Shown here piece by piece: positions 1 to 64,000 of a DNA stretch of 64,000 nucleotides; the stretch's first letter is position 1; every line of letters starts with the position of its first letter. The notes beneath the pieces were generated by a model that searched no databases, was not told the DNA's origin, and was given only the letters and a program-made list of their open reading frames with translations. The position numbers were made by a program, and so were the translations under genes. This DNA is from Gammaproteobacteria bacterium (GTDB lineage: Bacteria > Pseudomonadota > Gammaproteobacteria > CAJXQU01): positions 2,016,001 to 2,080,000 of the forward strand of contig CBDEGZ010000003.1 of the NCBI GenBank assembly GCA_965238175.1. The letters are read 5' to 3'.

Positions 1-574
1 TTGTGGCGAGATAGAGACGGCACACCCTGGTTATCTTGGCTCGCAAGATACTTACTATGTCGGTACTTTCAAAGGCATTGGTCGGGTTTATCAACAAACG
101 TTTGTTGATACTTACAGCAAGGTCGCTCACGCGAAACTGTACCCGACTAAAACACCGATTACGGCAGCTGACATGCTCAATGACCGCGTCCTCCCATTCT
201 ACGAACAACAACGTTTGCCTATGTTGCGCATTTTGACAGATAGAGGGACGGAGTATTGTGGGCGAGCTGACCAGCATGATTATCAGCTTTATATGGCGTT
301 GAACAATATCGAACACACCAAAACCAAGGTCAAATCACCTCAGACGAATGGTATTTGTGAGCGATTCCATAAGACGATCCTCAATGAGTTTTATCAAGTC
401 GCTTTGCGTAAGAAAATTTACCAATCGATTGATGAACTGCAACTCGACCTTGACGAATGGTTGCTCAAATACAATACTCAACGAACTCACCAAGGCAAAA
501 TGTGCTGCGGGAGGACGCCGATGGAAACACTCATCGACGGACAAGCTATCTGGAAGGAAAAGTTTGTGAATTAA
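1..574 (+). CDS. IS481-family DDE transposase (partial)
   Basis: rve core motifs LTDRGTEY, SPQTNGICERFHKT, YNTQRTHQG. Confidence 0.92.
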   Translation, partial: CGEIETAHPGYLGSQDTYYVGTFKGIGRVYQQTFVDTYSKVAHAKLYPTKTPITAADMLNDRVLPFYEQQRLPMLRILTDRGTEYCGRADQHDYQLYMALNNIEHTKTKVKSPQTNGICERFHKTILNEFYQVALRKKIYQSIDELQLDLDEWLLKYNTQRTHQGKMCCGRTPMETLIDGQAIWKEKFVN

Positions 575-637
575 ACTTAACCTGACAGTCGGTTACTGAT
601 AATTGGGTAACTGTCAGATCAAATCTGAATTTCTACA
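1..637 (+). mobile_element. IS481-family element, 3' part (left part outside window)
   Basis: Matches 56478-57114 (one SNP seen); right IR ...TGTCAGATCAAATCTGAATTTCTACA ends at 637. Confidence 0.93.
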
Positions 638-705
638 AATTATGGGTTGTTTTATCATTTAAAATGACACCCTCCCCACTTTTCGGCATTTTTGTTGCGT
701 CTTTA

Positions 706-978
706 TTAAGCTCTCTTTATACGGCGCGTATGTTCTCGGGTATCTAAAAGACCTTTCACATCATGGTAGGCCTGTTGCCATCTAGGATCGGATTTAAATA
801 ATAGTTTTTCTTTAACACTATCTAATTCTTCCTTAGTGTAATCGTTTGCATCTTCTGGCTTTTCGTAACACCAACGTAAGCGCTTCAATCGAGCTAGAAG
901 TGCGTAAGTTGACCAATCTTCTAACTCCTGTAAGGGAATTTTATCTAGTGCTTTTTTTATACCTATTTGCTTTTTCAT
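706..978 (-). CDS. Hypothetical cassette protein, reverse-oriented
   Basis: 90-aa ORF upstream of attC1 on the opposite strand, with an AT-rich 5' region containing TATAAT. Confidence 0.7.
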   Translation of the reverse strand: MKKQIGIKKALDKIPLQELEDWSTYALLARLKRLRWCYEKPEDANDYTKEELDSVKEKLLFKSDPRWQQAYHDVKGLLDTREHTRRIKRA

Positions 979-1023
979 ATGTTAAAAATAGCATTTAATG
1001 TTTATATTGTTAATTATAAACTT

Positions 1024-1095
1024 ACATAACAAGTTGCTACATCGGAAAACCAACTCGCTGGCGCTCGTCGTTTTCCGCTGAGTAAGGCGTTATAG
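1024..1095 (+). repeat. attC1
   Basis: ACATAAC...CGGAAAAC/GTTTTCCG stem...GTTATAG. Confidence 0.92.
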
Positions 1096-1110
1096 CTCAA
1101 GGGAAGATTA

Positions 1111-1503
1111 GTGCCATTTAGCTTATCAGAGGAATATTTAGTCCAAACGGAAATTGAGTTGGGAGCGAGACTACCCCTCGATTACCGCGAAGCAATGAAA
1201 GCCGATAATGGCGGTGAAGCATCTACGACAGATGATGAATGGGAGTTTTATCCAATCAAAGACACATCTGATAGAAAAAGGCTGTCCCGTACTTGTAATC
1301 ACATTATTAACGAAACTGAATCATGCAGGGGATTTGGCAACTTCCCTGAAGAAGCTTTGGCCATCGCAGGTAATGGTCTAGGTGACCAAATGGTTTTCAT
1401 TAAGAATTCGGGACAGTTTCTAAACACTGTTTATTTGTGGCTTCATGAAACAGGTGAACTTCATAAATTAGTGGCGTCATTCAATGAAATCAAAAAGCTA
1501 TAA
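1111..1503 (+). CDS. SMI1/KNR4 (SUKH) family protein
   Basis: E-x-ELGARLPLDYRE...NGG and IAGNGLGD...VYLWLHETG motifs; stop codon overlaps attC R''. Confidence 0.85.
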   Translation: MPFSLSEEYLVQTEIELGARLPLDYREAMKADNGGEASTTDDEWEFYPIKDTSDRKRLSRTCNHIINETESCRGFGNFPEEALAIAGNGLGDQMVFIKNSGQFLNTVYLWLHETGELHKLVASFNEIKKL

Positions 1504-1580
1504 CAAAGCAATGTTACGAAAGTCAACTACTGGGTCAAAACCCGCCCATCAGTTGACCTTAGCAAATTGCGGCGTTATGC
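1498..1580 (+). repeat. attC2
   Basis: CTATAAC...GTCAACT/AGTTGAC...GTTATGC. Confidence 0.9.
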
Positions 1581-1586
1581 ATCATT

Positions 1587-2117
1587 ATGACTAAGGAAGA
1601 GTATTTAAGCATCGTTAGTGCCTTTGAAGGCGAAATCTTAATTTCGGTTGAGTACTTCGAAATTAACTACGAGGGTAATCAGGCAGAATTCACTGAAAAT
1701 TCAAATTATGACTGTTTGGATTATGGTGTTAATTTAAAAATGCAGTCTGGGAAGGTATTTGGCTTTATCTGGGGTAGCGAGTTCACGCAATATGGGGTAT
1801 CTGTCTTGGAGGCTCCTTTACAATCTGAAGTAACAGAGTGTAGGGAGATTGATGTCACCTAATTGTCAAATTGGCGCCAATTTATCGGTGACAAGGTTCA
1901 AACCACTGAAGTGGTTTGGCACTGGGTAAAAGAAGTTGGCCTATTTAAAAAGAAAACGTATTACCCTCAAAGTATCGTGCTTACATTTAAATCTGGTGGA
2001 GTAGTGGTTATTTCAGCGCTAGAAATATCTGATAATTCGCATTGGGGTATGGCTGATAACATTGTTGTATTCTTTAATCAGGCATCGGCGCAAAGCTACG
2101 GAGCTTTAAATGCATAA
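1587..2117 (+). pseudogene. Cassette hypothetical protein split by in-frame TAA
   Basis: ORFs 1587-1862 and 1863-2117 are contiguous in the same frame and fill one cassette. Confidence 0.8.
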
Positions 2118-2210
2118 CAAGACTGTTAAATACATTCCAGCCGCAAAAAGCGCGGCTTCCATCGGACTGGCTACGCGTTGCTCCGCCAGCCGTTTACAGT
2201 GGCGTTATGC
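2112..2210 (+). repeat. attC3
   Basis: GCATAAC..CTGTTAAA...TTTACAG..GTTATGC with branched internal hairpins. Confidence 0.9.
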
Positions 2211-2225
2211 TTTAAAATATCAATT

Positions 2226-2621
2226 ATGAAGAATTTCGAAAGTAATAAAATAAAGGAGAGGTTGGAGAAAAGAAAGAAAGCAGCTCTTGAGAGTGCCGTC
2301 TCCTATATGTCCAATACTAAATGGAGGAAACTTATATCTTCTATTGATTCTATAGAGCATCTTTTAACAGGCTCAAATTGGAATTTAATTTGGAACGAAG
2401 AAATCATTTCTGAAAATGAGGTTCCTAATTCCGAGGATGTATTAACAAATCATTTAGTCGATGGTACATTTTACTATGTAGGATACGACGATATAGTTTG
2501 GCTAGAGCTTGTTACAAAAGAACCAGATACAGTATTAAATTACTTCTCGGCTATTGCAAAGTTTGAGCTCACCAAATCAAAAAAAGGTGTAAAAATACAT
2601 GGGTATAAATTAAATGCATAA
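2226..2621 (+). CDS. DUF6678-like cassette protein
   Basis: MSNTKW...YDDIVWLE...IHGY; ATG at 2226 just after attC3. Confidence 0.6.
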   Translation: MKNFESNKIKERLEKRKKAALESAVSYMSNTKWRKLISSIDSIEHLLTGSNWNLIWNEEIISENEVPNSEDVLTNHLVDGTFYYVGYDDIVWLELVTKEPDTVLNYFSAIAKFELTKSKKGVKIHGYKLNA

Positions 2622-2687
2622 CAAGTTGCTACATCGGAAAACCAACTCGCTGGCGCTCGTCGTTTTCCGTTGAGTAAGGCGTTATGC
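2616..2687 (+). repeat. attC4 (near-identical to attC1)
   Basis: GCATAAC...GTTATGC; internal sequence differs from attC1 at one base. Confidence 0.92.
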
Positions 2688-2693
2688 ATCATT

Positions 2694-2996
2694 ATGAAGC
2701 TGAGTAAAAAAATTGAGCTAGAGTTCAACAAAGAGAATTTTTTAACACTGTTGTCTTATGGTCAACAGCCGGATCAATCTCCATACACTCATAAGCAAAT
2801 TGCTGAGTGGTGTGAACCGTTCTGGAATAAATACAGTGATATTGATACTTCGGCACAAATTGAAAAAATCATGCCTTTGCTCGCAGATGTAGAAACGCAA
2901 TGGGATCTTTATCTGGCTAATACATTCTCATCATCTGAGCTAAAGCAATTAGATTTTGAATCTGTAAAATTGCCAGTGGCGTGGTTTAAAAATTAG
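2694..2996 (+). CDS. Hypothetical cassette protein, probably clipped by TGG>TAG near the C-terminus
   Basis: Frame continues after TAG as SLTANA to a TAA inside attC5 R''. Confidence 0.65.
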   Translation: MKLSKKIELEFNKENFLTLLSYGQQPDQSPYTHKQIAEWCEPFWNKYSDIDTSAQIEKIMPLLADVETQWDLYLANTFSSSELKQLDFESVKLPVAWFKN

Positions 2997-3011
2997 AGTT
3001 TAACGGCAAAT

Positions 3012-3087
3012 GCATAACAAGGCTGTTAAATTCGTTTCGGCCAAAAAAACGGCCTGGCTCCGCCAAGCGCTTACAGTGGCGTTATGA
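3012..3087 (+). repeat. attC5
   Basis: GCATAAC..CTGTTAA...TTACAG..GTTATGA. Confidence 0.88.
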
Positions 3088-3105
3088 AGCACTGGGAGTA
3101 TCATT

Positions 3106-3513
3106 ATGATTAAGCAAGTTGGAGAAACAGCAATAAATCCAATCCATAAATCTACTTGCCACTGTGGTGCGGTCGAGATAGAAGTTCAGTTACCCAATGG
3201 CATCGTCGAACCGCGCAGATGTAACTGTTCAATTTGCCGACGAAAAGGCGCAGTTGTCGGATCTGTGCCTTTATCAGGATTAAAAGTTGTTAAGGGTAAG
3301 GACAAATTGAGTCTCTACCAATTTGATACAAAAGAAGCGGAACATTATTTCTGTTCAGTGTGTGGCATCTACACTCATCACAAGCGACGATCAAACCCAA
3401 ATTAATATGGGATAAACCTAGGGTGTCTGGAAGACGTTGATCCTAATCTTATTGAAGGAGTAGAGATCCATGATGGAGCAAACAATCATCCATCAGATAG
3501 GCGTGCTTCATAA
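3106..3513 (+). pseudogene. GFA/CENP-V family Zn protein with premature stop
   Basis: CHCGAV, CNCSICRR, FCSVCG motifs; TAA at 3403-3405, then the frame continues YGINLGCLE...HPSD to a stop at 3513. Confidence 0.88.
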
Positions 3514-3749
3514 CAATCGCATGCAGTCGGACGTGATCTAGCACCACTTTGATGGGCAGTATTTTACTGTGATATTGAAGCGGTGGCTCACATCGTCGAA
3601 TATATTGAGTTTTATAATCGAGAACGATTGCATTCATCCTTGAACTACCAATCATCGGAAAATTATGAAAAACTATGTGCATGAAAGTGTCCACTAAAGT
3701 GGTGCTAGATCACTACCGCTCGTATTTTTCGCTGAGCAAGGCGTTAGCT
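3508..3749 (+). repeat. attC6, chimeric and interrupted by a mini-IS
   Basis: TCATAAC left half and GTTAGCT right half separated by a 179-bp element; the halves do not pair. Confidence 0.75.
3534..3712 (+). mobile_element. 179-bp internally deleted IS3-family element (MITE-like)
   Basis: 17-bp perfect terminal IR TGATCTAGCACCACTTT; interior encodes an IS3 OrfB C-terminus EYIEFYNRERLHSSLNYQS. Confidence 0.88.
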
Positions 3750-3762
3750 CTCAAGGAAAAAT

Positions 3763-4335
3763 ATGAACTACGATGCTCAATTAATAATACAGAAAGAGCT
3801 TGATTCAGGCGAAAAGTTCCTATGGGCTGGAATGCCAAAGCAGGGAACGATATTTAAGGGTAGCGATGTCTTTATGGTTCCATTTAGTTTGCTATGGGGT
3901 GGTTTTGCTATTTTCTGGGAAATAATAGCGCTTCAAATTCCAAGCGAAAAAGCAGGAGCGGTGAGCATAATTTTCCCACTATATGGAATACCTTTTGTCT
4001 TAATTGGGTTGTATCTTATTTTTGGGCGTTTTATATACGATTCAAAAAAAAGGGCAAAAACTTTCTACGGCCTCACAGATCAAAGGGCAATAATTATCTC
4101 TGGCCTATTTAGTAAAGGTGTTAAAAGCCTTAACCTAAAAACAATGAGTGATGTCTCGTTGTCTGAAAAATCAGATGGGCATGGCACAATTACATTTGGT
4201 CAAGAGAATCAAATGATGTCCATGTTTATGGGAGGCAGTTTCCCTGATATGGATGGTTCTACTGTACCCAAGTTTGAGTTAATTAAAGATGCTAAGCAGA
4301 TTTATAATCAGCTTCGAGCACAACAAAAGAGCTAA
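3763..4335 (+). CDS. Membrane protein, bacterial PH-domain-like
   Basis: GE-x-x-LW-x-G-x-P, two TM segments, YGLTDQRAII motif; RBS AAGGA. Confidence 0.7.
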   Translation: MNYDAQLIIQKELDSGEKFLWAGMPKQGTIFKGSDVFMVPFSLLWGGFAIFWEIIALQIPSEKAGAVSIIFPLYGIPFVLIGLYLIFGRFIYDSKKRAKTFYGLTDQRAIIISGLFSKGVKSLNLKTMSDVSLSEKSDGHGTITFGQENQMMSMFMGGSFPDMDGSTVPKFELIKDAKQIYNQLRAQQKS

Positions 4336-4396
4336 CAAGTCGTTCAAAATTGACGGCGCAAAAAAAACGCGCCGCAATTTAACTCAAACGTTATGA
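4330..4396 (+). repeat. attC7
   Basis: AGCTAAC...CGGCGC/GCGCCG...GTTATGA. Confidence 0.88.
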
Positions 4397-4403
4397 GTAG
4401 AAA

Positions 4404-4714
4404 ATGAAAAAGGAATACCCTGAAGAAATCAAAATGTATGATCACGTTTCTAATAGCGGAATCGTGCATATGCCAGGAGGATATTTCCGGCAGTTGCGAT
4501 TCAAGATGATTCACTCAGCAATATACTGTCAACGGCTTTAGAGCTAATGGAGAAAGGTAAAAGCTATCAAGACGAAGACCTTTATTACAGTAGTTTAGAA
4601 TTGGCAGAACGACTCCGGAATCACCTTGCACACTATGAAGAGATTCTAGAAAAAGAAGGTTTCGAAAAACCATATTCACTAACCGCCAGGCAACTAGAAA
4701 TAGTCGATGATTAA
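4404..4714 (+). pseudogene. Frameshifted cassette protein (DUF6959-like)
   Basis: MKKEYPEEIKMYDHVSNSGIVHMPG, then a shifted frame FPAVAIQDDSL...HYEEILEKEGFEKPY; missing from the ORF track. Confidence 0.7.
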
Positions 4715-4771
4715 ACAAGTCAAAGCAAATGGACGCGCAAACAGCGCGCGCCATTGTTTGAAACGTTAGGA
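4710..4771 (+). repeat. attC8 (degenerate R'')
   Basis: ATTAAAC..TCAAAGCAAATGG/CCATTGTTTGA..GTTAGGA. Confidence 0.8.
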
Positions 4772-4777
4772 GACAGA

Positions 4778-5218
4778 ATGGCTATCGATACATCAGGTGA
4801 GAGGTGGAAAGGATCAGCACCAGAGGATATGAATGAATATATTCGCCTTCTGTCAGAAGAACACTATCAAGCGGATGATTTAAACTTTCTTCATGCAAAT
4901 GCGGCGGCTTGAATTTCAATCTCGATCTTGACAAAGATGAAGGTTGCACGAAACATACATGTGAAATATGTGGAGCTGAGCATTTTATTTGTGATAGCGA
5001 AGAATATTTTAAAGATGCCGAACCTGAAGCATAGAGCTGCATTGGCTGTAAAGGTAGTAAAACGAATGTAGGCGTGGGTTACGCATTCCGATCATCTGAT
5101 GTTTACGTTGCAGTTACATCAAAGCGGGTAACTCTCACTAAATCAAGCATTGCTACGCTTAGCTTGATTTAGTGATGTGTCAGATTGGGTCTAAACTTCT
5201 ACACTTGAGCAGGCATGA
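4778..5218 (+). pseudogene. Cys-rich cassette protein remnant, paralogue of 12958-13314
   Basis: MAIDTSGERWKG..., frameshift, CKCGG..DKDEG..CEICG..DSEEY, internal TAG, interrupted by an IS481 end. Confidence 0.72.
5097..5203 (-). mobile_element. Solo left end of the IS481 element (107 bp)
   Basis: Reverse complement of 55889-55995 apart from a few hairpin-loop changes. Confidence 0.9.
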
Positions 5219-5227
5219 AAATATGCC

Positions 5228-5305
5228 TTCTAACCAGGCAAATCACGCGGATGTCAAAACCGCCTCTTCGCTCTGGTTTTGTCTCCGGTGTTTGCAGCGT
5301 TATGC
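5228..5305 (+). repeat. attC9
   Basis: TTCTAAC..GCAAATCAC...GTGTTTGC..GTTATGC. Confidence 0.85.
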
Positions 5306-5332
5306 CACTAAATCTCAAACAAAGTATTGTTT

Positions 5333-5914
5333 ATGAAAAAAATCATATTTATTTTACTCCTCTTTATTTCACTCCTCTATACTTGCTCAACCACTAATAT
5401 TCTTGCAAAGGTAGAGTTGAAAAACTGTCCTGTTTCTGATGGATTTGATTTTCCAGTAGGAAAGCCTGATTCCAAAAAATATTATAATGCACAAAAATTT
5501 GGCAAAAACTACCATCTTGGTGATGATTGGAACGGCATCAGTGGCGGAAATTCTGATTTTGGTGACCCCGTTTTCTCTATAAGTAATGGAATAGTTTTCT
5601 TTGCTGGTGATATAAAAGGAGGCTGGGGAAATATAGTTCGTATCTATCATAATTATGGTACATCGGAAAAACCGATTTACATCGAATCTATATATGCGCA
5701 CTTGGATAGAATTCTTGTTAAATCAGGAGATCTAATTAAAAAAGGAGATAAGATAGGCACAATAGGTAATGCCAATGGCCAATATTTTTCCCATCTACAC
5801 TTTGAGATAAGAGATAAAATAAATATGAAAATAGGTAGAGGATATTCAAAAAATACAACAGGTTACTTAGACCCAACAGCTTTTATAAATAAATATAGAA
5901 TTCTTCCTGACTGA
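5333..5914 (+). CDS. M23-family metallopeptidase, exported
   Basis: Signal peptide; HLGDD (HxxxD), YAHL and HLHFEIR motifs. Confidence 0.88.
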   Translation: MKKIIFILLLFISLLYTCSTTNILAKVELKNCPVSDGFDFPVGKPDSKKYYNAQKFGKNYHLGDDWNGISGGNSDFGDPVFSISNGIVFFAGDIKGGWGNIVRIYHNYGTSEKPIYIESIYAHLDRILVKSGDLIKKGDKIGTIGNANGQYFSHLHFEIRDKINMKIGRGYSKNTTGYLDPTAFINKYRILPD

Positions 5915-5987
5915 TTTTACAAAATAATATCAAAACCTATAGTTCTACATGAAGGTATGATTATAAATTATTTAAACTCAAAAAAAT

Positions 5988-6087
5988 GCATAACAAATTG
6001 CTAAAGTATACTCCAGCCACAAAAAAGCGTGGCTTCCGTAGGACGCGCTACACGTTGTTTCGCACGCACCTTAGCAAGGCGTTATGT
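5988..6087 (+). repeat. attC10
   Basis: GCATAAC..TTGCTAA...TTAGCAA..GTTATGT. Confidence 0.9.
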
Positions 6088-6097
6088 GTAACCAATA

Positions 6098-6574
6098 ATG
6101 AACTACGACTTTAAATCAAAAATTGATTGTTCGTTCCAGCTTACTGAGAATGTAATGTTGGAAGTTAAGCCATACATTGAGGTTTCATTCCCTTGTTCAA
6201 ACTGTAAAAGGGATCATCGTACCGTCATCTTCCGCAATATCGGAGCCCGAGGTATATGTACTCCTAAAACAAAATGTGTAGGCTTTCCTGGCACTTTAAA
6301 GTCTTTGGTGCTCAGCGATACTGAAAGTGGTAAAAGTGCATGCTTCGTAATTGAGTATAACTATACGGATTTTATTGATACCAAGTATCAAAGGAATACT
6401 CAAAATGGAGCTACTTGGACTAGAATTCACTACATCATTACATGCCCTAAATGTATCGAAACTACAGAATCTACAACTCAAACTAATATCATACGACCGA
6501 TCAAGAGAGTGTGTAATTGCGGAAATGTGCTTTATCATGAACCTGATAATCCTATTAACATAGAAAACACATAA
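6098..6574 (+). CDS. Cys-rich hypothetical cassette protein
   Basis: CSNC, CPKC, CNCG motifs; stop codon in attC R''. Confidence 0.7.
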   Translation: MNYDFKSKIDCSFQLTENVMLEVKPYIEVSFPCSNCKRDHRTVIFRNIGARGICTPKTKCVGFPGTLKSLVLSDTESGKSACFVIEYNYTDFIDTKYQRNTQNGATWTRIHYIITCPKCIETTESTTQTNIIRPIKRVCNCGNVLYHEPDNPINIENT

Positions 6575-6683
6575 CAAAGTGCTGAACCAGACACATACTG
6601 CTACGCTCGTTTTGTGTGTCGTTTTGCTCCATTTTCACACAAAACGCTCTCCGCAGTATGTGCTGGTGAGCGCGACGTTATAA
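6569..6683 (+). repeat. attC11
   Basis: ACATAAC..CATACTGC/GCAGTATG and GTTTTGTGTG/CACACAAAAC stems..GTTATAA. Confidence 0.9.
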
Positions 6684-6713
6684 TGGCTCTCCAAAATTCA
6701 GGTAACGAGGAAT

Positions 6714-7069
6714 ATGAATACTTCAACTAATGACAAAGTAAACGACTTCCTTTTCGATATACAATCTATATCCTCTGAGCAATTTGACATTGTGATTTCA
6801 ATAAAAGAGATATTTTTGAGAATCAATAACGAATTAGTCGAAGACATTAAATATGGGGGGTCTTTAATCTATCAAATGGATTGGTTGGAGGGATTTATAC
6901 ATACAAAGAACATATTTCAATCGAGTTCAGCAACGGAGCTGATTTTATTGATGTCGAGTCTATTTTGGAGGGTGGCGGTAAAAAAAGGCGGCACTTAAAG
7001 ATATATACAGATGACGACATTGCTCACAAAAATATCGAGTACTTTGTAAGTCAAGCAGTGAATAGTTAA
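6714..7069 (+). pseudogene. DUF1801 (YdhG-like) protein, frameshifted
   Basis: EDIKYGG in one frame, VGGIYTYKEHISIEFSNGA...LEGGGKKRRHLK in another; shift near the G-run at 6855-6860. Confidence 0.8.
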
Positions 7070-7082
7070 AGGAAAGTATCGA

Positions 7083-7478
7083 ATGGTAAAATTTGGATAT
7101 ACAATAAATTATGTTAGTGATGTTGATGTGACCTTGTCATTCTTTGAAAAAACGTTTGAAATTAAACGTCGCTTTATCACAGATGAAAATGACTATGGAG
7201 AATTGGGTACTGGCGAAACAACTCTGGCTTTTGCATCTCAGGAGCTAGGATTATCAAACTTCTCTGGTGGGTACATAAGTTCTACTGAATCTGATAAGCC
7301 ATTGGGCATTGAAATAGTTCTTGTAACCGATGATGTTAGTGGCACTCATCAGAGAGCATTACAGAATGGTGCTATTGAGCTAAAATCACCTGAAACAAAA
7401 ACTTGGGGACAAATCGTTTCCTACGTTCGTTGCCCTTCTGGCATTTTAATCGAATTATGTACCCCGATTCAAAGTTAA
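7083..7478 (+). CDS. VOC/glyoxalase family protein
   Basis: YVSDV...FFEKTF, WGQIVSYVRCPSGILIEL. Confidence 0.88.
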   Translation: MVKFGYTINYVSDVDVTLSFFEKTFEIKRRFITDENDYGELGTGETTLAFASQELGLSNFSGGYISSTESDKPLGIEIVLVTDDVSGTHQRALQNGAIELKSPETKTWGQIVSYVRCPSGILIELCTPIQS

Positions 7479-7479
7479 G

Positions 7480-7527
7480 CTACAACAAGGCATTGCAGCG
7501 GATAAACCGCTGAATGCAGCGTTATAG
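7480..7527 (+). repeat. attC12 (48 bp)
   Basis: CTACAAC AAG GCATT-G-CAGCGG ATAAA CCGCTG AATGC AGC GTTATAG. Confidence 0.82.
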
Positions 7528-7545
7528 GTCAATGGAATTAGTCAG

Positions 7546-7860
7546 TTGCTTCCGGTAATGAACAATACAAAGTGGAAGGAAATTCAGAAAGCCATGTACG
7601 AGCTTCAGGAAAGTCCGCAGTGGCGCACACGCTGCTTAACTAATGGTTATATTACAAACTGGGATGGAGAGTGGCGTTATCATTTCTCCGAAGGTGGCTT
7701 CAAAGATATAGAGTGGGTAGAAATAAAAACTGAAAATGATGTGCAGTTTGAACTTGTCTTTTCCTTACTTAAATCAATTCATGTGCCTGGCATAAAAATC
7801 GAGAATGGTTTCAAGGTTTATGGTTATGTTAACGAGGGACAATCAGTTGATTATCTGTAA
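7546..7860 (+). CDS. DUF6678-like cassette protein (start uncertain)
   Basis: MNNTKW...WDGEW...FKDIEWVE...VYGY. Confidence 0.7.
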   Translation: MLPVMNNTKWKEIQKAMYELQESPQWRTRCLTNGYITNWDGEWRYHFSEGGFKDIEWVEIKTENDVQFELVFSLLKSIHVPGIKIENGFKVYGYVNEGQSVDYL

Positions 7861-7862
7861 AC

Positions 7863-7949
7863 CTATAACAAGTTACTTAAGCATTGTTCCGGCCCAAAAA
7901 CGGCCTCCACTGGACGCGCTAACGCACGCCACTTAGCAAGGCGTTAACT
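7863..7949 (+). repeat. attC13
   Basis: CTATAAC...GGCC hairpin...TTAGCAAGGCGTTAACT. Confidence 0.85.
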
Positions 7950-7955
7950 ACTGCT

Positions 7956-8375
7956 ATGATATCGAGAAAAATCACAATTCAAAGCGCAAAAATCAAGATC
8001 GAACATGAGAATTGTTCTGATCCTAGTTGCTATCGTGATAAAGAAATATTTATTGAATCTAATAATCCTGATAACAACACACTGTCCACGATTACTTTTA
8101 ATGAACACCTAAAAATCTATGTGTTCTGGGAGTCGTTTTCGTCAGCCGAATTTTTTGATGTTCTTTATGCGCCAGAAACTGGAGTATTATTTTTCGGGGG
8201 CGACTCAATTAGCGCTAGAGTTTGTACTAAAGAGAGTAAGCTTATTGACGTGGAATATGTTTGTCTTTTTTGGGGTTTAAGTCGGGAAAAAAATTACATT
8301 CTTGAAACCGGTGAACTTGATTGTTTCCTATATTCATTAGATGGTAAAAAGGTCTCAAGTACAGCAGTTCTATAA
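7956..8375 (+). CDS. Hypothetical cassette protein, possibly truncated
   Basis: 139-aa ORF; the downstream attC R'' does not match the cassette start. Confidence 0.6.
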   Translation: MISRKITIQSAKIKIEHENCSDPSCYRDKEIFIESNNPDNNTLSTITFNEHLKIYVFWESFSSAEFFDVLYAPETGVLFFGGDSISARVCTKESKLIDVEYVCLFWGLSREKNYILETGELDCFLYSLDGKKVSSTAVL

Positions 8376-8399
8376 ACCGAATAAAAACTCTAACTAAAT

Positions 8400-8457
8400 T
8401 TATAACCAATCATTCCACTTAACGGCGTTCCGCCGCAAGTGAATTCAACCGTTATAA
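8400..8457 (+). repeat. attC14
   Basis: TTATAAC..ATTCCACTT..CGGCG/CGCCG..AAGTGAAT..GTTATAA. Confidence 0.85.
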
Positions 8458-8951
8458 GGTGTTGTCTATTCAAGCACAAAAAAGATTAAAAGCAGTCATA
8501 TTTTTTATGCTTAACTCGTAGATAAATCGTGGAGGTAAGATAAAGCTTGGTTCTTTCAAAAAAACAGAATCATTCGTGCGAACAAAGAGGATTGTGATAC
8601 ATTTGAGAAATGAAATTTTATCTAGCAAATTTTCCTTCCTTGTGCTCATTGCTTAAAGACAGTAAAAAGTTTAGTCACGGAAAAACTGTAAAAAAGTAGT
8701 TTCAATAAAATAAACACTTAGTAAAAACAAAGGTCTTTTTATGATGTTACATCCTTTTTTAGTGGTTGCGTTGCTCTTTACTTGTTCTGTAATAGCAGCG
8801 GATCAGAAGCAGGTTGATCTTGTTTTACATGATGTGTCTATTAAAATGGATATTCCAGAAGGCTATATTGATTCCTCGGAGAAGAATGAACTTCCAAGTA
8901 GAATGCGATTACTAGAAACAAGAATGGTTGAACCTTGGAAAAAAGCAGGAG

Positions 8952-10056
8952 GGCGGTTTCAAGTTCCAAGTGCGCCATTAACGGCTTTCAAAAAGACCTC
9001 TTCCGGTGTTCGATAGTTGAGTGATTTACGAGGTCGTTGATTAATTAATGTAACGGCTTTTTTAATCTGCCTTTTTGTTACTTTACGGAAGTCCGTGCCT
9101 TTTGGAAAGTAACGTCGTAACAAGCCGTTGGTTTGCTCATTTGTACCACGCTCCCAAGGGGAGTATGGATGCGTAAAATAAACGGACATTTGTTTACTTT
9201 GTGCTATTTCATGATGCCGTACATTTTCACTACCATTGTCCAAAGTCAGTGTCTTACACAACGTCTCTGGAATGGATTTAAAACATTTCTTAGTGGCCAT
9301 GGTAAACGTATCTGCACAGCCATCCATTAATTTCTCAGCAAGCAAAAAACGACTCTTACGTTCGACATGCGTCGCTAATCCACCCCCGCCTTTGCATCCT
9401 TCAACCGTATCACCTTCCCAATCGCCCAGTCGGTTACGTCTGTCGACAACAGTAGGACGTTCTTCAATACAAACGCGGCCAGGGATATGGCTTCGCTTAC
9501 CTGCTGGGCGCTGTCGTTTACGTTTGTTATGTTGAGAGCTCAAGCAAGTATATAACTCACCTCCATCAAACGCATCTCGATAGATCCACTGATAAATACA
9601 TTCTGTACTGACGTACCTTTTAGTCGTTGTTCGTTTCAAATAACCGCTGATGGCATCGGGCGACCAATGTTGATGCAATGTTGATGTAAGTGTTTCTGAA
9701 CAAATTCGTAAAGAGATGCATTATCACGTTTTCGATAATGGCGAGCCTGTGTCTTACGAAGACAGGCTTGTCTATCAGCAAATTCGTTACAGTAAGATAA
9801 GTTTCGTAGGCGACCATTGCGTGTGACTTCTCGGGCAATGGTACTGTGGTGACGATTGAGACGTCGTCCAATGTCTCGATAGCTTAATCCCCAGTGCAAT
9901 AAATACATTAAGGTGTGACGTTCTTTTGCGCTAAAATGATGATAAGGCATGGCTTTTTCTCCAATAGAATAAGATCTCGACAATCTCATTCTAGCAAGAC
10001 GGAAAGTCATGTCTTTTTAATCACGGCTAGTGGCGCGCTTTGGAGTTGAAACCGCC
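8952..10056 (-). mobile_element. IS30-family element copy 1 (1105 bp)
   Basis: 26-bp IRs starting GGCGGTTTCAA (22/26 match); 3-bp target duplication GAG. Confidence 0.95.
8959..9950 (-). pseudogene. IS30 transposase frameshifted by an 11-bp tandem duplication
   Basis: HTH N-terminus and GDWEGDT/LTLDNGSE/PWERGTNE core lie in different frames; CAATGTTGATG x2 at 9665-9686. Confidence 0.9.
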
Positions 10057-10606
10057 GAGAAGTTAATGAAACTATTTTTATTTATGGCCTTGGTTTGCGA
10101 GATGTGTCTGAGGAAATAAAACGACAAAAGTTTGATGAGTTATTTAAATTTACGATCGATAAAGTTAAATATAAAATTAAGGGAAAGGCGTGGAGCATGC
10201 CTAAAGGAGAGATTAATCCGGAGGTAATAAATGACCTTTATAAGAACTCATTAGCTAAAAACGCATCTGAAATATATATTACTGAAAATACTGATCGTAA
10301 GAAGTCGTATTTAATTAAAACGAGTATCGCATTTCCAGGGGTGGTAAGTTATCCAATGTTTGAAGAGGTTTCTTTTGTACGAGCTAACAGTCGATTTGTT
10401 ATATTCCAGACGATACGAGTTGATATTGGTGCTTTTGAAAAAAGCGACCAAGTAGAGAAAGAAGTTCAGATTACTGGAAAAACTTTGCGCGCTAGCATTG
10501 TTAAGCTATCTAAAACACGTTAAAACTTATATTTAGGAAGTTTTTCCTAAACGCTAGGCGTACTTGAGCTACGCAAACAGGGCAATAGCAAGTTGAATGT
10601 TTTGCC

Positions 10607-10666
10607 CTATACCAAATCACTTAAATCGGATACAGCAAGCTGCCCCACTTAGTTCAAATGTTATGT
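10607..10666 (+). repeat. attC15 (degenerate, AAC>ACC)
   Basis: CTATACC...CAGC/GCTG...GTTATGT, located between two cassette ORFs. Confidence 0.65.
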
Positions 10667-10676
10667 GTAAATAAAA

Positions 10677-11159
10677 ATGAGACCTAGCGTTTATTTATAT
10701 AAAGAAAGCATTGGCGGAGTCGAGCTTTATCTTGGAGAGTTCTCAACTCTTCAAGGACTTTCCCTTTTGGAGCCTGAAGCGGAGTTACAATTAACTAACC
10801 TTAGTGCAACTTGCTACAAAGAGTTTGGCTGGGCGACAGAGAGGGACCTTCCTAAATTGAGTAATGTTAAAGCAGTAATTGCCTTTCTTAAAAATGAAGG
10901 TAATATTGGTATTGTCGAATTCGAGTCGGAATTACCTAATATAGGATCGCTTAGTACACATGATGACGGAGAGTGCCATTTTAGGCTCAAATCAAAGTCT
11001 CTAGCTATTTCTATTCTTACACAGGTGGCACCTGAAAAAGAAAGAGACGTACTTATAAATCAGTTGCTAAACAATCAGGATTTTTATATTACTTGCGACA
11101 ATTCTGGTGTTATTAATAAATTTGGTAGTTTTGATGATTACTTGGCAAACAACACATAA
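10677..11159 (+). CDS. Hypothetical cassette protein
   Basis: 160-aa ORF filling the cassette, stop codon in R''. Confidence 0.75.
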   Translation: MRPSVYLYKESIGGVELYLGEFSTLQGLSLLEPEAELQLTNLSATCYKEFGWATERDLPKLSNVKAVIAFLKNEGNIGIVEFESELPNIGSLSTHDDGECHFRLKSKSLAISILTQVAPEKERDVLINQLLNNQDFYITCDNSGVINKFGSFDDYLANNT

Positions 11160-11239
11160 TAAAACGGCCAATGATCGTACAGCAAAAACGCTGTGCTGGA
11201 CGCGCAAAAAGCCGCGAGTCCATTAGCAGGGAATTATGT
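11154..11239 (+). repeat. attC16 (non-canonical AAT/ATT core)
   Basis: ACATAAT...ACAGC/GCTGT...ATTATGT. Confidence 0.68.
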
Positions 11240-11254
11240 GAAAAACGGAGAATC

Positions 11255-11473
11255 ATGACTTTTACTAGTTGTTCTAGATGCAATGAATCACTTCATTTGA
11301 AAATCAACTCGTCTGAAGCAGCCAATGAATTGAGGAGTAAAGAAGATTCTGGAAAAATTCTTTGTATTCGCTGTTTTAAAACTAACAGCGAATACGATGT
11401 GGTCGAGGTAATATCAGCTAATGAAAGTGTACTCAATGCCCAGATAGGCGATAAGGGTGCAGCCACCAAATGA
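11255..11473 (+). CDS. Small Zn-ribbon-like cassette protein
   Basis: GGAG RBS, ATG at 11255, CSRC and CIRC motifs. Confidence 0.6.
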   Translation: MTFTSCSRCNESLHLKINSSEAANELRSKEDSGKILCIRCFKTNSEYDVVEVISANESVLNAQIGDKGAATK

Positions 11474-11480
11474 ATAAATC

Positions 11481-11546
11481 ACATAACAAAGTGTTGTTGT
11501 CGGAATTACTTGCTGGGCTCGCTCTCCGCAAAATGCGGCGTTTACT
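11481..11546 (+). repeat. attC17
   Basis: ACATAAC...GCGGCGTTTACT; matches the next cassette's end GGTAGTGAAC. Confidence 0.72.
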
Positions 11547-11558
11547 ACCTGGGGACAA

Positions 11559-12098
11559 ATGTTAGCGACCAAAAAAATTCCACAGTATGGTGACGATGCT
11601 GAGGAGTGGCCGAGGTTCCTTTATAAGGCTACTAGAGGATCAGCAAAAGCGACTTACATACTTTCTGATGCAGATATGGCCTACATGGTTGATTTAACTG
11701 GTGACCCTGAGTCACCGTCTACTCTTCATTTAGGTGATTATAAGAAGCTATTTTGCAAATCGTTTCCGAAGCTTCCGCCTTTGGCCACTGCCCAGCAGGT
11801 CATTGACTACGGAGTAAGAAATGGGTGGTTTAATTCTGGCTTTACAGCTTCTCACACAGCACTTAAGAGTGATGAGGAATATACAAATGCATGGAGTCGT
11901 AACGTGGAGCTCAATTGGGTAACGCTGGTCAATGACGCTATCGTTAATTGCTTAGATAACTGGAATCCAGAAAAAGCGATAGAGTATCTAGATATATCGG
12001 AATTAAATTACGATTCTTGTAAGGTAGTATCTGGAATGATTTTTTTATCGCTATCCTGGCCTGTGCCTTGCGGTAGTGAACAAGGCAAGGCAATCTGA
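11559..12098 (+). CDS. Hypothetical cassette protein
   Basis: 179-aa ORF reading into attC18. Confidence 0.65.
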   Translation: MLATKKIPQYGDDAEEWPRFLYKATRGSAKATYILSDADMAYMVDLTGDPESPSTLHLGDYKKLFCKSFPKLPPLATAQQVIDYGVRNGWFNSGFTASHTALKSDEEYTNAWSRNVELNWVTLVNDAIVNCLDNWNPEKAIEYLDISELNYDSCKVVSGMIFLSLSWPVPCGSEQGKAI

Positions 12099-12164
12099 CG
12101 GTTTAAAGCGTCTTTCCGCTTCACTACAATCAACTTTAAACCGCAGCTGCTTGCGACGTTAGGC
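12075..12164 (+). repeat. attC18
   Basis: AGTGAAC..GCAAG..CGGTTTAAAG/CTTTAAACCG..CTTGC..GTTAGGC. Confidence 0.85.
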
Positions 12165-12170
12165 AAATAT

Positions 12171-12464
12171 ATGGTCGATCATCCTTTTCAGGAGAAGCCT
12201 GAAACAATTGTCTTAGTTTGCTGCCATCTAATGAATGGTTCCAGCTTACATTGGGTGCATCATTTACCTGACGAACAATGCGTTTGGAATTTGATGTGCG
12301 CCGAAGAGCATAAGCAATCTGATATGGTTGAAAAAACACTAGCTGAGGCGTATCGTTTATTTCCAGAAATTAAGGAGCTTTCGGACGTACCAAAAAATAT
12401 GGATGTATCTTTCAAAAAAGGTAAAACGTCTGGAAAATGGTATGACTTTCACCGTAGTAAATGA
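12171..12464 (+). CDS. DUF2185/Imm33-like protein
   Basis: F-x-E-x-P-x-T-x-V-x-x-C-x-H, WxxMC..H, PEIKELSDVP, terminal W pattern. Confidence 0.5.
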   Translation: MVDHPFQEKPETIVLVCCHLMNGSSLHWVHHLPDEQCVWNLMCAEEHKQSDMVEKTLAEAYRLFPEIKELSDVPKNMDVSFKKGKTSGKWYDFHRSK

Positions 12465-12473
12465 ATTCGGCAT

Positions 12474-12575
12474 GCCTAACAAATTGCTCCTACTGACATT
12501 TTTTCCGTTGCTTCTTTTGTGCGTAATCGCACAAAAGCATCCACTCCAAAAATTCAGCAGAGCAAGGCGTTAGGA
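12474..12575 (+). repeat. attC19
   Basis: GCCTAAC..TTGCTC..TTTTGTGCG/CGCACAAAA..GAGCAA..GTTAGGA. Confidence 0.9.
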
Positions 12576-12579
12576 CATC

Positions 12580-12932
12580 ATGAATACAAGGTTAATAGCA
12601 CATGGCGAGGCCCAGTTTTGGGCACGCTAAGTCCTATATATGATTCTTTCCTGAAAATTGATGAGGAGTGCCCAGGCTCTTATAGTCTTGAATATGATTT
12701 ATCTCTCAGTAATGCAGCCGTATTAAAGGTCTGGTGCATAGATCTAAAGGCGGAGAAATTCATCCTTACAATTTATAACTTTGATGAAGCAATCTTGAAC
12801 ATAGAAAGCGCAGAGAAATTTATGCTGAAGCTGTATTACCTGATGGAAAACAATACCAGTTTAAACTTACCAGTGAGTAAGGTCAGTCCTAACAAGTGGG
12901 TCGTGTGGGACTGTGTTTGCCCCACACCCTAA
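12580..12932 (+). pseudogene. Cassette hypothetical protein, probable 5' frameshift
   Basis: The first ATG after attC19 (12580) is out of frame with the long open frame ending at 12932. Confidence 0.45.
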
Positions 12933-12941
12933 GCGTTATGC
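12887..12941 (+). repeat. attC20 (55 bp)
   Basis: TCCTAAC..GTGTGGG/CCCACAC..GTTATGC. Confidence 0.85.
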
Positions 12942-12957
12942 ATATTAAGGTTAAATA

Positions 12958-13314
12958 GTGAGTCTTAAAAAAGAGATTGAAAGGTATTCAAAATTAAACG
13001 GCTATGTCATATCAAGCTACGATGATATTACTTGTGCCTGTGGTAATAATGATTTTCATCTCTACTCAGATGATGATGAAGGCGGATCTTTTATTGCATG
13101 TGTGGTCTGTAAAACCGAGTGTGATATAGAAAATAGTCGTGAGTATATTGAAGAAGCTAAAAATAATATTTGTAACTGTGATAATGACAGTTTACATATT
13201 GGTATAGGTAAAGCTTATTATCCAAAATCAAATGAACCTCGATGGGTTTATGTCGGGGCGCACTGTGCTAAGTGTGGGTTAGACGGTGTATACGTAGACT
13301 GGAAACAAAGTTGA
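12958..13314 (+). CDS. Cys-rich (multi Zn-ribbon-like) cassette protein
   Basis: CACG, CVVC, CNC, CAKCG motifs; WVYVG..C..CG..GVYVDWK. Confidence 0.75.
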   Translation: MSLKKEIERYSKLNGYVISSYDDITCACGNNDFHLYSDDDEGGSFIACVVCKTECDIENSREYIEEAKNNICNCDNDSLHIGIGKAYYPKSNEPRWVYVGAHCAKCGLDGVYVDWKQS

Positions 13315-13321
13315 TAAAAGT

Positions 13322-13402
13322 GCATAACAAACACATTAAAAACCGACCACAAAAAACGTGGGTTGGATTCGCTAACGCCCACCTTTTATATGGGCGTTAT
13401 AT
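13322..13402 (+). repeat. attC21 (last of array)
   Basis: GCATAAC...CCAC/GTGG...GTTATAT. Confidence 0.8.
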
Positions 13403-13502
13403 TTTTGAGGTAGCTTCGCGTAAGTTTAGATGTTTTACAAAAGGATCAAAATCTTTATCGGTATACAATGGTGCCTTATGTTATCTAAATTAAAGTAGAC
13501 AA

Positions 13503-14666
13503 ATGCTTACTACACTTGCGATAAGTAATTATCGTTCATTGCTTAATCTCGCAATGCCATTGGATGAATTAAATGTAGTGACTGGAGCAAATGGTAGCGG
13601 TAAATCTAATTTGTATCGCTCACTCAGATTGCTAGCAGAAACCTCGCAAGGTGGTGTTGTAAATGCGCTAGCAAGAGAAGGGGGGCTTGGTTCAACTTTT
13701 TGGGCTGGGCCAGAAAAGATCACAAAAGGAATGCGCCGTGGTGACGTACCAATTCAGGGAACAAATAGATCATCTACTGTTCGATTGAAGTTAGGTTTTG
13801 CGAGTAAAGATTTTGGTTATGCCATTGAGCTTGGGTTACCAGAGCCTTCCAGTTCCATGTTCTCGCTTGATCCAGAAATAAAACGTGAATGTATTTGGGC
13901 AGGCCCAGTTTGTCGTCCTGCAAGTTTGCTGGTTGATCGAAAAGGTCCAATGCTTAAAGTTCGTTCAGGTAGAAGTTGGGAAGTTATTAATCAACACCTT
14001 AATACCTTCGATAGCCTTTTTATGCAGGCGGCAGATCCTGTTAAATCCCCAGAAATTTTTCAATTAAAGCATCTGATTCAGGACTGGCGTTTTTATGATC
14101 ATTTTCGTACTGATGCGGAAGCTCCAGCACGATTACCACAATTAGGTACACGGACTCCAGTATTACATCACGATGGTCGAGATCTGGCTGCCGCTTTGAG
14201 AACGATTATGGAAATAGGTGATCAAGAAGCACTCGGTGAAGCGATCAGTGATGCCTTTCCAGGTGCAAGACTTGAGATCACAAGTCAAGGAGATGGGCGA
14301 TTTGCTGTAGCACTTTACCAAGAAGGTTTGCTACGCCCTTTATCGGGATCAGAGTTATCCGATGGCACACTGCGTTACCTTTTATGGATAGCAGCTCTAC
14401 TCACACCAAGACCACCTTCGTTAATGATCCTTAACGAGCCAGAAACAAGTTTGCATCCTGATTTATTACCAGCCTTAGCTAGATTGATCATCAAAGCATC
14501 CGTTAATACACAAGTATGGGTGGTTTCTCATGCGAACAGGTTAATTGCAGCTTTGAATAAGGATCCCGAATGCCATTCTGTTGAGTTAGAAAAAGAACTA
14601 AGTGAAACACATATCGTTGGACAGTCTTTGCTTGTTGGACCTGCTTGGTCCTGGTCTGGAAAATAA
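13503..14666 (+). CDS. SMC/RecF-like ABC-type (AAA_21) ATPase
   Basis: ISNYRS, Walker A GANGSGKS, signature LSDGT, Walker B LMILNEPE, VSH. Confidence 0.88.
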   Translation: MLTTLAISNYRSLLNLAMPLDELNVVTGANGSGKSNLYRSLRLLAETSQGGVVNALAREGGLGSTFWAGPEKITKGMRRGDVPIQGTNRSSTVRLKLGFASKDFGYAIELGLPEPSSSMFSLDPEIKRECIWAGPVCRPASLLVDRKGPMLKVRSGRSWEVINQHLNTFDSLFMQAADPVKSPEIFQLKHLIQDWRFYDHFRTDAEAPARLPQLGTRTPVLHHDGRDLAAALRTIMEIGDQEALGEAISDAFPGARLEITSQGDGRFAVALYQEGLLRPLSGSELSDGTLRYLLWIAALLTPRPPSLMILNEPETSLHPDLLPALARLIIKASVNTQVWVVSHANRLIAALNKDPECHSVELEKELSETHIVGQSLLVGPAWSWSGK

Positions 14667-14677
14667 CGAAATATTCG

Positions 14678-15682
14678 TCATTCAAGTAGTTCAAAATAAA
14701 CCAATAGCGTTCGCTGAAAAATATTTTTATTATCATCACTGATCATAAAATATTTATTATCTTTATGATGTGCGAGTCCTTCAAAATTATCTATCTGCCA
14801 GCCTTTGGTTGATTCAAAAAGAGCAATCGTTTCTGTTGGGAGAATTTGATCTTTTTTAGTTAAATCTATTCGTCGAATAATCGATTGAATTGGTGCAATT
14901 ATATTAGTGTATTTTCTTTCCAGGATTATTACGGTTCCATCATTCGCAATTTCAAGATCGGTTAAGGAACTATCTTTAGGATGTTGTGGTTTAAATTTCC
15001 ATTCACCACCTTTGAGATCAAAAATCGAACGTAAATGTCGAGGTGCATTATCCAATGCTAATTGAGGTGCGGTTAGCATTCCAAGTTTCGGGTGGATTAT
15101 GACGGATTCTAGGGCGGCATTTTTGTATTGAAAATCATCAATTTTATTTAATTCTTTTGGTAGTTTATATTCACCCAGCTTTTCTCCTTGTGGATTAAAT
15201 CGATGAATTCTTGGCTTAACCTCAAATGAGATTATTAATTCCGCATCACCTTTAATACGATTATTTCCATTTAAAATATCAAGACCTTCAGAATCACTTT
15301 TCTTCCCTTTAAGGTTCTTACCGTCATTGTTTTTTAATGGGTAAGAATTGATTAGATCAACATTATTTAATATTTCGTATTCGTTGTTATTATCTTCAGT
15401 AATAAAAGAAGGGCGAAGGTGTAATAGAAAACCTTTATCTGAGATTGCGTAAAGAAGCTTATCATCTTTATCCCATGCAAGTCCCGACAACCCATGTGCT
15501 GCATATCCATTTACAGAAACGCTCGATAGATTTAGCGTGCCCAATAAACGAATCCCCATAAATTGATCGCCGGTTTTAAACTCTTTCGACATTTCTACGG
15601 GTGAGCCTATTGGTGTTGCACTGATAGTGGATATGAAAGAATCAAACCCGATCAAAAATAAAACTAGAAGTGTTTTTTTCAT
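14678..15682 (-). CDS. Esterase-like activity of phytase family protein
   Basis: GLSGL, ISDKG, DSEGL, DNFEGL, ISDDN...QRTLL. Confidence 0.85.
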   Translation of the reverse strand: MKKTLLVLFLIGFDSFISTISATPIGSPVEMSKEFKTGDQFMGIRLLGTLNLSSVSVNGYAAHGLSGLAWDKDDKLLYAISDKGFLLHLRPSFITEDNNNEYEILNNVDLINSYPLKNNDGKNLKGKKSDSEGLDILNGNNRIKGDAELIISFEVKPRIHRFNPQGEKLGEYKLPKELNKIDDFQYKNAALESVIIHPKLGMLTAPQLALDNAPRHLRSIFDLKGGEWKFKPQHPKDSSLTDLEIANDGTVIILERKYTNIIAPIQSIIRRIDLTKKDQILPTETIALFESTKGWQIDNFEGLAHHKDNKYFMISDDNKNIFQRTLLVYFELLE

Positions 15683-16644
15683 TTTGACATTTCTGCAAAA
15701 GCAGTTTTTATCACATCTGTATTAGCATTTGGTTTATGCGCGTTTTCGCTAATGTAACGACGCCATTTTTTCGCACCTGGTTCGCCTTGAAACAATCCAA
15801 GAATATGCCGTGACATATGTTTTAGATGAACATTTTTTTTTATTTGTTCATCCATATAGTTTATTATTTTTTCGACCACTTCTTTTCGAGTATTATTTTC
15901 TACATTTTGATCGTTGTAAAAAATTTTATCAGCTTCCGAAAGAAAGTAAGGATTGTGATATGCCTCTCGACCGATCATTACGCCATCGACTTTGCCTAAG
16001 TGATCATTAATTTCTTTGATAGTTTTTATGCCACCGTTAATAATAATTTCAAGTTCAGGGAAATCTTTTTTGATCTGGTAAACAACGTTATATTGTAGTG
16101 GTGGAATATGACGATTTTCTTTTGGACTAAGCCCTTTTAACCAGGCTGTTCTTGCATGCAAAATGAAAGTTTCACATCCAGCATTTGCAGATTTTTTTAT
16201 AAACTCAAAAAGTTCTTCATAAGAATCGCGATCATCTATACCGAGTCGCGTTTTTACTGTTACTGGGAGTTGAGTGTTTTTCATCATTGCGTGAACACAC
16301 TCTGCAACTAAATTAGGCTCTGCCATTAAACAAGCACCAAAACGTCCAGACTGGACTCTGTCACTTGGACAACCTACGTTGAGATTAATTTCATCGTATC
16401 CATAGTCGGTTGCAATGGTTGCACATTCTGCTAATTGAACTGGATCACTACCACCCAATTGAATTGCAACAGGATGTTCTTCAGCATTAAAGTTTAAAAA
16501 ACGATCACGATCGCCATGAATGATTGCTCCGCTGGTGATCATTTCGGTGTAGAGCAAGCTGTGCTTTGTGATCAAGCGCATGAAGTAACGATAGTGACGA
16601 TCACTCCAGTCCATCATCGGGGCGATTGAAACAAAATTATTCAT
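15679..16644 (-). CDS. dusA: tRNA-dihydrouridine synthase A
   Basis: APMMDWSDRH, NLNVGCPSDRVQSGRFGACLM, GLSPKENR. Confidence 0.95.
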   Translation of the reverse strand: MNNFVSIAPMMDWSDRHYRYFMRLITKHSLLYTEMITSGAIIHGDRDRFLNFNAEEHPVAIQLGGSDPVQLAECATIATDYGYDEINLNVGCPSDRVQSGRFGACLMAEPNLVAECVHAMMKNTQLPVTVKTRLGIDDRDSYEELFEFIKKSANAGCETFILHARTAWLKGLSPKENRHIPPLQYNVVYQIKKDFPELEIIINGGIKTIKEINDHLGKVDGVMIGREAYHNPYFLSEADKIFYNDQNVENNTRKEVVEKIINYMDEQIKKNVHLKHMSRHILGLFQGEPGAKKWRRYISENAHKPNANTDVIKTAFAEMSK

Positions 16645-17321
16645 AATGGGAATTGATAATTTTCTGCAAGTAGTGCAGCAGTAAAAGAAGTCCTCAGATA
16701 AAAACCTCTAGGCAGCGTTTTTACTGTATTTCCTGATTTTCCGGTAGCATCGGCAAGGGCATGACTATTTTCGGCCTTAGGTCTAATTTGTAATGCTTCG
16801 CCTAAATGGGCTGTGATTTGATCAAATTCACCTAGGCTGATCAGATCCATAAATTCTTCCCAGTCTGTTTTTAAAATTCTTTCTTGTTTAGAGTTGGGTG
16901 ACCATAATAGGGGTGATCCAATTTTACGTTGAGCTAATGTTTTTTTGTCATCGTATTCAATTGGGATCCATAGAACACGGGACAATTTTTTTTTAACTAA
17001 TGATGTTTCCCAAGTCATTCCTGTTGTATCTACCATAGGCACAGTACAAACGTGGGTTGTCTCCTTTGGTTTCATATTATTCTTGATTGGAATTGTTTTA
17101 AGTTCAACATTGATCAATTGGAAATCTGGCTCTGGTTTTGATCCGGCAGTTGCGCCTAAAGCTAGTTCTAATATTTCACCTATCCAACCTTTATTTCTGA
17201 GTAAGTTTTCGGGTGTTTTTTGATCTAAATTTTCTGCGAGTTGTTGAAGTGTAAGTCCCGCAATATTCCATGCTCGTTTTAACACTTCGCTCTCGCTTGT
17301 CGGAGGTGAAACTTTGATCAT
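16641..17321 (-). CDS. mutH: Mismatch-repair endonuclease MutH
   Basis: KGWIG..LE..LGATAGSKPEPDF, VELKTIP, LQIRPKA, PRGFYLR. Confidence 0.93.
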   Translation of the reverse strand: MIKVSPPTSESEVLKRAWNIAGLTLQQLAENLDQKTPENLLRNKGWIGEILELALGATAGSKPEPDFQLINVELKTIPIKNNMKPKETTHVCTVPMVDTTGMTWETSLVKKKLSRVLWIPIEYDDKKTLAQRKIGSPLLWSPNSKQERILKTDWEEFMDLISLGEFDQITAHLGEALQIRPKAENSHALADATGKSGNTVKTLPRGFYLRTSFTAALLAENYQFPL

Positions 17322-19990
17322 TCTTTGACGGAAATATTCTCTGTGTTTAGAGCAGAGAGAAGTGTATTTTCAAGGCATTCAAATTTGAGTGGATCTGTAA
17401 TCGGTTTGTTTTTCAAATCGGTTAAATAAAATATATCTTCTACACGTTCACCATAGGTTGCAACTTTAGCATTTTGCAAACGTACGCCACAAAAAGCCAT
17501 AGCCATTCCAATTAATGCCAGGATGCCAGGTTGATCAACAGCGGTAACTTCCATAACGGTACGTTGATTTTTTTGATCTTCACTAAAAGAAACTGTAGCG
17601 GGGTAATTAAAGCTGCGTAATTGACGTGGTTGCATACGCTCAATTTGGCTGAGTACTGGCTGAGGTGCTGAAAGGTATTCTTTTAGTGTCTTAATTATCT
17701 GCTCAGCACGTTTGTTGTTATTGATGGGCTTGTTTGTTGCAGCTTCTAACACGATGTAGGTATCAAGGTTATAACAACCATCTTTAGTTGTGAAAACGCG
17801 CGCATCAACCACGGTTAATCCCATCTGATCCATCGAGTGAGTCATTGCTGCGAACAAGCTATCTGTATCATGACAATAAATAAAAATTTCTGTACCACCG
17901 CGGCGTGTTTCTTGTCTGATTTTGATCAAGGGTAGATCTTCATCTTTGAGATCAATGATAGATTCTGTTTCCCAGGCAATTTCATCTGTTGAGTGTCGAA
18001 GAAAATAGTCATCACTAAGGTTTCCCCAAATGCTTCTAAGTTGTTTAATTTTTTCTTGTTCATTTGTCATCATCGTCAATACCTGGGCTTTTGCATGAGC
18101 GATGCGTTCTTCTTCTTCTATTGGGTTTTCAACGCCTCTTCGAAGTGTTTGAAGTGTTTTGCGATAAAGTTCCTTTAGTAGGGAATCTTTCCAGCTATTC
18201 CACAGATCTGGATCTGTTCCGCGAATATCGGCGACAGTAAGCAGATAGAGATAATCTAGATGGGTTTTGTCTCCAATTAGTTTTGCAAATTCAATAATTA
18301 TTTCTGGATCAGATAAATCTGTTTTTTGTGCAGTAACTGACATTTTCAGATGATGTTTAACCAACCAGGCGACCAGGTTTGTATCATAAGTGCCAAGGCC
18401 ATGGTGAATACAAAATTCTGTTGCATCTATGGCACCTAGTTTTGCATGATCTCCACCACGACCTTTTGCGATGTCATGGAATAACCCGGCTAGAAAAAGC
18501 AACTCTGGTTTTGGAATTTCACGATAAGCTTGAGCACAAACCGGAAGTTTTTCGACGCTTTCTTTTTGATCATAACGACGTAGATTGCGTACGACTTTGA
18601 GAGTGTGCTCATCTACTGTATAGACGTGAAATAGATCAAATTGCATTTGACCTGTTATTGCCTCAAAAGCGGGTAAGTAGGCACCTAAAACACCATAACG
18701 TTGCATGCGTTGTAGTTCGTGTCCAAGCCGTTTTGGTTGACGTATGATCTCCATAAACAGACTGCGTGCTCGAATGTCATTTCGAAATTCATCATCGATT
18801 AAATATAGATGATCTCTTATCGCACGTATTGTTTTTGAACGAACACCTTGTATGCCTGGATTTTGTTGTATGAGGAGAAAAATTTCGAGTAGCGCAAAAG
18901 GTGATCGCTTAAATACATTAGAGCGAGTGATTTTTATATAATCATTACGGATCTGAAATCGTTTGTTAACAGGAGTGATGGAAAAATCTTTTGGATTTTC
19001 AAGTAATGCTTCTTTGAAGAAACCTAACAACATTTCATTTAACTGACTGAGCTCAGTGATGGTTCGGTAGTAGAGCTTCATAAAGCCTTCAATCGCATGA
19101 TTTTTTTTGTCATCTATAAAACCAAATTGTACAGCGACTTTTTTTTGAGACTCAAACAGTAAACGATCTTCACGTCGGCCAGCAAGAAGGTGGAGAATAT
19201 AGCGAACTCGCCAAAGAAAATTTTGCCCTGCATTCAATGTTTGGTATTCATTTTCGGTTAAAAAATCATGGTGGACTAATTCTTCAAGTGTATCGGCTCC
19301 AAAATATCGTTTCACAACCCAGCCGATCATTTGTATGTCTCGTAAGCCCCCGAGGCCTTCTTTTACATTGGGTTCTAAATTATGAGCAGTATCTGCAAAT
19401 TTTTTGTGTCGTGCGATTTGCTCTTTAAACTTATCTTCGAAGAAATCTTTGTTAGACCAGATTTGATCGGGTCCTGTGGCCTTTTTCGTTGCTTTAAAAA
19501 TATCCAAACTACCAACTAATAAACGCGCTTCCATTAAATTAGTCGCGATGGAGATATCTTTTTTACCTTCTTCGGCACACTCAGCTACTGTGCGTACACT
19601 GAGTCCAACTTCGAGACCAATATCCCAAAGGAAGGTTACGAAAGCGGAAAGGATCTCATTGGTGGCAGCGTCAGGTTCTTGCTCAAAAATAATAGCGAGA
19701 TCAATATCTGAGCCGGGGTGTAATTCAGCGCGACCATAACCACCCACCGCCACCAGACTGAAACTTTTTTGATCAAGTTTATAATGTTCCCAGGCAATAG
19801 TGAGTAGTTGATCAATAAGGTTGGCCCGCTGCCTTACGAGTTGAACGACGGGAACATCAAGTTCAAATCGATACTTTAAGGTTTCGTTTCCTTCTTTGAG
19901 CGCCGATTTAAAAAGCGGAGTAGCATGAGTTGCGTTTTTTAAAGATTGTCGAAACTGTTTTCCATCGAAGAGTTCAAGATCTTGATTCAT
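17318..19990 (-). CDS. glnD: PII uridylyltransferase/uridylyl-removing enzyme
   Basis: AVGGYGRAELHPGSDIDL, HVYTVDEH, HDIAKGRGGDH, two ACT domains. Confidence 0.97.
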   Translation of the reverse strand: MNQDLELFDGKQFRQSLKNATHATPLFKSALKEGNETLKYRFELDVPVVQLVRQRANLIDQLLTIAWEHYKLDQKSFSLVAVGGYGRAELHPGSDIDLAIIFEQEPDAATNEILSAFVTFLWDIGLEVGLSVRTVAECAEEGKKDISIATNLMEARLLVGSLDIFKATKKATGPDQIWSNKDFFEDKFKEQIARHKKFADTAHNLEPNVKEGLGGLRDIQMIGWVVKRYFGADTLEELVHHDFLTENEYQTLNAGQNFLWRVRYILHLLAGRREDRLLFESQKKVAVQFGFIDDKKNHAIEGFMKLYYRTITELSQLNEMLLGFFKEALLENPKDFSITPVNKRFQIRNDYIKITRSNVFKRSPFALLEIFLLIQQNPGIQGVRSKTIRAIRDHLYLIDDEFRNDIRARSLFMEIIRQPKRLGHELQRMQRYGVLGAYLPAFEAITGQMQFDLFHVYTVDEHTLKVVRNLRRYDQKESVEKLPVCAQAYREIPKPELLFLAGLFHDIAKGRGGDHAKLGAIDATEFCIHHGLGTYDTNLVAWLVKHHLKMSVTAQKTDLSDPEIIIEFAKLIGDKTHLDYLYLLTVADIRGTDPDLWNSWKDSLLKELYRKTLQTLRRGVENPIEEEERIAHAKAQVLTMMTNEQEKIKQLRSIWGNLSDDYFLRHSTDEIAWETESIIDLKDEDLPLIKIRQETRRGGTEIFIYCHDTDSLFAAMTHSMDQMGLTVVDARVFTTKDGCYNLDTYIVLEAATNKPINNNKRAEQIIKTLKEYLSAPQPVLSQIERMQPRQLRSFNYPATVSFSEDQKNQRTVMEVTAVDQPGILALIGMAMAFCGVRLQNAKVATYGERVEDIFYLTDLKNKPITDPLKFECLENTLLSALNTENISVKE

Positions 19991-20027
19991 CGGTTTGCAA
20001 AGACACGTGATAAATCAGAAGGTGAGA

Positions 20028-20807
20028 TCAAAATGTTTCGTCAGGGCGTTTTGTTAATACTTCAACACCAGAATTTGTTACTGCCAGTGTGTGTTCCCAC
20101 TGAGCGGACATTTTTCTATCTTTTGTCACAACTGTCCAACCATCTGGTAATGTCGAAACATGGCGTTTACCGAGATTGATCATTGGCTCAATCGTGAAAG
20201 TCATACCCTCTTCAAGAATGAGTCCAGTACCGGCTTCACCGTAATGAAGTACCTGAGGTTCTTCATGAAAGACGCGACCAATACCGTGGCCGCAGTACTC
20301 TCTGACTGCGGAACAATTATTTTTCTCGGCATAGACTTGAATAGCATGGCCTATGTCGCCAAGTGTGGTTCCGGGTTTAACCAGATCAATTCCAATCAGT
20401 AAACAATCGCGGCTGATTTCACAGACTCTTTGTCGTGCCAGGATCGGTTTGCCAACGTTAAACATTTTGCTGGTATCACCATGGAATTCATCTTTGATCA
20501 CTGTTATATCAATATTGACAATATCACCGTCTTTGAGTTTCCGATCGTTTGGAATACCATGGCAGACAACATGATTTACTGAGGTGCAAATTGATTTAGG
20601 GAAACCACGATAATTCAGTGGTGCAGGGATCACTTTTTGTTCATTGACCATGTAGTCGTGACAAATTTGATCCAACTCATTTGTGGCCACTCCAGGTTGG
20701 ACATGAGGAGCGATCATTTCCAGTACGTCGGCCGCCAGTTTGCCAGCCGCACGCATTTTTTCGATTTCTTTAGGGGTTTTAATGGTCACAGACACGGTTT
20801 CCGCCAT
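20028..20807 (-). CDS. map: Methionine aminopeptidase type I
   Basis: CTSVNHVVCHGIP, GHGIG, TIEPMIN, SAQWEHT. Confidence 0.97.
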   Translation of the reverse strand: MAETVSVTIKTPKEIEKMRAAGKLAADVLEMIAPHVQPGVATNELDQICHDYMVNEQKVIPAPLNYRGFPKSICTSVNHVVCHGIPNDRKLKDGDIVNIDITVIKDEFHGDTSKMFNVGKPILARQRVCEISRDCLLIGIDLVKPGTTLGDIGHAIQVYAEKNNCSAVREYCGHGIGRVFHEEPQVLHYGEAGTGLILEEGMTFTIEPMINLGKRHVSTLPDGWTVVTKDRKMSAQWEHTLAVTNSGVEVLTKRPDETF

Positions 20808-20833
20808 TTCTAATTGTCGTTATAAAGGTTCTA

Positions 20834-20850
20834 TGTTATAAATGCGCGGC
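20834..20850 (+). promoter_or_regulatory. Probable rpsB promoter: extended -10 and GC-rich discriminator
   Basis: TGtTATAAAtGCGCGGC, resembling the enterobacterial rpsB promoter. Confidence 0.6.
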
Positions 20851-20923
20851 TTGATAAGCAACAAATCTTTTTGATATTGTTTGCCGATTCAAGTATAGCG
20901 CTACATAACAGTAGCAACTACGA

Positions 20924-21035
20924 GCATACACCAAACTGTTCGCTGGGGTGCCCAGAATAAAGCACTATATAAAGTAACTACGTTATATAGTCAATTCTAG
21001 AGGTCGGCGACAGGGCGTATGTGAAGTCTTAACCC
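20924..21035 (+). ncRNA. rpsB leader (t44 / S2 autoregulatory element)
   Basis: GCATAC..GGGGTGCC..GGTCGG..GTATGT..TAACCC just upstream of rpsB. Confidence 0.8.
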
Positions 21036-21051
21036 TGACAGGAGAATTCTA

Positions 21052-21861
21052 ATGGCAGACGTAAGTATGCGCCAAATGCTAGAAGCTGGCGTTCATTTCG
21101 GGCATCAGACCCGATATTGGCATCCAAAAATGGCCCCTTATATATTTGGGGATCGTAACAAAATCCATATCATCAACTTGGAAGAAACACTTCCAAGATT
21201 CAACGACGCAATGAATTTTATCGGCAAGATTGCTTCTAAAAAAGGTAATGTCCTTTTTGTTGGCACAAAACGATCTGCTCAGATTGTGATTAAAGAAGAA
21301 GCTGAACGTTGTGGTATGCCTTATGTTAACCGGCGTTGGCTTGGTGGAATGCTGACTAACTATAAAACGGTTAAGCAATCTATCAATCGTCTTAAAACCC
21401 TCCAAGAGATGCAAGAAAACGGCACGCTTGATCGTCGTACAAAAAAAGAAAAGTTGATGCTAACTCGCGAAATGGACAAGCTTGAAAATAATATTGGTGG
21501 TATCAAGGATATGAGAGGTATCCCAGATGTTATGTTTGTTATTGATGTTGGTCATGAAAAAATTGCAATTGCAGAAGCCAATAAGTTGGGCATCCCTGTT
21601 GTTGCCGTTGTTGATACTAACTGTGAGCCAAAGGGTGTTGACTATGTTATCCCGGGTAATGACGATGCGATAAGTGCGATCAAACTTTACATGGCAGCAG
21701 CAGCAGATTCTATTTTAGATGGTCGGCAAGTTATCCCAACAGCTTCTACACAAGGAACAGGCGAGTATATTGAAGTCGCTGCAGCTAAGGTTGAAGATAA
21801 AGCACCAGAGCCTGCTGAAGAAGCGGCTGAAAGTGCTACGGCTGACAAAGCAGATAAATAA
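21052..21861 (+). CDS. rpsB: 30S ribosomal protein S2
   Basis: [32 protein letters not shown]. Confidence 0.99.
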
Positions 21862-21904
21862 GTCTGAAATAGAAAGTCTTGGAATTTAGAAAGAGGTAAT
21901 CAAA

Positions 21905-22795
21905 ATGCAGATAACTGCTGCGATGGTTAAAGAACTACGCGAGCTCACTGGAGCTGGTATGATGGAATGTAAGAAAGCGCTGACGGAATGTGATGGTAAT
22001 CTTGACGATGCTATCGAAATGATGCGCAAAGCGGGTACTGCAAAGGCGGCTAAAAAGTCTGGTCGAATTGCGGCCGAAGGTCAAATTAAAATTGCAATCT
22101 CTGAGTGCGGCAAAAAAGCGGCAATAGTTGAAGTGAATGCAGAAACTGATTTTGCGACAAAATCGGACGATTTTGTCAATTTTGCGGACAAAGTAACACA
22201 GTGTGTGTTGACAAATGAGCCTGTAGATATTGATGCGTTAAATGAACTTCCACTTGAAGGTGGTGGTGATGCCGTATTATTAAGTCGTGATCATTTAGTT
22301 GCAAAGATTGGTGAAAACATCAACGTGCGTCGTTTCACTATTATTTCTACAAATGGGCAGTTAGGTTCTTATTTACACGGTGCTCGAATCGGTGCTGTAG
22401 TTGAACTTGCTGGTGGAGATGAAAATTTAGCTAAAGACGTTGCAATGCATATTGCAGCTACTCGTCCTGTTTCTATTAGCGAAGATGAGGTTCCTGCAGA
22501 ATTGTTGGAAAAAGAGAAAGATATTTTTATGGCACAAGCTGCCGAAAGTGGTAAACCACCAGAAATTATTGAGAAAATGATCACCGGACGAATGAAGAAA
22601 TTTGTCGCTGAAATTACGCTTACAGGTCAACCTTTTGTTAAAGATCCTGACCAAACTGTTGGTTCCTTGCTGTCTGCAGCGAATGCAAGTGTTAGTTCAT
22701 TTACCTGTTACGAGGTGGGTGAAGGTATTGAGAAGAAACAGGAAGATTTTGCAGCTGAAGTAGAAGCGCAAGCTCAAGCGGCAAAAAAAGCTTAA
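21905..22795 (+). CDS. tsf: Elongation factor Ts
   Basis: VKELRELTGAGMMECKKAL, ETDF. Confidence 0.99.
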   Translation: MQITAAMVKELRELTGAGMMECKKALTECDGNLDDAIEMMRKAGTAKAAKKSGRIAAEGQIKIAISECGKKAAIVEVNAETDFATKSDDFVNFADKVTQCVLTNEPVDIDALNELPLEGGGDAVLLSRDHLVAKIGENINVRRFTIISTNGQLGSYLHGARIGAVVELAGGDENLAKDVAMHIAATRPVSISEDEVPAELLEKEKDIFMAQAAESGKPPEIIEKMITGRMKKFVAEITLTGQPFVKDPDQTVGSLLSAANASVSSFTCYEVGEGIEKKQEDFAAEVEAQAQAAKKA

Positions 22796-22811
22796 CCGAA
22801 CTAACTTATAA

Positions 22812-23564
<753 letters not shown>

Positions 23565-23601
23565 GTGTAACCTGGTCAGAAAAAACATCGGGAGATAGAG
23601 G

Positions 23602-24159
23602 ATGATAAAAGAAATTATTAAAGATGCTGATATTCGCATGAATAAAAGTATTGAGTCATTGAAGCTTGAACTGGCTAAGATAAGAACCGGCAGGGCCCAT
23701 CCTTCTCTGCTCGATCATATCACTGTTGAATACTATGGATCACAGGTTCCACTGAGTCAGGTGGCAAATATAAACGTACAGGATTCTCGTACATTGAGCC
23801 TAACTCCGTGGGAAAAACCAATGGTGTCCGAAGTGGAAAAGGCGATTATGAATTCTGATCTTGGTCTTAACCCTTCAACGGCCGGCGAAATCATACGTAT
23901 CCCTTTGCCTCCCTTAACCGAGGAACGTCGTAAAGATTTGATCAAGGTGGTCAGAAGTGAAGGTGAGCAGACTAAAGTGGCACTACGAAATATTCGCCGA
24001 GATGCAAATAGCACCTTTAAAGAGCTCTTAAAAGAAAAAGAGATCAGCGAAGATGATGAACGTAAAGGTGAGGAACAGGTTCAAAAAGTTATCGACACAA
24101 ACTCAAAGAAGATCGATGAGTTGCTTGTTGAAAAAGAAAAAGAGTTGATGGAAATTTAA
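23602..24159 (+). CDS. frr: Ribosome recycling factor
   Basis: [23 protein letters not shown]. Confidence 0.98.
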
Positions 24160-24215
24160 CATTAATCAATCTCTAATCAGCCGTAAACCCAGCTTAAAAC
24201 TAGCATAAAAAAATT

Positions 24216-24941
24216 ATGACAGATTCATTGCCACAACATGTTGCCATCATTATGGATGGTAATGGACGCTGGGCAAAAAACAGAAAACTTCCACGAATAG
24301 CTGGTCACCGATCAGGTGTAGAAACCGTCAGAAAAATCGTCCGTTCTTGTGCAAAGCAAGGGATTGATGTTTTAACACTTTTTGCATTCAGTAGTGAAAA
24401 TTGGAAACGCCCTAAACGTGAAGTAAACTTATTAATGCAGCTCTTTGTCAGAGCGCTTCAACAAGAAGTAGATAGTCTCAATAATAATAATGTCAGACTC
24501 AGAGTGATTGGAGATTTGACTGCATTACCACCAAAGTTGCAAAAACTAATTTCAAATGCGCAAGCTGTGACAAAAGATAACACGGGTTTGACATTGGTCA
24601 TCGCAGCAAATTATGGAGGCCGCTGGGATATGACACAGGCTATGCAGCAGCTTGCCGAAATGGTCTCTGATGGAAAACTGAAATCTGGTGAAATTACCCC
24701 AGAATTAATTCAACAATATCTTTGTATTAGTGATCTCCCTGAGCCGGATTTGTTTATCAGAACCGGAGGAGAACAGCGGATTAGTAATTATCTACTTTGG
24801 CAACTGGCGTATACAGAATTGTATTTCACTGAAAAACTTTGGCCCGAGTTTAGCGAGGACAATTTTTTGGAAGCGCTTAGTTCATTTTCTGGTCGACAAC
24901 GTCGTTTTGGTCGAACTGCTGAACAGGTAGAAAATGCTTAA
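24216..24941 (+). CDS. uppS: Undecaprenyl diphosphate synthase
   Basis: HVAIIMDGNGRWA, AFSSENWKRP, RISNYLLWQ. Confidence 0.97.
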   Translation: MTDSLPQHVAIIMDGNGRWAKNRKLPRIAGHRSGVETVRKIVRSCAKQGIDVLTLFAFSSENWKRPKREVNLLMQLFVRALQQEVDSLNNNNVRLRVIGDLTALPPKLQKLISNAQAVTKDNTGLTLVIAANYGGRWDMTQAMQQLAEMVSDGKLKSGEITPELIQQYLCISDLPEPDLFIRTGGEQRISNYLLWQLAYTELYFTEKLWPEFSEDNFLEALSSFSGRQRRFGRTAEQVENA

Positions 24942-25758
24942 ACAGAGAGTGTTGACAGCACTTTTTTTGGCGCCATGTGTTTTGGGTTCAATCTACTTTT
25001 TATCGACAACGGCTGTTGCGGTTATTTTAGGCTTAATTATTTTGATCGGTGCTTGGGAATGGGTGGGACTTTCCGGTTTTGACAGTATACAAATAAAAGT
25101 GGCTTACATATCTGTAATGGCTATTTTAATGATTTTTTGTTACCCATTAATTACAACATCACTGCTTATTATTTTCTTATCAATAGCTTGTCTCTGGTGG
25201 TTTTTTTGCTTATTGGTCATTATCTCATCTCAGATGAAAGAAGTACTGCCAAGTCAGAATAAGCATTTATTTTTACTTATTGGGTTATTGATTCTTATTC
25301 CGTCGTGGATGAGTCTGTTATATCTGCACGGACATCCATCTCTTGGGTCTGAGTGGGTGCTCTTTTTGTTAGTTTTAATCTGGACGGCTGATATTGGAGC
25401 GTATTTTGCTGGACGAACATTAGGACGTCGAAAATTAGCCGATAAAATTAGTCCTGGGAAAAGTTGGGAAGGAGTGATTGGTGGTCTTGTAGCGGTATTG
25501 ATCATGAGCCTGCTTTTATTGCCATATTTAATTTCTACGGAAGAAATTCCGACAATTTTGATTTTGTTGTGTCTAATAACCGTTATGTTCTCAGTTTTAG
25601 GAGATTTAGCCGAAAGTGTTGTGAAGCGTATTGCTGGGAAAAAGGACAGTGGACATATCTTACCTGGACACGGCGGAGTGATGGATAGAATAGATAGCTT
25701 AACTGCCGCATCGCCGATATTTACTACGGGAATAATTTTATCAGCTTATGTTTCATAG
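24934..25758 (+). CDS. cdsA: Phosphatidate cytidylyltransferase
   Basis: ISPGKSWEG, KDSG..LPGHGGVMDRIDS. Confidence 0.97.
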   Translation: MLKQRVLTALFLAPCVLGSIYFLSTTAVAVILGLIILIGAWEWVGLSGFDSIQIKVAYISVMAILMIFCYPLITTSLLIIFLSIACLWWFFCLLVIISSQMKEVLPSQNKHLFLLIGLLILIPSWMSLLYLHGHPSLGSEWVLFLLVLIWTADIGAYFAGRTLGRRKLADKISPGKSWEGVIGGLVAVLIMSLLLLPYLISTEEIPTILILLCLITVMFSVLGDLAESVVKRIAGKKDSGHILPGHGGVMDRIDSLTAASPIFTTGIILSAYVS

Positions 25759-25772
25759 TTGTGTGACATAGA

Positions 25773-26963
25773 ATGATAGGTGTAACCATTCTTGGTTCAA
25801 CGGGTACCATTGGTGTTAATACACTAGATGTGATCAGCCGTCATCAAAGCGACTTCTGTGTAATCTCACTCACAGCAAATAAGAATGTTGATGATCTTTT
25901 TGATCAATGTGAAAAGTGGCAACCCCTTTACGCGGTTATGGCGGATGAAGACAGTGCTGAAAAACTTCGAGAGAGGATGAAAGCAGTTTCTTTTCAGATA
26001 GAAGTTCTTGCTGGCATTCAGGGTTTAGAACAAGTTGCATCAATGCAAAAAACTGATTATGTGATGGCTGGAATTGTCGGTGCAGCTGGTTTACTTCCAA
26101 CACTTGCTGCGGCAAATGCGGGTAAACGCGTCATGCTAGCCAATAAAGAAGCATTGGTAATGTCAGGAAAGTTGTTTATGGATGCTGCTAGAGATAATCA
26201 AGCACAGATCTTACCTATAGACAGTGAACACAATGCAATTTTCCAAAGTATGCCTTGGGATTATTCTGACCAAGGCTCGCAGGTATTATCTGATATAGGT
26301 GTGAATAAGATCTTACTGACGGCTTCAGGTGGCCCTTTTCGTAAGATGTCGATTTCTGATCTTGAATCTGTCACACCAGCACAAGCAATAGCCCATCCAA
26401 ATTGGGTGATGGGTCAAAAAATCTCGGTTGATTCAGCAACGATGATGAATAAGGGTCTGGAGATCATTGAGGCCTGTTGGTTATTCAGTACGGACACTAC
26501 GAATATTGAGGTTGTTATACATCCACAAAGCGTTATTCATTCTATGGTGCAATACAACGACGGATCTGTACTGGCGCAGTTAGGTAATCCTGATATGAGA
26601 ACACCTATTGCCTATGCACTCTCGTGGCCGAACAGAATTGATGCCGGTGTTGAAGATCTCGATTTGTTTGATATTGCGAAGTTGGAGTTTGAGCGACCAG
26701 ATCCTGACCGTTTTCCGTGTTTGCGTCTTGCTAATGAGGCGATAAATGCGGGAGGCACTCAAACGGCAATATTAAATGCAGCCAATGAAATAGCGGTAGA
26801 ATCATTTTTATCAGGCGATCTGAAATTTTCCGCTATTCCAGCGGTCATAGAGGAGACCCTTTCGAGTGTTGCGGGAAGATCTGCGGACTCGATTAGCGTT
26901 ATACTAGACGCAGATAAAAATGCCCGTGAGCATGCAAAAGAATTGGTTAAATTAAAGCTCTAA
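25773..26963 (+). CDS. dxr: 1-deoxy-D-xylulose 5-phosphate reductoisomerase
   Basis: LGSTGTIG, LANKE, PIDSEH, HPNWVMG.KISVDSATM. Confidence 0.98.
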   Translation: MIGVTILGSTGTIGVNTLDVISRHQSDFCVISLTANKNVDDLFDQCEKWQPLYAVMADEDSAEKLRERMKAVSFQIEVLAGIQGLEQVASMQKTDYVMAGIVGAAGLLPTLAAANAGKRVMLANKEALVMSGKLFMDAARDNQAQILPIDSEHNAIFQSMPWDYSDQGSQVLSDIGVNKILLTASGGPFRKMSISDLESVTPAQAIAHPNWVMGQKISVDSATMMNKGLEIIEACWLFSTDTTNIEVVIHPQSVIHSMVQYNDGSVLAQLGNPDMRTPIAYALSWPNRIDAGVEDLDLFDIAKLEFERPDPDRFPCLRLANEAINAGGTQTAILNAANEIAVESFLSGDLKFSAIPAVIEETLSSVAGRSADSISVILDADKNAREHAKELVKLKL

Positions 26964-27013
26964 ATAAAATCATTGTGATCACGAATAGTAACTATTAAAA
27001 GGAACCTATAGAT

Positions 27014-28375
27014 ATGGAAATATTGCAGAATATTCTGGCATTCATCCTCGCTATAGCAATCTTAGTGACGATCCATGAGTTCGGTCATTTTTGGGTTGCA
27101 AAAAAACTTGGAATCAAAATTTTGCGTTTTTCTGTTGGTTTCGGTAAACCATTATGGTCAAAACGTTACGGAGAGGATAATACAGAATTTACCATTGCTA
27201 CTATTCCACTTGGCGGTTACGTTAAAATGCTGGATGAACGTGAAGGTGCTGTTGCTCCTTATCAAAGACACAGAGCATTTAACACTCAACCAGTGCTTAA
27301 TCGAATTGCTGTAGTTATTGCAGGTCCGTTGTTCAATTTCATTTTTGCTATCTTTGCCTACTGGATGGTGTTTGTGATCGGGGTTTCTGGTGCAAAACCA
27401 TTAATTGGTGAAGTTAAAGAAAATACACCTGCTGCGATAGCTGGAATTGAATCAGATTACGAAATTCTGGCTGTCGAAGGTGACAGAACACCAACCTGGT
27501 CAGCATTTGTACAGAAGTGTATTAATAAGATTGTCGATGGAGAGACGTTTGATCTCTTGATCAAAGACCAGCATGGTTATGAAAAAACCTTACAGATGGA
27601 TTTGTCTTCGATCCAGATCGATGATTTATCAAAAGGTAACTTACTTAACCGACTCGGTTTTAGTCCAAAAAGATTCCCTCTAGCTCCGGTTATTGCTCAA
27701 GTTGTATCAAACAGTGCGGCAGAGAAAGCTGGGGTTAAATCTGGTGATAAGATTATTTCTGCTGATGGAGCTCCGATTGGGACATGGATGGACTGGGTAA
27801 GGTATGTTCAAGCTAGACCTGGCATAGAGATCAAGACGGAGATCCTTCGTGATCAGCAACAATTGTTTTTGCAATTAACACCTGTTCGGTTTGAACAAGA
27901 TGATAAAACTGTAGGCCGAATCGGTGCAACTGTTCAATTTGAAAAGTTAGACGCTGATTTTGTTGGCGTAGATAAATACGCTCCTATGGCAGCATTTATG
28001 CATGGTATTAAGAAAACTTGGGAAATGTCAGGCTTAACATTGAAACTAATGGGCAAGATGATAATGGGTGAGGCATCTGTTAAAAATCTGAGCGGACCAA
28101 TCAGTATCGCTCAGTATGCGGGACAATCGGCAACGATCGGGCTAACCGCTTTCCTTTCGTTTTTAGCGATTGTCAGTGTCAGTCTGGGTGTGCTTAATTT
28201 GTTGCCTATTCCGATCCTTGATGGTGGGCATTTACTTTATTATCTTGTCGAATTACTGATTGGAAAACCAGTTTCAGAATCCGTACAAGTGGTTGGACAG
28301 AACATTGGAATAGTCCTACTGGTCGCAATGATGAGCGTTGCCTTTTATAATGACCTCGCTCGAATATTCTCCTGA
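27014..28375 (+). CDS. rseP: Intramembrane Zn protease RseP
   Basis: HEFGH, PDZ domains, NLLPIPILDGG. Confidence 0.96.
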   Translation: MEILQNILAFILAIAILVTIHEFGHFWVAKKLGIKILRFSVGFGKPLWSKRYGEDNTEFTIATIPLGGYVKMLDEREGAVAPYQRHRAFNTQPVLNRIAVVIAGPLFNFIFAIFAYWMVFVIGVSGAKPLIGEVKENTPAAIAGIESDYEILAVEGDRTPTWSAFVQKCINKIVDGETFDLLIKDQHGYEKTLQMDLSSIQIDDLSKGNLLNRLGFSPKRFPLAPVIAQVVSNSAAEKAGVKSGDKIISADGAPIGTWMDWVRYVQARPGIEIKTEILRDQQQLFLQLTPVRFEQDDKTVGRIGATVQFEKLDADFVGVDKYAPMAAFMHGIKKTWEMSGLTLKLMGKMIMGEASVKNLSGPISIAQYAGQSATIGLTAFLSFLAIVSVSLGVLNLLPIPILDGGHLLYYLVELLIGKPVSESVQVVGQNIGIVLLVAMMSVAFYNDLARIFS

Positions 28376-28401
28376 AGCAAAGGACAAGAAACACACTTTT
28401 T

Positions 28402-30714
28402 ATGTTAATAGATATAAAGCTAATGCAAAGTATAACAAGAAAAATTAAACCACTGATCTTATTAATTTTAATTTCAACAAACACATGGGCCGTTGAGGAA
28501 TTTATCATTCAAGACATTCGACTCGAAGGTTTAAGCCGAGTATCAGCAGGTAATGTTTTTAACAACATGCCAGTTAAAATTGGTGATAAATTTAATGATC
28601 AGCGATCAAGTGATACAGTAAAAGCATTGTTTAAGAGTGGTTTCTTTAAGGATGTACGTCTAGAGCGAGTAGGCGATGTACTTGTTATTGCCTTGGTAGA
28701 ACGTGAAGCTATTTCTAAGATCATCCTAACAGGTAACGAAGCGATCAAAAAAGATGATCTACTGAATGGTCTTGGAGGTGTAGGTTTTGCTGAAGGTGAA
28801 GTGTTTAATCGTTCTTTGCTAGATAAGGTTGAGCAAGAGTTACATCGGCAGTACTTTGGTTTAGGTCGCTATGGTGCGAAGATTACAACGGAAGTTATTC
28901 CGAAAAAAGATAACCGTGTTGAAGTCGCAATTAATGTTTCTGAGGGAAGAACAGCCAGGATCAAAGAGATCAACATAGTAGGCAACACAGCCTATACCGA
29001 TAAACAGATTTTGAAGAAGTTTACACTCTCAACTCCAACATTGCTTTCGTTTATCACCAAAAAAGATCAATATTCAAAACAAAAGTTAAGTGCTGATTTG
29101 GAAACGATAAAGTCTCTTTATCTTGATAATGGCTTCATTAATTTCAATATAGATTCTACTCAGGTTTCAATAACGCCAGATAAAAGTGATGTCTATATAA
29201 CAATCAACATCAATGAAGGTGATCAATTTAGTGTATCCGATGTGAAACTATCTGGTGAATTGATTGTACCTTCTGAAGATCTTTTCCAAAGTGTGTTGAC
29301 ACACAAAGGAGAGATCTTCTCTCGAAAAGAGGTAACGAAGACCAGTGCCCAGTTAACAGAACGTATTGGTGATGAAGGTTATGCCTTTGCTAATGTGAAT
29401 GCAGTGCCTGAAATTGATAATAAGACAAAGAAAGTTGTCTTAACCTATTTTATTGATCCTGGAAAACGTGTTTATGTTCGACGTATTAACTTTTCTGGAA
29501 ACACAAAAACCAGAGACGAAGTTCTGCGCCGTGAAATGAGGCAAGCTGAAGGTGGTTGGATCTCAACAGAGAAAGTTCAGCGATCAAGAATACGGTTACA
29601 ACGTTTGGGTTTCTTTGAGGCTGTTAATGTCGAAACTCCAGCGGTTGCGGGGACTTCGGATCAGGTGGATGTTAACTATTCTGTTGTTGAGAGATCCTCT
29701 GGAAATTTGTCTCTCGGATTTGGTTTCTCTCAATCTCAAGGATTAATATTTAATACCAATGTTACACAGGATAATTTTTTAGGCAGTGGTAAAAGACTCT
29801 CTTTTAATTTTAATAACAGCGAAGTAAATCGTAGACTTGGAATTGGATACACAAATCCTTACTGGACCATAGACGGTGTTAGCAGAGGTTTTGATGCATT
29901 TTACCGTGAAACTGATGCGGACAATGCAAATGTTACTCGTTTTAATTCAAAGGTATTTGGTACAGGGGTTAATTTTAGTATTCCGGTAACTGAGTCGCAA
30001 AGAATATTTCTTGGTTTGAACTATGAAAATACTGAGTTGGAAACGAATAGCAATTCTTCAAGTGAGGTAACTGATTTTATCGCCCGGGAAGGGGATCGTT
30101 TTGATATATTCAGGTTATCAAGTAGTTTTGCTTATGATACAAGGAATCGAGCAGTCCTTCCTGACCAAGGTGTCCTTCATCAGATAAGAGCAGAAGTTAG
30201 CGCTCCTCTGGGCGATCTACGTTATTATAAACTGAGTTATGATACCAGATGGTTTTACCCTTTGGCTCAAGATTATACTTTGCTGTTGAAAGGTTCACTT
30301 GGCTACGGAGATGGCTATAGTGGGACCGAAGAGTTACCGTTTTTTGAGAATTTTTTTGGTGGTGGTCCTCGTTCCGTACGTGGATTTGAGGAAAATACAT
30401 TAGGGCCTAAAGATACAACAGGACGTGCTATTGGTGGTAATTTGAGGTTGGTAGGAAATGCCGAGTTAATTTTACCCGTACCTTTTATTCCAAAATCAGA
30501 AGCAGTACGATTGACGGGCTTTGTCGATGGCGGTAATGTTTATGATATTTATGATGATGATTTCGATATCGGTGATCTTAGATACTCTGTTGGTGTTTCA
30601 GGAATTTGGGTCTCACCTTTCGGTGTATTATCTGCAAGTATTGCCAAAGCATTAAATGCCGAGGGTGATGATGAAACACAAATTTTCCAGTTTACTTTTG
30701 GAACATCTTTCTGA
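28402..30714 (+). CDS. bamA: Outer membrane assembly factor BamA
   Basis: POTRA domains, VRGF motif, C-terminal FQFTFGTSF. Confidence 0.97.
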   Translation: MLIDIKLMQSITRKIKPLILLILISTNTWAVEEFIIQDIRLEGLSRVSAGNVFNNMPVKIGDKFNDQRSSDTVKALFKSGFFKDVRLERVGDVLVIALVEREAISKIILTGNEAIKKDDLLNGLGGVGFAEGEVFNRSLLDKVEQELHRQYFGLGRYGAKITTEVIPKKDNRVEVAINVSEGRTARIKEINIVGNTAYTDKQILKKFTLSTPTLLSFITKKDQYSKQKLSADLETIKSLYLDNGFINFNIDSTQVSITPDKSDVYITININEGDQFSVSDVKLSGELIVPSEDLFQSVLTHKGEIFSRKEVTKTSAQLTERIGDEGYAFANVNAVPEIDNKTKKVVLTYFIDPGKRVYVRRINFSGNTKTRDEVLRREMRQAEGGWISTEKVQRSRIRLQRLGFFEAVNVETPAVAGTSDQVDVNYSVVERSSGNLSLGFGFSQSQGLIFNTNVTQDNFLGSGKRLSFNFNNSEVNRRLGIGYTNPYWTIDGVSRGFDAFYRETDADNANVTRFNSKVFGTGVNFSIPVTESQRIFLGLNYENTELETNSNSSSEVTDFIAREGDRFDIFRLSSSFAYDTRNRAVLPDQGVLHQIRAEVSAPLGDLRYYKLSYDTRWFYPLAQDYTLLLKGSLGYGDGYSGTEELPFFENFFGGGPRSVRGFEENTLGPKDTTGRAIGGNLRLVGNAELILPVPFIPKSEAVRLTGFVDGGNVYDIYDDDFDIGDLRYSVGVSGIWVSPFGVLSASIAKALNAEGDDETQIFQFTFGTSF

Positions 30715-30755
30715 ACGAATTTAATTTATTTTTTTGAAAACTTAGGAGTCGCATT

Positions 30756-31277
30756 TTGAAGATACAAACTATATCCAAATTGCTTGCCGTTGCATACATG
30801 GCTATTTTGATCAACCCAACTGCTGTTATGGCAGAAAATTATAAGATTGGTGTAGTGAACGCAGTTAAAGTACTAGAATCCGCGCCACAAGCAGCACTGG
30901 CAAAAAAGCGTCTTGAGAAGGAGTTTTCTGCACGAGATAAGAAGCTGGTTGCAACGCAAAAGTCTATTAAGCAAAAAGAAGATAAACTTTCTAAAGAAGG
31001 TGCGATTATGAGTGATCCCGAGCGAAAAAAGCTGGAGCGTGATACGTTATCTGCCAGAAGAGAATTAAAACGAGATCAAGATGAATTTCGTGATGATTTG
31101 AACTTTCGACGTAATGAGGAGTTTGGAAAGATTCAAAGCAAGATTGTTCAAGCGATACAAAAAATCGCGAAAAATGAAAAATATGATTTGATTATCGGGG
31201 AAGGGGTAATTTTTGCAAGTCCTAAAGTGGATATTACTAACAAGGTAATTGGTCTATTGAAGAAAGGTAAAAAATAA
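30756..31277 (+). CDS. skp: Periplasmic chaperone Skp/OmpH
   Basis: Signal peptide, KIGVVN, coiled coil, YDLI...DIT; position after bamA. Confidence 0.93.
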   Translation: MKIQTISKLLAVAYMAILINPTAVMAENYKIGVVNAVKVLESAPQAALAKKRLEKEFSARDKKLVATQKSIKQKEDKLSKEGAIMSDPERKKLERDTLSARRELKRDQDEFRDDLNFRRNEEFGKIQSKIVQAIQKIAKNEKYDLIIGEGVIFASPKVDITNKVIGLLKKGKK

Positions 31278-31292
31278 TAACAAAGGTAGGTA

Positions 31293-32303
31293 GTGTTATC
31301 GCTTGTGGTGACTCTCGGACAGCTTGCAGCTTATATAGGAGGTGAACTTTCTAGCATAGAGGGAGAAGGAAGTATGCCTGATCTAATAATAAATCAGGTA
31401 GCAACCCTTGATAGTGCTCAAGAAGGCCATATTGCTTTTTTATTTGATAGAAAGTATCGAAAATTCCTAAAGATAACTCGTGCTTCGGCAGTTGTTCTAC
31501 AAAAAGAATATCTTGCGGATTGTGATATTCCAGGAATAGTGACCACTGATCCATATCTAGCTTATGCAAAAATAGCGAATTTATTAAACAGACCTGCTGA
31601 GGTAAAAGGTACAACACACACCTCGGCAGTTATTAGTAAAAAATCTAAGGTAGATCCGAGTGCCGAAATTGGCCCTAATGTCGTTATTGAAGATAACGTA
31701 GTGATAGGTTCTAAAGTATTGCTAGGTCCGGGTTGTGTCGTTCAGGAAGGTGCTGTCATTGGTGATTATTCTCGGCTCATGGCAAATGTTTCGATTTGCC
31801 ATCGCGTATCCGTTGGTAAGAGAGTTTTAATCCATCCTGGGGCTGTTATCGGCGCTGATGGGTTTGGATTAGCGCGAGACAATGGGATCTGGTTAAAAAT
31901 CCCACAAATCGGTAGTGTTTCCATAGGTGATGATGTGGAAATTGGAGCGAATACTTCAATTGATCGTGGTGCCATGAAAGATACTATTATTGAAATGGGT
32001 GTCAAGATAGATAATCAGGTACAAATTGCACACAATGTCCATATTGGCGAAAATACGGCTATTGCTGGTTGTGTAGGAATTGCTGGAAGTGCCAGGATTG
32101 GTAAACGTTGTATGATAGGTGGTGGTGCTGGGATTGTTGGACATATTGAGATAGCGGATGATGTGATAATCCGAGCGATGAGTATGGTGACTAAATCAAT
32201 AAAAGAGTCAGGTGATTACTCTTCTGCATGGCCGGCTAGAGAAGCTAAAGCTTGGCGAAAAACGGTTGCTAAAGTTCATCGGTTAGAGAAGACTAAAAAA
32301 TAA
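31293..32303 (+). CDS. lpxD: UDP-3-O-acylglucosamine N-acyltransferase
   Basis: Hexapeptide repeats, GADGFG, IDRGA, KIDNQVQIAHN. Confidence 0.96.
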   Translation: MLSLVVTLGQLAAYIGGELSSIEGEGSMPDLIINQVATLDSAQEGHIAFLFDRKYRKFLKITRASAVVLQKEYLADCDIPGIVTTDPYLAYAKIANLLNRPAEVKGTTHTSAVISKKSKVDPSAEIGPNVVIEDNVVIGSKVLLGPGCVVQEGAVIGDYSRLMANVSICHRVSVGKRVLIHPGAVIGADGFGLARDNGIWLKIPQIGSVSIGDDVEIGANTSIDRGAMKDTIIEMGVKIDNQVQIAHNVHIGENTAIAGCVGIAGSARIGKRCMIGGGAGIVGHIEIADDVIIRAMSMVTKSIKESGDYSSAWPAREAKAWRKTVAKVHRLEKTKK

Positions 32304-32355
32304 TTGCCTATACATATTCAAGTTATAGGCTGAATAAAAACAAAAGGTTTTCACT

Positions 32356-32808
32356 ATGGAATCAGGAATGGATATTAACGAAATCAAGACTTTGCTTCCG
32401 CATCGTTACCCAATGCTGTTAATAGATAGAGTATTAGATTGCGTACCTGACAAATCGTTGATCGGAATCAAAAATGTAACTATCAACGAACCTTTTTTTT
32501 CTGGACATTTCCCTAACAAACCTATTATGCCAGGAGTGTTAATTCTTGAAGCATTAGCACAAGCAACAGGTGTCTTGGCTTTTTATTCGCTAAATAAGCA
32601 ATTAACCAACAATACACTTTATTATCTTGTAGGCATAGATAAGGCTCGGTTTAAACAGCCTGTTGAACCTGGCGATCAATTACGCTTGGAAATAACACAG
32701 ACACGAGAAATTAAAGGCATCTATAGGTTCGATGCTGTAGCTAAAGTTGAAGGTAAGGTTGTTGTGACCGCAGAAATAATGACGGCTAAGCAGGAAGTGG
32801 ATCCTTGA
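32356..32808 (+). CDS. fabZ: 3-hydroxyacyl-ACP dehydratase
   Basis: [27 protein letters not shown]. Confidence 0.97.
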
Positions 32809-33578
32809 TAGATCCAGATGCAAGAATATCGCAAGACGCGGTGATTGCAGAAGGAGTTACTATAGGTGCGGGATCCATAATTGGTGCTGATGTGGAAATA
32901 GAAACAGGCACTAAAATTGGTTCTCACGTCATTATAAATGGCCCAACAAAGATCGGCAAAGATAATAAAATCTACCAATTTGCTTCCATTGGTGAAGACC
33001 CTCAAGATAAAAAGTTCCACGGAGAGACGGATTCAAGACTGGAAATAGGCGAACGTAATACCATCCGGGAATTTTGTACTTTTAATAGAGGTACGAAAGA
33101 TGGTGGAGGTGTGACGAAGATTGCAGATGATAACTGGATAATGGCGTATGTACACATTGCACATGATTGCCTGGTAGGAAACAATACTGTCTTTGCTAAT
33201 GGAACAACACTTGCGGGACATGTGGAAATTGGAGACTACGCTATTCTTGGCGGAAGCACGATGGTACACCAATTCTGTAAAATTGGATCTCATACAATCA
33301 CCCGTTTTTCAACGGGTACATCAAAAGATATTCCACCGTATATGGTTGCTGCCTGGGATCCTGCAAAACCAAAAGGCATTAACAGAGAAGGTCTAAAACG
33401 TCGTGGGTTTTCGAGTGAAACAATAGAGTCATTGCGTCAGGCATTCAAGATAATTTATCGTAATAACCTGACTATCAAAGATGCTTGTGCGCGTATAGAA
33501 GATATGATCGAAGATTGTCCTGAGATTGCTTTATTACAATCCTTTATCGCCAATAGTGAAAGAGGCATTATCCGCTGA
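32805..33578 (+). CDS. lpxA: UDP-GlcNAc acyltransferase
   Basis: [23 protein letters not shown]. Confidence 0.97.
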
Positions 33579-33600
33579 AAGTTCAGTTTTATAATCAATC

Positions 33601-34734
33601 ATGAAGATAGGTATTGTTGCCGGAGAAATATCCGGGGATGACCTTGGAGCAGGATTGATTAAAGCGATCAAATCAAGATACCCAGATGCTGAATTTATTG
33701 GCGTCGCTGGCCCTGCTATGTTGAATGCAGGATGCAAGAGCTTATTTCCGATAGATAAGCTTTCTGTAATGGGTTTAATAGAAGTTTTGCGGCATTACCG
33801 TGAACTCCATGGTATTCGCACTCAATTGATCCAATATTTTATTGAGAATCCCCCGGATGTCTTTATTGGAATTGATTATCCTGGATTTAATATTGGTCTT
33901 GAATCTAAACTCAAAGAAAATGGAATCAAAACGGTTCATTATGTATGCCCTCAGGTATGGGCTTGGAGAGAAGGACGCTTACCGAAAATAGCAAAAGCAG
34001 TTGATCTGATACTTGCAATTCTGCCATTCGAAGAAGATTACTTAAAAAAGCATCAAATTCCTGTTCGATTTATTGGCCACAATCTTGCTGACGAAATTCC
34101 TGATCGTGTTGAGCAAAATGGAATAAGAGAAAAATGGTCGATACCTGAAAATAAAAAAGTCATTGCATTGATGCCCGGAAGCCGAGCAAAAGAGTGGCAT
34201 TATCATATGGATGTTTTTATCGACACCGCAAAATGGTGCTTGGATAAACGATCAGATCTACACTTTATTGCGGTGATGGTTAATCAGAAGGCAGAAAATT
34301 TGTTTGTAGCTCAATTACAAGACTCAGCTCCTGATTTACCGGTGACTTTTATTCAGAATAATTCATTTGATTCAATCGCAGCTTCAGACGCGGTGCTTTG
34401 TGTTTCAGGTACGGCAGCGCTTGAGATTATGTTACTTAAGCGACCCATGGTTGTTGCTTATAGAATGGCGTTTATAAGTTACCACATATTTAAAAGATTG
34501 ATCAAAACAGCTTATATATCCCTTCCCAACTTGCTTAGTAAAGAACAATTGGTGCCGGAATACATACAAGATCAAGTGACTGTAGAAAATTTGGGTTTTG
34601 AATTAATGAAGTTCTTAGAACAACCAGAGGAACTTGCTGTATTACAAGCAAAGTTTCAGATGATACATGATCAACTACGTTGTAATGCCAGCGAACAGGC
34701 TGCAGATGCTATTCTGGCACTTTGTGAAAAATGA
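33601..34734 (+). CDS. lpxB: Lipid A disaccharide synthase
   Basis: AGEISGD, PQVWAWR, PGSR, SGTA. Confidence 0.96.
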
Positions 34735-35297
34735 TTATTGCTGGCGTTGATGAGGTGGGGCGAGGGCCGTTATTTGGATCGGTTGTTACTGCTGCCGTTA
34801 TTCTGCCAGATGGGGTTTCAATTTCAGGCTTGGCCGACTCAAAAAAATTATCGGAAAAACGTCGTGAATTACTTTATGAGGTAATTACAAAAGAGGCGTG
34901 TTGCTGGGCAATTGGGCAGGCTAGCGCTGAAGAAATCGATCAGATAAATATATTGCAAGCGACAATGTTGGCCATGCGTCGAGCCGTGGAAGCACTAGCG
35001 ATAAAGCCAGATCATGTACAAGTGGATGGAAACCGTTGTCCAGCAATTGATCATATCTGTACAGTAGAGGCGATAATAAAGGGTGATGGTACTATTCCTG
35101 TGATCAGTGCCGCATCAATAATTGCTAAGGTAACGCGTGATCGTCAGATGCTTGCAATGGACGAGAAATTTCCCGAATATGGTTTTGCAAAACACAAAGG
35201 GTATCCAACGCGCGAGCACTTGGCGGCACTTGCCAAATATGGTGTTCTTGACGAACACCGTAAATCATTTGGTCCAGTTAGAAAACTACAACAATGA
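34731..35297 (+). CDS. rnhB: Ribonuclease HII
   Basis: [26 protein letters not shown]. Confidence 0.97.
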
Positions 35298-35316
35298 ATT
35301 TTTGCCTGATGATGTC

Positions 35317-38300
35317 ATGACTCAATTTATTCATCTTAATATACACACCGAGTATTCTGTCGTTGATGGTTTGGTTAGTGTTAAACCATTGATCAGCAAA
35401 ATGGTTGAGATGAAGTTGCCCGCTGTGGCGATTACGGACAGAAATAATCTCTACGCGACCATCAAGCTTTATCATGCAGCACAATCCGCCGGAATAAAAC
35501 CAATAATTGGTGCAGAGTTATTACTCGCACCATCAGAGCCTGATAATGAGCCGACTAATTTTGTGGTGCTCTGTCAGAACCATGAAGGTTATAAAAATCT
35601 TTCCCGCTTGATTACAAAAGCTCATCTTGAAGGACAAGATACAGGAGTTCCAGTTACAAAATGGGATTGGCTTAAGATCTACTCGCAAGGTTTAATCATT
35701 CTTTCGGGTGCTGATCAGGGTGAAATTGGCCAGTTGCTCACTTCAGGAAATTTATCAGAAGCAGGTGAGCGTTGCAGAGCATGGAAAGAATTGTTCGGTG
35801 ATAGATTCTATCTGGAATTACAGCGAATCGGTAAACCTGACGAAGACAATTTGATTGAAGATACTCTTGATCTAGCTGTCGAATTTGCAATACCAGTGGT
35901 AGCGACTAATGCAGCAAGGTTTCTTGAAACAGAAACTTTTGAGTCTCACGAAGCGCGAGTCTGTATCCATGATGGGCGAACATTAGATGATCCGAGGAGA
36001 TCAAAAAAGTATACACAGCAGCAATATATTCGATCATCAGAAGAAATGATCGAACTGTTTAAAGATATTCCAGAAGCAATTGAAAATACTGGATTAATAG
36101 CACAGCGCTGCAATATCGAATTTACCTCAGGTATCTATCATTTACCCGATTTCCCAGTGCCGGAAGCTGTGACGATAGATGATTGGTTGCGCCAATCTAG
36201 TCGAGAAGGGTTGGAAAAACGATTAGCTATTTTACTGGATCCGCAATCAGACGGTTTTTCTGATCAAAGAAAAGTGTACGACGAACGTCTTGAGCGAGAA
36301 CTCGGCGTCATTATACAGATGGGCTTTCCCGGATACTTTTTGATCGTTGCTGATTTTATTCAGTGGGCGAAGGACAATGCGATCCCTGTCGGGCCAGGAC
36401 GTGGATCGGGTGCGGGTTCTCTGGTTGCGTATTCATTAGGGATCACAGATTTAGATCCGCTCGAATATGATCTTTTATTTGAGCGTTTTTTAAATCCAGA
36501 ACGTGTTTCGATGCCAGATTTTGATATCGACTTCTGTATGGATCGCCGGGATGAAGTGATCGACTATGTTGCAAGAAAATATGGCCGCGATCATGTTTCT
36601 CAGATCATTACTCATGGAACCATGGCTGCTAAAGCTGTGGTCCGAGACTGTGGTCGAGTTTTAGGTTTTCCATATGGTTTTGTTGATCAAATTTCAAAAC
36701 TGATCCCTTTTGAATTGAAGATGACGCTGGAAAAAGCGCTTAAACAAGAAGAAGTTTTGCGCGAACGTTATGAACAGGAAGAAGACGTTCAAACTTTGAT
36801 AGATCTTGCGCTTAAGCTTGAGGGAACAGTAAGAAATGTAGGTAAACATGCAGGAGGAGTGGTGATCGCACCTTCGGCAATGTCCGATTTTGTGCCACTT
36901 TATTGTGAACCGGATAACCCAAGTGTCGTCTGTCAATTTGATATGAACGATGTTGAATCGATAGGCTTGGTGAAATTCGATTTCTTAGGCCTGAGAACCT
37001 TGACGATTATCGACTGGGCGGTTCGCGATGCAAATATTCAACGGGCGGAAATGAATGAGCCTCCCATTGATATTACTCAATTGCCACTTGATGATGAGAA
37101 AACCTATCAGCTGTTTGCCCAGGCAAATACGATGGCTATTTTTCAGTTTGAATCTCGGGGTATGCGCGACATGCTTAAGAGTGCAAAACCGGATCGTTTT
37201 GAAGATATTATCGCCCTGGTTTCTTTATACCGCCCTGGGCCGATGGAGTTGATCCCGGATTTTGTAGATCGAAAATACGGCAAAAAATTTGAATATTTAC
37301 ACCCATTTCTCGAACCCATCCAACGTTCAACGTACGGGATTATGGTCTACCAGGAACAAGTTATGCAGGCTGCGCAAGAATGCGCTGGTTTCACGCTTGG
37401 AGGTGCTGATCTATTACGTCGCGCTATGGGTAAAAAGAAAGCTGAAGAGATGGCAAAACAGCGCACCTTGTTTGTGGAAGGTGCTAGTAAGAAAGGGATA
37501 GAAGAGAACAAAGCTAATGAAATTTTCGATTATATGGAGAAATTTGCTGGCTATGGTTTCAACAAATCTCATGCTGCAGCTTATGCATTAGTTGCCTATC
37601 AAACTGCCTGGTTAAAGACTTATTATCCTGCGGCCTTTATGGCGGCGGTATTATCCTCAGATATGGATAATACCGATAAAGTGGTTGGCTTTATTGATGA
37701 ATGTAGGCATATGAGTGTCGAGGTGGTTTCGCCAGATGTCAATGTTTGTCAATCTAAGTTTACTGTACAGGATGAGAAAACCATCCGTTATGGACTTGGC
37801 GCCATTAAAGGTGTTGGTGAGTCTGCTATTGATGATCTGTCAGAGGAGCGGGCTGAAAATGGCAGGTTTACTGATTTATTTGATCTTTGCCGAAGAATGG
37901 ATACGCGCAAAGTTAATCGTCGGGTACTTGAGGCGTTAATTAAAACGGGTGCTTTAGATGAGCTAGGTCCTGGCCGAAGTTCAATGATGGCTTCATTGGA
38001 CAGTGCTCTAAAGATGGCCGATCAACATTCCAAAAACAAGTCTGCTGGCCAAAACGACATGTTTGGTTTAATGGCAAATGCTGAAGATACAATCTCAAAC
38101 AGTTCTTTTACCTTAGTTAAAGACTGGACGGAGGAAGAGGTTTTATTTGCTGAGAAGGCCACCCTTGGGCTCTACCTATCTGGACATCCTATTGATCGTT
38201 ATGAGAATGAACTGAACAAGTTGATCAGCTATCGACTCAGTGATCTCAAACCTGGTACGCGTCGCGTTGCAGGTTTAATTATAGGAATTCGTGTGATCAA

Positions 38301-38760
38301 TGCGCGCCGAGGTAGAATGGCAATAGTAACGCTTGATGACAAAACCGGGCGTGTTGATATTGTTGTCTATACAGAAGTGCTTGAGGAATATGGTGAGTTT
38401 TTGCTCAAAGATAGAATTATTGTGGTGGAAGGTGAATGTCGTGAAGATAATTACAGTGATGGTTTTTCTATTGTTGCAGAGCAAATCGCAGATATTGAAA
38501 AATCACGCGCAAATTATGCCCGACAACTAGTGATCAAAATCGATCAATCTGAATTAGACTTGAATGGTTTAATACCTGAGCTACAAGAAATCCTTTCACC
38601 TTATAAAAATGGTGCATGTCGGATCATGTTAGATTTTCAGCGTAAAGAAGCCGCAACGCGCATGTGTCTGGGTAAAGATTGGCGTGTGCAACTGCCGGAT
38701 AAGTTAATCGAACAACTAAAAGACAGGCTAGGCGAAGGTCATGTTAACGTTGAGTATTAA
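35317..38760 (+). CDS. dnaE: DNA polymerase III alpha subunit
   Basis: PHP HTEYS, GPGRGSGAGS, MPDFDIDF, YGFNKSH; likely start ATG 35317; no intein seen. Confidence 0.98.
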   Translation: MTQFIHLNIHTEYSVVDGLVSVKPLISKMVEMKLPAVAITDRNNLYATIKLYHAAQSAGIKPIIGAELLLAPSEPDNEPTNFVVLCQNHEGYKNLSRLITKAHLEGQDTGVPVTKWDWLKIYSQGLIILSGADQGEIGQLLTSGNLSEAGERCRAWKELFGDRFYLELQRIGKPDEDNLIEDTLDLAVEFAIPVVATNAARFLETETFESHEARVCIHDGRTLDDPRRSKKYTQQQYIRSSEEMIELFKDIPEAIENTGLIAQRCNIEFTSGIYHLPDFPVPEAVTIDDWLRQSSREGLEKRLAILLDPQSDGFSDQRKVYDERLERELGVIIQMGFPGYFLIVADFIQWAKDNAIPVGPGRGSGAGSLVAYSLGITDLDPLEYDLLFERFLNPERVSMPDFDIDFCMDRRDEVIDYVARKYGRDHVSQIITHGTMAAKAVVRDCGRVLGFPYGFVDQISKLIPFELKMTLEKALKQEEVLRERYEQEEDVQTLIDLALKLEGTVRNVGKHAGGVVIAPSAMSDFVPLYCEPDNPSVVCQFDMNDVESIGLVKFDFLGLRTLTIIDWAVRDANIQRAEMNEPPIDITQLPLDDEKTYQLFAQANTMAIFQFESRGMRDMLKSAKPDRFEDIIALVSLYRPGPMELIPDFVDRKYGKKFEYLHPFLEPIQRSTYGIMVYQEQVMQAAQECAGFTLGGADLLRRAMGKKKAEEMAKQRTLFVEGASKKGIEENKANEIFDYMEKFAGYGFNKSHAAAYALVAYQTAWLKTYYPAAFMAAVLSSDMDNTDKVVGFIDECRHMSVEVVSPDVNVCQSKFTVQDEKTIRYGLGAIKGVGESAIDDLSEERAENGRFTDLFDLCRRMDTRKVNRRVLEALIKTGALDELGPGRSSMMASLDSALKMADQHSKNKSAGQNDMFGLMANAEDTISNSSFTLVKDWTEEEVLFAEKATLGLYLSGHPIDRYENELNKLISYRLSDLKPGTRRVAGLIIGIRVINARRGRMAIVTLDDKTGRVDIVVYTEVLEEYGEFLLKDRIIVVEGECREDNYSDGFSIVAEQIADIEKSRANYARQLVIKIDQSELDLNGLIPELQEILSPYKNGACRIMLDFQRKEAATRMCLGKDWRVQLPDKLIEQLKDRLGEGHVNVEY

Positions 38761-38835
38761 CACCATAAATATATCCTCGTCAATACAGCTCATGATAGAA
38801 TCTGGGATCAATAACTATAAGAGAATAAGGAAGGC

Positions 38836-39795
38836 ATGGCTTTGAATTTTTTAGATTTTGAACAACCAATTGCAGATCTCGAAGCGAAAATCGAGGAATT
38901 ACGCTTTCTTGGTGATGATACTGAAATTGATATTAATGAAGAGATCGGCCGACTAAAAGTTCGCTCCAGAGATCTAACAGAATCTATTTTTTCCAATCTG
39001 AATGCTGTACAGATCTCTAAGCTCGCACGCCATCCAAAACGGCCTTATACGCTGGATTATATTGAACATATATTTACTGATTTTATTGAGTTGCATGGTG
39101 ATCGCCAGTATGCCGATGACGCAGCGCTAGTGTGTGGTATGGCAAAATTGGATGGGCAACCGGTTGTAATTATCGGTCATCAAAAGGGTCGTAACACCAA
39201 AGAAAACATTCATCGTAATTTCGGTATGCCGCGACCAGAAGGTTATCGAAAAGCACTGCGTGTTATGAAGTTAGCGGAAAAATTTAATCTTCCACTTTTA
39301 ACTTTTATCGATACACCGGGAGCGTATCCTGGCATTGGAGCAGAAGAGCGAGGACAGAGCGAAGCCATTGCTAGAAATTTATTTGTTATGTCGCGTTTAA
39401 AAACGCCGATTATTTCAACGATCATTGGTGAAGGTGGTTCTGGAGGGGCTCTAGCCATTGGTGTTCCTGATAAATCATTAATGTTGGAATACAGTACCTA
39501 CTCTGTTATTTCGCCGGAAGGTTGCGCTAGCATCCTCTGGAAGAGTGCAGATAAGGCGGAACAAGCCGCTGAAGCCATGGGTATCACCTCTAGACGTTTA
39601 AGTGAACTTGAGCTCGTTGATGAGGTTGTGAAAGAGCCTCCAGGTGGTGCTCATAGAGATGTTACAGGCGCGGCAGCTAATCTAAAAGAACTGCTTTTGA
39701 CAACCTTATCTGAATTAATGCCTGTTAATAAAGATGAACTTCTTGCAGCACGTTATCAGAAAGTTATTCAAGCAGGACATTTTGTTACGAACTAG
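38836..39795 (+). CDS. accA: Acetyl-CoA carboxylase carboxyltransferase alpha
   Basis: [25 protein letters not shown]. Confidence 0.98.
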
Positions 39796-39798
39796 CCG

Positions 39799-41130
39799 GT
39801 GATGGCTTTTTCCGCAGATTATCTACGACAAAAACTCTCATCTTTACCGACGAAGGTAAAACGATACCTTGTTGGCTTTAGTGGCGGTCTTGATTCTCAT
39901 GTTCTTCTCCAGACCTTAAGTGAATTGCAACTCGGGTACGGTATAACCGCTATTCATATTAACCATTCAATAAATGATCAGTCTGATCAATGGCAAGCAC
40001 ATTGTGCAAAGATCGCGGGTGATTTGAATGTTGAATTTCATGCAGAAATAGTCGATGCAAACCCTCCTAAAAGTGAAAGTCCCGAAGCTTGGGCTCGCTT
40101 AAAACGTTATGAAGTTTTTTCAGGATTTATGCAGGAAGGTGATTTTTTGCTCCTGGCGCATCATCAAGATGATCAAATAGAAACATTTTTTCTACAACTA
40201 TTACGTGGATCGGGTCCACTGGGGTTGTCGGCAATGCAGCCGTTTTCACCTTTTTCTGAAGGTTGGATTGCGCGTCCACTACTTGATATTCCACGTGACA
40301 CGCTAGAAGTTTTTGCTAAGAAAAATCAATTGCAATGGATTGAAGATCCCAGTAATCAGGAAATAGCCTACGATCGAAATTTCTTACGCCACGAGATTTT
40401 GCCTATGATCAAAAGTAGATGGCCCGGTTGTAAAACTAGTCTGACGAGATCAATCTCTTTACAGTCCGAGGCCAGTGATTTGTTGTTGGAAATGGCAGAA
40501 GAAGATTTGAAAAGCATTTGTACTGGTGAAAACACTCATGTTTTGCCGATCTCAAATTTACAACAGAACAGTGATGTTCGAATGCGTAATATTTTAAGAC
40601 TGTGGATAAGAAGGGCAGGGTTTTCTTTGCCTTCATATAAGAAGCTTGAGCAAATTGTTGATAGCGTAATTTTTGCTGCCGAAGATAGATCACCTTGTGT
40701 AGGTTGGGATGGAGTTGAAGTTCGAAGATATCAAAACCATCTAATGATTATGACACCCGTAATCAATTTTGATCCTGAAATTTCTTTTTCCTGGGATTTG
40801 AACGAACCAATGATCTTGCCATCAGGAATAACATTAATGGCCAGAAAGACTACCGATAAGGGAGTTAAGATTGACGCAGATGTCGTGGATATCCATTTTC
40901 GACAAGGAGGTGAAGTACTTAAGTTAGCGGGGGAAAAGCATTCAATAACCCTTAAAAAATACCTGCAAGAGAAGGGAATTCCGCCCTGGTTACGAAATCA
41001 GATACCGTTGATTTATTCTAAAGATCGATTAGTAGCAGTTTCTGATCTTTGTATTATGCAAGAGTTTGTTGCAAGGTCAGAAGAAGGTTGGATAATAAGT
41101 TCGAGTGCTGAGAATAACAATCCCATTTAA
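39799..41130 (+). CDS. tilS: tRNA(Ile)-lysidine synthase
   Basis: FSGGLDS, AHHQDDQ.ET, EDPSN, RNFLR. Confidence 0.96.
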   Translation: MMAFSADYLRQKLSSLPTKVKRYLVGFSGGLDSHVLLQTLSELQLGYGITAIHINHSINDQSDQWQAHCAKIAGDLNVEFHAEIVDANPPKSESPEAWARLKRYEVFSGFMQEGDFLLLAHHQDDQIETFFLQLLRGSGPLGLSAMQPFSPFSEGWIARPLLDIPRDTLEVFAKKNQLQWIEDPSNQEIAYDRNFLRHEILPMIKSRWPGCKTSLTRSISLQSEASDLLLEMAEEDLKSICTGENTHVLPISNLQQNSDVRMRNILRLWIRRAGFSLPSYKKLEQIVDSVIFAAEDRSPCVGWDGVEVRRYQNHLMIMTPVINFDPEISFSWDLNEPMILPSGITLMARKTTDKGVKIDADVVDIHFRQGGEVLKLAGEKHSITLKKYLQEKGIPPWLRNQIPLIYSKDRLVAVSDLCIMQEFVARSEEGWIISSSAENNNPI

Positions 41131-41153
41131 TAACATATCAAAATCATTTATCG

Positions 41154-42683
41154 CTAGATCTCATTAATATCGAGGACAAATTTCAACCTGACATCACCGA
41201 TATCAACTTTGTCACCATCTTTAATTTTACTCTTAGGAGTTTTAGTGTTGTTAAGATAAATGCCATTTAATGAATCTAGATCTGTCACCGTAAAATTACC
41301 ATGTTGATCTCGTTTGAATTCGGCATGTTTTCGAGAAATGGAAGAGTGTTCCAGGAACAAGTCACTTTGTCTTATTCGACCAACTAACCAGGGTGATTTG
41401 TTAATTTCGTAATAGACAGGATCCTCATCCAGTGAAACCAGCCAGGCAATAGGCTTTCCACCGTCATCTTTAATGATAACTTCTTCAGGTTTTTTGTTTC
41501 TGAAAAGGACGAAAGAGAGTAAGCCTAATACAAATAAACCTCCAGGAATGATCGGCCAATATTTTATAATCGGAGAGCCGCTAAAGAGCTCATGTTCTTG
41601 TTCCATGTCGTCCGTGTTTATTAAAGGTTCAATATTGTTCTCAGCTGGCTCTTTGTTTAGAACAGCCTCAGTATTATTCTCAATTGTTCTATTATCTATG
41701 CCACTGTCCTTGTTAATAGAAATAGTGCCGCTGTCTTTCAATTCTGCAACGGTTGAATCATTTGTTGAGGAGAGTTCCAGAGGCAGCTTGACGGTGATTT
41801 TTTTACTAGTTGTCTCGAATATAAGTAGCGCTAATTGGACACCAGAAACATCATTAGTAAGCACTCGTGTTAGATCAATAGTTAAAACACCGCCATTGTC
41901 GATAACCGCATATGGATCAGACATAAATGTTTCAGGCAACTCAAAATCATTCTCTGTTGCCTTGGTAAACATTCCACCCGTGTCAGTAGATAAGTTTGAC
42001 AGAGTTTCGGTTGTGTCTATTGGATTATCAGCAACTGGATAAGCAATTGATACGATTTTAATGGCCGATTCCTTTGCTGCTTTGACGACATCGGCATGAT
42101 AAATGGCTTGATCTTCATATACACCACTAGAAAAAAGATAAATTGCTTTTCTATCTGCTTGGCTGGATTTCAATAATTCTAATGCGTCAAGAACATTTCT
42201 ATAGAGTTCAGTTGGTTGATCTGTTTCTGTTAATTCATTAACTATATTAATGATTTCTTCTGGATCACTGCCGAGTGATTTTAAGATATTGAGACGAGAA
42301 TCAAATGTTGCCAGTCCAATTTGTTGGTAAGGCAGCGCTTGTTGCGCAAGCGCGGTCACTTGATTTTTGATTTGTGGTAATCGTTCTGGGTTTTCAGATT
42401 TACTACTATCAACAAGAAACAAAATACTAGTGGTACTCTCTTCAAAAGGATATGTTTTGATATCTTGAATTGGTAGTTCTGTTGTTCCAAGAGATGCAGA
42501 AATCATTTTCGTGATTTCAGGTTGGGTGAAACGGTAGGCACACTTTATGGCCTTGCTATCTTCAGTTTGAGCACATGTAAATTCGATATCTGAAGTTAAG
42601 ACCTGCGCGTGTTGAGCCCGCCCATTTTGTATGGATAGCAAAATAAAAGTCAAGATAACAATCGGATTTGTTATTCGTTTCAT
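41154..42683 (-). CDS. Signal peptide-vWA-TM-FHA protein
   Basis: MIDAS-like LVDSSKS, TM WPIIPGGLFVLGLLSFVLF, FHA motifs GR, SRKH, SLNG. Confidence 0.82.
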   Translation of the reverse strand: MKRITNPIVILTFILLSIQNGRAQHAQVLTSDIEFTCAQTEDSKAIKCAYRFTQPEITKMISASLGTTELPIQDIKTYPFEESTTSILFLVDSSKSENPERLPQIKNQVTALAQQALPYQQIGLATFDSRLNILKSLGSDPEEIINIVNELTETDQPTELYRNVLDALELLKSSQADRKAIYLFSSGVYEDQAIYHADVVKAAKESAIKIVSIAYPVADNPIDTTETLSNLSTDTGGMFTKATENDFELPETFMSDPYAVIDNGGVLTIDLTRVLTNDVSGVQLALLIFETTSKKITVKLPLELSSTNDSTVAELKDSGTISINKDSGIDNRTIENNTEAVLNKEPAENNIEPLINTDDMEQEHELFSGSPIIKYWPIIPGGLFVLGLLSFVLFRNKKPEEVIIKDDGGKPIAWLVSLDEDPVYYEINKSPWLVGRIRQSDLFLEHSSISRKHAEFKRDQHGNFTVTDLDSLNGIYLNNTKTPKSKIKDGDKVDIGDVRLKFVLDINEI

Positions 42684-42857
42684 ACTAAATGCAATTTGAA
42701 TTTAATTTAGGCAGGCTGCATTTTGCACCAACACTGTGTTGGATGAAAGCCTTATCTAGCAAGCATTACGCTGACTTATGCTGATTGAATTATGATCTAA
42801 CACAATTTGACTTGTTCGACACAAGTCGAAACAGAAAAGCTGTCTAAATTGATTTAG

Positions 42858-43379
42858 TTATTTTTCTGGGAATAGTGGATCTGGCATATCAAAAAATTCC
42901 ACATTGACACTGATCTGCCCACCTTGCGTGCTGTCTTTTACTTCAGCAACAGGATTATCGCTTTCTGAAATTTCCCCCAGTTGTGGTAATTTTTTGTTTA
43001 GTTTTGCTTTTGCCTCGACCACTTTTTTATGTAGATTATTACTAAACGGTAGTTGGTAGGCACGAGGTGTTTTTGATTTTTTGCCTGAAGTCATATCAGA
43101 CAGCCATAGATAGATTGCACCATTGGTTCCAGCAATTTTGTCTGGTTCTTCGACATGTGCAGCAAGAAGGTGGAATCTTTCTGGAATATTTTTATCGCTT
43201 GTCGGCCAGCCTAATAGTGGAGGGAAGGAAAAGTAACAAACCAGGTAGAATAATGAGACTAAAACAATGGCACTGGCTTTGACTGGCCATGACCAAATGG
43301 AGTAAAGGTTAAGACTAAGCAGTAGCAAAGCTAATAGTAAAAAGGCGATTAGAAGCCCTGCAATACTTAAAGTAAACAT
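42858..43379 (-). CDS. Uncharacterised membrane protein (2 N-terminal TMs)
   Basis: Two hydrophobic helices, then LGWPT, EP, IYLW, PRAYQLPF motifs. Confidence 0.75.
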   Translation of the reverse strand: MFTLSIAGLLIAFLLLALLLLSLNLYSIWSWPVKASAIVLVSLFYLVCYFSFPPLLGWPTSDKNIPERFHLLAAHVEEPDKIAGTNGAIYLWLSDMTSGKKSKTPRAYQLPFSNNLHKKVVEAKAKLNKKLPQLGEISESDNPVAEVKDSTQGGQISVNVEFFDMPDPLFPEK

Positions 43380-43392
43380 TATTCTTATTCTC

Positions 43393-44004
43393 CTAGCTAT
43401 TTATTACCAAGGGTTTGTACAGGTGATTAATGTCAGTCACTTTGCCATCAGATCCAATCACAAATCTAACGGCGGTTTTTTCATCACCCCGGGTTTCCAA
43501 TTTGTGCGTTCCGTAGTAGACAATTTCCAATGCAGGATTGACTTTAGCCAGTTTAACCTTAACGTTAACCGGTTGTTCTGTTTCCGAAGCGTAGTACTGA
43601 ACATTAACGACATACTCACCGGGGACAACACCGCGAATAGTGACAACTTCTTGATTTAATGGGTTGGTAATCTCTTCACCATTGATGGTAATGGTGTCAT
43701 TTGCTATACCACGGTCATCGCGATCAAGATGAATCAATCCAGCTTCGCGATTTCTGAACCAGATCAAATTACCTTTCGGATCTTCAACCCAGGTATCGAT
43801 ATCATCGGGTACATTATCTGGCCAGGTGATGGTAATAATATATTCAGCTTTAGGATCAATAATGCCTTTTTTGGCCACAGGGTTCATAAACATAATGGCT
43901 ATTATGAATAAAAAAGTGAAACCCAGCAGCGCATTAAAAAGTAGATCTGTGAATGGATCTGATGCATAACGCTGTTTCGCTTTTTGACTCCAGGAAAGTG
44001 CCAT
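43393..44004 (-). CDS. MotB/ExbD-like TM protein with an atypical soluble domain
   Basis: TM with Asp (PFTDLLFNALLGF); DIDTWVEDP, LDRDDRG, GEYVVNV. Confidence 0.72.
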   Translation of the reverse strand: MALSWSQKAKQRYASDPFTDLLFNALLGFTFLFIIAIMFMNPVAKKGIIDPKAEYIITITWPDNVPDDIDTWVEDPKGNLIWFRNREAGLIHLDRDDRGIANDTITINGEEITNPLNQEVVTIRGVVPGEYVVNVQYYASETEQPVNVKVKLAKVNPALEIVYYGTHKLETRGDEKTAVRFVIGSDGKVTDINHLYKPLVINS

Positions 44005-44028
44005 TGTTTAGTTGCTCATCGTTTAGTT

Positions 44029-44802
44029 TTAGGCCTGATTTTGAGTTAAGTTTTGTTCAAGGTTAGGCAAAATATTTACTTCTGCAGTATGGACGGCTGA
44101 ATGCATCAAGTCATCCGCGCCACGATCTACAAGTTGATATTGCATCGCAAGTAGTAAACTACCAACTAAACCAGCTAGAGTGGTGTACAAAGCAGTACCC
44201 ATTCCGGAACTCATTTGTTGCATGACTTTCTGCATAGCATTCAGATCAAGGTTTGATGAGTCTGCAACAGAACCAAGCATAAAAATAAAACCGACAATGG
44301 TACCTAGCAAGCCAAGTTTGATCATAGCATCGACAAAAAACCAACCGTAATCATGGCTCGCTTTTAGTTTGTCAGAATAAATTTCTGCGAGTGCTGAGTT
44401 ACTATTTTTATCCTTATTTTCGTTTGAAACTTTACTGGCCTTTATCGTATCACCAAGGAAGTCCGCTAAAATGCTAATGGGTAATATTGTTTGATCCGCA
44501 AGTCGCAATGACATGTTCTTTTGCTTATCATTTTCCAGATGGACAGGTTTGTTTTTATTCTTTTCGATTAAATTATTGGCTTGATTAGCTAGCATAATTT
44601 GCTTGGAAATTAGCCATGACCTAAATGCACAATGCAGTGTCCCGAGTGAATAAATCAGACATATCGCGATGGAGATTTTGCTCTTATCACTGGCAAATAA
44701 AGTCTGGAAGAGATCTTGATGCCACGCAACCACGATGCAGAAAAAAATAGCGCCAGTGAGTATTAACCAGTTGAGAAATAGATGATGATCTTGTTTATTC
44801 AT
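44029..44802 (-). CDS. MotA/TolQ/ExbB proton-channel family protein
   Basis: LGLLGTIVG and GMGTALYTTLAGL signatures, four TMs. Confidence 0.88.
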   Translation of the reverse strand: MNKQDHHLFLNWLILTGAIFFCIVVAWHQDLFQTLFASDKSKISIAICLIYSLGTLHCAFRSWLISKQIMLANQANNLIEKNKNKPVHLENDKQKNMSLRLADQTILPISILADFLGDTIKASKVSNENKDKNSNSALAEIYSDKLKASHDYGWFFVDAMIKLGLLGTIVGFIFMLGSVADSSNLDLNAMQKVMQQMSSGMGTALYTTLAGLVGSLLLAMQYQLVDRGADDLMHSAVHTAEVNILPNLEQNLTQNQA

Positions 44803-44933
44803 ATTGATTATTCTTATATTATTTACCCTTGCACTATATTAGTGATTTGATCAAATTCAATTAATTATTATCTGCAACTCATTATATTGCCATGTTAGTA
44901 TTTAGAGGTAATGATTTTTTAACCCAACCCGTT

Positions 44934-45410
44934 CTATAAAGGTACTGCATTTTCTTCCAGAGCATATGCAACGATTTCACGTAGAGTGGCGTTCATTTTC
45001 TTTGCAAATTCATTCACTCTAGGATCCTTATGATTCAGCGGTAAGAGTATAAGACTGACGACCACGAAATCCTCTTCTTCATGCACAGTGACTCTACAGG
45101 GCATTTGAGCTACAAAGCCGGGATCAATATCCAAGACTTCCTTGGCAACATCTAACGAACAAAAATGGATTACCTCAATGTCTGGATAATTTTCATAACC
45201 TCTGTTACGTAAGCCCTTACCGACTGTATTCCGACCAGTAATGCGAAAATTTTTTTCAGTGATTGAGAAATCTAATTCTTGAATAATATCTTCAAACGTT
45301 TTTTCAGTTTTGAACCTAACGATCAGTTCCTCATTATCACTCTTCTGATCGACTTTTTCGGTGCAGCTTATGGAGAGAAAACAAAAAAGTAGTAAGCTAA
45401 GTAGTTTCAT
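44934..45410 (-). CDS. DUF302-family lipoprotein
   Basis: Lipobox-like SISC, HFC and MPCRVTVHE motifs. Confidence 0.78.
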   Translation of the reverse strand: MKLLSLLLFCFLSISCTEKVDQKSDNEELIVRFKTEKTFEDIIQELDFSITEKNFRITGRNTVGKGLRNRGYENYPDIEVIHFCSLDVAKEVLDIDPGFVAQMPCRVTVHEEEDFVVVSLILLPLNHKDPRVNEFAKKMNATLREIVAYALEENAVPL

Positions 45411-45444
45411 GTTTATCTATGCTTCCCCATATTAATAATCTAAA

Positions 45445-45996
45445 TTAATCAAAAATCACCACTGGCGTTCCGATTTTTACGAAGGTCCGTAATTCTTCAA
45501 TCTCTTCGTTTTTGATCGCAACACAACCCTTGGTCCAGTTTTCATCTTTATGCAGAGAGAGTCGATCCTCTGTTTGCTCACCGATGCCATGAATCCCAAT
45601 CGCGCCACCAAGATCAGTTTCCTGATTAGGGATTGTTTTCCTTTTTAAGGAACGGATTATCTGTTTAAACTCATCTTGATTGATGGTTTTCTTTTGTAAT
45701 CCTATCAGCGCGTCTTTAGCATTTGGATAATTCAGCTGCATAAAAAGATGAAAACGACTTTCTTCTTTAAAATGCAAAATTCGGTAGACACCCGTTGGAG
45801 TCATTTTGTCTCCCAGCTTGATTTTAGTCCCAGCTCCACCACTTCCTGTCGCAATGTGGTAGCTCTTTTTAAGTAGATGATCTTTCTTTAACAACATTAT
45901 TCGATCAGCTTTATATATTTCGATAGTGTAGTTACCGGCAGCAATACAGAACGTGTTAACACTGCTTAGTAAAAGGAAGATAAGGAAACTTTTCAT
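45445..45996 (-). CDS. L,D-transpeptidase (YkuD) family protein
   Basis: GDKMTPTG.Y, IGIHG, WTKGCVA; likely start MKSFLIF. Confidence 0.88.
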   Translation of the reverse strand: MKSFLIFLLLSSVNTFCIAAGNYTIEIYKADRIMLLKKDHLLKKSYHIATGSGGAGTKIKLGDKMTPTGVYRILHFKEESRFHLFMQLNYPNAKDALIGLQKKTINQDEFKQIIRSLKRKTIPNQETDLGGAIGIHGIGEQTEDRLSLHKDENWTKGCVAIKNEEIEELRTFVKIGTPVVIFD

Positions 45997-46145
45997 TTGT
46001 AATTTATCTATAGTCCTTAATTTATAGTGAAAATCAGGAAAAATGACTAGCGCTTTATGATCTATAATCTGCACTGCTCTTAATTATAATTCTAATGCCA
46101 AGCGCTTTTAGATGCCATATATAAAAGGACATATACCTAATAACA

Positions 46146-46688
46146 ATGGAAAACCAAATAAAAAAATATAGTCTTGTCGCCATTGCACTACATTGGATCG
46201 TCGCATTATTGATCATTGGATTATTTGTACTTGGCTTATACATGGTGGAGCTACCGAAAGATGTTGTGCCTTCTGTTCGAAAACCCTGGTTTGAACTACA
46301 CAAATCCTTGGGCGTAACGGTTTTTATATTATTACTGATGCGAGTGTTCTGGCGAATGACGCACCAACCACCAGAATTGCCGGATCTGATCTCGGCAGGA
46401 CAGAAAAAACTCATCAGCATTGTGCACAAATTATTTTATGTTTCGATGTTTCTTCAACCAATAAGCGGCTATTTGTCATCTTCATTCAGTGGTTATAAAA
46501 CAAAATTATTTGGAATGCCTTTGCCACATTGGGGATGGAAAAATCCTGAATATAATGAGATCTTTACTGAAATTCATCAAGTCAGCGCGATGATCCTCTT
46601 TGCGTTTATTGTTGTGCATCTTGTCGGGATTATTAAGCATAAACTTAATGGTGATGGGAAGGCGATCTTACAGAGGATGTTGCCTTAG
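46146..46688 (+). CDS. Cytochrome b561
   Basis: LHWIVA, LHKSLG, further TM His pairs. Confidence 0.9.
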   Translation: MENQIKKYSLVAIALHWIVALLIIGLFVLGLYMVELPKDVVPSVRKPWFELHKSLGVTVFILLLMRVFWRMTHQPPELPDLISAGQKKLISIVHKLFYVSMFLQPISGYLSSSFSGYKTKLFGMPLPHWGWKNPEYNEIFTEIHQVSAMILFAFIVVHLVGIIKHKLNGDGKAILQRMLP

Positions 46689-46717
46689 GAAACCAGTTTT
46701 TTTGATAGTGTTTTTTC

Positions 46718-47126
46718 TTAATCTCGACCAAAGAGTAATAAAAAAATGTGATCAATAGAAGGTTCTGATTGTGTTCCAGAGTCTTTTCTCACTGCAGAGA
46801 CCATTTCTGAGAATGCAGTTCTTTTTCATCAGTTCTAATTTTAGTACCCATTTTTTCAAATTTCGCAAATGATCGAATTACTTCATCTGAGCCATACAAA
46901 CATATACGTGATTTGGCATCAGATATTTTTGCAAGTATTTCTCGATTTTCTTTCGATTCATGGTGCCATGATTTAGTTGCTACTTCGGTAACAAACTTCA
47001 AATAATCTGTGTACGACTGGGTTCGTAAGTCTCGGTGGTACCTCTGTGTATCAAGATGTCGAGTAAAAAATACTGTAGTGTTGCGCCTACAATAAGGCCA
47101 AAAAATGATAATAAAGCAATTGACAC
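46718..47126 (-). pseudogene. Hypothetical protein with N-terminal TM, two frameshifts
   Basis: GAGGAG RBS + GTG; MSIALLSFFGLIVGATLQY / TRHLDTQRYHRDLRTQSYTDYL...ICLYGS / TAFSEMVSAVRKD lie in shifting frames. Confidence 0.65.
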
Positions 47127-47152
47127 GAATTAGCTCCTCTTATTATATACAA

Positions 47153-48448
47153 CTATTCATTACTAGGGTTTTGATAAAAAACCCGCCAGATCCGCCCTTG
47201 AACAGAATCTGCAATATATAAAGATCCATCCGGACCTTCGGCCAAACCAACAGGACGAAATTCAGCATCACTCGGTGTCTTGATTGTTTTTGAGCCACTA
47301 AAACCATCGGCGAAAATAACACTTTTCCCATCGGGCAAACCGGCTTTTAAGGGTAGGTAAACGACTTGATAACCAACCTGATCATATGGCCCGCGGTTAT
47401 AAGAGCCGTGAAATGCGATAAACGCGCCACTTTGGAATTCTGCTGGAAATTGATCGCCGGAATAGAATAACAAATCATTAGGACTGTAATGCGCAGGAAA
47501 GGCATAAATTGGATCATTATAGGTTTCACAGCGATCGGTTATTTCCCCATCACCACCGTATTCTGGCGCAAGCACTTTTCGTTTTTTGTTTGGATCGTAA
47601 TAGCAATATGGCCAAGCAAAATCGTCGTCTTGATTGATCATTAAAAATTCTTCAGCAGGCAGTTCTGCACCTTGTTGTTCCTGGTAAATTTCAGGCCATA
47701 GATCTCGTAAACCATCGCGACCATGTTGGACTGCATAAAGCATCTGGTTGTCGAGATTCCAATCGAGTGCGTAAGTATTTCTAATCCCTGACGCATATTT
47801 TATTCCGTCAGCAGGGAATTTTTGATCAAGCTTGTTCACGTCAAACTTCCAGATCGCCGCTTGATAATCTCGCTGTGGACAAGGATCTATTCCCTCGGAT
47901 CCCACCTTCAGTTCCTCTTGTTGACAGGCATTAGAGGGGGAGCCGAGGTTGATATAAATCTGTCCGTTTTGATCAAAGGTGAAAGTTTTACCCGAATGAC
48001 TTTTTTGATCAGGAAATTGATCGATAACAATTTCTGCTGGCTTGTTCGGAATTAGATCTACATTATTTAATTCGTACTTGAGAATTTGCTGTTTAGCACC
48101 AAAATACAAAGAGCCATTATAGATTTTAATCCCAAGCCCCGGCTGATTGCTGATCTCTTCGATGAGATCTGCTTTTCCATCTCCATCAGTATCACGTATT
48201 CCAACCAATCCACCGCGTTCCAGCCATCGGTTACGTCGTGATCCATAAATATCCCCATTTTGATTGACGGCGATATGGCGTAAAAAAGGGATATGATCGG
48301 CGACGATCAATGCGCAAAAACCTTCCGGTAATATTAGCCCACCATTATCTGGATCACACAGTATCTGAGTTTGTTGAGAGTTCTCACAACCTGACAGTGA
48401 TCTAATTAGCCACGCCCCTATTAAAGAGATGAGAAATATTCTTTTCAT
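47153..48448 (-). CDS. Glucose/sorbosone dehydrogenase-like beta-propeller lipoprotein
   Basis: LSGC lipobox, DTDGDGKAD, GIRN, WPYCY, AFHGSYNR, RPVGLAEGPDGSLYIAD. Confidence 0.85.
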   Translation of the reverse strand: MKRIFLISLIGAWLIRSLSGCENSQQTQILCDPDNGGLILPEGFCALIVADHIPFLRHIAVNQNGDIYGSRRNRWLERGGLVGIRDTDGDGKADLIEEISNQPGLGIKIYNGSLYFGAKQQILKYELNNVDLIPNKPAEIVIDQFPDQKSHSGKTFTFDQNGQIYINLGSPSNACQQEELKVGSEGIDPCPQRDYQAAIWKFDVNKLDQKFPADGIKYASGIRNTYALDWNLDNQMLYAVQHGRDGLRDLWPEIYQEQQGAELPAEEFLMINQDDDFAWPYCYYDPNKKRKVLAPEYGGDGEITDRCETYNDPIYAFPAHYSPNDLLFYSGDQFPAEFQSGAFIAFHGSYNRGPYDQVGYQVVYLPLKAGLPDGKSVIFADGFSGSKTIKTPSDAEFRPVGLAEGPDGSLYIADSVQGRIWRVFYQNPSNE

Positions 48449-48488
48449 GCGGTCATATAGTATCATAGTGCGATAGAGACTTTATCCA

Positions 48489-49928
48489 ATGAACAAACCA
48501 CTAAAACAATTATTACTTCGCTATGAAATGGCTTTCCTTTTGTTGTTGTTGGTAACGGGGGCGTTGGGTGGTTTATGGGTTTACTACTGGCAGCAAACTT
48601 CCTCAGAATCAGTTCGTTTGGAGCAGTTACGTCATACCGCACAACAGATCCAAACTGACCTTTTCCGCCAGATTAAAGAAGTCACCTGGGCTCGACTTAG
48701 AGATGATCCTGAAGCGCTAGAACTTTATTCGAACTTTTCGCGCAAAATTGACGGCAATTTTAATCGTCTGAGAAAAGGCTCGGTCGTTGATGAAAAGGAA
48801 GCTGTTGAGCAAATAGCTGAATCCTATCGATTTATCGAAAAGGATATGAACAAGATCTTTACCGATCCTTATATGATCAGTCAGGTGGTCAGGCTGCGTA
48901 TGTTAGATCCTGCTTATGAGCGGAATATGGTTAGTCGATTTGAAGCGTCGTATATTGATCTTGAAAATATTCTGCTTGAGAAACAAAAAGAGCTAGATCA
49001 AAAGAGAGAATATTGGACGGGACTTGCGCCAATTTTGATCGCTACACCTTTATTACTCGCTGGTATTTTATTTTTGTTTTCCCGGAGTAGTATTCAGTGT
49101 GAAGTCGTTCGACCAATTGAGGCGCTTAAACAAGGTGCTGCGGTTATCAGTAAGGGTGAATTTAATCATACGATCCCGCAAAAGGGTGTGGCCGAAATGG
49201 TTGATCTTGCAGGCACCATTAATGATATGGCCTTGGAGTTGGCGAGCAATAGAGATGCCCTAATTGATGCTGAAAAACAGGCAGCATTAGGTGCACTCGT
49301 ACCCGTCGTTGCTCATAATATTCGTAATCCTCTGGCCAGCATTCGCGCCCATGCACAATTACTTGAATATGTGGATGAGGTTGAAGATAAATTAGAAATT
49401 AAAGAGGCAATTTTAGAAACGGTAGATCGACTAGGTCGTTGGGTCAGTGCACTGGTTTCCTATTTACATCCTTTAAAACCACTTAAAAAAATCACTCAAT
49501 TAACAGCCTTGTTAGATACTGTTGCGAACCTTCTACAACCACGTCTGGATGAAAAAGAAATTACTATTGAACATGATCGCTGGGAAGAGCATCATTCAGT
49601 TCAAGTTGATCCAGATCTGATGGAACAGGCTCTTTACGGATTACTTTCCAATGCAGTAGATGCAAGCCCTCAGGGCGGAAAACTCACCTTATCGGTCTAT
49701 CAGGATCAGCGCGATCTGAAAATGATTATTGCCGATCAAGGTGTCGGAATGCCGTTTGAAGCGAAGCCTAGTGATCTCGCACCGGGCCAATCAACAAAAC
49801 AATTTGGAACAGGCTTAGGTATTCCTGTCGCCTTCAAGGTATGCAACACTCACGGCTGGAAGATGTCATACGAAAATAACAATCCAAAAGGAACGCGAGT
49901 TTTGATCACAATTCCCGCATCAGTTTAA
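48489..49928 (+). CDS. Sensor histidine kinase (TM, HAMP, HisKA, HATPase)
   Basis: AHNIRNPL H-box, NAVDAS, DQGVG, GTGLG. Confidence 0.92.
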   Translation: MNKPLKQLLLRYEMAFLLLLLVTGALGGLWVYYWQQTSSESVRLEQLRHTAQQIQTDLFRQIKEVTWARLRDDPEALELYSNFSRKIDGNFNRLRKGSVVDEKEAVEQIAESYRFIEKDMNKIFTDPYMISQVVRLRMLDPAYERNMVSRFEASYIDLENILLEKQKELDQKREYWTGLAPILIATPLLLAGILFLFSRSSIQCEVVRPIEALKQGAAVISKGEFNHTIPQKGVAEMVDLAGTINDMALELASNRDALIDAEKQAALGALVPVVAHNIRNPLASIRAHAQLLEYVDEVEDKLEIKEAILETVDRLGRWVSALVSYLHPLKPLKKITQLTALLDTVANLLQPRLDEKEITIEHDRWEEHHSVQVDPDLMEQALYGLLSNAVDASPQGGKLTLSVYQDQRDLKMIIADQGVGMPFEAKPSDLAPGQSTKQFGTGLGIPVAFKVCNTHGWKMSYENNNPKGTRVLITIPASV

Positions 49929-49947
49929 TGCGCCATATGAGCTATAA

Positions 49948-51336
49948 ATGAACAACAACGACAAACAAAACACGCGCATTCTGATTATCGAGGATGAAGC
50001 CCTTTTTGCGAAGGCGGTAAAAAAGCGACTTGAGGTTGCAGGTTATCATCCTGAAGTGGCGGGCAGTTTATCTATCGCGCATAACTCAATTGACAGTTTT
50101 AATCCTGATCTGGTGTTGTTAGATATGCGCTTGCCGGATGGTTCAGGACTCAATTTCCTCAAAGAACTTAGGGAAAACAAAAATTCCAAGGTCCCCGTAT
50201 TGGTTTTATCGGCCTATGGCGAATTGGAAGATGCTGTCGCTGCGATGAAGCTAGATGCTTCGGATTATTTAAAAAAACCAATAGATCTTGATGAATTATT
50301 GCTCAATGTCGAAAAGGTACTCAATCAAGAAAAGATCTCGCGTCAGTTGGAATATTCCAGAAAACGCGAAAGTGTATCGACAGAAAAAGTCGAACTGCTT
50401 GGTGATTGTGAACAGATCCAAACGTTAATTGCACAAGCGCAACATATTGGGTCATTGTGTAATGATCCGGAAGTTCTACCACCGAACATTTTGATTCTCG
50501 GTGAAACTGGAACGGGTAAAGATATGGCTGCAAGAATGTTGCATGGCATTAGTGCGCGTAAAGACAAACCCTTCGTCCATGTCGATTGCGCATCACTCCC
50601 CAAAGATTTGATCGAAGCTGAATTATTCGGTCATGAAAAAGGCGCGTTTACCAATGCCCTAGAAACACGCACTGGTTTAATGGAAGCGGCGGAAGATGGC
50701 GTTATTTTTCTGGATGAAATCGGAGAGTTGCCGATTGAATTACAAGCAAAATTATTAGCCGTACTCGAACGTAGAACGTTAAGAAGGGTAGGGAGCACGC
50801 AAGAACGTCCGGTACCTGCCTGGATCATTTCCGCGACCAATCGAAATCCTGAGAAAATGGTTGAAGATGGAGAAATGCGATCAGATCTATTTTTCCGTTT
50901 GAATGTGTTAAGCATGGTAATGCCGCCTTTAAAAAATCGAGGCAAAGATATTTTATTACTGGCAAATCATTTTGCCAGACAAACCGCCTCGCGTTACGGA
51001 CTCAGTGAAATCAAATTCAGCAAAGATGCCGAAAAAGCACTGATGGAATATTCATGGCCGGGTAATGTTCGAGAACTGAAACATTTGATCGAAAGAGCAG
51101 TGTTATTATCAACAGATGGTTCAATCAATGTTGAAACTCTGATGCTAAATTCTCGTGTAGAAAGCAGTGGACAAACTGATGTTCAAGATCTTCTCAGCTT
51201 GACTCTAGAAGAAGCTGAAAGAGTCATGCTCGAAAGTGCATTAGATCGTGTCGATGGGAATGTTTCAGAAGCCGCACGGCAATTAGGTGTTACCCGGATG
51301 GCGATGCGTTATCGCATGCAAAAACATAATTTTTGA
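49948..51336 (+). CDS. NtrC-family sigma-54 response regulator
   Basis: REC domain (LLD), GETGTGK, GAFTNA, LDEIGE, WPGNVREL, Fis HTH. Confidence 0.93.
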   Translation: MNNNDKQNTRILIIEDEALFAKAVKKRLEVAGYHPEVAGSLSIAHNSIDSFNPDLVLLDMRLPDGSGLNFLKELRENKNSKVPVLVLSAYGELEDAVAAMKLDASDYLKKPIDLDELLLNVEKVLNQEKISRQLEYSRKRESVSTEKVELLGDCEQIQTLIAQAQHIGSLCNDPEVLPPNILILGETGTGKDMAARMLHGISARKDKPFVHVDCASLPKDLIEAELFGHEKGAFTNALETRTGLMEAAEDGVIFLDEIGELPIELQAKLLAVLERRTLRRVGSTQERPVPAWIISATNRNPEKMVEDGEMRSDLFFRLNVLSMVMPPLKNRGKDILLLANHFARQTASRYGLSEIKFSKDAEKALMEYSWPGNVRELKHLIERAVLLSTDGSINVETLMLNSRVESSGQTDVQDLLSLTLEEAERVMLESALDRVDGNVSEAARQLGVTRMAMRYRMQKHNF

Positions 51337-51558
51337 ATCAAAACCGATAATAATTTTTACATTTTATTAATTGCTAGTTATTCGGTAGATTGAATCTACC
51401 AAAGGGCGTGGTGCACTTAATGGCTGAATGTGGGTTGATTTACAGAAAAAAAGGCCGAAAGACAGAATTTAGTATTTGTTTGCATATAGACAACAGGGCA
51501 TTTACTCTTCCTCTGTTTGCTACATTTAAAGTGTCTTATCAACTTTATTAAGTCAATA

Positions 51559-52209
51559 TCAGTATAAATAATTCAAAATCAACTTTGGATGTTTAATTGA
51601 ACCATCAGCCCCCCAGTTCTCAGGTTTGTCTTTTGGCCCAAGATATCCAAATAATGCAACTAGGGATTGCATGCCCGCATTCCTGGCGGCTTGAATATCA
51701 CGTTCAGCATCACCGATATAAAGACATTCATGTGGTGCAAGTTCAAGCAATGTTGCTGCATAGATCAGCGGTTCGGGATGTGGTTTTGAATGCGCTGTTG
51801 TGTCACCACTTACAATACATTTGGTTCGTTGAGTTATTTTAAGTTTATCCATCAAGGGTAGAGTGAATCGTTCAGGTTTATTGGTGACAATTCCCCAAAG
51901 GATATTATTCTGATCAAGATGATTGATCAGATCTTCTATGCCTTCAAAAAGTGTTGTCTGTTGGGCAATATTATTGCTGTAGTTTTCGAGCAGTTCTTTT
52001 TTTAATTCGGCAAAACCTTCATTTTGCTCATTAAGATCAAATCCTAATTTGATCAATGCATTAGCACCATTGGATGTTTGTAGGCGGACTTCTTCCAAAG
52101 GCAACTCAGTAAGTTTTTTATCCGTACGACATTTGTTTAGTGCAGCCGCTAAATCTGGTGCTGTGTCGGCAAAAGTGCCATCGAGATCAAATAGTACGGC
52201 TTTGATCAT
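51559..52209 (-). CDS. gph: HAD phosphatase (Gph/MupP-like)
   Basis: FDLDGT, VTNK, KPHPEP, GDAERD; downstream of ubiG. Confidence 0.75.
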   Translation of the reverse strand: MIKAVLFDLDGTFADTAPDLAAALNKCRTDKKLTELPLEEVRLQTSNGANALIKLGFDLNEQNEGFAELKKELLENYSNNIAQQTTLFEGIEDLINHLDQNNILWGIVTNKPERFTLPLMDKLKITQRTKCIVSGDTTAHSKPHPEPLIYAATLLELAPHECLYIGDAERDIQAARNAGMQSLVALFGYLGPKDKPENWGADGSIKHPKLILNYLY

Positions 52210-52374
52210 GATTTTATTAGAAAGAAAGTTAAGATTATTAGTATGGAAATTAAGGAAGTTCCCTCAATAAAAGTACTTAAGGTACTGTTTTCTTCGACCA
52301 TGTTTTTCGGTAAAATATGTTTAGTGAGTAAGTTACCTAAAGGTTGAAAAACTTCGATAATAATATCCACGAGT

Positions 52375-53079
52375 TTATTGTTTTTGAGCGCAGATCAAAT
52401 AATTCACTTTTAGATCTTCTGTTAGGGCAGCTTCACTATTGATCGGGTTGTATGACATTCCTGATAGATCTTCCAGATTGAGATCATGTTTTCTTAACCA
52501 ATTAGCTATTTCTGCAGGTTGGATAAATTTTGCATAATCGTGGGTTCCTTTCGGCAAGAGAGACAATACATATTCAGCGCCTAAAACGGCGAACACATAG
52601 GCCTTCAATGTTCGGTTTAAGGTTGATAAGAAAATGTAACCATCTGTTTTGACCAATTTTTTGCATGCAACGATAATGCTTTCGGGGGAGGGTACGTGTT
52701 CGAGCAACTCCATACAGGTGACGACGTCAAATTGTTCGTAATTATCTGCTGCCAACGCTTCTGCCGTTGAATGTAAGTAATGTACTTTTGATCCGCTTTC
52801 CATTTGCTGCAGGCGGGCAACTTGCAAAGCTTCTTCACTGGCATCAATAGCGGTGACGATTGCGCCTTTGCTATCCATGCTTTCCGCTAAAATTCCACCA
52901 CCACAGCCAATATCCGCAACAGTTTTAGGCTTAAGTTCTCCTGAACGATTTTCGATATACTCAAGTCGTACAGGGTTAATATGGTGTAGGGTTTTTAGAT
53001 CGCCTTTTGGATCCCACCAGTTTGATGCCATCAAGCTAAATTTGTTGATTTCGTGAGGGTCGATATTTGGATTATTCAT
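52375..53079 (-). CDS. ubiG: Ubiquinone biosynthesis O-methyltransferase
   Basis: WWDP.G...LH.INP.RL, DIGCGGG, CMELLEHVP, LPKGTH. Confidence 0.96.
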   Translation of the reverse strand: MNNPNIDPHEINKFSLMASNWWDPKGDLKTLHHINPVRLEYIENRSGELKPKTVADIGCGGGILAESMDSKGAIVTAIDASEEALQVARLQQMESGSKVHYLHSTAEALAADNYEQFDVVTCMELLEHVPSPESIIVACKKLVKTDGYIFLSTLNRTLKAYVFAVLGAEYVLSLLPKGTHDYAKFIQPAEIANWLRKHDLNLEDLSGMSYNPINSEAALTEDLKVNYLICAQKQ

Positions 53080-53804
53080 TCGCTCATTATATCAACAATC
53101 GAGACGGTTATATTATCCGTACCTCCATCGTTAAGTGCTAATTTGATCAATTGTTGTACTGCTTCTTGAGGATCATAATTATTTAATGTTTCTTCAATAA
53201 CAGAATGGGAAACATGCTTATCAAGACCGTCAGAACTGAGTAAAAAACGATCCCTCTCGTTTAGCTCACTAGTTCCGGTCTCAAGTTGTAGATCACCATG
53301 AGTACCAATACAACGAGTAAGCACATTCGCTGAGGAATGCCGACTTGCCTCATCACGTGACAGCATTCCAAGATCGACATAAACTTCGGCTTGAGAATGA
53401 TCACGAGTAAGTTGGGTAAGTTCTTGATCTCTTAGCTGGTATAATCGACTGTCGCCAGCCCAAATGAAGTGACACTCGTCATCTACAATATGCATAACAA
53501 TAACCGTACTGCCATTAATACGATTATTCTCATTGCCCACTTCAATTAATCTGTTATTTGTTTTATAAAGTGATAGCTTTATTTTTTCTATTGATTCATT
53601 TGTTGATTCTGATGGGTTTTCTAATGAGAGTTCATTCACAGATTCAATAATAAATTGACTGGCAAAATCGCCTGCGTCGTGGCCGCCCATTCCATCGGCT
53701 ATTACCCATAGATTGGCTTCTGGTTTATCAAGAAAGGCGTCTTCATTATGTTTGCGTACGCATCCAACGTGTGTTGCCGAACATGATGCACTGATAAAGC
53801 TCAT
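53076..53804 (-). CDS. PP2C/Stp1 Ser/Thr phosphatase
   Basis: RKHNED, ADGMGGH, GDSR, SDGL, DNIT. Confidence 0.93.
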   Translation of the reverse strand: MSFISASCSATHVGCVRKHNEDAFLDKPEANLWVIADGMGGHDAGDFASQFIIESVNELSLENPSESTNESIEKIKLSLYKTNNRLIEVGNENNRINGSTVIVMHIVDDECHFIWAGDSRLYQLRDQELTQLTRDHSQAEVYVDLGMLSRDEASRHSSANVLTRCIGTHGDLQLETGTSELNERDRFLLSSDGLDKHVSHSVIEETLNNYDPQEAVQQLIKLALNDGGTDNITVSIVDIMSE

Positions 53805-53820
53805 TTTTAATGTAGGAAAC

Positions 53821-54714
53821 TTATTCGCGGGTTATCTGGAAATGCAGAACATGCTCGGGATGTTCTTTGAAAGATTTACCAAAACTTATCTCACCCTCGG
53901 GCGGTAGAAGCATTTCGTCTCGGCGTAGAAATATCTCTCGACCTTTTTCATTTTTTATCCAAGTTCCATTGGTACTTAAGTCAATGATGAAAAGCTTTCC
54001 TCGACGATTTTCTATCGTGAGATGTTGTCGCGAGGCTAATTCTTCTTCTAAGGCTATATCGCAATGCATACTTCTACCAACTGCGAATTGGTTTTGTTTG
54101 TCACGGAAGACATAACCTTGCTTATTGTATTGCATCATTAAGGTTGTTGGTATTTTATTTTTGCGAGCGGCACCAATTGTCATTTGAGTGAGATCTTTTT
54201 CGTCATCAAATATTTCATAGATATCAATATCTTCAGATTTTCCTTTCATTTGAGTTCTATCAATGTGTCGACAATTTTCAAAAAGTCCTGTAGGTAATTG
54301 TTTTGCAGTTTCTCCTGAAGTTATAATTTGTCCTGGTTTTGAGAGGGAGACAAGTCGGGCGGCGATATTAACGGAATCACCAAAGACATCACCATTCTCC
54401 ATAATCGTAGGCCCGGAGTGTAGGCCAACCCGGATATCCAATCTTTTATGTAGTTCAACTTGAATAGACTCTTTTTGTATTTGACAGGCCGCTTTGACGG
54501 CATTCTCCACCGATTCAAACCGAATCATTAGTTCATCACCGATGGTTTTGACAATGATTCCACCACTACGTTCTGCAATTGTTTCAATTGATTGTAAACA
54601 TTCGGAAACTCGTTCTTTAGCCTTTTGATCACCAAGCCTTTCGTACAGTTGAGTGCTGTTACAAATATCAGCAAATAACAGGGTTTGATTGGTGTTTTTT
54701 ACTTTTGTGGTCAC
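53821..54714 (-). CDS. Class III adenylate cyclase with C-terminal FHA domain
   Basis: FADICNST, KTIGDE, DVFGDSVNIAARL; FHA GR, SRQH, STNGT; likely GTG start at 54714 (the ORF-track extension is IS sequence). Confidence 0.88.
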   Translation of the reverse strand: MTTKVKNTNQTLLFADICNSTQLYERLGDQKAKERVSECLQSIETIAERSGGIIVKTIGDELMIRFESVENAVKAACQIQKESIQVELHKRLDIRVGLHSGPTIMENGDVFGDSVNIAARLVSLSKPGQIITSGETAKQLPTGLFENCRHIDRTQMKGKSEDIDIYEIFDDEKDLTQMTIGAARKNKIPTTLMMQYNKQGYVFRDKQNQFAVGRSMHCDIALEEELASRQHLTIENRRGKLFIIDLSTNGTWIKNEKGREIFLRRDEMLLPPEGEISFGKSFKEHPEHVLHFQITRE

Positions 54715-54776
54715 TTTAAGGTAGCCCAGGTATTCCGGACACTTCAAAAGAGAGACAATACTTTTAGAGGTGAGCC

Positions 54777-55073
54777 ATGTCAAAACGTCAAAGTTATACC
54801 CGAGAATTCAAGTTAGAGGCCGTGCGACTGCTTGAGCAAAGTGACCAAACAGCCGCTGAGCTTGCGATTCAATTAGGTGTGCGTCGCAATCAACTGTATA
54901 AGTGGCAAGAAGAAGTCAATCAACACGGTAGCAGCGCTTTTCCAGGATCTGGTCGACGCGAAGCCAGCGAGGAAAGCGAAGTCGTGCAACTTCGCCGTGA
55001 GCTTAAGCGTGTTAAGGAGGAACGCGACATACTAAAAAAGGCCGCACAGTTCTTTGCCAAGGAACTGGATTAA
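54777..55073 (+). CDS. IS3 OrfA
   Basis: YTREFKLEAV HTH, EERDILKKA. Confidence 0.92.
   Translation: MSKRQSYTREFKLEAVRLLEQSDQTAAELAIQLGVRRNQLYKWQEEVNQHGSSAFPGSGRREASEESEVVQLRRELKRVKEERDILKKAAQFFAKELD
55034..55040 (+). other. Programmed -1 frameshift heptamer A-AAA-AAG
   Basis: In the OrfA frame; the -1 frame is open through to OrfB. Confidence 0.85.
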
Positions 55074-55111
55074 AGTATCGCTTTATACAACAACATAAAA
55101 CACACTTTCGA

Positions 55112-55888
55112 GTGCGTAGCATGTGTCGTGTGTTCAAAGTCAGCTCAAGTGGTTACTATGAATGGCGTACACGCAGTGAAAGCCAGCGTTCACAAGAAGA
55201 TCGTGCGTTAATTGAAGAAATTCAAAATATCCATCGCCAGTCTCGCCACGCTTATGGTTACGTGAAAACGTGGAAAGCCCTGCAAGCTCAAGGCATTGCA
55301 TGCGGTAAACATCGTGTTGCACGCCTACGCAAAGATAATGGTATTGAAGCGAAGCGTAGTCAGCGGTTTAAAGTAACGACTCGCTCCAAACATCAACACT
55401 GGATCGCTTCCGATCATGTAAAGCGAAAGTTTTATGCTGAACAACCCAACCAAATCTGGGCAGGTGATGTGACCTTTATTCCAACACAGCAAGGTTGGTT
55501 ATATCTAGCCATCTTACTGGACCTATATTCACGCAAGGTGATTGGCTGGTCGATGTCACATCGAAACGACCAGCAATTAACGATAAGCGCTTTGCAGATG
55601 GCGAACACGCATCGACAACCCCAAGACGCATTGATTCATCACACGGATCGAGGAAGGCTTTATGCCACTGATCAATACCGTGCATTAATGAAGCAACACA
55701 ACATCATTCCGAGCATGTCACGCAAAGGAAATTGTTATGACAATGCCGTCTCAGAAACATTCTTTAGTACGTTAAAGAATGAACTGATACATGAGAAATG
55801 CTATGCAACAAGAGAGGAAGCGAGAAGAGATATTTTTGAATACATTGAATGCTTTTACAATCGACAACGCATTCATCAAACATTAAAT
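55112..55888 (+). CDS. IS3 OrfB DDE domain, last residues replaced by IS481 sequence
   Basis: WAGDVT, HHTDRG, GNCYDNA.SE, YNRQRIH. Confidence 0.88.
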
Positions 55889-57114
55889 TGTAGAAGTTTA
55901 GACCCAATCTGACACATCACTAAATCAAGCGGAGCGTAGCGACGCTTGATTTAGTGAGAGTTACCCGCTTTGATGTAACTGCAACGTAAACATCAAAACA
56001 CAAAGAGGTAACTCTCATGATTCATACTAATGACAAAGTTATAAAACATAAAGTTGGTCTACTCAATCTCGCTGAAGAACTCGGCAATGTCTCAAAAGCC
56101 TGCAAGATGATGGGTTTGTCCAGAGATACATTTTATCGCTACAAAGAAGCGGCTGATGAAGGCGGTGTAGAAGCCTTGTTTGATCGTAATCGGCGTACCC
56201 CAAATCTTAAAAACAGAATCGACCCGGCTATTGAAACCGTTGTGCTCGAGTATGCACTGGAAGAGCCCGCACATGGTCAAACGCGCACCAGTAACGAGCT
56301 GCGCAAACGGGGAACATTTGTCTCACCCAGTGGCGTTCGTTGTATCTGGCTTCGTCATGGTCTTGCTTGCTTTAAAGATCGCCTGAAGGCATTGTCTGAT
56401 AAGGTAGCTGGTGAAGGCTTGATCCTCACTGAGTCTCAAGTCGCGGCGATGGAACGCAAGAAAGACGACGATGAGGCTTGTGGCGAGATAGAGACGGCAC
56501 ACCCTGGTTATCTTGGCTCGCAAGATACTTACTATGTCGGTACTTTCAAAGGCATTGGTCGGGTTTATCAACAAACGTTTGTTGATACTTACAGCAAGGT
56601 CGCTCACGCGAAACTGTACCCGACTAAAACACCGATTACGGCAGCTGACATGCTCAATGACCGCGTCCTCCCATTCTACGAAGAACAACGTTTGCCTATG
56701 TTGCGCATTTTGACAGATAGAGGGACGGAGTATTGTGGGCGAGCTGACCAGCATGATTATCAGCTTTATATGGCGTTGAACAATATCGAACACACCAAAA
56801 CCAAGGTCAAATCACCTCAGACGAATGGTATTTGTGAGCGATTCCATAAGACGATCCTCAATGAGTTTTATCAAGTCGCTTTGCGTAAGAAAATTTACCA
56901 ATCGATTGATGAACTGCAACTCGACCTTGACGAATGGTTGCTCAAATACAATACTCAACGAACTCACCAAGGCAAAATGTGCTGCGGGAGGACGCCGATG
57001 GAAACACTCATCGACGGACAAGCTATCTGGAAGGAAAAGTTTGTGAATTAAACTTAACCTGACAGTCGGTTACTGATAATTGGGTAACTGTCAGATCAAA
57101 TCTGAATTTCTACA
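55889..57114 (+). mobile_element. IS481-family element, complete (1226 bp)
   Basis: TGT...ACA ends, 26-bp IRs (20/26 match); no target duplication visible. Confidence 0.94.
56017..57051 (+). CDS. IS481 transposase
   Basis: HTH plus rve DDE core, GAGG RBS. Confidence 0.95.
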   Translation: MIHTNDKVIKHKVGLLNLAEELGNVSKACKMMGLSRDTFYRYKEAADEGGVEALFDRNRRTPNLKNRIDPAIETVVLEYALEEPAHGQTRTSNELRKRGTFVSPSGVRCIWLRHGLACFKDRLKALSDKVAGEGLILTESQVAAMERKKDDDEACGEIETAHPGYLGSQDTYYVGTFKGIGRVYQQTFVDTYSKVAHAKLYPTKTPITAADMLNDRVLPFYEEQRLPMLRILTDRGTEYCGRADQHDYQLYMALNNIEHTKTKVKSPQTNGICERFHKTILNEFYQVALRKKIYQSIDELQLDLDEWLLKYNTQRTHQGKMCCGRTPMETLIDGQAIWKEKFVN

Positions 57115-57186
57115 TGTTAGGTTAATATTTCTTCCTCAACAAAAGACACTTTAGTGAAAGGATGTCTATCAATCATGCAGCTAAAT

Positions 57187-57735
57187 TTATTTAGCAGCTT
57201 GCTCTTTTTTAGCTTTTTCTATCTCTGCTTTCTCTAATTTCTGTTTTTCCTTTTCTATTTTTTTCAATTCTTCTTCAGTTAATCCTTTACCAATTAATAT
57301 TTTCTCTTCATCTTGATCATTTTTATCGTAGATTAAGTTTTCATCCATGATAATCTTAACCCAGCTAGGGTAGTTATATGCAGTACCCTTATTATGATCA
57401 ATGATTGCACCAATACCACCGCCAAATAAAATATTGCCCCACATCCCACCATTGGCACGTGAAATTAAGACACCAGAACCATCTGCTTGGCCTTCTTTAG
57501 AACACTTTACTAATAAATTATCAGCTGATCTATGCACCTCAGCAGCACCTTGTGTTTCGAGTTGCCATTCACCTCGCTTATTTTTTAGTACACAGTGTGC
57601 ATCATCAATAATATGATTACTGTTATCTTCTGTTGTAACTTGTACTGTTTGATAGGAATCATTTGTAATTGAGGCACACCCAACGATATTAATTATAAGG
57701 CTGCCAATCGTGATTAATTTTATGAAACAGTTCAT
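57187..57735 (-). CDS. Putative lipoprotein
   Basis: IVGCASI lipobox, GNILFGGGIGAIID motif, charged C-terminus; likely start MNCFIK. Confidence 0.75.
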   Translation of the reverse strand: MNCFIKLITIGSLIINIVGCASITNDSYQTVQVTTEDNSNHIIDDAHCVLKNKRGEWQLETQGAAEVHRSADNLLVKCSKEGQADGSGVLISRANGGMWGNILFGGGIGAIIDHNKGTAYNYPSWVKIIMDENLIYDKNDQDEEKILIGKGLTEEELKKIEKEKQKLEKAEIEKAKKEQAAK

Positions 57736-58188
57736 ATTTTTACTAACTCCTTGGATTAATTTATTGAAAGGCATGAAGTACCATGCATACACGCTTTAAT
57801 AATTATTTTTAGAATAATCATTGAAGTATGTTTCTGCAATATAACTAGGTTTACTGATAAAAAATCGAACGTGCATTCTATATGAATATAGATTGATTTA
57901 TAGACAGGATGGGTATTTTGCCCCACTCTTTTACAAATTATTGAAGCAATCGATTAAGGCTTGATTGAATTTGGCCTGAGTATATTTTTCACTTTAAAAA
58001 TATTCCATTTACTGTTTAGTTAAAAACTACTATTCAGAACTATTTAATGTACGAAAATAGATATTTGGTGATACGAGAAAAACACAAATGTTGAAATTTT
58101 TTCTAGTTAGTTTGATTTAGTATAAGAAGAGATGGTTTAACATTATTGAATAGCTAAATGAGTAACCACAGGGTGTATAGCTTCAATA

Positions 58189-58270
58189 TTGAGATCCTTC
58201 GTAATGGCTCAGGATCATTCATCTTGTTTAGCACTTGTCATTCTGAAGACGTTAGCAGAAAGAATCTCAA
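58189..58270. repeat. Degenerate REP-like inverted pair
   Basis: GAGATCCTTCG..CTCAGGATCA and TGTCATTCTGA..AAGAATCTC are imperfect reverse complements. Confidence 0.5.
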
Positions 58271-59552
58271 CAACAAGGTTTTTTTTAAGTGTCTAATTTT
58301 TTTGTAAACAGTATGGGAAAATCCTTATCCCCTGTACTCTTAACTAATTCCTTGGCTTGCAAGATACTCTTCATACGTGCCGGCAAAATCTACAAATCCA
58401 TCTTCTCTCATATCAAAGATACGAGTTGCTAATGATCCAACAAACTCGCGGTCATGACTGACGAAAAATAAAGTACCTTCATATTGTTCCAAAGCCATGT
58501 TAAGCGATTCAATTGATTTCATGTCCATATGGTTAGTTGGTTCATCCATGATCAACATATTCGGCTTTTGTAGAATTAATTTACCAAACATCATTCGTCC
58601 TTTTTCCCCACCGGAAAGGACATTTACTTTCTTATCGATCATCTTTCCTGAGAATAAGAGACGACCGAGTGTGCCTCGAATAACCTGTTCATCATCTTCA
58701 GGAGAACCCCATTGTGCCATCCAGTCATACAAACTGATATCCGCTTCGAAGAAGTGTTCATGATCTTGTGCGTAATAACCAATGTTAGAATTTTCAGACC
58801 ATTTGATCGATCCTGTCTTACTCGGTATCTCACCAAATAAAGTTTTGACGAAGGTGGATTTACCAATCCCGTTAGGTCCAATAATTGCGATCCGTTCGCC
58901 GACTTCAGTCATAAAACTTAAGTCCTTAAACAATGGTTCATTATCATCATAAGATTGGCTAAGGTTTTCAACTTCCAATGCATTTCTAAATAATTTCTTT
59001 TCTTGTTCAAATCGAATGTAAGGGTTAACACGGCTGGACGGTTTTATATCATCAAGCTCGATCTTCTCGATTTGCCTGGCTCTTGAAGTCGCTTGTTTTG
59101 CTTTTGAAGCATTAGCAGAAAAACGTGCAACGAAATCTTGTAACTCTTTTATCTGATCTTTCTTTTTAGCGTTATCTGCCAGTTGTCGTTGTCGTACTTG
59201 TGTAGATGCCAACATATAAGCATCGTAATTTCCAGGGTAAACGCGCAGCTCACCGAAATCCATATCGGCCATATGTGTACAAACACTGTTCAAGAAATGT
59301 CGATCATGCGAGATGATAATTATGGTGCTGTTTCGTTGATTGATAATATCCTCCAACCAACGAATAGTATTAATATCTAGATGATTGGTGGGTTCGTCGA
59401 GTAACAAAATATCCGGATCGGCAAATAACACCTGCGTCAATAAAATACGTAATTTCCAACCCGGTGCGATCTCACTCATTGAACCATAGTGTTGTCCTGT
59501 CGGTATCCCAACACCGAGTAACAACTCACCTGCACGAGATTCCGCGGTATAA

Positions 59553-60657
59553 GGCGGTTTCAAGTTCCAAGTGCGCCATTAACGGCTTTCAAAAAGACCT
59601 CTTCCGGTGTTCGATAGTTGAGTGATTTACGAGGTCGTTGATTAATTAATGTAACGGCTTTTTTAATCTGCCTTTTTGTTACTTTACGGAAGTCCGTGCC
59701 TTTTGGAAAGTAACGTCGTAACAAGCCGTTGGTTTGCTCATTTGTACCACGCTCCCAAGGGGAGTATGGATGCGTAAAATAAACGGACATTTGTTTACTT
59801 TGTGCTATTTCATGATGCCGTACATTTTCACTACCATTGTCCAAAGTCAGTGTCTTACACAACGTCTCTGGAATGGATTTAAAACATTTCTTAGTGGCCA
59901 TGGTAAACGTATCTGCACAGCCATCCATTAATTTCTCAGCAAGCAAAAAACGACTCTTACGTTCGACATGCGTCGCTAATCCACCCCCGCCTTTGCATCC
60001 TTCAACCGTATCACCTTCCCAATCGCCCAGTCGGTTACGTCTGTCGACAACAGTAGGACGTTCCTCAATACAAACGCGGCCAGGGATATGGCTTCGCTTA
60101 CCTGCTGGGCGCTGTCGTTTACGTTTGTTATGTTGAGAGCTCAAGCAAGTATATAACTCACCTCCATCAAACGCATCTCGATAGATCCACTGATAAATAC
60201 ATTCTGTACTGACGTACCTTTTAGTCGTTGTTCGTTTCAAATAACCGCTGATGGCATCGGGCGACCAATGTTGATGCAATGTTGATGTAAGTGTTTCTGA
60301 ACAAATTCGTAAAGAGATGCATTATCACGTTTTCGATAATGGCGAGCCTGTGTCTTACGAAGACAGGCTTGTCTATCAGCAAATTCGTTACAGTAAGATA
60401 AGTTTCGTAGGCGACCATTGCGTGTGACTTCTCGGGCAATGGTACTGTGGTGACGATTGAGACGTCGTCCAATGTCTCGATAGCTTAATCCCCAGTGCAA
60501 TAAATACATTAAGGTGTGACGTTCTTTTGCGCTAAAATGATGATAAGGCATGGCTTTTTCTCCAATAGAATAAGATCTCGACAATCTCATTCTAGCAAGA
60601 CGGAAAGTCATGTCTTTTTAATCACGGCTAGTGGCGCGCTTTGGAGTTGAAACCGCC
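59553..60657 (-). mobile_element. IS30-family element copy 2 (1105 bp)
   Basis: Same IRs as copy 1, 3-bp target duplication TAA, one SNP seen versus copy 1. Confidence 0.95.
59560..60551 (-). pseudogene. IS30 transposase with the same 11-bp duplication
   Basis: CAATGTTGATG x2 at 60266-60287. Confidence 0.9.
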
Positions 60658-61541
60658 TAACCATCCATCTCCGCATATTCAACTTCTAGTTCGGCCACTT
60701 TCATGCCTTCTTCATCAGACATTTCTGGCAGGTTATAGATACGATCGCGTTCTTTATGGACTTCCCATAATTTTGGATTGCCCATAATTACCACATCAAT
60801 GACACGTTGATCTTCGTAAGCAAACTGATCTTGTTTCAACACCGCGAATGATTCATTCGCATCGATACTGACATTGCCAGAACTTGCCTCCAATTCACCA
60901 GAAAGGATCTTCATAAAAGTCGATTTTCCACAACCATTCGCACCGATCAAACCATAACGATTACCCTCTCCAAACTTAACAGAGATATTTTCAAAAAGCG
61001 GCTTAGCGCCGAATTGCATCGTGACATTAGCAGTTGTTAGCAAGGTATTTTCCCTGTGGGATTGTCGTGAGATTTTCGGAGCTTAAGTAGTTTAAGGTTC
61101 TCAAAAAAACGCGACATTATACACAGTCGGTGCTTTGTTTAATAAGGCTGCATAGTATTATTCTGTGGAATTTTGAAACGGTACGAGGGGGGAAACCGAG
61201 CGGCTAAGCAAATGTAGACTTTGCAAAGGTTAATTTAGGTCAATTAATGGACAAGATGTGAGAAAACTTATTAATGAACTTTCATAATGTTAGTTGATTT
61301 ATTTATTGTCAAACATCACAAATCGGTGAACACTATGAAAGCCAAAAATATTATTGAAGGAACCTTTAAGAGGTTATGCATTTGGTTAAAGATTTTTGAG
61401 AGATGCAGCGGTTCATGAGAGAGCGTTGTATGTTTAAGCATGCATACCAATTTCAAGGGGATCGCTTAGGGGAAGGCTCATTTATTTTGATTGAATATAA
61501 AACCGTTATCTAACAAAAATAATTTTAAACTTTATTACAAT

Positions 61542-62045
61542 TCATAGGTTTATTATGATTCTTTGGTAGGTTTCTAAAATATCAAGATCTTTTTTCGTCA
61601 GTATACATTTTGATAATTCCATATAAACTTTAGCAATTTCCTGGCACAGGTGCTTGCGAGTGTTTATAGAAGTACCAGATGAGTTGAATGCCTGAATTAA
61701 AAAATAAAATGCTTCTATCAAACATTTCTTTTTTAGTTTATCTTTTTTATGAACATCCCATAGGTTTGCTATATTCAAATATGAAACGATAACTACCCCA
61801 ACCAGGCCATCCGTAAAGTTGCTATTACCTTGATAGATTTCATAATGATTTTTTGCTATCTGTATAGCTTTTTTATAATGCTGTGATGCAATAAATATTT
61901 CACTCTTATTCATTGCATCGTTGGCAAGCATTGTCGTATGCTTCCAGCTAATTTCATCAAAAATATTCATAATTTCGGGATTATCTTTAATAGGGGATTG
62001 TTTATTACTTTTTACGAGTTTAAGAGCTGTCATTTGGTCCATCAT
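61542..62045 (-). CDS. Helical TPR-like protein (DUF2753-like)
   Basis: WKHTTMLAN.A..., HYKKA, VSYLNIANLW; AGGAGG RBS. Confidence 0.6.
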   Translation of the reverse strand: MMDQMTALKLVKSNKQSPIKDNPEIMNIFDEISWKHTTMLANDAMNKSEIFIASQHYKKAIQIAKNHYEIYQGNSNFTDGLVGVVIVSYLNIANLWDVHKKDKLKKKCLIEAFYFLIQAFNSSGTSINTRKHLCQEIAKVYMELSKCILTKKDLDILETYQRIIINL

Positions 62046-62154
62046 AATTCCTCCTTAAGGAAAAAGTAATGCGATCCATAAATTGCTAAATAGCTATAAA
62101 ATATTTGCTGGCTGGGAATACGCTGTTAACTATATATTAAAATAATTATCCATT

Positions 62155-62306
62155 TTATTTGGTCAATATTAGCTTATCATTACGTGTTATTTGTAGAACA
62201 TATTGCTGTCCCATGTGCTCAACCATGATTTTTTTCTGCTTTGAAAAAGTTCAGTTGAGGAATAACATTTCACATTGGGTTTAACGATTTTATCATCAAC
62301 TTTCAT
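62155..62306 (-). pseudogene. hemP: Hemin uptake protein HemP/HmuP, frameshifted in an A7 run
   Basis: MKVDDKIVKPNVKCYSSTELFQSRK, then a shifted frame IMVEHMGQQYVLQITRNDKLILTK*; KLILTK is the HemP hallmark. Confidence 0.85.
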
Positions 62307-62430
62307 ATCTAATCCTGTGAATAATAAAAAAAGCGTCTATTTACAAATGCTTCTTAATTTTCATGGGATCGAGTACTAAAAAATGTCTTTTAAATACTCT
62401 ATAGCACATTCAAAGAAAGAAATTTGATCA

Positions 62431-62670
62431 CTAACTATGTAGATTGGTTACGTTAGTCGTTTCTGTAGCCAACGTTAAATCAGCTTGTCGGCTTTTATTC
62501 ATCTCTAATAGTGCCAGACGTAAATCAGATGAAATCTTTCTGAAATCATCTTCTTTGAAGCGAACGAAAACAGCGCCTACGCTGAGTAAAACAGTTTTAC
62601 AATCAGGGCAATAATGTGCTTCACATGTTTCTGATACTACTAATGATTTTGCATGACAATTTGAATCCAT
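62431..62670 (-). CDS. Small Cys/His protein (possibly DUF6686-like)
   Basis: C...CEAHYCPDC; GAGG RBS; directly downstream of a Fur box. Confidence 0.65.
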   Translation of the reverse strand: MDSNCHAKSLVVSETCEAHYCPDCKTVLLSVGAVFVRFKEDDFRKISSDLRLALLEMNKSRQADLTLATETTNVTNLHS

Positions 62671-62734
62671 CTTATAAATACCTCTCTAATTCGTGTCCTG
62701 TAGTATGCTTCTTAATATTTAATAATCACTCAAC

Positions 62735-62753
62735 GCTAATGATAATCATTATC
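62735..62753. promoter_or_regulatory. Fur box
   Basis: GCTAATGATAATCATTATC, 18/19 match to the consensus GATAATGATAATCATTATC. Confidence 0.9.
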
Positions 62754-63012
62754 AACAAAGTTGTAAAGAGGAGATTATTAAACAGGTTTATTCTTTTTGA
62801 TTGAGGTATAAGATGCTTATAGAAAATTAGTTAGGCTGATGAAAATACTTGTGTTGAAATATTAAATTAAGAAAATAAGTATGATCAGACATCATTTAAA
62901 ATTGCCATATCGAGTTTCTCATAATCTTTCACATATTTTGCTAAAGGATATCTTCTGACGCTAATCCACTTTTAACATCAATTTATTCAAATTAAATAAA
63001 AGAGGAGCTGAT

Positions 63013-63218
63013 ATGGAAGTCAGTTCTATAGGTGTCGCTGAGCATACTCAAACCGCAGCACAAGCAAAACCCGCTACACCTCAAGCCGTACCAGAAGTTA
63101 AAGTCGAAAGTAAACCAACAGAAAGTAAGCTGCTCAAGCAAGAGAAGCGCAAGCAGAATCACAGCCACCTCCATCTACTGACCCTAATGTCGGTAAAATG
63201 ATTAATGTAATTGCTTAA
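63013..63218 (+). pseudogene. Small low-complexity protein, frameshifted
   Basis: GAGGAG RBS; a shifted frame ends AQAESQPPPSTDPNVGKMINVIA*. Confidence 0.5.
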
Positions 63219-63550
63219 ATACTGCAATAAGACAGGAACGACTTAGCGACTGATTTAGCCACTAAGTATATGTTTTTTTTTGATCTATCTAAAAATAAAT
63301 ACTGTAAGATAGATTTGACGTACTAACTACGGATCAATAAACATCCTCCAAATCATGTAACTTCAGGAAGTTGTTTTTTTCAATTTCAAAAGCCTGTATT
63401 TCAAACTCGTTATACCCGCCGTATATTTCAAAACCGAACCGCTAGCTGGAAAATAAATTTTTCTCTATAACTGTTTAGTTTTTTGTATTCATATGTTTGG
63501 ATGACTTATGATCAAGAAATGTTTTATACAAAATTCATCTATACCCGTTC

Positions 63551-64000
63551 GTGAAAAAGCTAGCTTTTAATCTAGTTCTAGTGTGTTTGAGTGCAGCGGC
63601 AGCTATTGCTCTTCATCTTGTGTTGTATTCAACTCTTCTTGGTATGATTTCTGATGACAGGGTTACCAATCAACAAAATAAACAAGCATTTGTAGAAGTA
63701 GGTGAATTTAAAGTCGTCGGGCTTGATGGTGAGATCGCTTTTACAAACGTATCGGATGCGAGAGTGGCAATTAAATCACTTTGGGATCGGTTCAATAGCG
63801 ATGCTGACTTACATAGTATGGCTGACTGGTTGCAACCAAATAGGTATACGCAATCTATACTCCGCTACAAATAGCCGAAAACTTAATGAAGCTTACTGTT
63901 GGTTTTGCACAAACAGATTTTTCTGGATCAATTGCATGTAATGTTGTTGACGTACCGAGTGGTCAATATCATCATTATGTAATGGCATCAGTTGATTTTA
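63551..64000 (+). pseudogene. TM-anchored GyrI-like effector-binding protein, frameshifted, runs off the window
   Basis: FKVVGL, IKSLWDRF; VYAIYT and VDVPSGQY in shifted frames. Confidence 0.55.

Follow-up and report, generated by a model that had tools for sequence, protein, structure and literature searches.

The DNA analysed here, a single stretch of 64,000 nucleotides from a gammaproteobacterial contig (the window), carries on its minus strand three adjacent genes, A, B and C, which resemble the parts of an ion-driven membrane motor. These genes and the features around them, listed in the direction of their transcription, are as follows.

45445 to 46074, minus strand: gene for a YkuD-type L,D-transpeptidase (Pfam YkuD, 7.2e-18).
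44934 to 45410, minus strand: gene for a DUF302 protein that has a signal at its N-terminus and may be a lipoprotein (Pfam DUF302, 1.1e-10).
44802 to 44029, minus strand: A, 257 aa, a four-TM subunit of the MotA/TolQ/ExbB family, presumed to form a pentameric ion-channel ring.
44004 to 43393, minus strand: B, 203 aa, a single-pass protein, presumed to be a dimeric axle.
43379 to 42858, minus strand: C, 173 aa, a two-TM hairpin, candidate accessory subunit or force transducer.
42809 to 42827, minus strand: weak terminator-like hairpin just 3' of the C stop codon, a consensus match only.
42683 to 41154, minus strand: D, 509 aa, a vWA-TM-FHA protein, lineage-specific fourth component.

The open reading frame list agrees with the initial annotation of this DNA in giving three tightly spaced, co-directional genes, with 24 nt between A and B and 13 nt between B and C. 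Promoter and terminator scans yielded no more sites in the region than in shuffled sequence, and Rfam had zero matches in the whole window. Domain and PADLOC scans, which covered the open reading frames other than those between 21.9 and 35.1 kb, likewise upheld the earlier statement that no tonB, tolA, tolB, pal, flagellar or Zorya effector gene adjoins the trio. The D gene 3' of C and the YkuD and DUF302 genes 5' of A had been overlooked. Mobile and conflict-type genes occupy the left part of the window, and genes for a PP2C phosphatase and a cyclase-FHA protein are found roughly 10 kb from the trio.

Subunit A is a member of the channel-subunit family. It matches Pfam MotA_ExbB (PF01618) at E 8.6e-10 (38.9 bits, cut-off 22.9), as do its homologues from 12 other loci and from Azospirillum. 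Hydropathy shows four main peaks (residues 8-26, 42-60, 159-177 and 201-219), and about 86 residues separate TM2 from TM3. The core motifs GLLGT in TM3 and GTALYTT in TM4 align with TolQ and ExbB, so that the four-TM protein with both channel signatures that had been proposed is indeed present. In the alignment with TolQ/ExbB, T168 of TM3 and T207/T208 of TM4, invariant among 28 homologues, coincide with the Thr residues of the GTV and ATA motifs. In these motors, Thr residues of the last two TM helices line the pore and face the Asp of the partner subunit. The Thr ring of the motor channel is described as essential in the text of PMC12204202.

Profile comparison places A closer to TolQ and ExbB than to MotA, with hhalign values of 55.9% for TolQ, 41.0% for ExbB and 0.9% for E. 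coli MotA. It differs from TolQ and ExbB in bearing two additional N-terminal TM helices, which give it a MotA-like four-TM topology, and it differs from MotA also in its short TM2-TM3 stretch. A search of the PDB with the single sequence found no match, and the profile reached TolQ just at E 0.87, which places A very far from every solved motor. ZorA profiles match A weakly and across the TM core only (PADLOC best E 8.9e-8; NCBIfam 5.9e-4, 19 bits against a cut-off of 100).

Subunit B starts with a basic N-terminus, and its TM helix, which carries Asp20, is joined through a linker of just some 14 residues to a periplasmic beta-sandwich. Its single hydrophobic segment (residues 21-39 by hydropathy; the helix reads FTDLLFN) makes it an N-in, single-pass protein like TolR and ExbD. 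Asp20 aligns with TolR D23, ExbD D25 and MotB D32 of E. coli, and the aligned Asp is found in the B proteins of the window, of Azospirillum and of phages; the likeness to MotB, ExbD and TolR that had been read from FTDLL concerns a shared position. The TolQR and ExbBD systems are also matched in that the two genes are adjacent and the A gene comes first.

The soluble part of B belongs elsewhere. An ExbD/TolR identity was ruled out, since hhalign gave 1.1% for ExbD and 0.7% for TolR and the predicted fold is a beta-sandwich; Pfam found neither an ExbD/TolR-type domain (PF02472) nor an OmpA-like peptidoglycan-binding domain in the window B. MotB, in contrast, has the OmpA-like domain and a plug-linker, both missing from B, and no flagellar genes lie nearby. 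The window B has zero Pfam matches at E values up to 1, and no match in NCBIfam, PADLOC, PHROG or PDB sequences. The resemblance to YfaP/DUF2135, which the initial annotation had noted, was recovered by hhalign against E. coli YfaP (89.7%, E 1.8e-6, 76 columns; B 50-143 on YfaP 138-216), with extra conserved loops in B such as HLDRDDRG. YfaP itself is encoded in the operon of yfaS (alpha-2-macroglobulin), which has no motor gene, and it lacks a MotB-type TM helix. Among 96 representatives of the B family, weak Pfam matches occur to PPC (12), DUF2135 (8) and ExbD (2). The B profile reached C-terminal domains of subtilisin-like proteases in the PDB below threshold (E 0.33-0.43), and the ESM Atlas returned unnamed clusters only, plus one automatically named YfaP/DUF2135.

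The AF2 model of B (pLDDT 91.1; helix 16-39, strands 55-193) resembles TerD-family structures in Foldseek (E 1.4e-4 to 1.7e-3, TM 0.41-0.53, 12-17% identity). There was no TerD match by sequence, and a viral structure library gave uncharacterised and TerD-like proteins and nothing else. The periplasmic part of B is thus probably related to DUF2135/YfaP and PPC domains, and its predicted fold resembles that of TerD. As had been proposed, it is neither ExbD-, TolR- nor OmpA-like, and no canonical ExbD, TolR or MotB emerged. TerD proteins bind Ca2+, and their fold has two Ca2+ sites. W61, D68, D70, D96, G99 and E119 are invariant among the 96 representatives, of which at least 90% keep D20, and all 81 B proteins (the window and 80 related loci) share the acidic residues D68, D70, D94, D96, D97, D103 and E119. 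This acidic cluster is probably a Ca2+ site.

The expected conservation of the TM Asp held in part. It is present in 65 of these 81 proteins; the other 16, which make up a separate clade, have Ala in its place (D20A) together with N24K, a Lys four residues further on, while retaining every invariant periplasmic residue. Not all members of the family can thus use a proton relay through Asp20. The A partners of these 16 proteins carry L165F, G202S, G211S and Q221P in TM3/TM4; no compensating acidic residue was found in them. This co-variation fits a contact between the B helix and TM3/TM4 of A, and as all cases belong to one clade it counts as one event.

Subunit C has two hydrophobic segments by hydropathy (3-21 and 38-56) and no family match in Pfam, NCBIfam, PADLOC or PHROG. 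Its profile found nothing in the PDB, and its AF2 model (pLDDT 81.9), a small periplasmic beta/alpha domain, had no significant structural neighbour in Foldseek (best E 0.09, OB-fold proteins). Hydropathy and the family and structure searches thus bear out the description of a two-TM protein with a soluble domain of no known family. A total of 454 homologues were collected, and a C-terminal tail, PDPLFPEK, is conserved. Because Lys and Arg are concentrated in the inter-TM loop (mean 2.0) and missing from the N-tail (41 sequences), C is probably oriented with both termini outside. Complex prediction with B 44-203 and C 56-173 (score 0.00, mark 0.32) speaks neither for nor against binding.

Of 226 confirmed genome loci, the best 80, all from metagenome-assembled genomes, were compared for gene order. 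A and B are adjacent in all 80 of them, and C follows B in 73 of the 75 whose downstream sequence is 700 nt or longer; the two exceptions with room for C are L056 and L059, the latter with a masked stretch at that place. The gaps within the trio are small across loci. The same order in 80 related loci means that the arrangement is not due to chance, and the proposal of a unit that is distinct and conserved, with a MotA/ExbB protein at its core, stands. In 37 of the best 80 of 226 loci the trio adjoins tilS/accA in fixed synteny. Median identity to the window across 34 genomes is 73.6% for B, 67.1% for AccA and 36.8% for TilS, the B value being inflated because loci were picked by likeness to B. 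As judged from sequence comparison, B is under strong constraint.

The family is large. Clustering of B gives 3632 clusters at the 90% identity level and 1853 representatives at the 50% level, and a second large set, of Azospirillum type, has 4943 clusters. In one of 150 representatives listed (P0268), a MotA_ExbB region is followed by a B region in a single protein. Source names among the matches listed are all "hypothetical protein", except for one "amino acid transporter" on a C homologue. The literature searched contained no description of the trio family, and the term DUF2135 was absent from the papers. The trio is carried by Azospirillum, with an A-B-C cluster in Azospirillum brasilense, and also by Rhizobium phages, among them RHph_I1_9 (gp146-148) and 16-3 (p038-p042). 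The A of the phages is missing its cytoplasmic domain. In PHROGs, neither A, B and C nor the corresponding phage proteins matched a family; the one match concerned an unrelated neighbour. A phage A of this form argues for an output that is periplasmic rather than cytoplasmic.

Phages often bear defence or exclusion genes, and a Zorya-like role could be envisaged in which a MotAB-like membrane sensor detects attack on the envelope and triggers an anti-phage response. The carriage of the trio by phages, the weak ZorA matches of A and the conflict-type genes in the left part of the window would agree with this reading. Zorya, however, consists of a ZorA with a long C-terminal tail, ZorB, and either ZorC/D or ZorE/F/G. 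The ZorA matches of A are confined to the TM core that the two share and stay well under the cut-offs, A (257 aa) has no long tail, and neither a ZorB-type domain nor a ZorC/D/E effector is present. B, C and D have no PADLOC model match, and no nuclease or other effector adjoins the trio. The fixed tilS/accA synteny (37 of the best 80 of 226 loci) and the conservation of B, which is about that of AccA, are unlike what arms-race genes display, and we regard a defence function as very unlikely.

The gene after C varies by lineage and encodes a vWA-TM-FHA protein, a DUF3108-like protein or a second C. Protein D contains a VWA domain (Pfam, 6.3e-13, residues 87-245) and an FHA domain (1.3e-17, 432-496); it begins with a signal-peptide-like segment, followed by the vWA domain in the periplasm, a TM helix at 376-394 and a cytoplasmic FHA domain. 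Of the 66 loci (best 80 of 226) whose downstream sequence reaches 2.6 kb or more, 31 have D after C. The median C-D distance, taken over 34 loci, is about 14 nt; in the window it is 174 nt. In 15 of the same 66 loci a DUF3108-like protein is encoded instead, with a lipoprotein signal in the one examined. On the 5' side of A and on its strand, a YkuD gene is found in 52 and a DUF302 gene in 45 of the 75 loci with enough sequence (best 80 of 226), and the DUF302 neighbour is conserved in gammaproteobacterial loci. The trio is therefore conserved as proposed, but in this lineage D, YkuD and DUF302 extend the unit beyond three genes.

Related combinations have been described. According to its text, a study in Mol Biol Evol 2025 (PMC12204202) reports Proteobacteria in which a TolQ-like gene, with no recognisable tolR/exbD, adjoins a gene for a membrane-tethered vWA protein that bears a TonB-like SHLS helix or else, at its N-terminus, a trans-pore helix with an Asp. 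The present locus shares with that description a TolQ-like gene, a vWA partner gene and the lack of a recognisable tolR/exbD. It differs from it in that the Asp helix is on B and not on the vWA protein, and in that D ends in FHA. The trio cluster is set apart by the text description in that paper, and the two gene sets may overlap. An assignment of D to the vWA type with an Asp-bearing trans-pore helix was considered and rejected, as its TM helix comes only after the vWA domain and has no Asp. In the AglRQS-Glt gliding system, as outlined in parts of PMC11761067 and from general background, a MotAB-like motor works with GltG, a single-pass protein with a cytoplasmic FHA domain. NCBIfam gave a weak GltG match for the FHA domain of D (8.4e-8, 31 bits, cut-off 650). 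The order in D, however, is the reverse of that described for GltG, with the periplasmic vWA N-terminal and the FHA C-terminal, and no other glt/agl genes are present.

The domains of D, which link a periplasmic vWA to a cytoplasmic FHA that binds phosphopeptides, suggest another possibility, namely a membrane sensor or channel instead of a motor. B would bind Ca2+ or another ligand, and the A/B/C complex would gate ions or signal inward, here through the FHA domain. The PP2C phosphatase and cyclase-FHA genes about 10 kb away would suit such a pathway, as would the predicted likeness of B to the Ca2+-binding TerD family, the acidic residues kept in 81 of 81 B proteins and their retention in the Asp-less clade. 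Ca2+ binding by B is putative, however; D is missing in 35 of 66 loci (best 80 of 226), the phage A has no cytoplasmic domain for signalling, and most members keep the MotB-type Asp and the Thr positions, which point to ion-coupled mechanics. A sensor or channel appears unlikely on this evidence.

The DUF3108-like gene after C gives an order of motor, transducer and lipoprotein similar to that of Tol-Pal, and the core of A is closest to TolQ/ExbB. The trio could accordingly be a replacement or paralogue of the Ton or Tol-Pal system, a special case of the motor reading in which C would act as a TonB/TolA-like transducer to outer-membrane partners for uptake or tethering. One locus, L063, has a gene for a TonB-dependent receptor near the trio. 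The window cluster, in contrast, adjoins no TonB-dependent receptor, tolB or pal gene, and the trio contains no TonB, TolA, TolB or Pal; its third gene encodes a two-TM hairpin of no known family. Pfam and NCBIfam found no TonB or TolA C-terminal domain in C, D or the neighbours, and the model of C shows no proline-rich spacer. Since the domains of B and C start directly after their TM helices, neither is likely to span the periplasm. We consider this special case unlikely.

The reading that we favour, with moderate confidence, is that A, B and C assemble in the inner membrane into a complex of the MotAB/ExbBD/TolQR (5:2) type that is driven by ions, a new branch with periplasmic output. It is drawn from the aligned TM3-TM4 core of A with both Thr positions and from the TM Asp of B. 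The conserved gene order, the co-variation of A and B, the fused representative and the constraint on B also count in its favour. The stoichiometry, ion flow and rotation of the A/B complex would follow those of its relatives. A would form a ring, and two copies of B would insert their TM helices into it, with Asp20 binding and releasing the coupling ion. The beta-sandwich of B, with its putative Ca2+-binding acidic cluster, would sit near the membrane on its short linker. The TM hairpin of C would dock outside the A ring, and its small domain and conserved C-terminal tail would relay movement or force to the periplasm; position and topology suggest this transducer role, in which C would be the output arm envisaged by the initial annotation. 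The output of C could then reach a lineage-specific fourth partner, which would be D here and a DUF3108-like lipoprotein or a second C elsewhere. The neighbours are envelope proteins (YkuD, DUF302, vWA and DUF3108-like with a lipoprotein signal), which count in favour of this motor reading. The function of the trio probably concerns the cell envelope, and its most likely job would be housekeeping that acts on the wall or the outer membrane.

A bolder version of this motor reading is tentative. The trio might represent a fourth major unnamed branch of 5:2 motors, a housekeeping trans-envelope machine with a Ca2+-binding, DUF2135-like axle, a hairpin transducer and interchangeable periplasmic or outer-membrane partners. 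Rhizobium phages might have captured a minimal form of it to take over the envelope energetics of the host, and the sub-branch with Asp replaced and Lys gained might use a different charge mechanism.

The few 5:2 motors that are understood, namely the flagellar stators, the Ton, Tol and gliding motors and Zorya, have each opened a field of research. The trio, which is common, strongly conserved and essentially unnamed, would extend this set by a branch in which both the axle domain and the third subunit are new. The natural variant without Asp bears on ion coupling in motors of the 5:2 type, and the reduced A of phages bears on which parts of such a motor are essential. Because Azospirillum can be cultivated and the trio is found both there and in Rhizobium phages, genetic and structural work on this family is feasible.

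The best-supported reading of genes A (MotA/TolQ/ExbB family), B (a single-TM protein, the putative axle) and C (a 2-TM hairpin protein) is an ExbBD/TolQR-like ion-driven complex with periplasmic output, in which we infer the stoichiometry, ion flow, metal binding and role of C. The intergenic gaps are 24 nt (A-B) and 13 nt (B-C), and the 174 nt between C and the fourth gene, D, contain a weak hairpin. The cluster and its neighbours are arranged as follows:

46074..45445, minus strand: YkuD L,D-transpeptidase gene, upstream of A
45410..44934, minus strand: DUF302 gene, upstream of A
44802..44029, minus strand: A, 257-aa ORF
44004..43393, minus strand: B, 203-aa ORF
43379..42858, minus strand: C, 173-aa ORF
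42683..41154, minus strand: D, 509-aa ORF encoding a vWA-TM-FHA protein, 174 nt past C
Other side of the cluster, plus strand: tilS, accA and dnaE

G+C content is ~39% across the entire window, and B shares 96% identity with a protein encoded in the MAG of an uncultured gammaproteobacterium.

Protein A matched Pfam MotA_ExbB over the curated cut-off (E 8.6e-10, 38.9 vs 22.9 bits), while its matches to ZorA models were weak and limited to the TM core. Its topology is MotA-like and its core closer to TolQ/ExbB than to MotA, judging by four main hydropathy peaks, an alignment with E. coli TolQ, ExbB and MotA that places GLLGT (TM3) and GTALYTT (TM4) on the pore-Thr motifs of TolQ/ExbB, and profile-based (hhalign) probabilities of 55.9% for TolQ, 41.0% for ExbB and 0.9% for MotA. 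Residues T168, T207 and T208 showed no variation in 28 homologues. Against the PDB, the A profile reached TolQ only at E 0.87, and the family is remote from all solved motors.

For protein B, searches of Pfam, NCBIfam, PADLOC, PHROGs and PDB sequences all came back empty. Its N-terminus is basic, and the Asp20 of its single TM segment aligns exactly with TolR D23, ExbD D25 and MotB D32 (numbering counted on the E. coli sequences), the TM Asp that is essential in those three proteins. An AlphaFold2 model built with 96 diverse homologues (pLDDT 91.1) predicts that a helix (16-39) is joined through a ~14-residue linker to an all-beta domain (55-193). Foldseek with this model retrieved TerD-family structures (E 1.4e-4 to 1.7e-3, TM-scores 0.41-0.53), and the family profile matched E. 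coli YfaP, the DUF2135 type protein, with an hhalign probability of 89.7% (E 1.8e-6). Single scans of the 96 members gave weak matches to PPC (12), DUF2135 (8) and ExbD (2), and sub-threshold PDB profile matches fell on the C-terminal domains of proteases of the subtilisin-like kind, with which B has the motifs W..DxDLyv.DP.G and G.Y.v.V in common. Likeness to TerD and PPC suggests that the B sandwich binds metal, probably Ca2+. Assignment of B to ExbD/TolR was considered and rejected, hhalign giving only 1.1% (ExbD) and 0.7% (TolR). W61, D68, D70, D96, G99 and E119 are unchanged in all 96 representatives; in the 81 sequences from 80 related loci and the window, E54, W61, D68, D70, H92, D94, D96, D97, G99, D103, N117, E119, R124 and N134 are constant. 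Of 150 representatives listed, one predicted protein, P0268 (411 aa), combines MotA_ExbB sequence at 160-230 with B-like sequence at 271-410, which could reflect either a natural fusion of A and B or an error of gene calling.

The Asp relay is not universal across the family, since 16 of these 81 proteins carry ITA(V/I)LFK in place of FTDLLFN (D20 to A, N24 to K); the B of the window belongs to the Asp type. The Asp-less clade (L051, L054, L056, L059, L060, L064, L065, L067-L072, L074, L075 and L078, with B near position 7000 of each locus) retains all periplasmic invariants, and in nine of these 16 loci C is present as a tandem pair. Its A partners share the clade-specific changes L165F, G202S, G211S and Q221P, all in TM3/TM4, a co-variation that fits a B helix touching TM3/TM4 of A and that counts as one event because these loci form a single clade.

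Protein C matched no family in Pfam, NCBIfam, PADLOC, PHROGs or a profile search against the PDB. None of its 454 homologues has a precomputed Pfam domain, and where a source name is given it is 'hypothetical protein', save for one label of 'amino acid transporter'. In the model (pLDDT 81.9), a pair of TM helices is accompanied by a small beta/alpha domain and a short final strand, and for this model the nearest structures were non-significant OB-fold proteins (E 0.09 or worse). Across 41 sequences, Lys+Arg averaged 2.0 in the inter-helix loop and zero in the N-tail, a distribution that, under the positive-inside rule, probably puts the two termini in the periplasm. K34, G57, P66, F69, G87, W92, P105, R106 and G135 are unvarying, and the C-terminal PDPLFPEK tail nearly so.

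Scanning one genome per species yielded 226 loci with a B relative, of which the best 80 were analysed by profile searches over all reading frames for A, C and neighbouring genes. These 80 are all MAGs, one of them a bin labelled Nitrospirae and the others gamma-, alpha- or betaproteobacterial, and in every one (80/80 of the best 80) A lies upstream of B on the same strand. Where the sequence runs 700 nt or more past B (75 loci), C was detected in 73, following B on the same strand in 72 and lying on the opposite strand in L060; it was not found in L056 or in L059, which is masked at that stretch. The arrangement after B, for the 66 C-containing loci with 2.6 kb or more of downstream sequence, was:

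C then D (vWA-FHA): 29/66
Two C then D: 2/66
C then a DUF3108-like gene, with Pfam support: 15/66
Two C copies: 8/66
None of these: 12/66

The median C-D gap of ~14 nt over 34 loci indicates that D mostly shares an operon with C, and one DUF3108-like protein inspected begins with a lipoprotein-type signal. Of the 75 loci with enough sequence upstream of A, 52 have YkuD there and 45 have DUF302. Two paralogous copies of the cluster, L026 and L073, occur in a single MAG (JAURNY01), one with the YkuD/DUF302/vWA-FHA set and the other with the DUF3108-like gene. In L059 a canonical ExbB/TolQ-like gene (112-1029) lies directly upstream of A, showing that motor genes of both types can be neighbours.

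Elsewhere in the window, a PP2C phosphatase gene adjoins an adenylate/guanylate cyclase-FHA gene (53076-54783, minus strand), ~10 kb from D, whose FHA domain may read phospho-Thr signalling from this pair. Two 100%-identical repeat pairs (300 nt reported; 8952-10010/59553-60611 and 1-300/56478-56777) both carry transposase ORFs (HTH_38 + rve; rve_3), and the copy at 59.5-60.6 kb interrupts an ABC-F-type ATPase gene (pieces 58340-59563 and 60657-61043). The left part looks like a variable island, with several family-less ORFs interspersed among SUKH-1 (SMI1/KNR4) immunity-type (1111-1503), M23 peptidase (5327-5914) and AAA_21 (AbiEii-like) ATPase (13503-14666) ORFs; the Pfam scan covered window ORFs on either side of 21.9-35.1 kb.

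In the 34 loci also carrying tilS and accA, median identity to the window was 73.6% for B, 67.1% for AccA, 51.9% for C, 41.9% for A and 36.8% for TilS, the ranking of loci by B likeness favouring the first value. Even with this selection bias, conservation is at housekeeping level. A defence system is an unlikely reading of the trio, as it has no effector, its synteny is fixed and its conservation is high. B relatives number 3632 among 90% clusters and 1853 representatives at 50% identity (252 with E below 1e-30), every source name among the B relatives listed being 'hypothetical protein'.

More distant versions of the cluster were located in an isolate and in phages:

L083 4154-5942: Azospirillum brasilense A-B-C cluster, replicon NZ_CP059450.1
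L081 3534-5020: Rhizobium phage RHph_I1_9 gp146-gp148
L082 3271-5129: phage 16-3 p038-p042

A B protein with 29.5% identity occurs on seven Azospirillum replicons; the single one examined encodes A (Pfam 2.7e-8), B and C (profile E 2.8e-11) in the order of the window, has two B-like places, and carries AmiC-type amidase and BON-domain genes near the cluster. Azospirillum brasilense is a cultured, genetically tractable host, and the corresponding B subfamily comprises 4943 clusters, Azospirillum and Skermanella isolates among them. B-like genes were also present in 29 phage records, by name 27 Rhizobium and two Sinorhizobium phages, with gene context taken from RHph_I1_9 and 16-3. In RHph_I1_9, gp146 is a 148-aa, 4-TM, MotA-like protein lacking a cytoplasmic domain (Pfam 22.6 bits, just below cut-off; A profile E 1e-6; BLASTP to A 4e-4), gp147 is B-like and gp148 C-like (hhalign 89.7%), flanked by gyrase and late-sigma/SbcCD genes. 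In 16-3, p040 is B-like, p042 weakly C-like (62%) and p038 marginally A-like (E 0.013). Rhizobium phages encode a reduced A-B-C trio amid early or DNA-metabolism genes.

TolQ-like motors with vWA partners have been described in which the vWA protein itself bears the motor-binding or Asp helix (PMC12204202), whereas D of the window has neither. Non-flagellar relatives have been classed as 'generic ion transporters', some with function unknown, in an article whose available portion does not mention the B-type domain (PMC12505986). No description of the A-B-C trio was found in the literature searched, which comprised articles without supplements.

In the proposed complex, A would form the ring and B the axle carrying Asp20, with the short linker keeping the B sandwich near the membrane; C would act as a rim-bound accessory or transducer, and D or the DUF3108-like lipoprotein would be the variable partner. 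A sensor is a possible alternative reading of the trio. For the ion-driven complex, the envelope-type character of all neighbours, together with the phage A without a cytoplasmic domain, supports a role directed at the periplasm and envelope.
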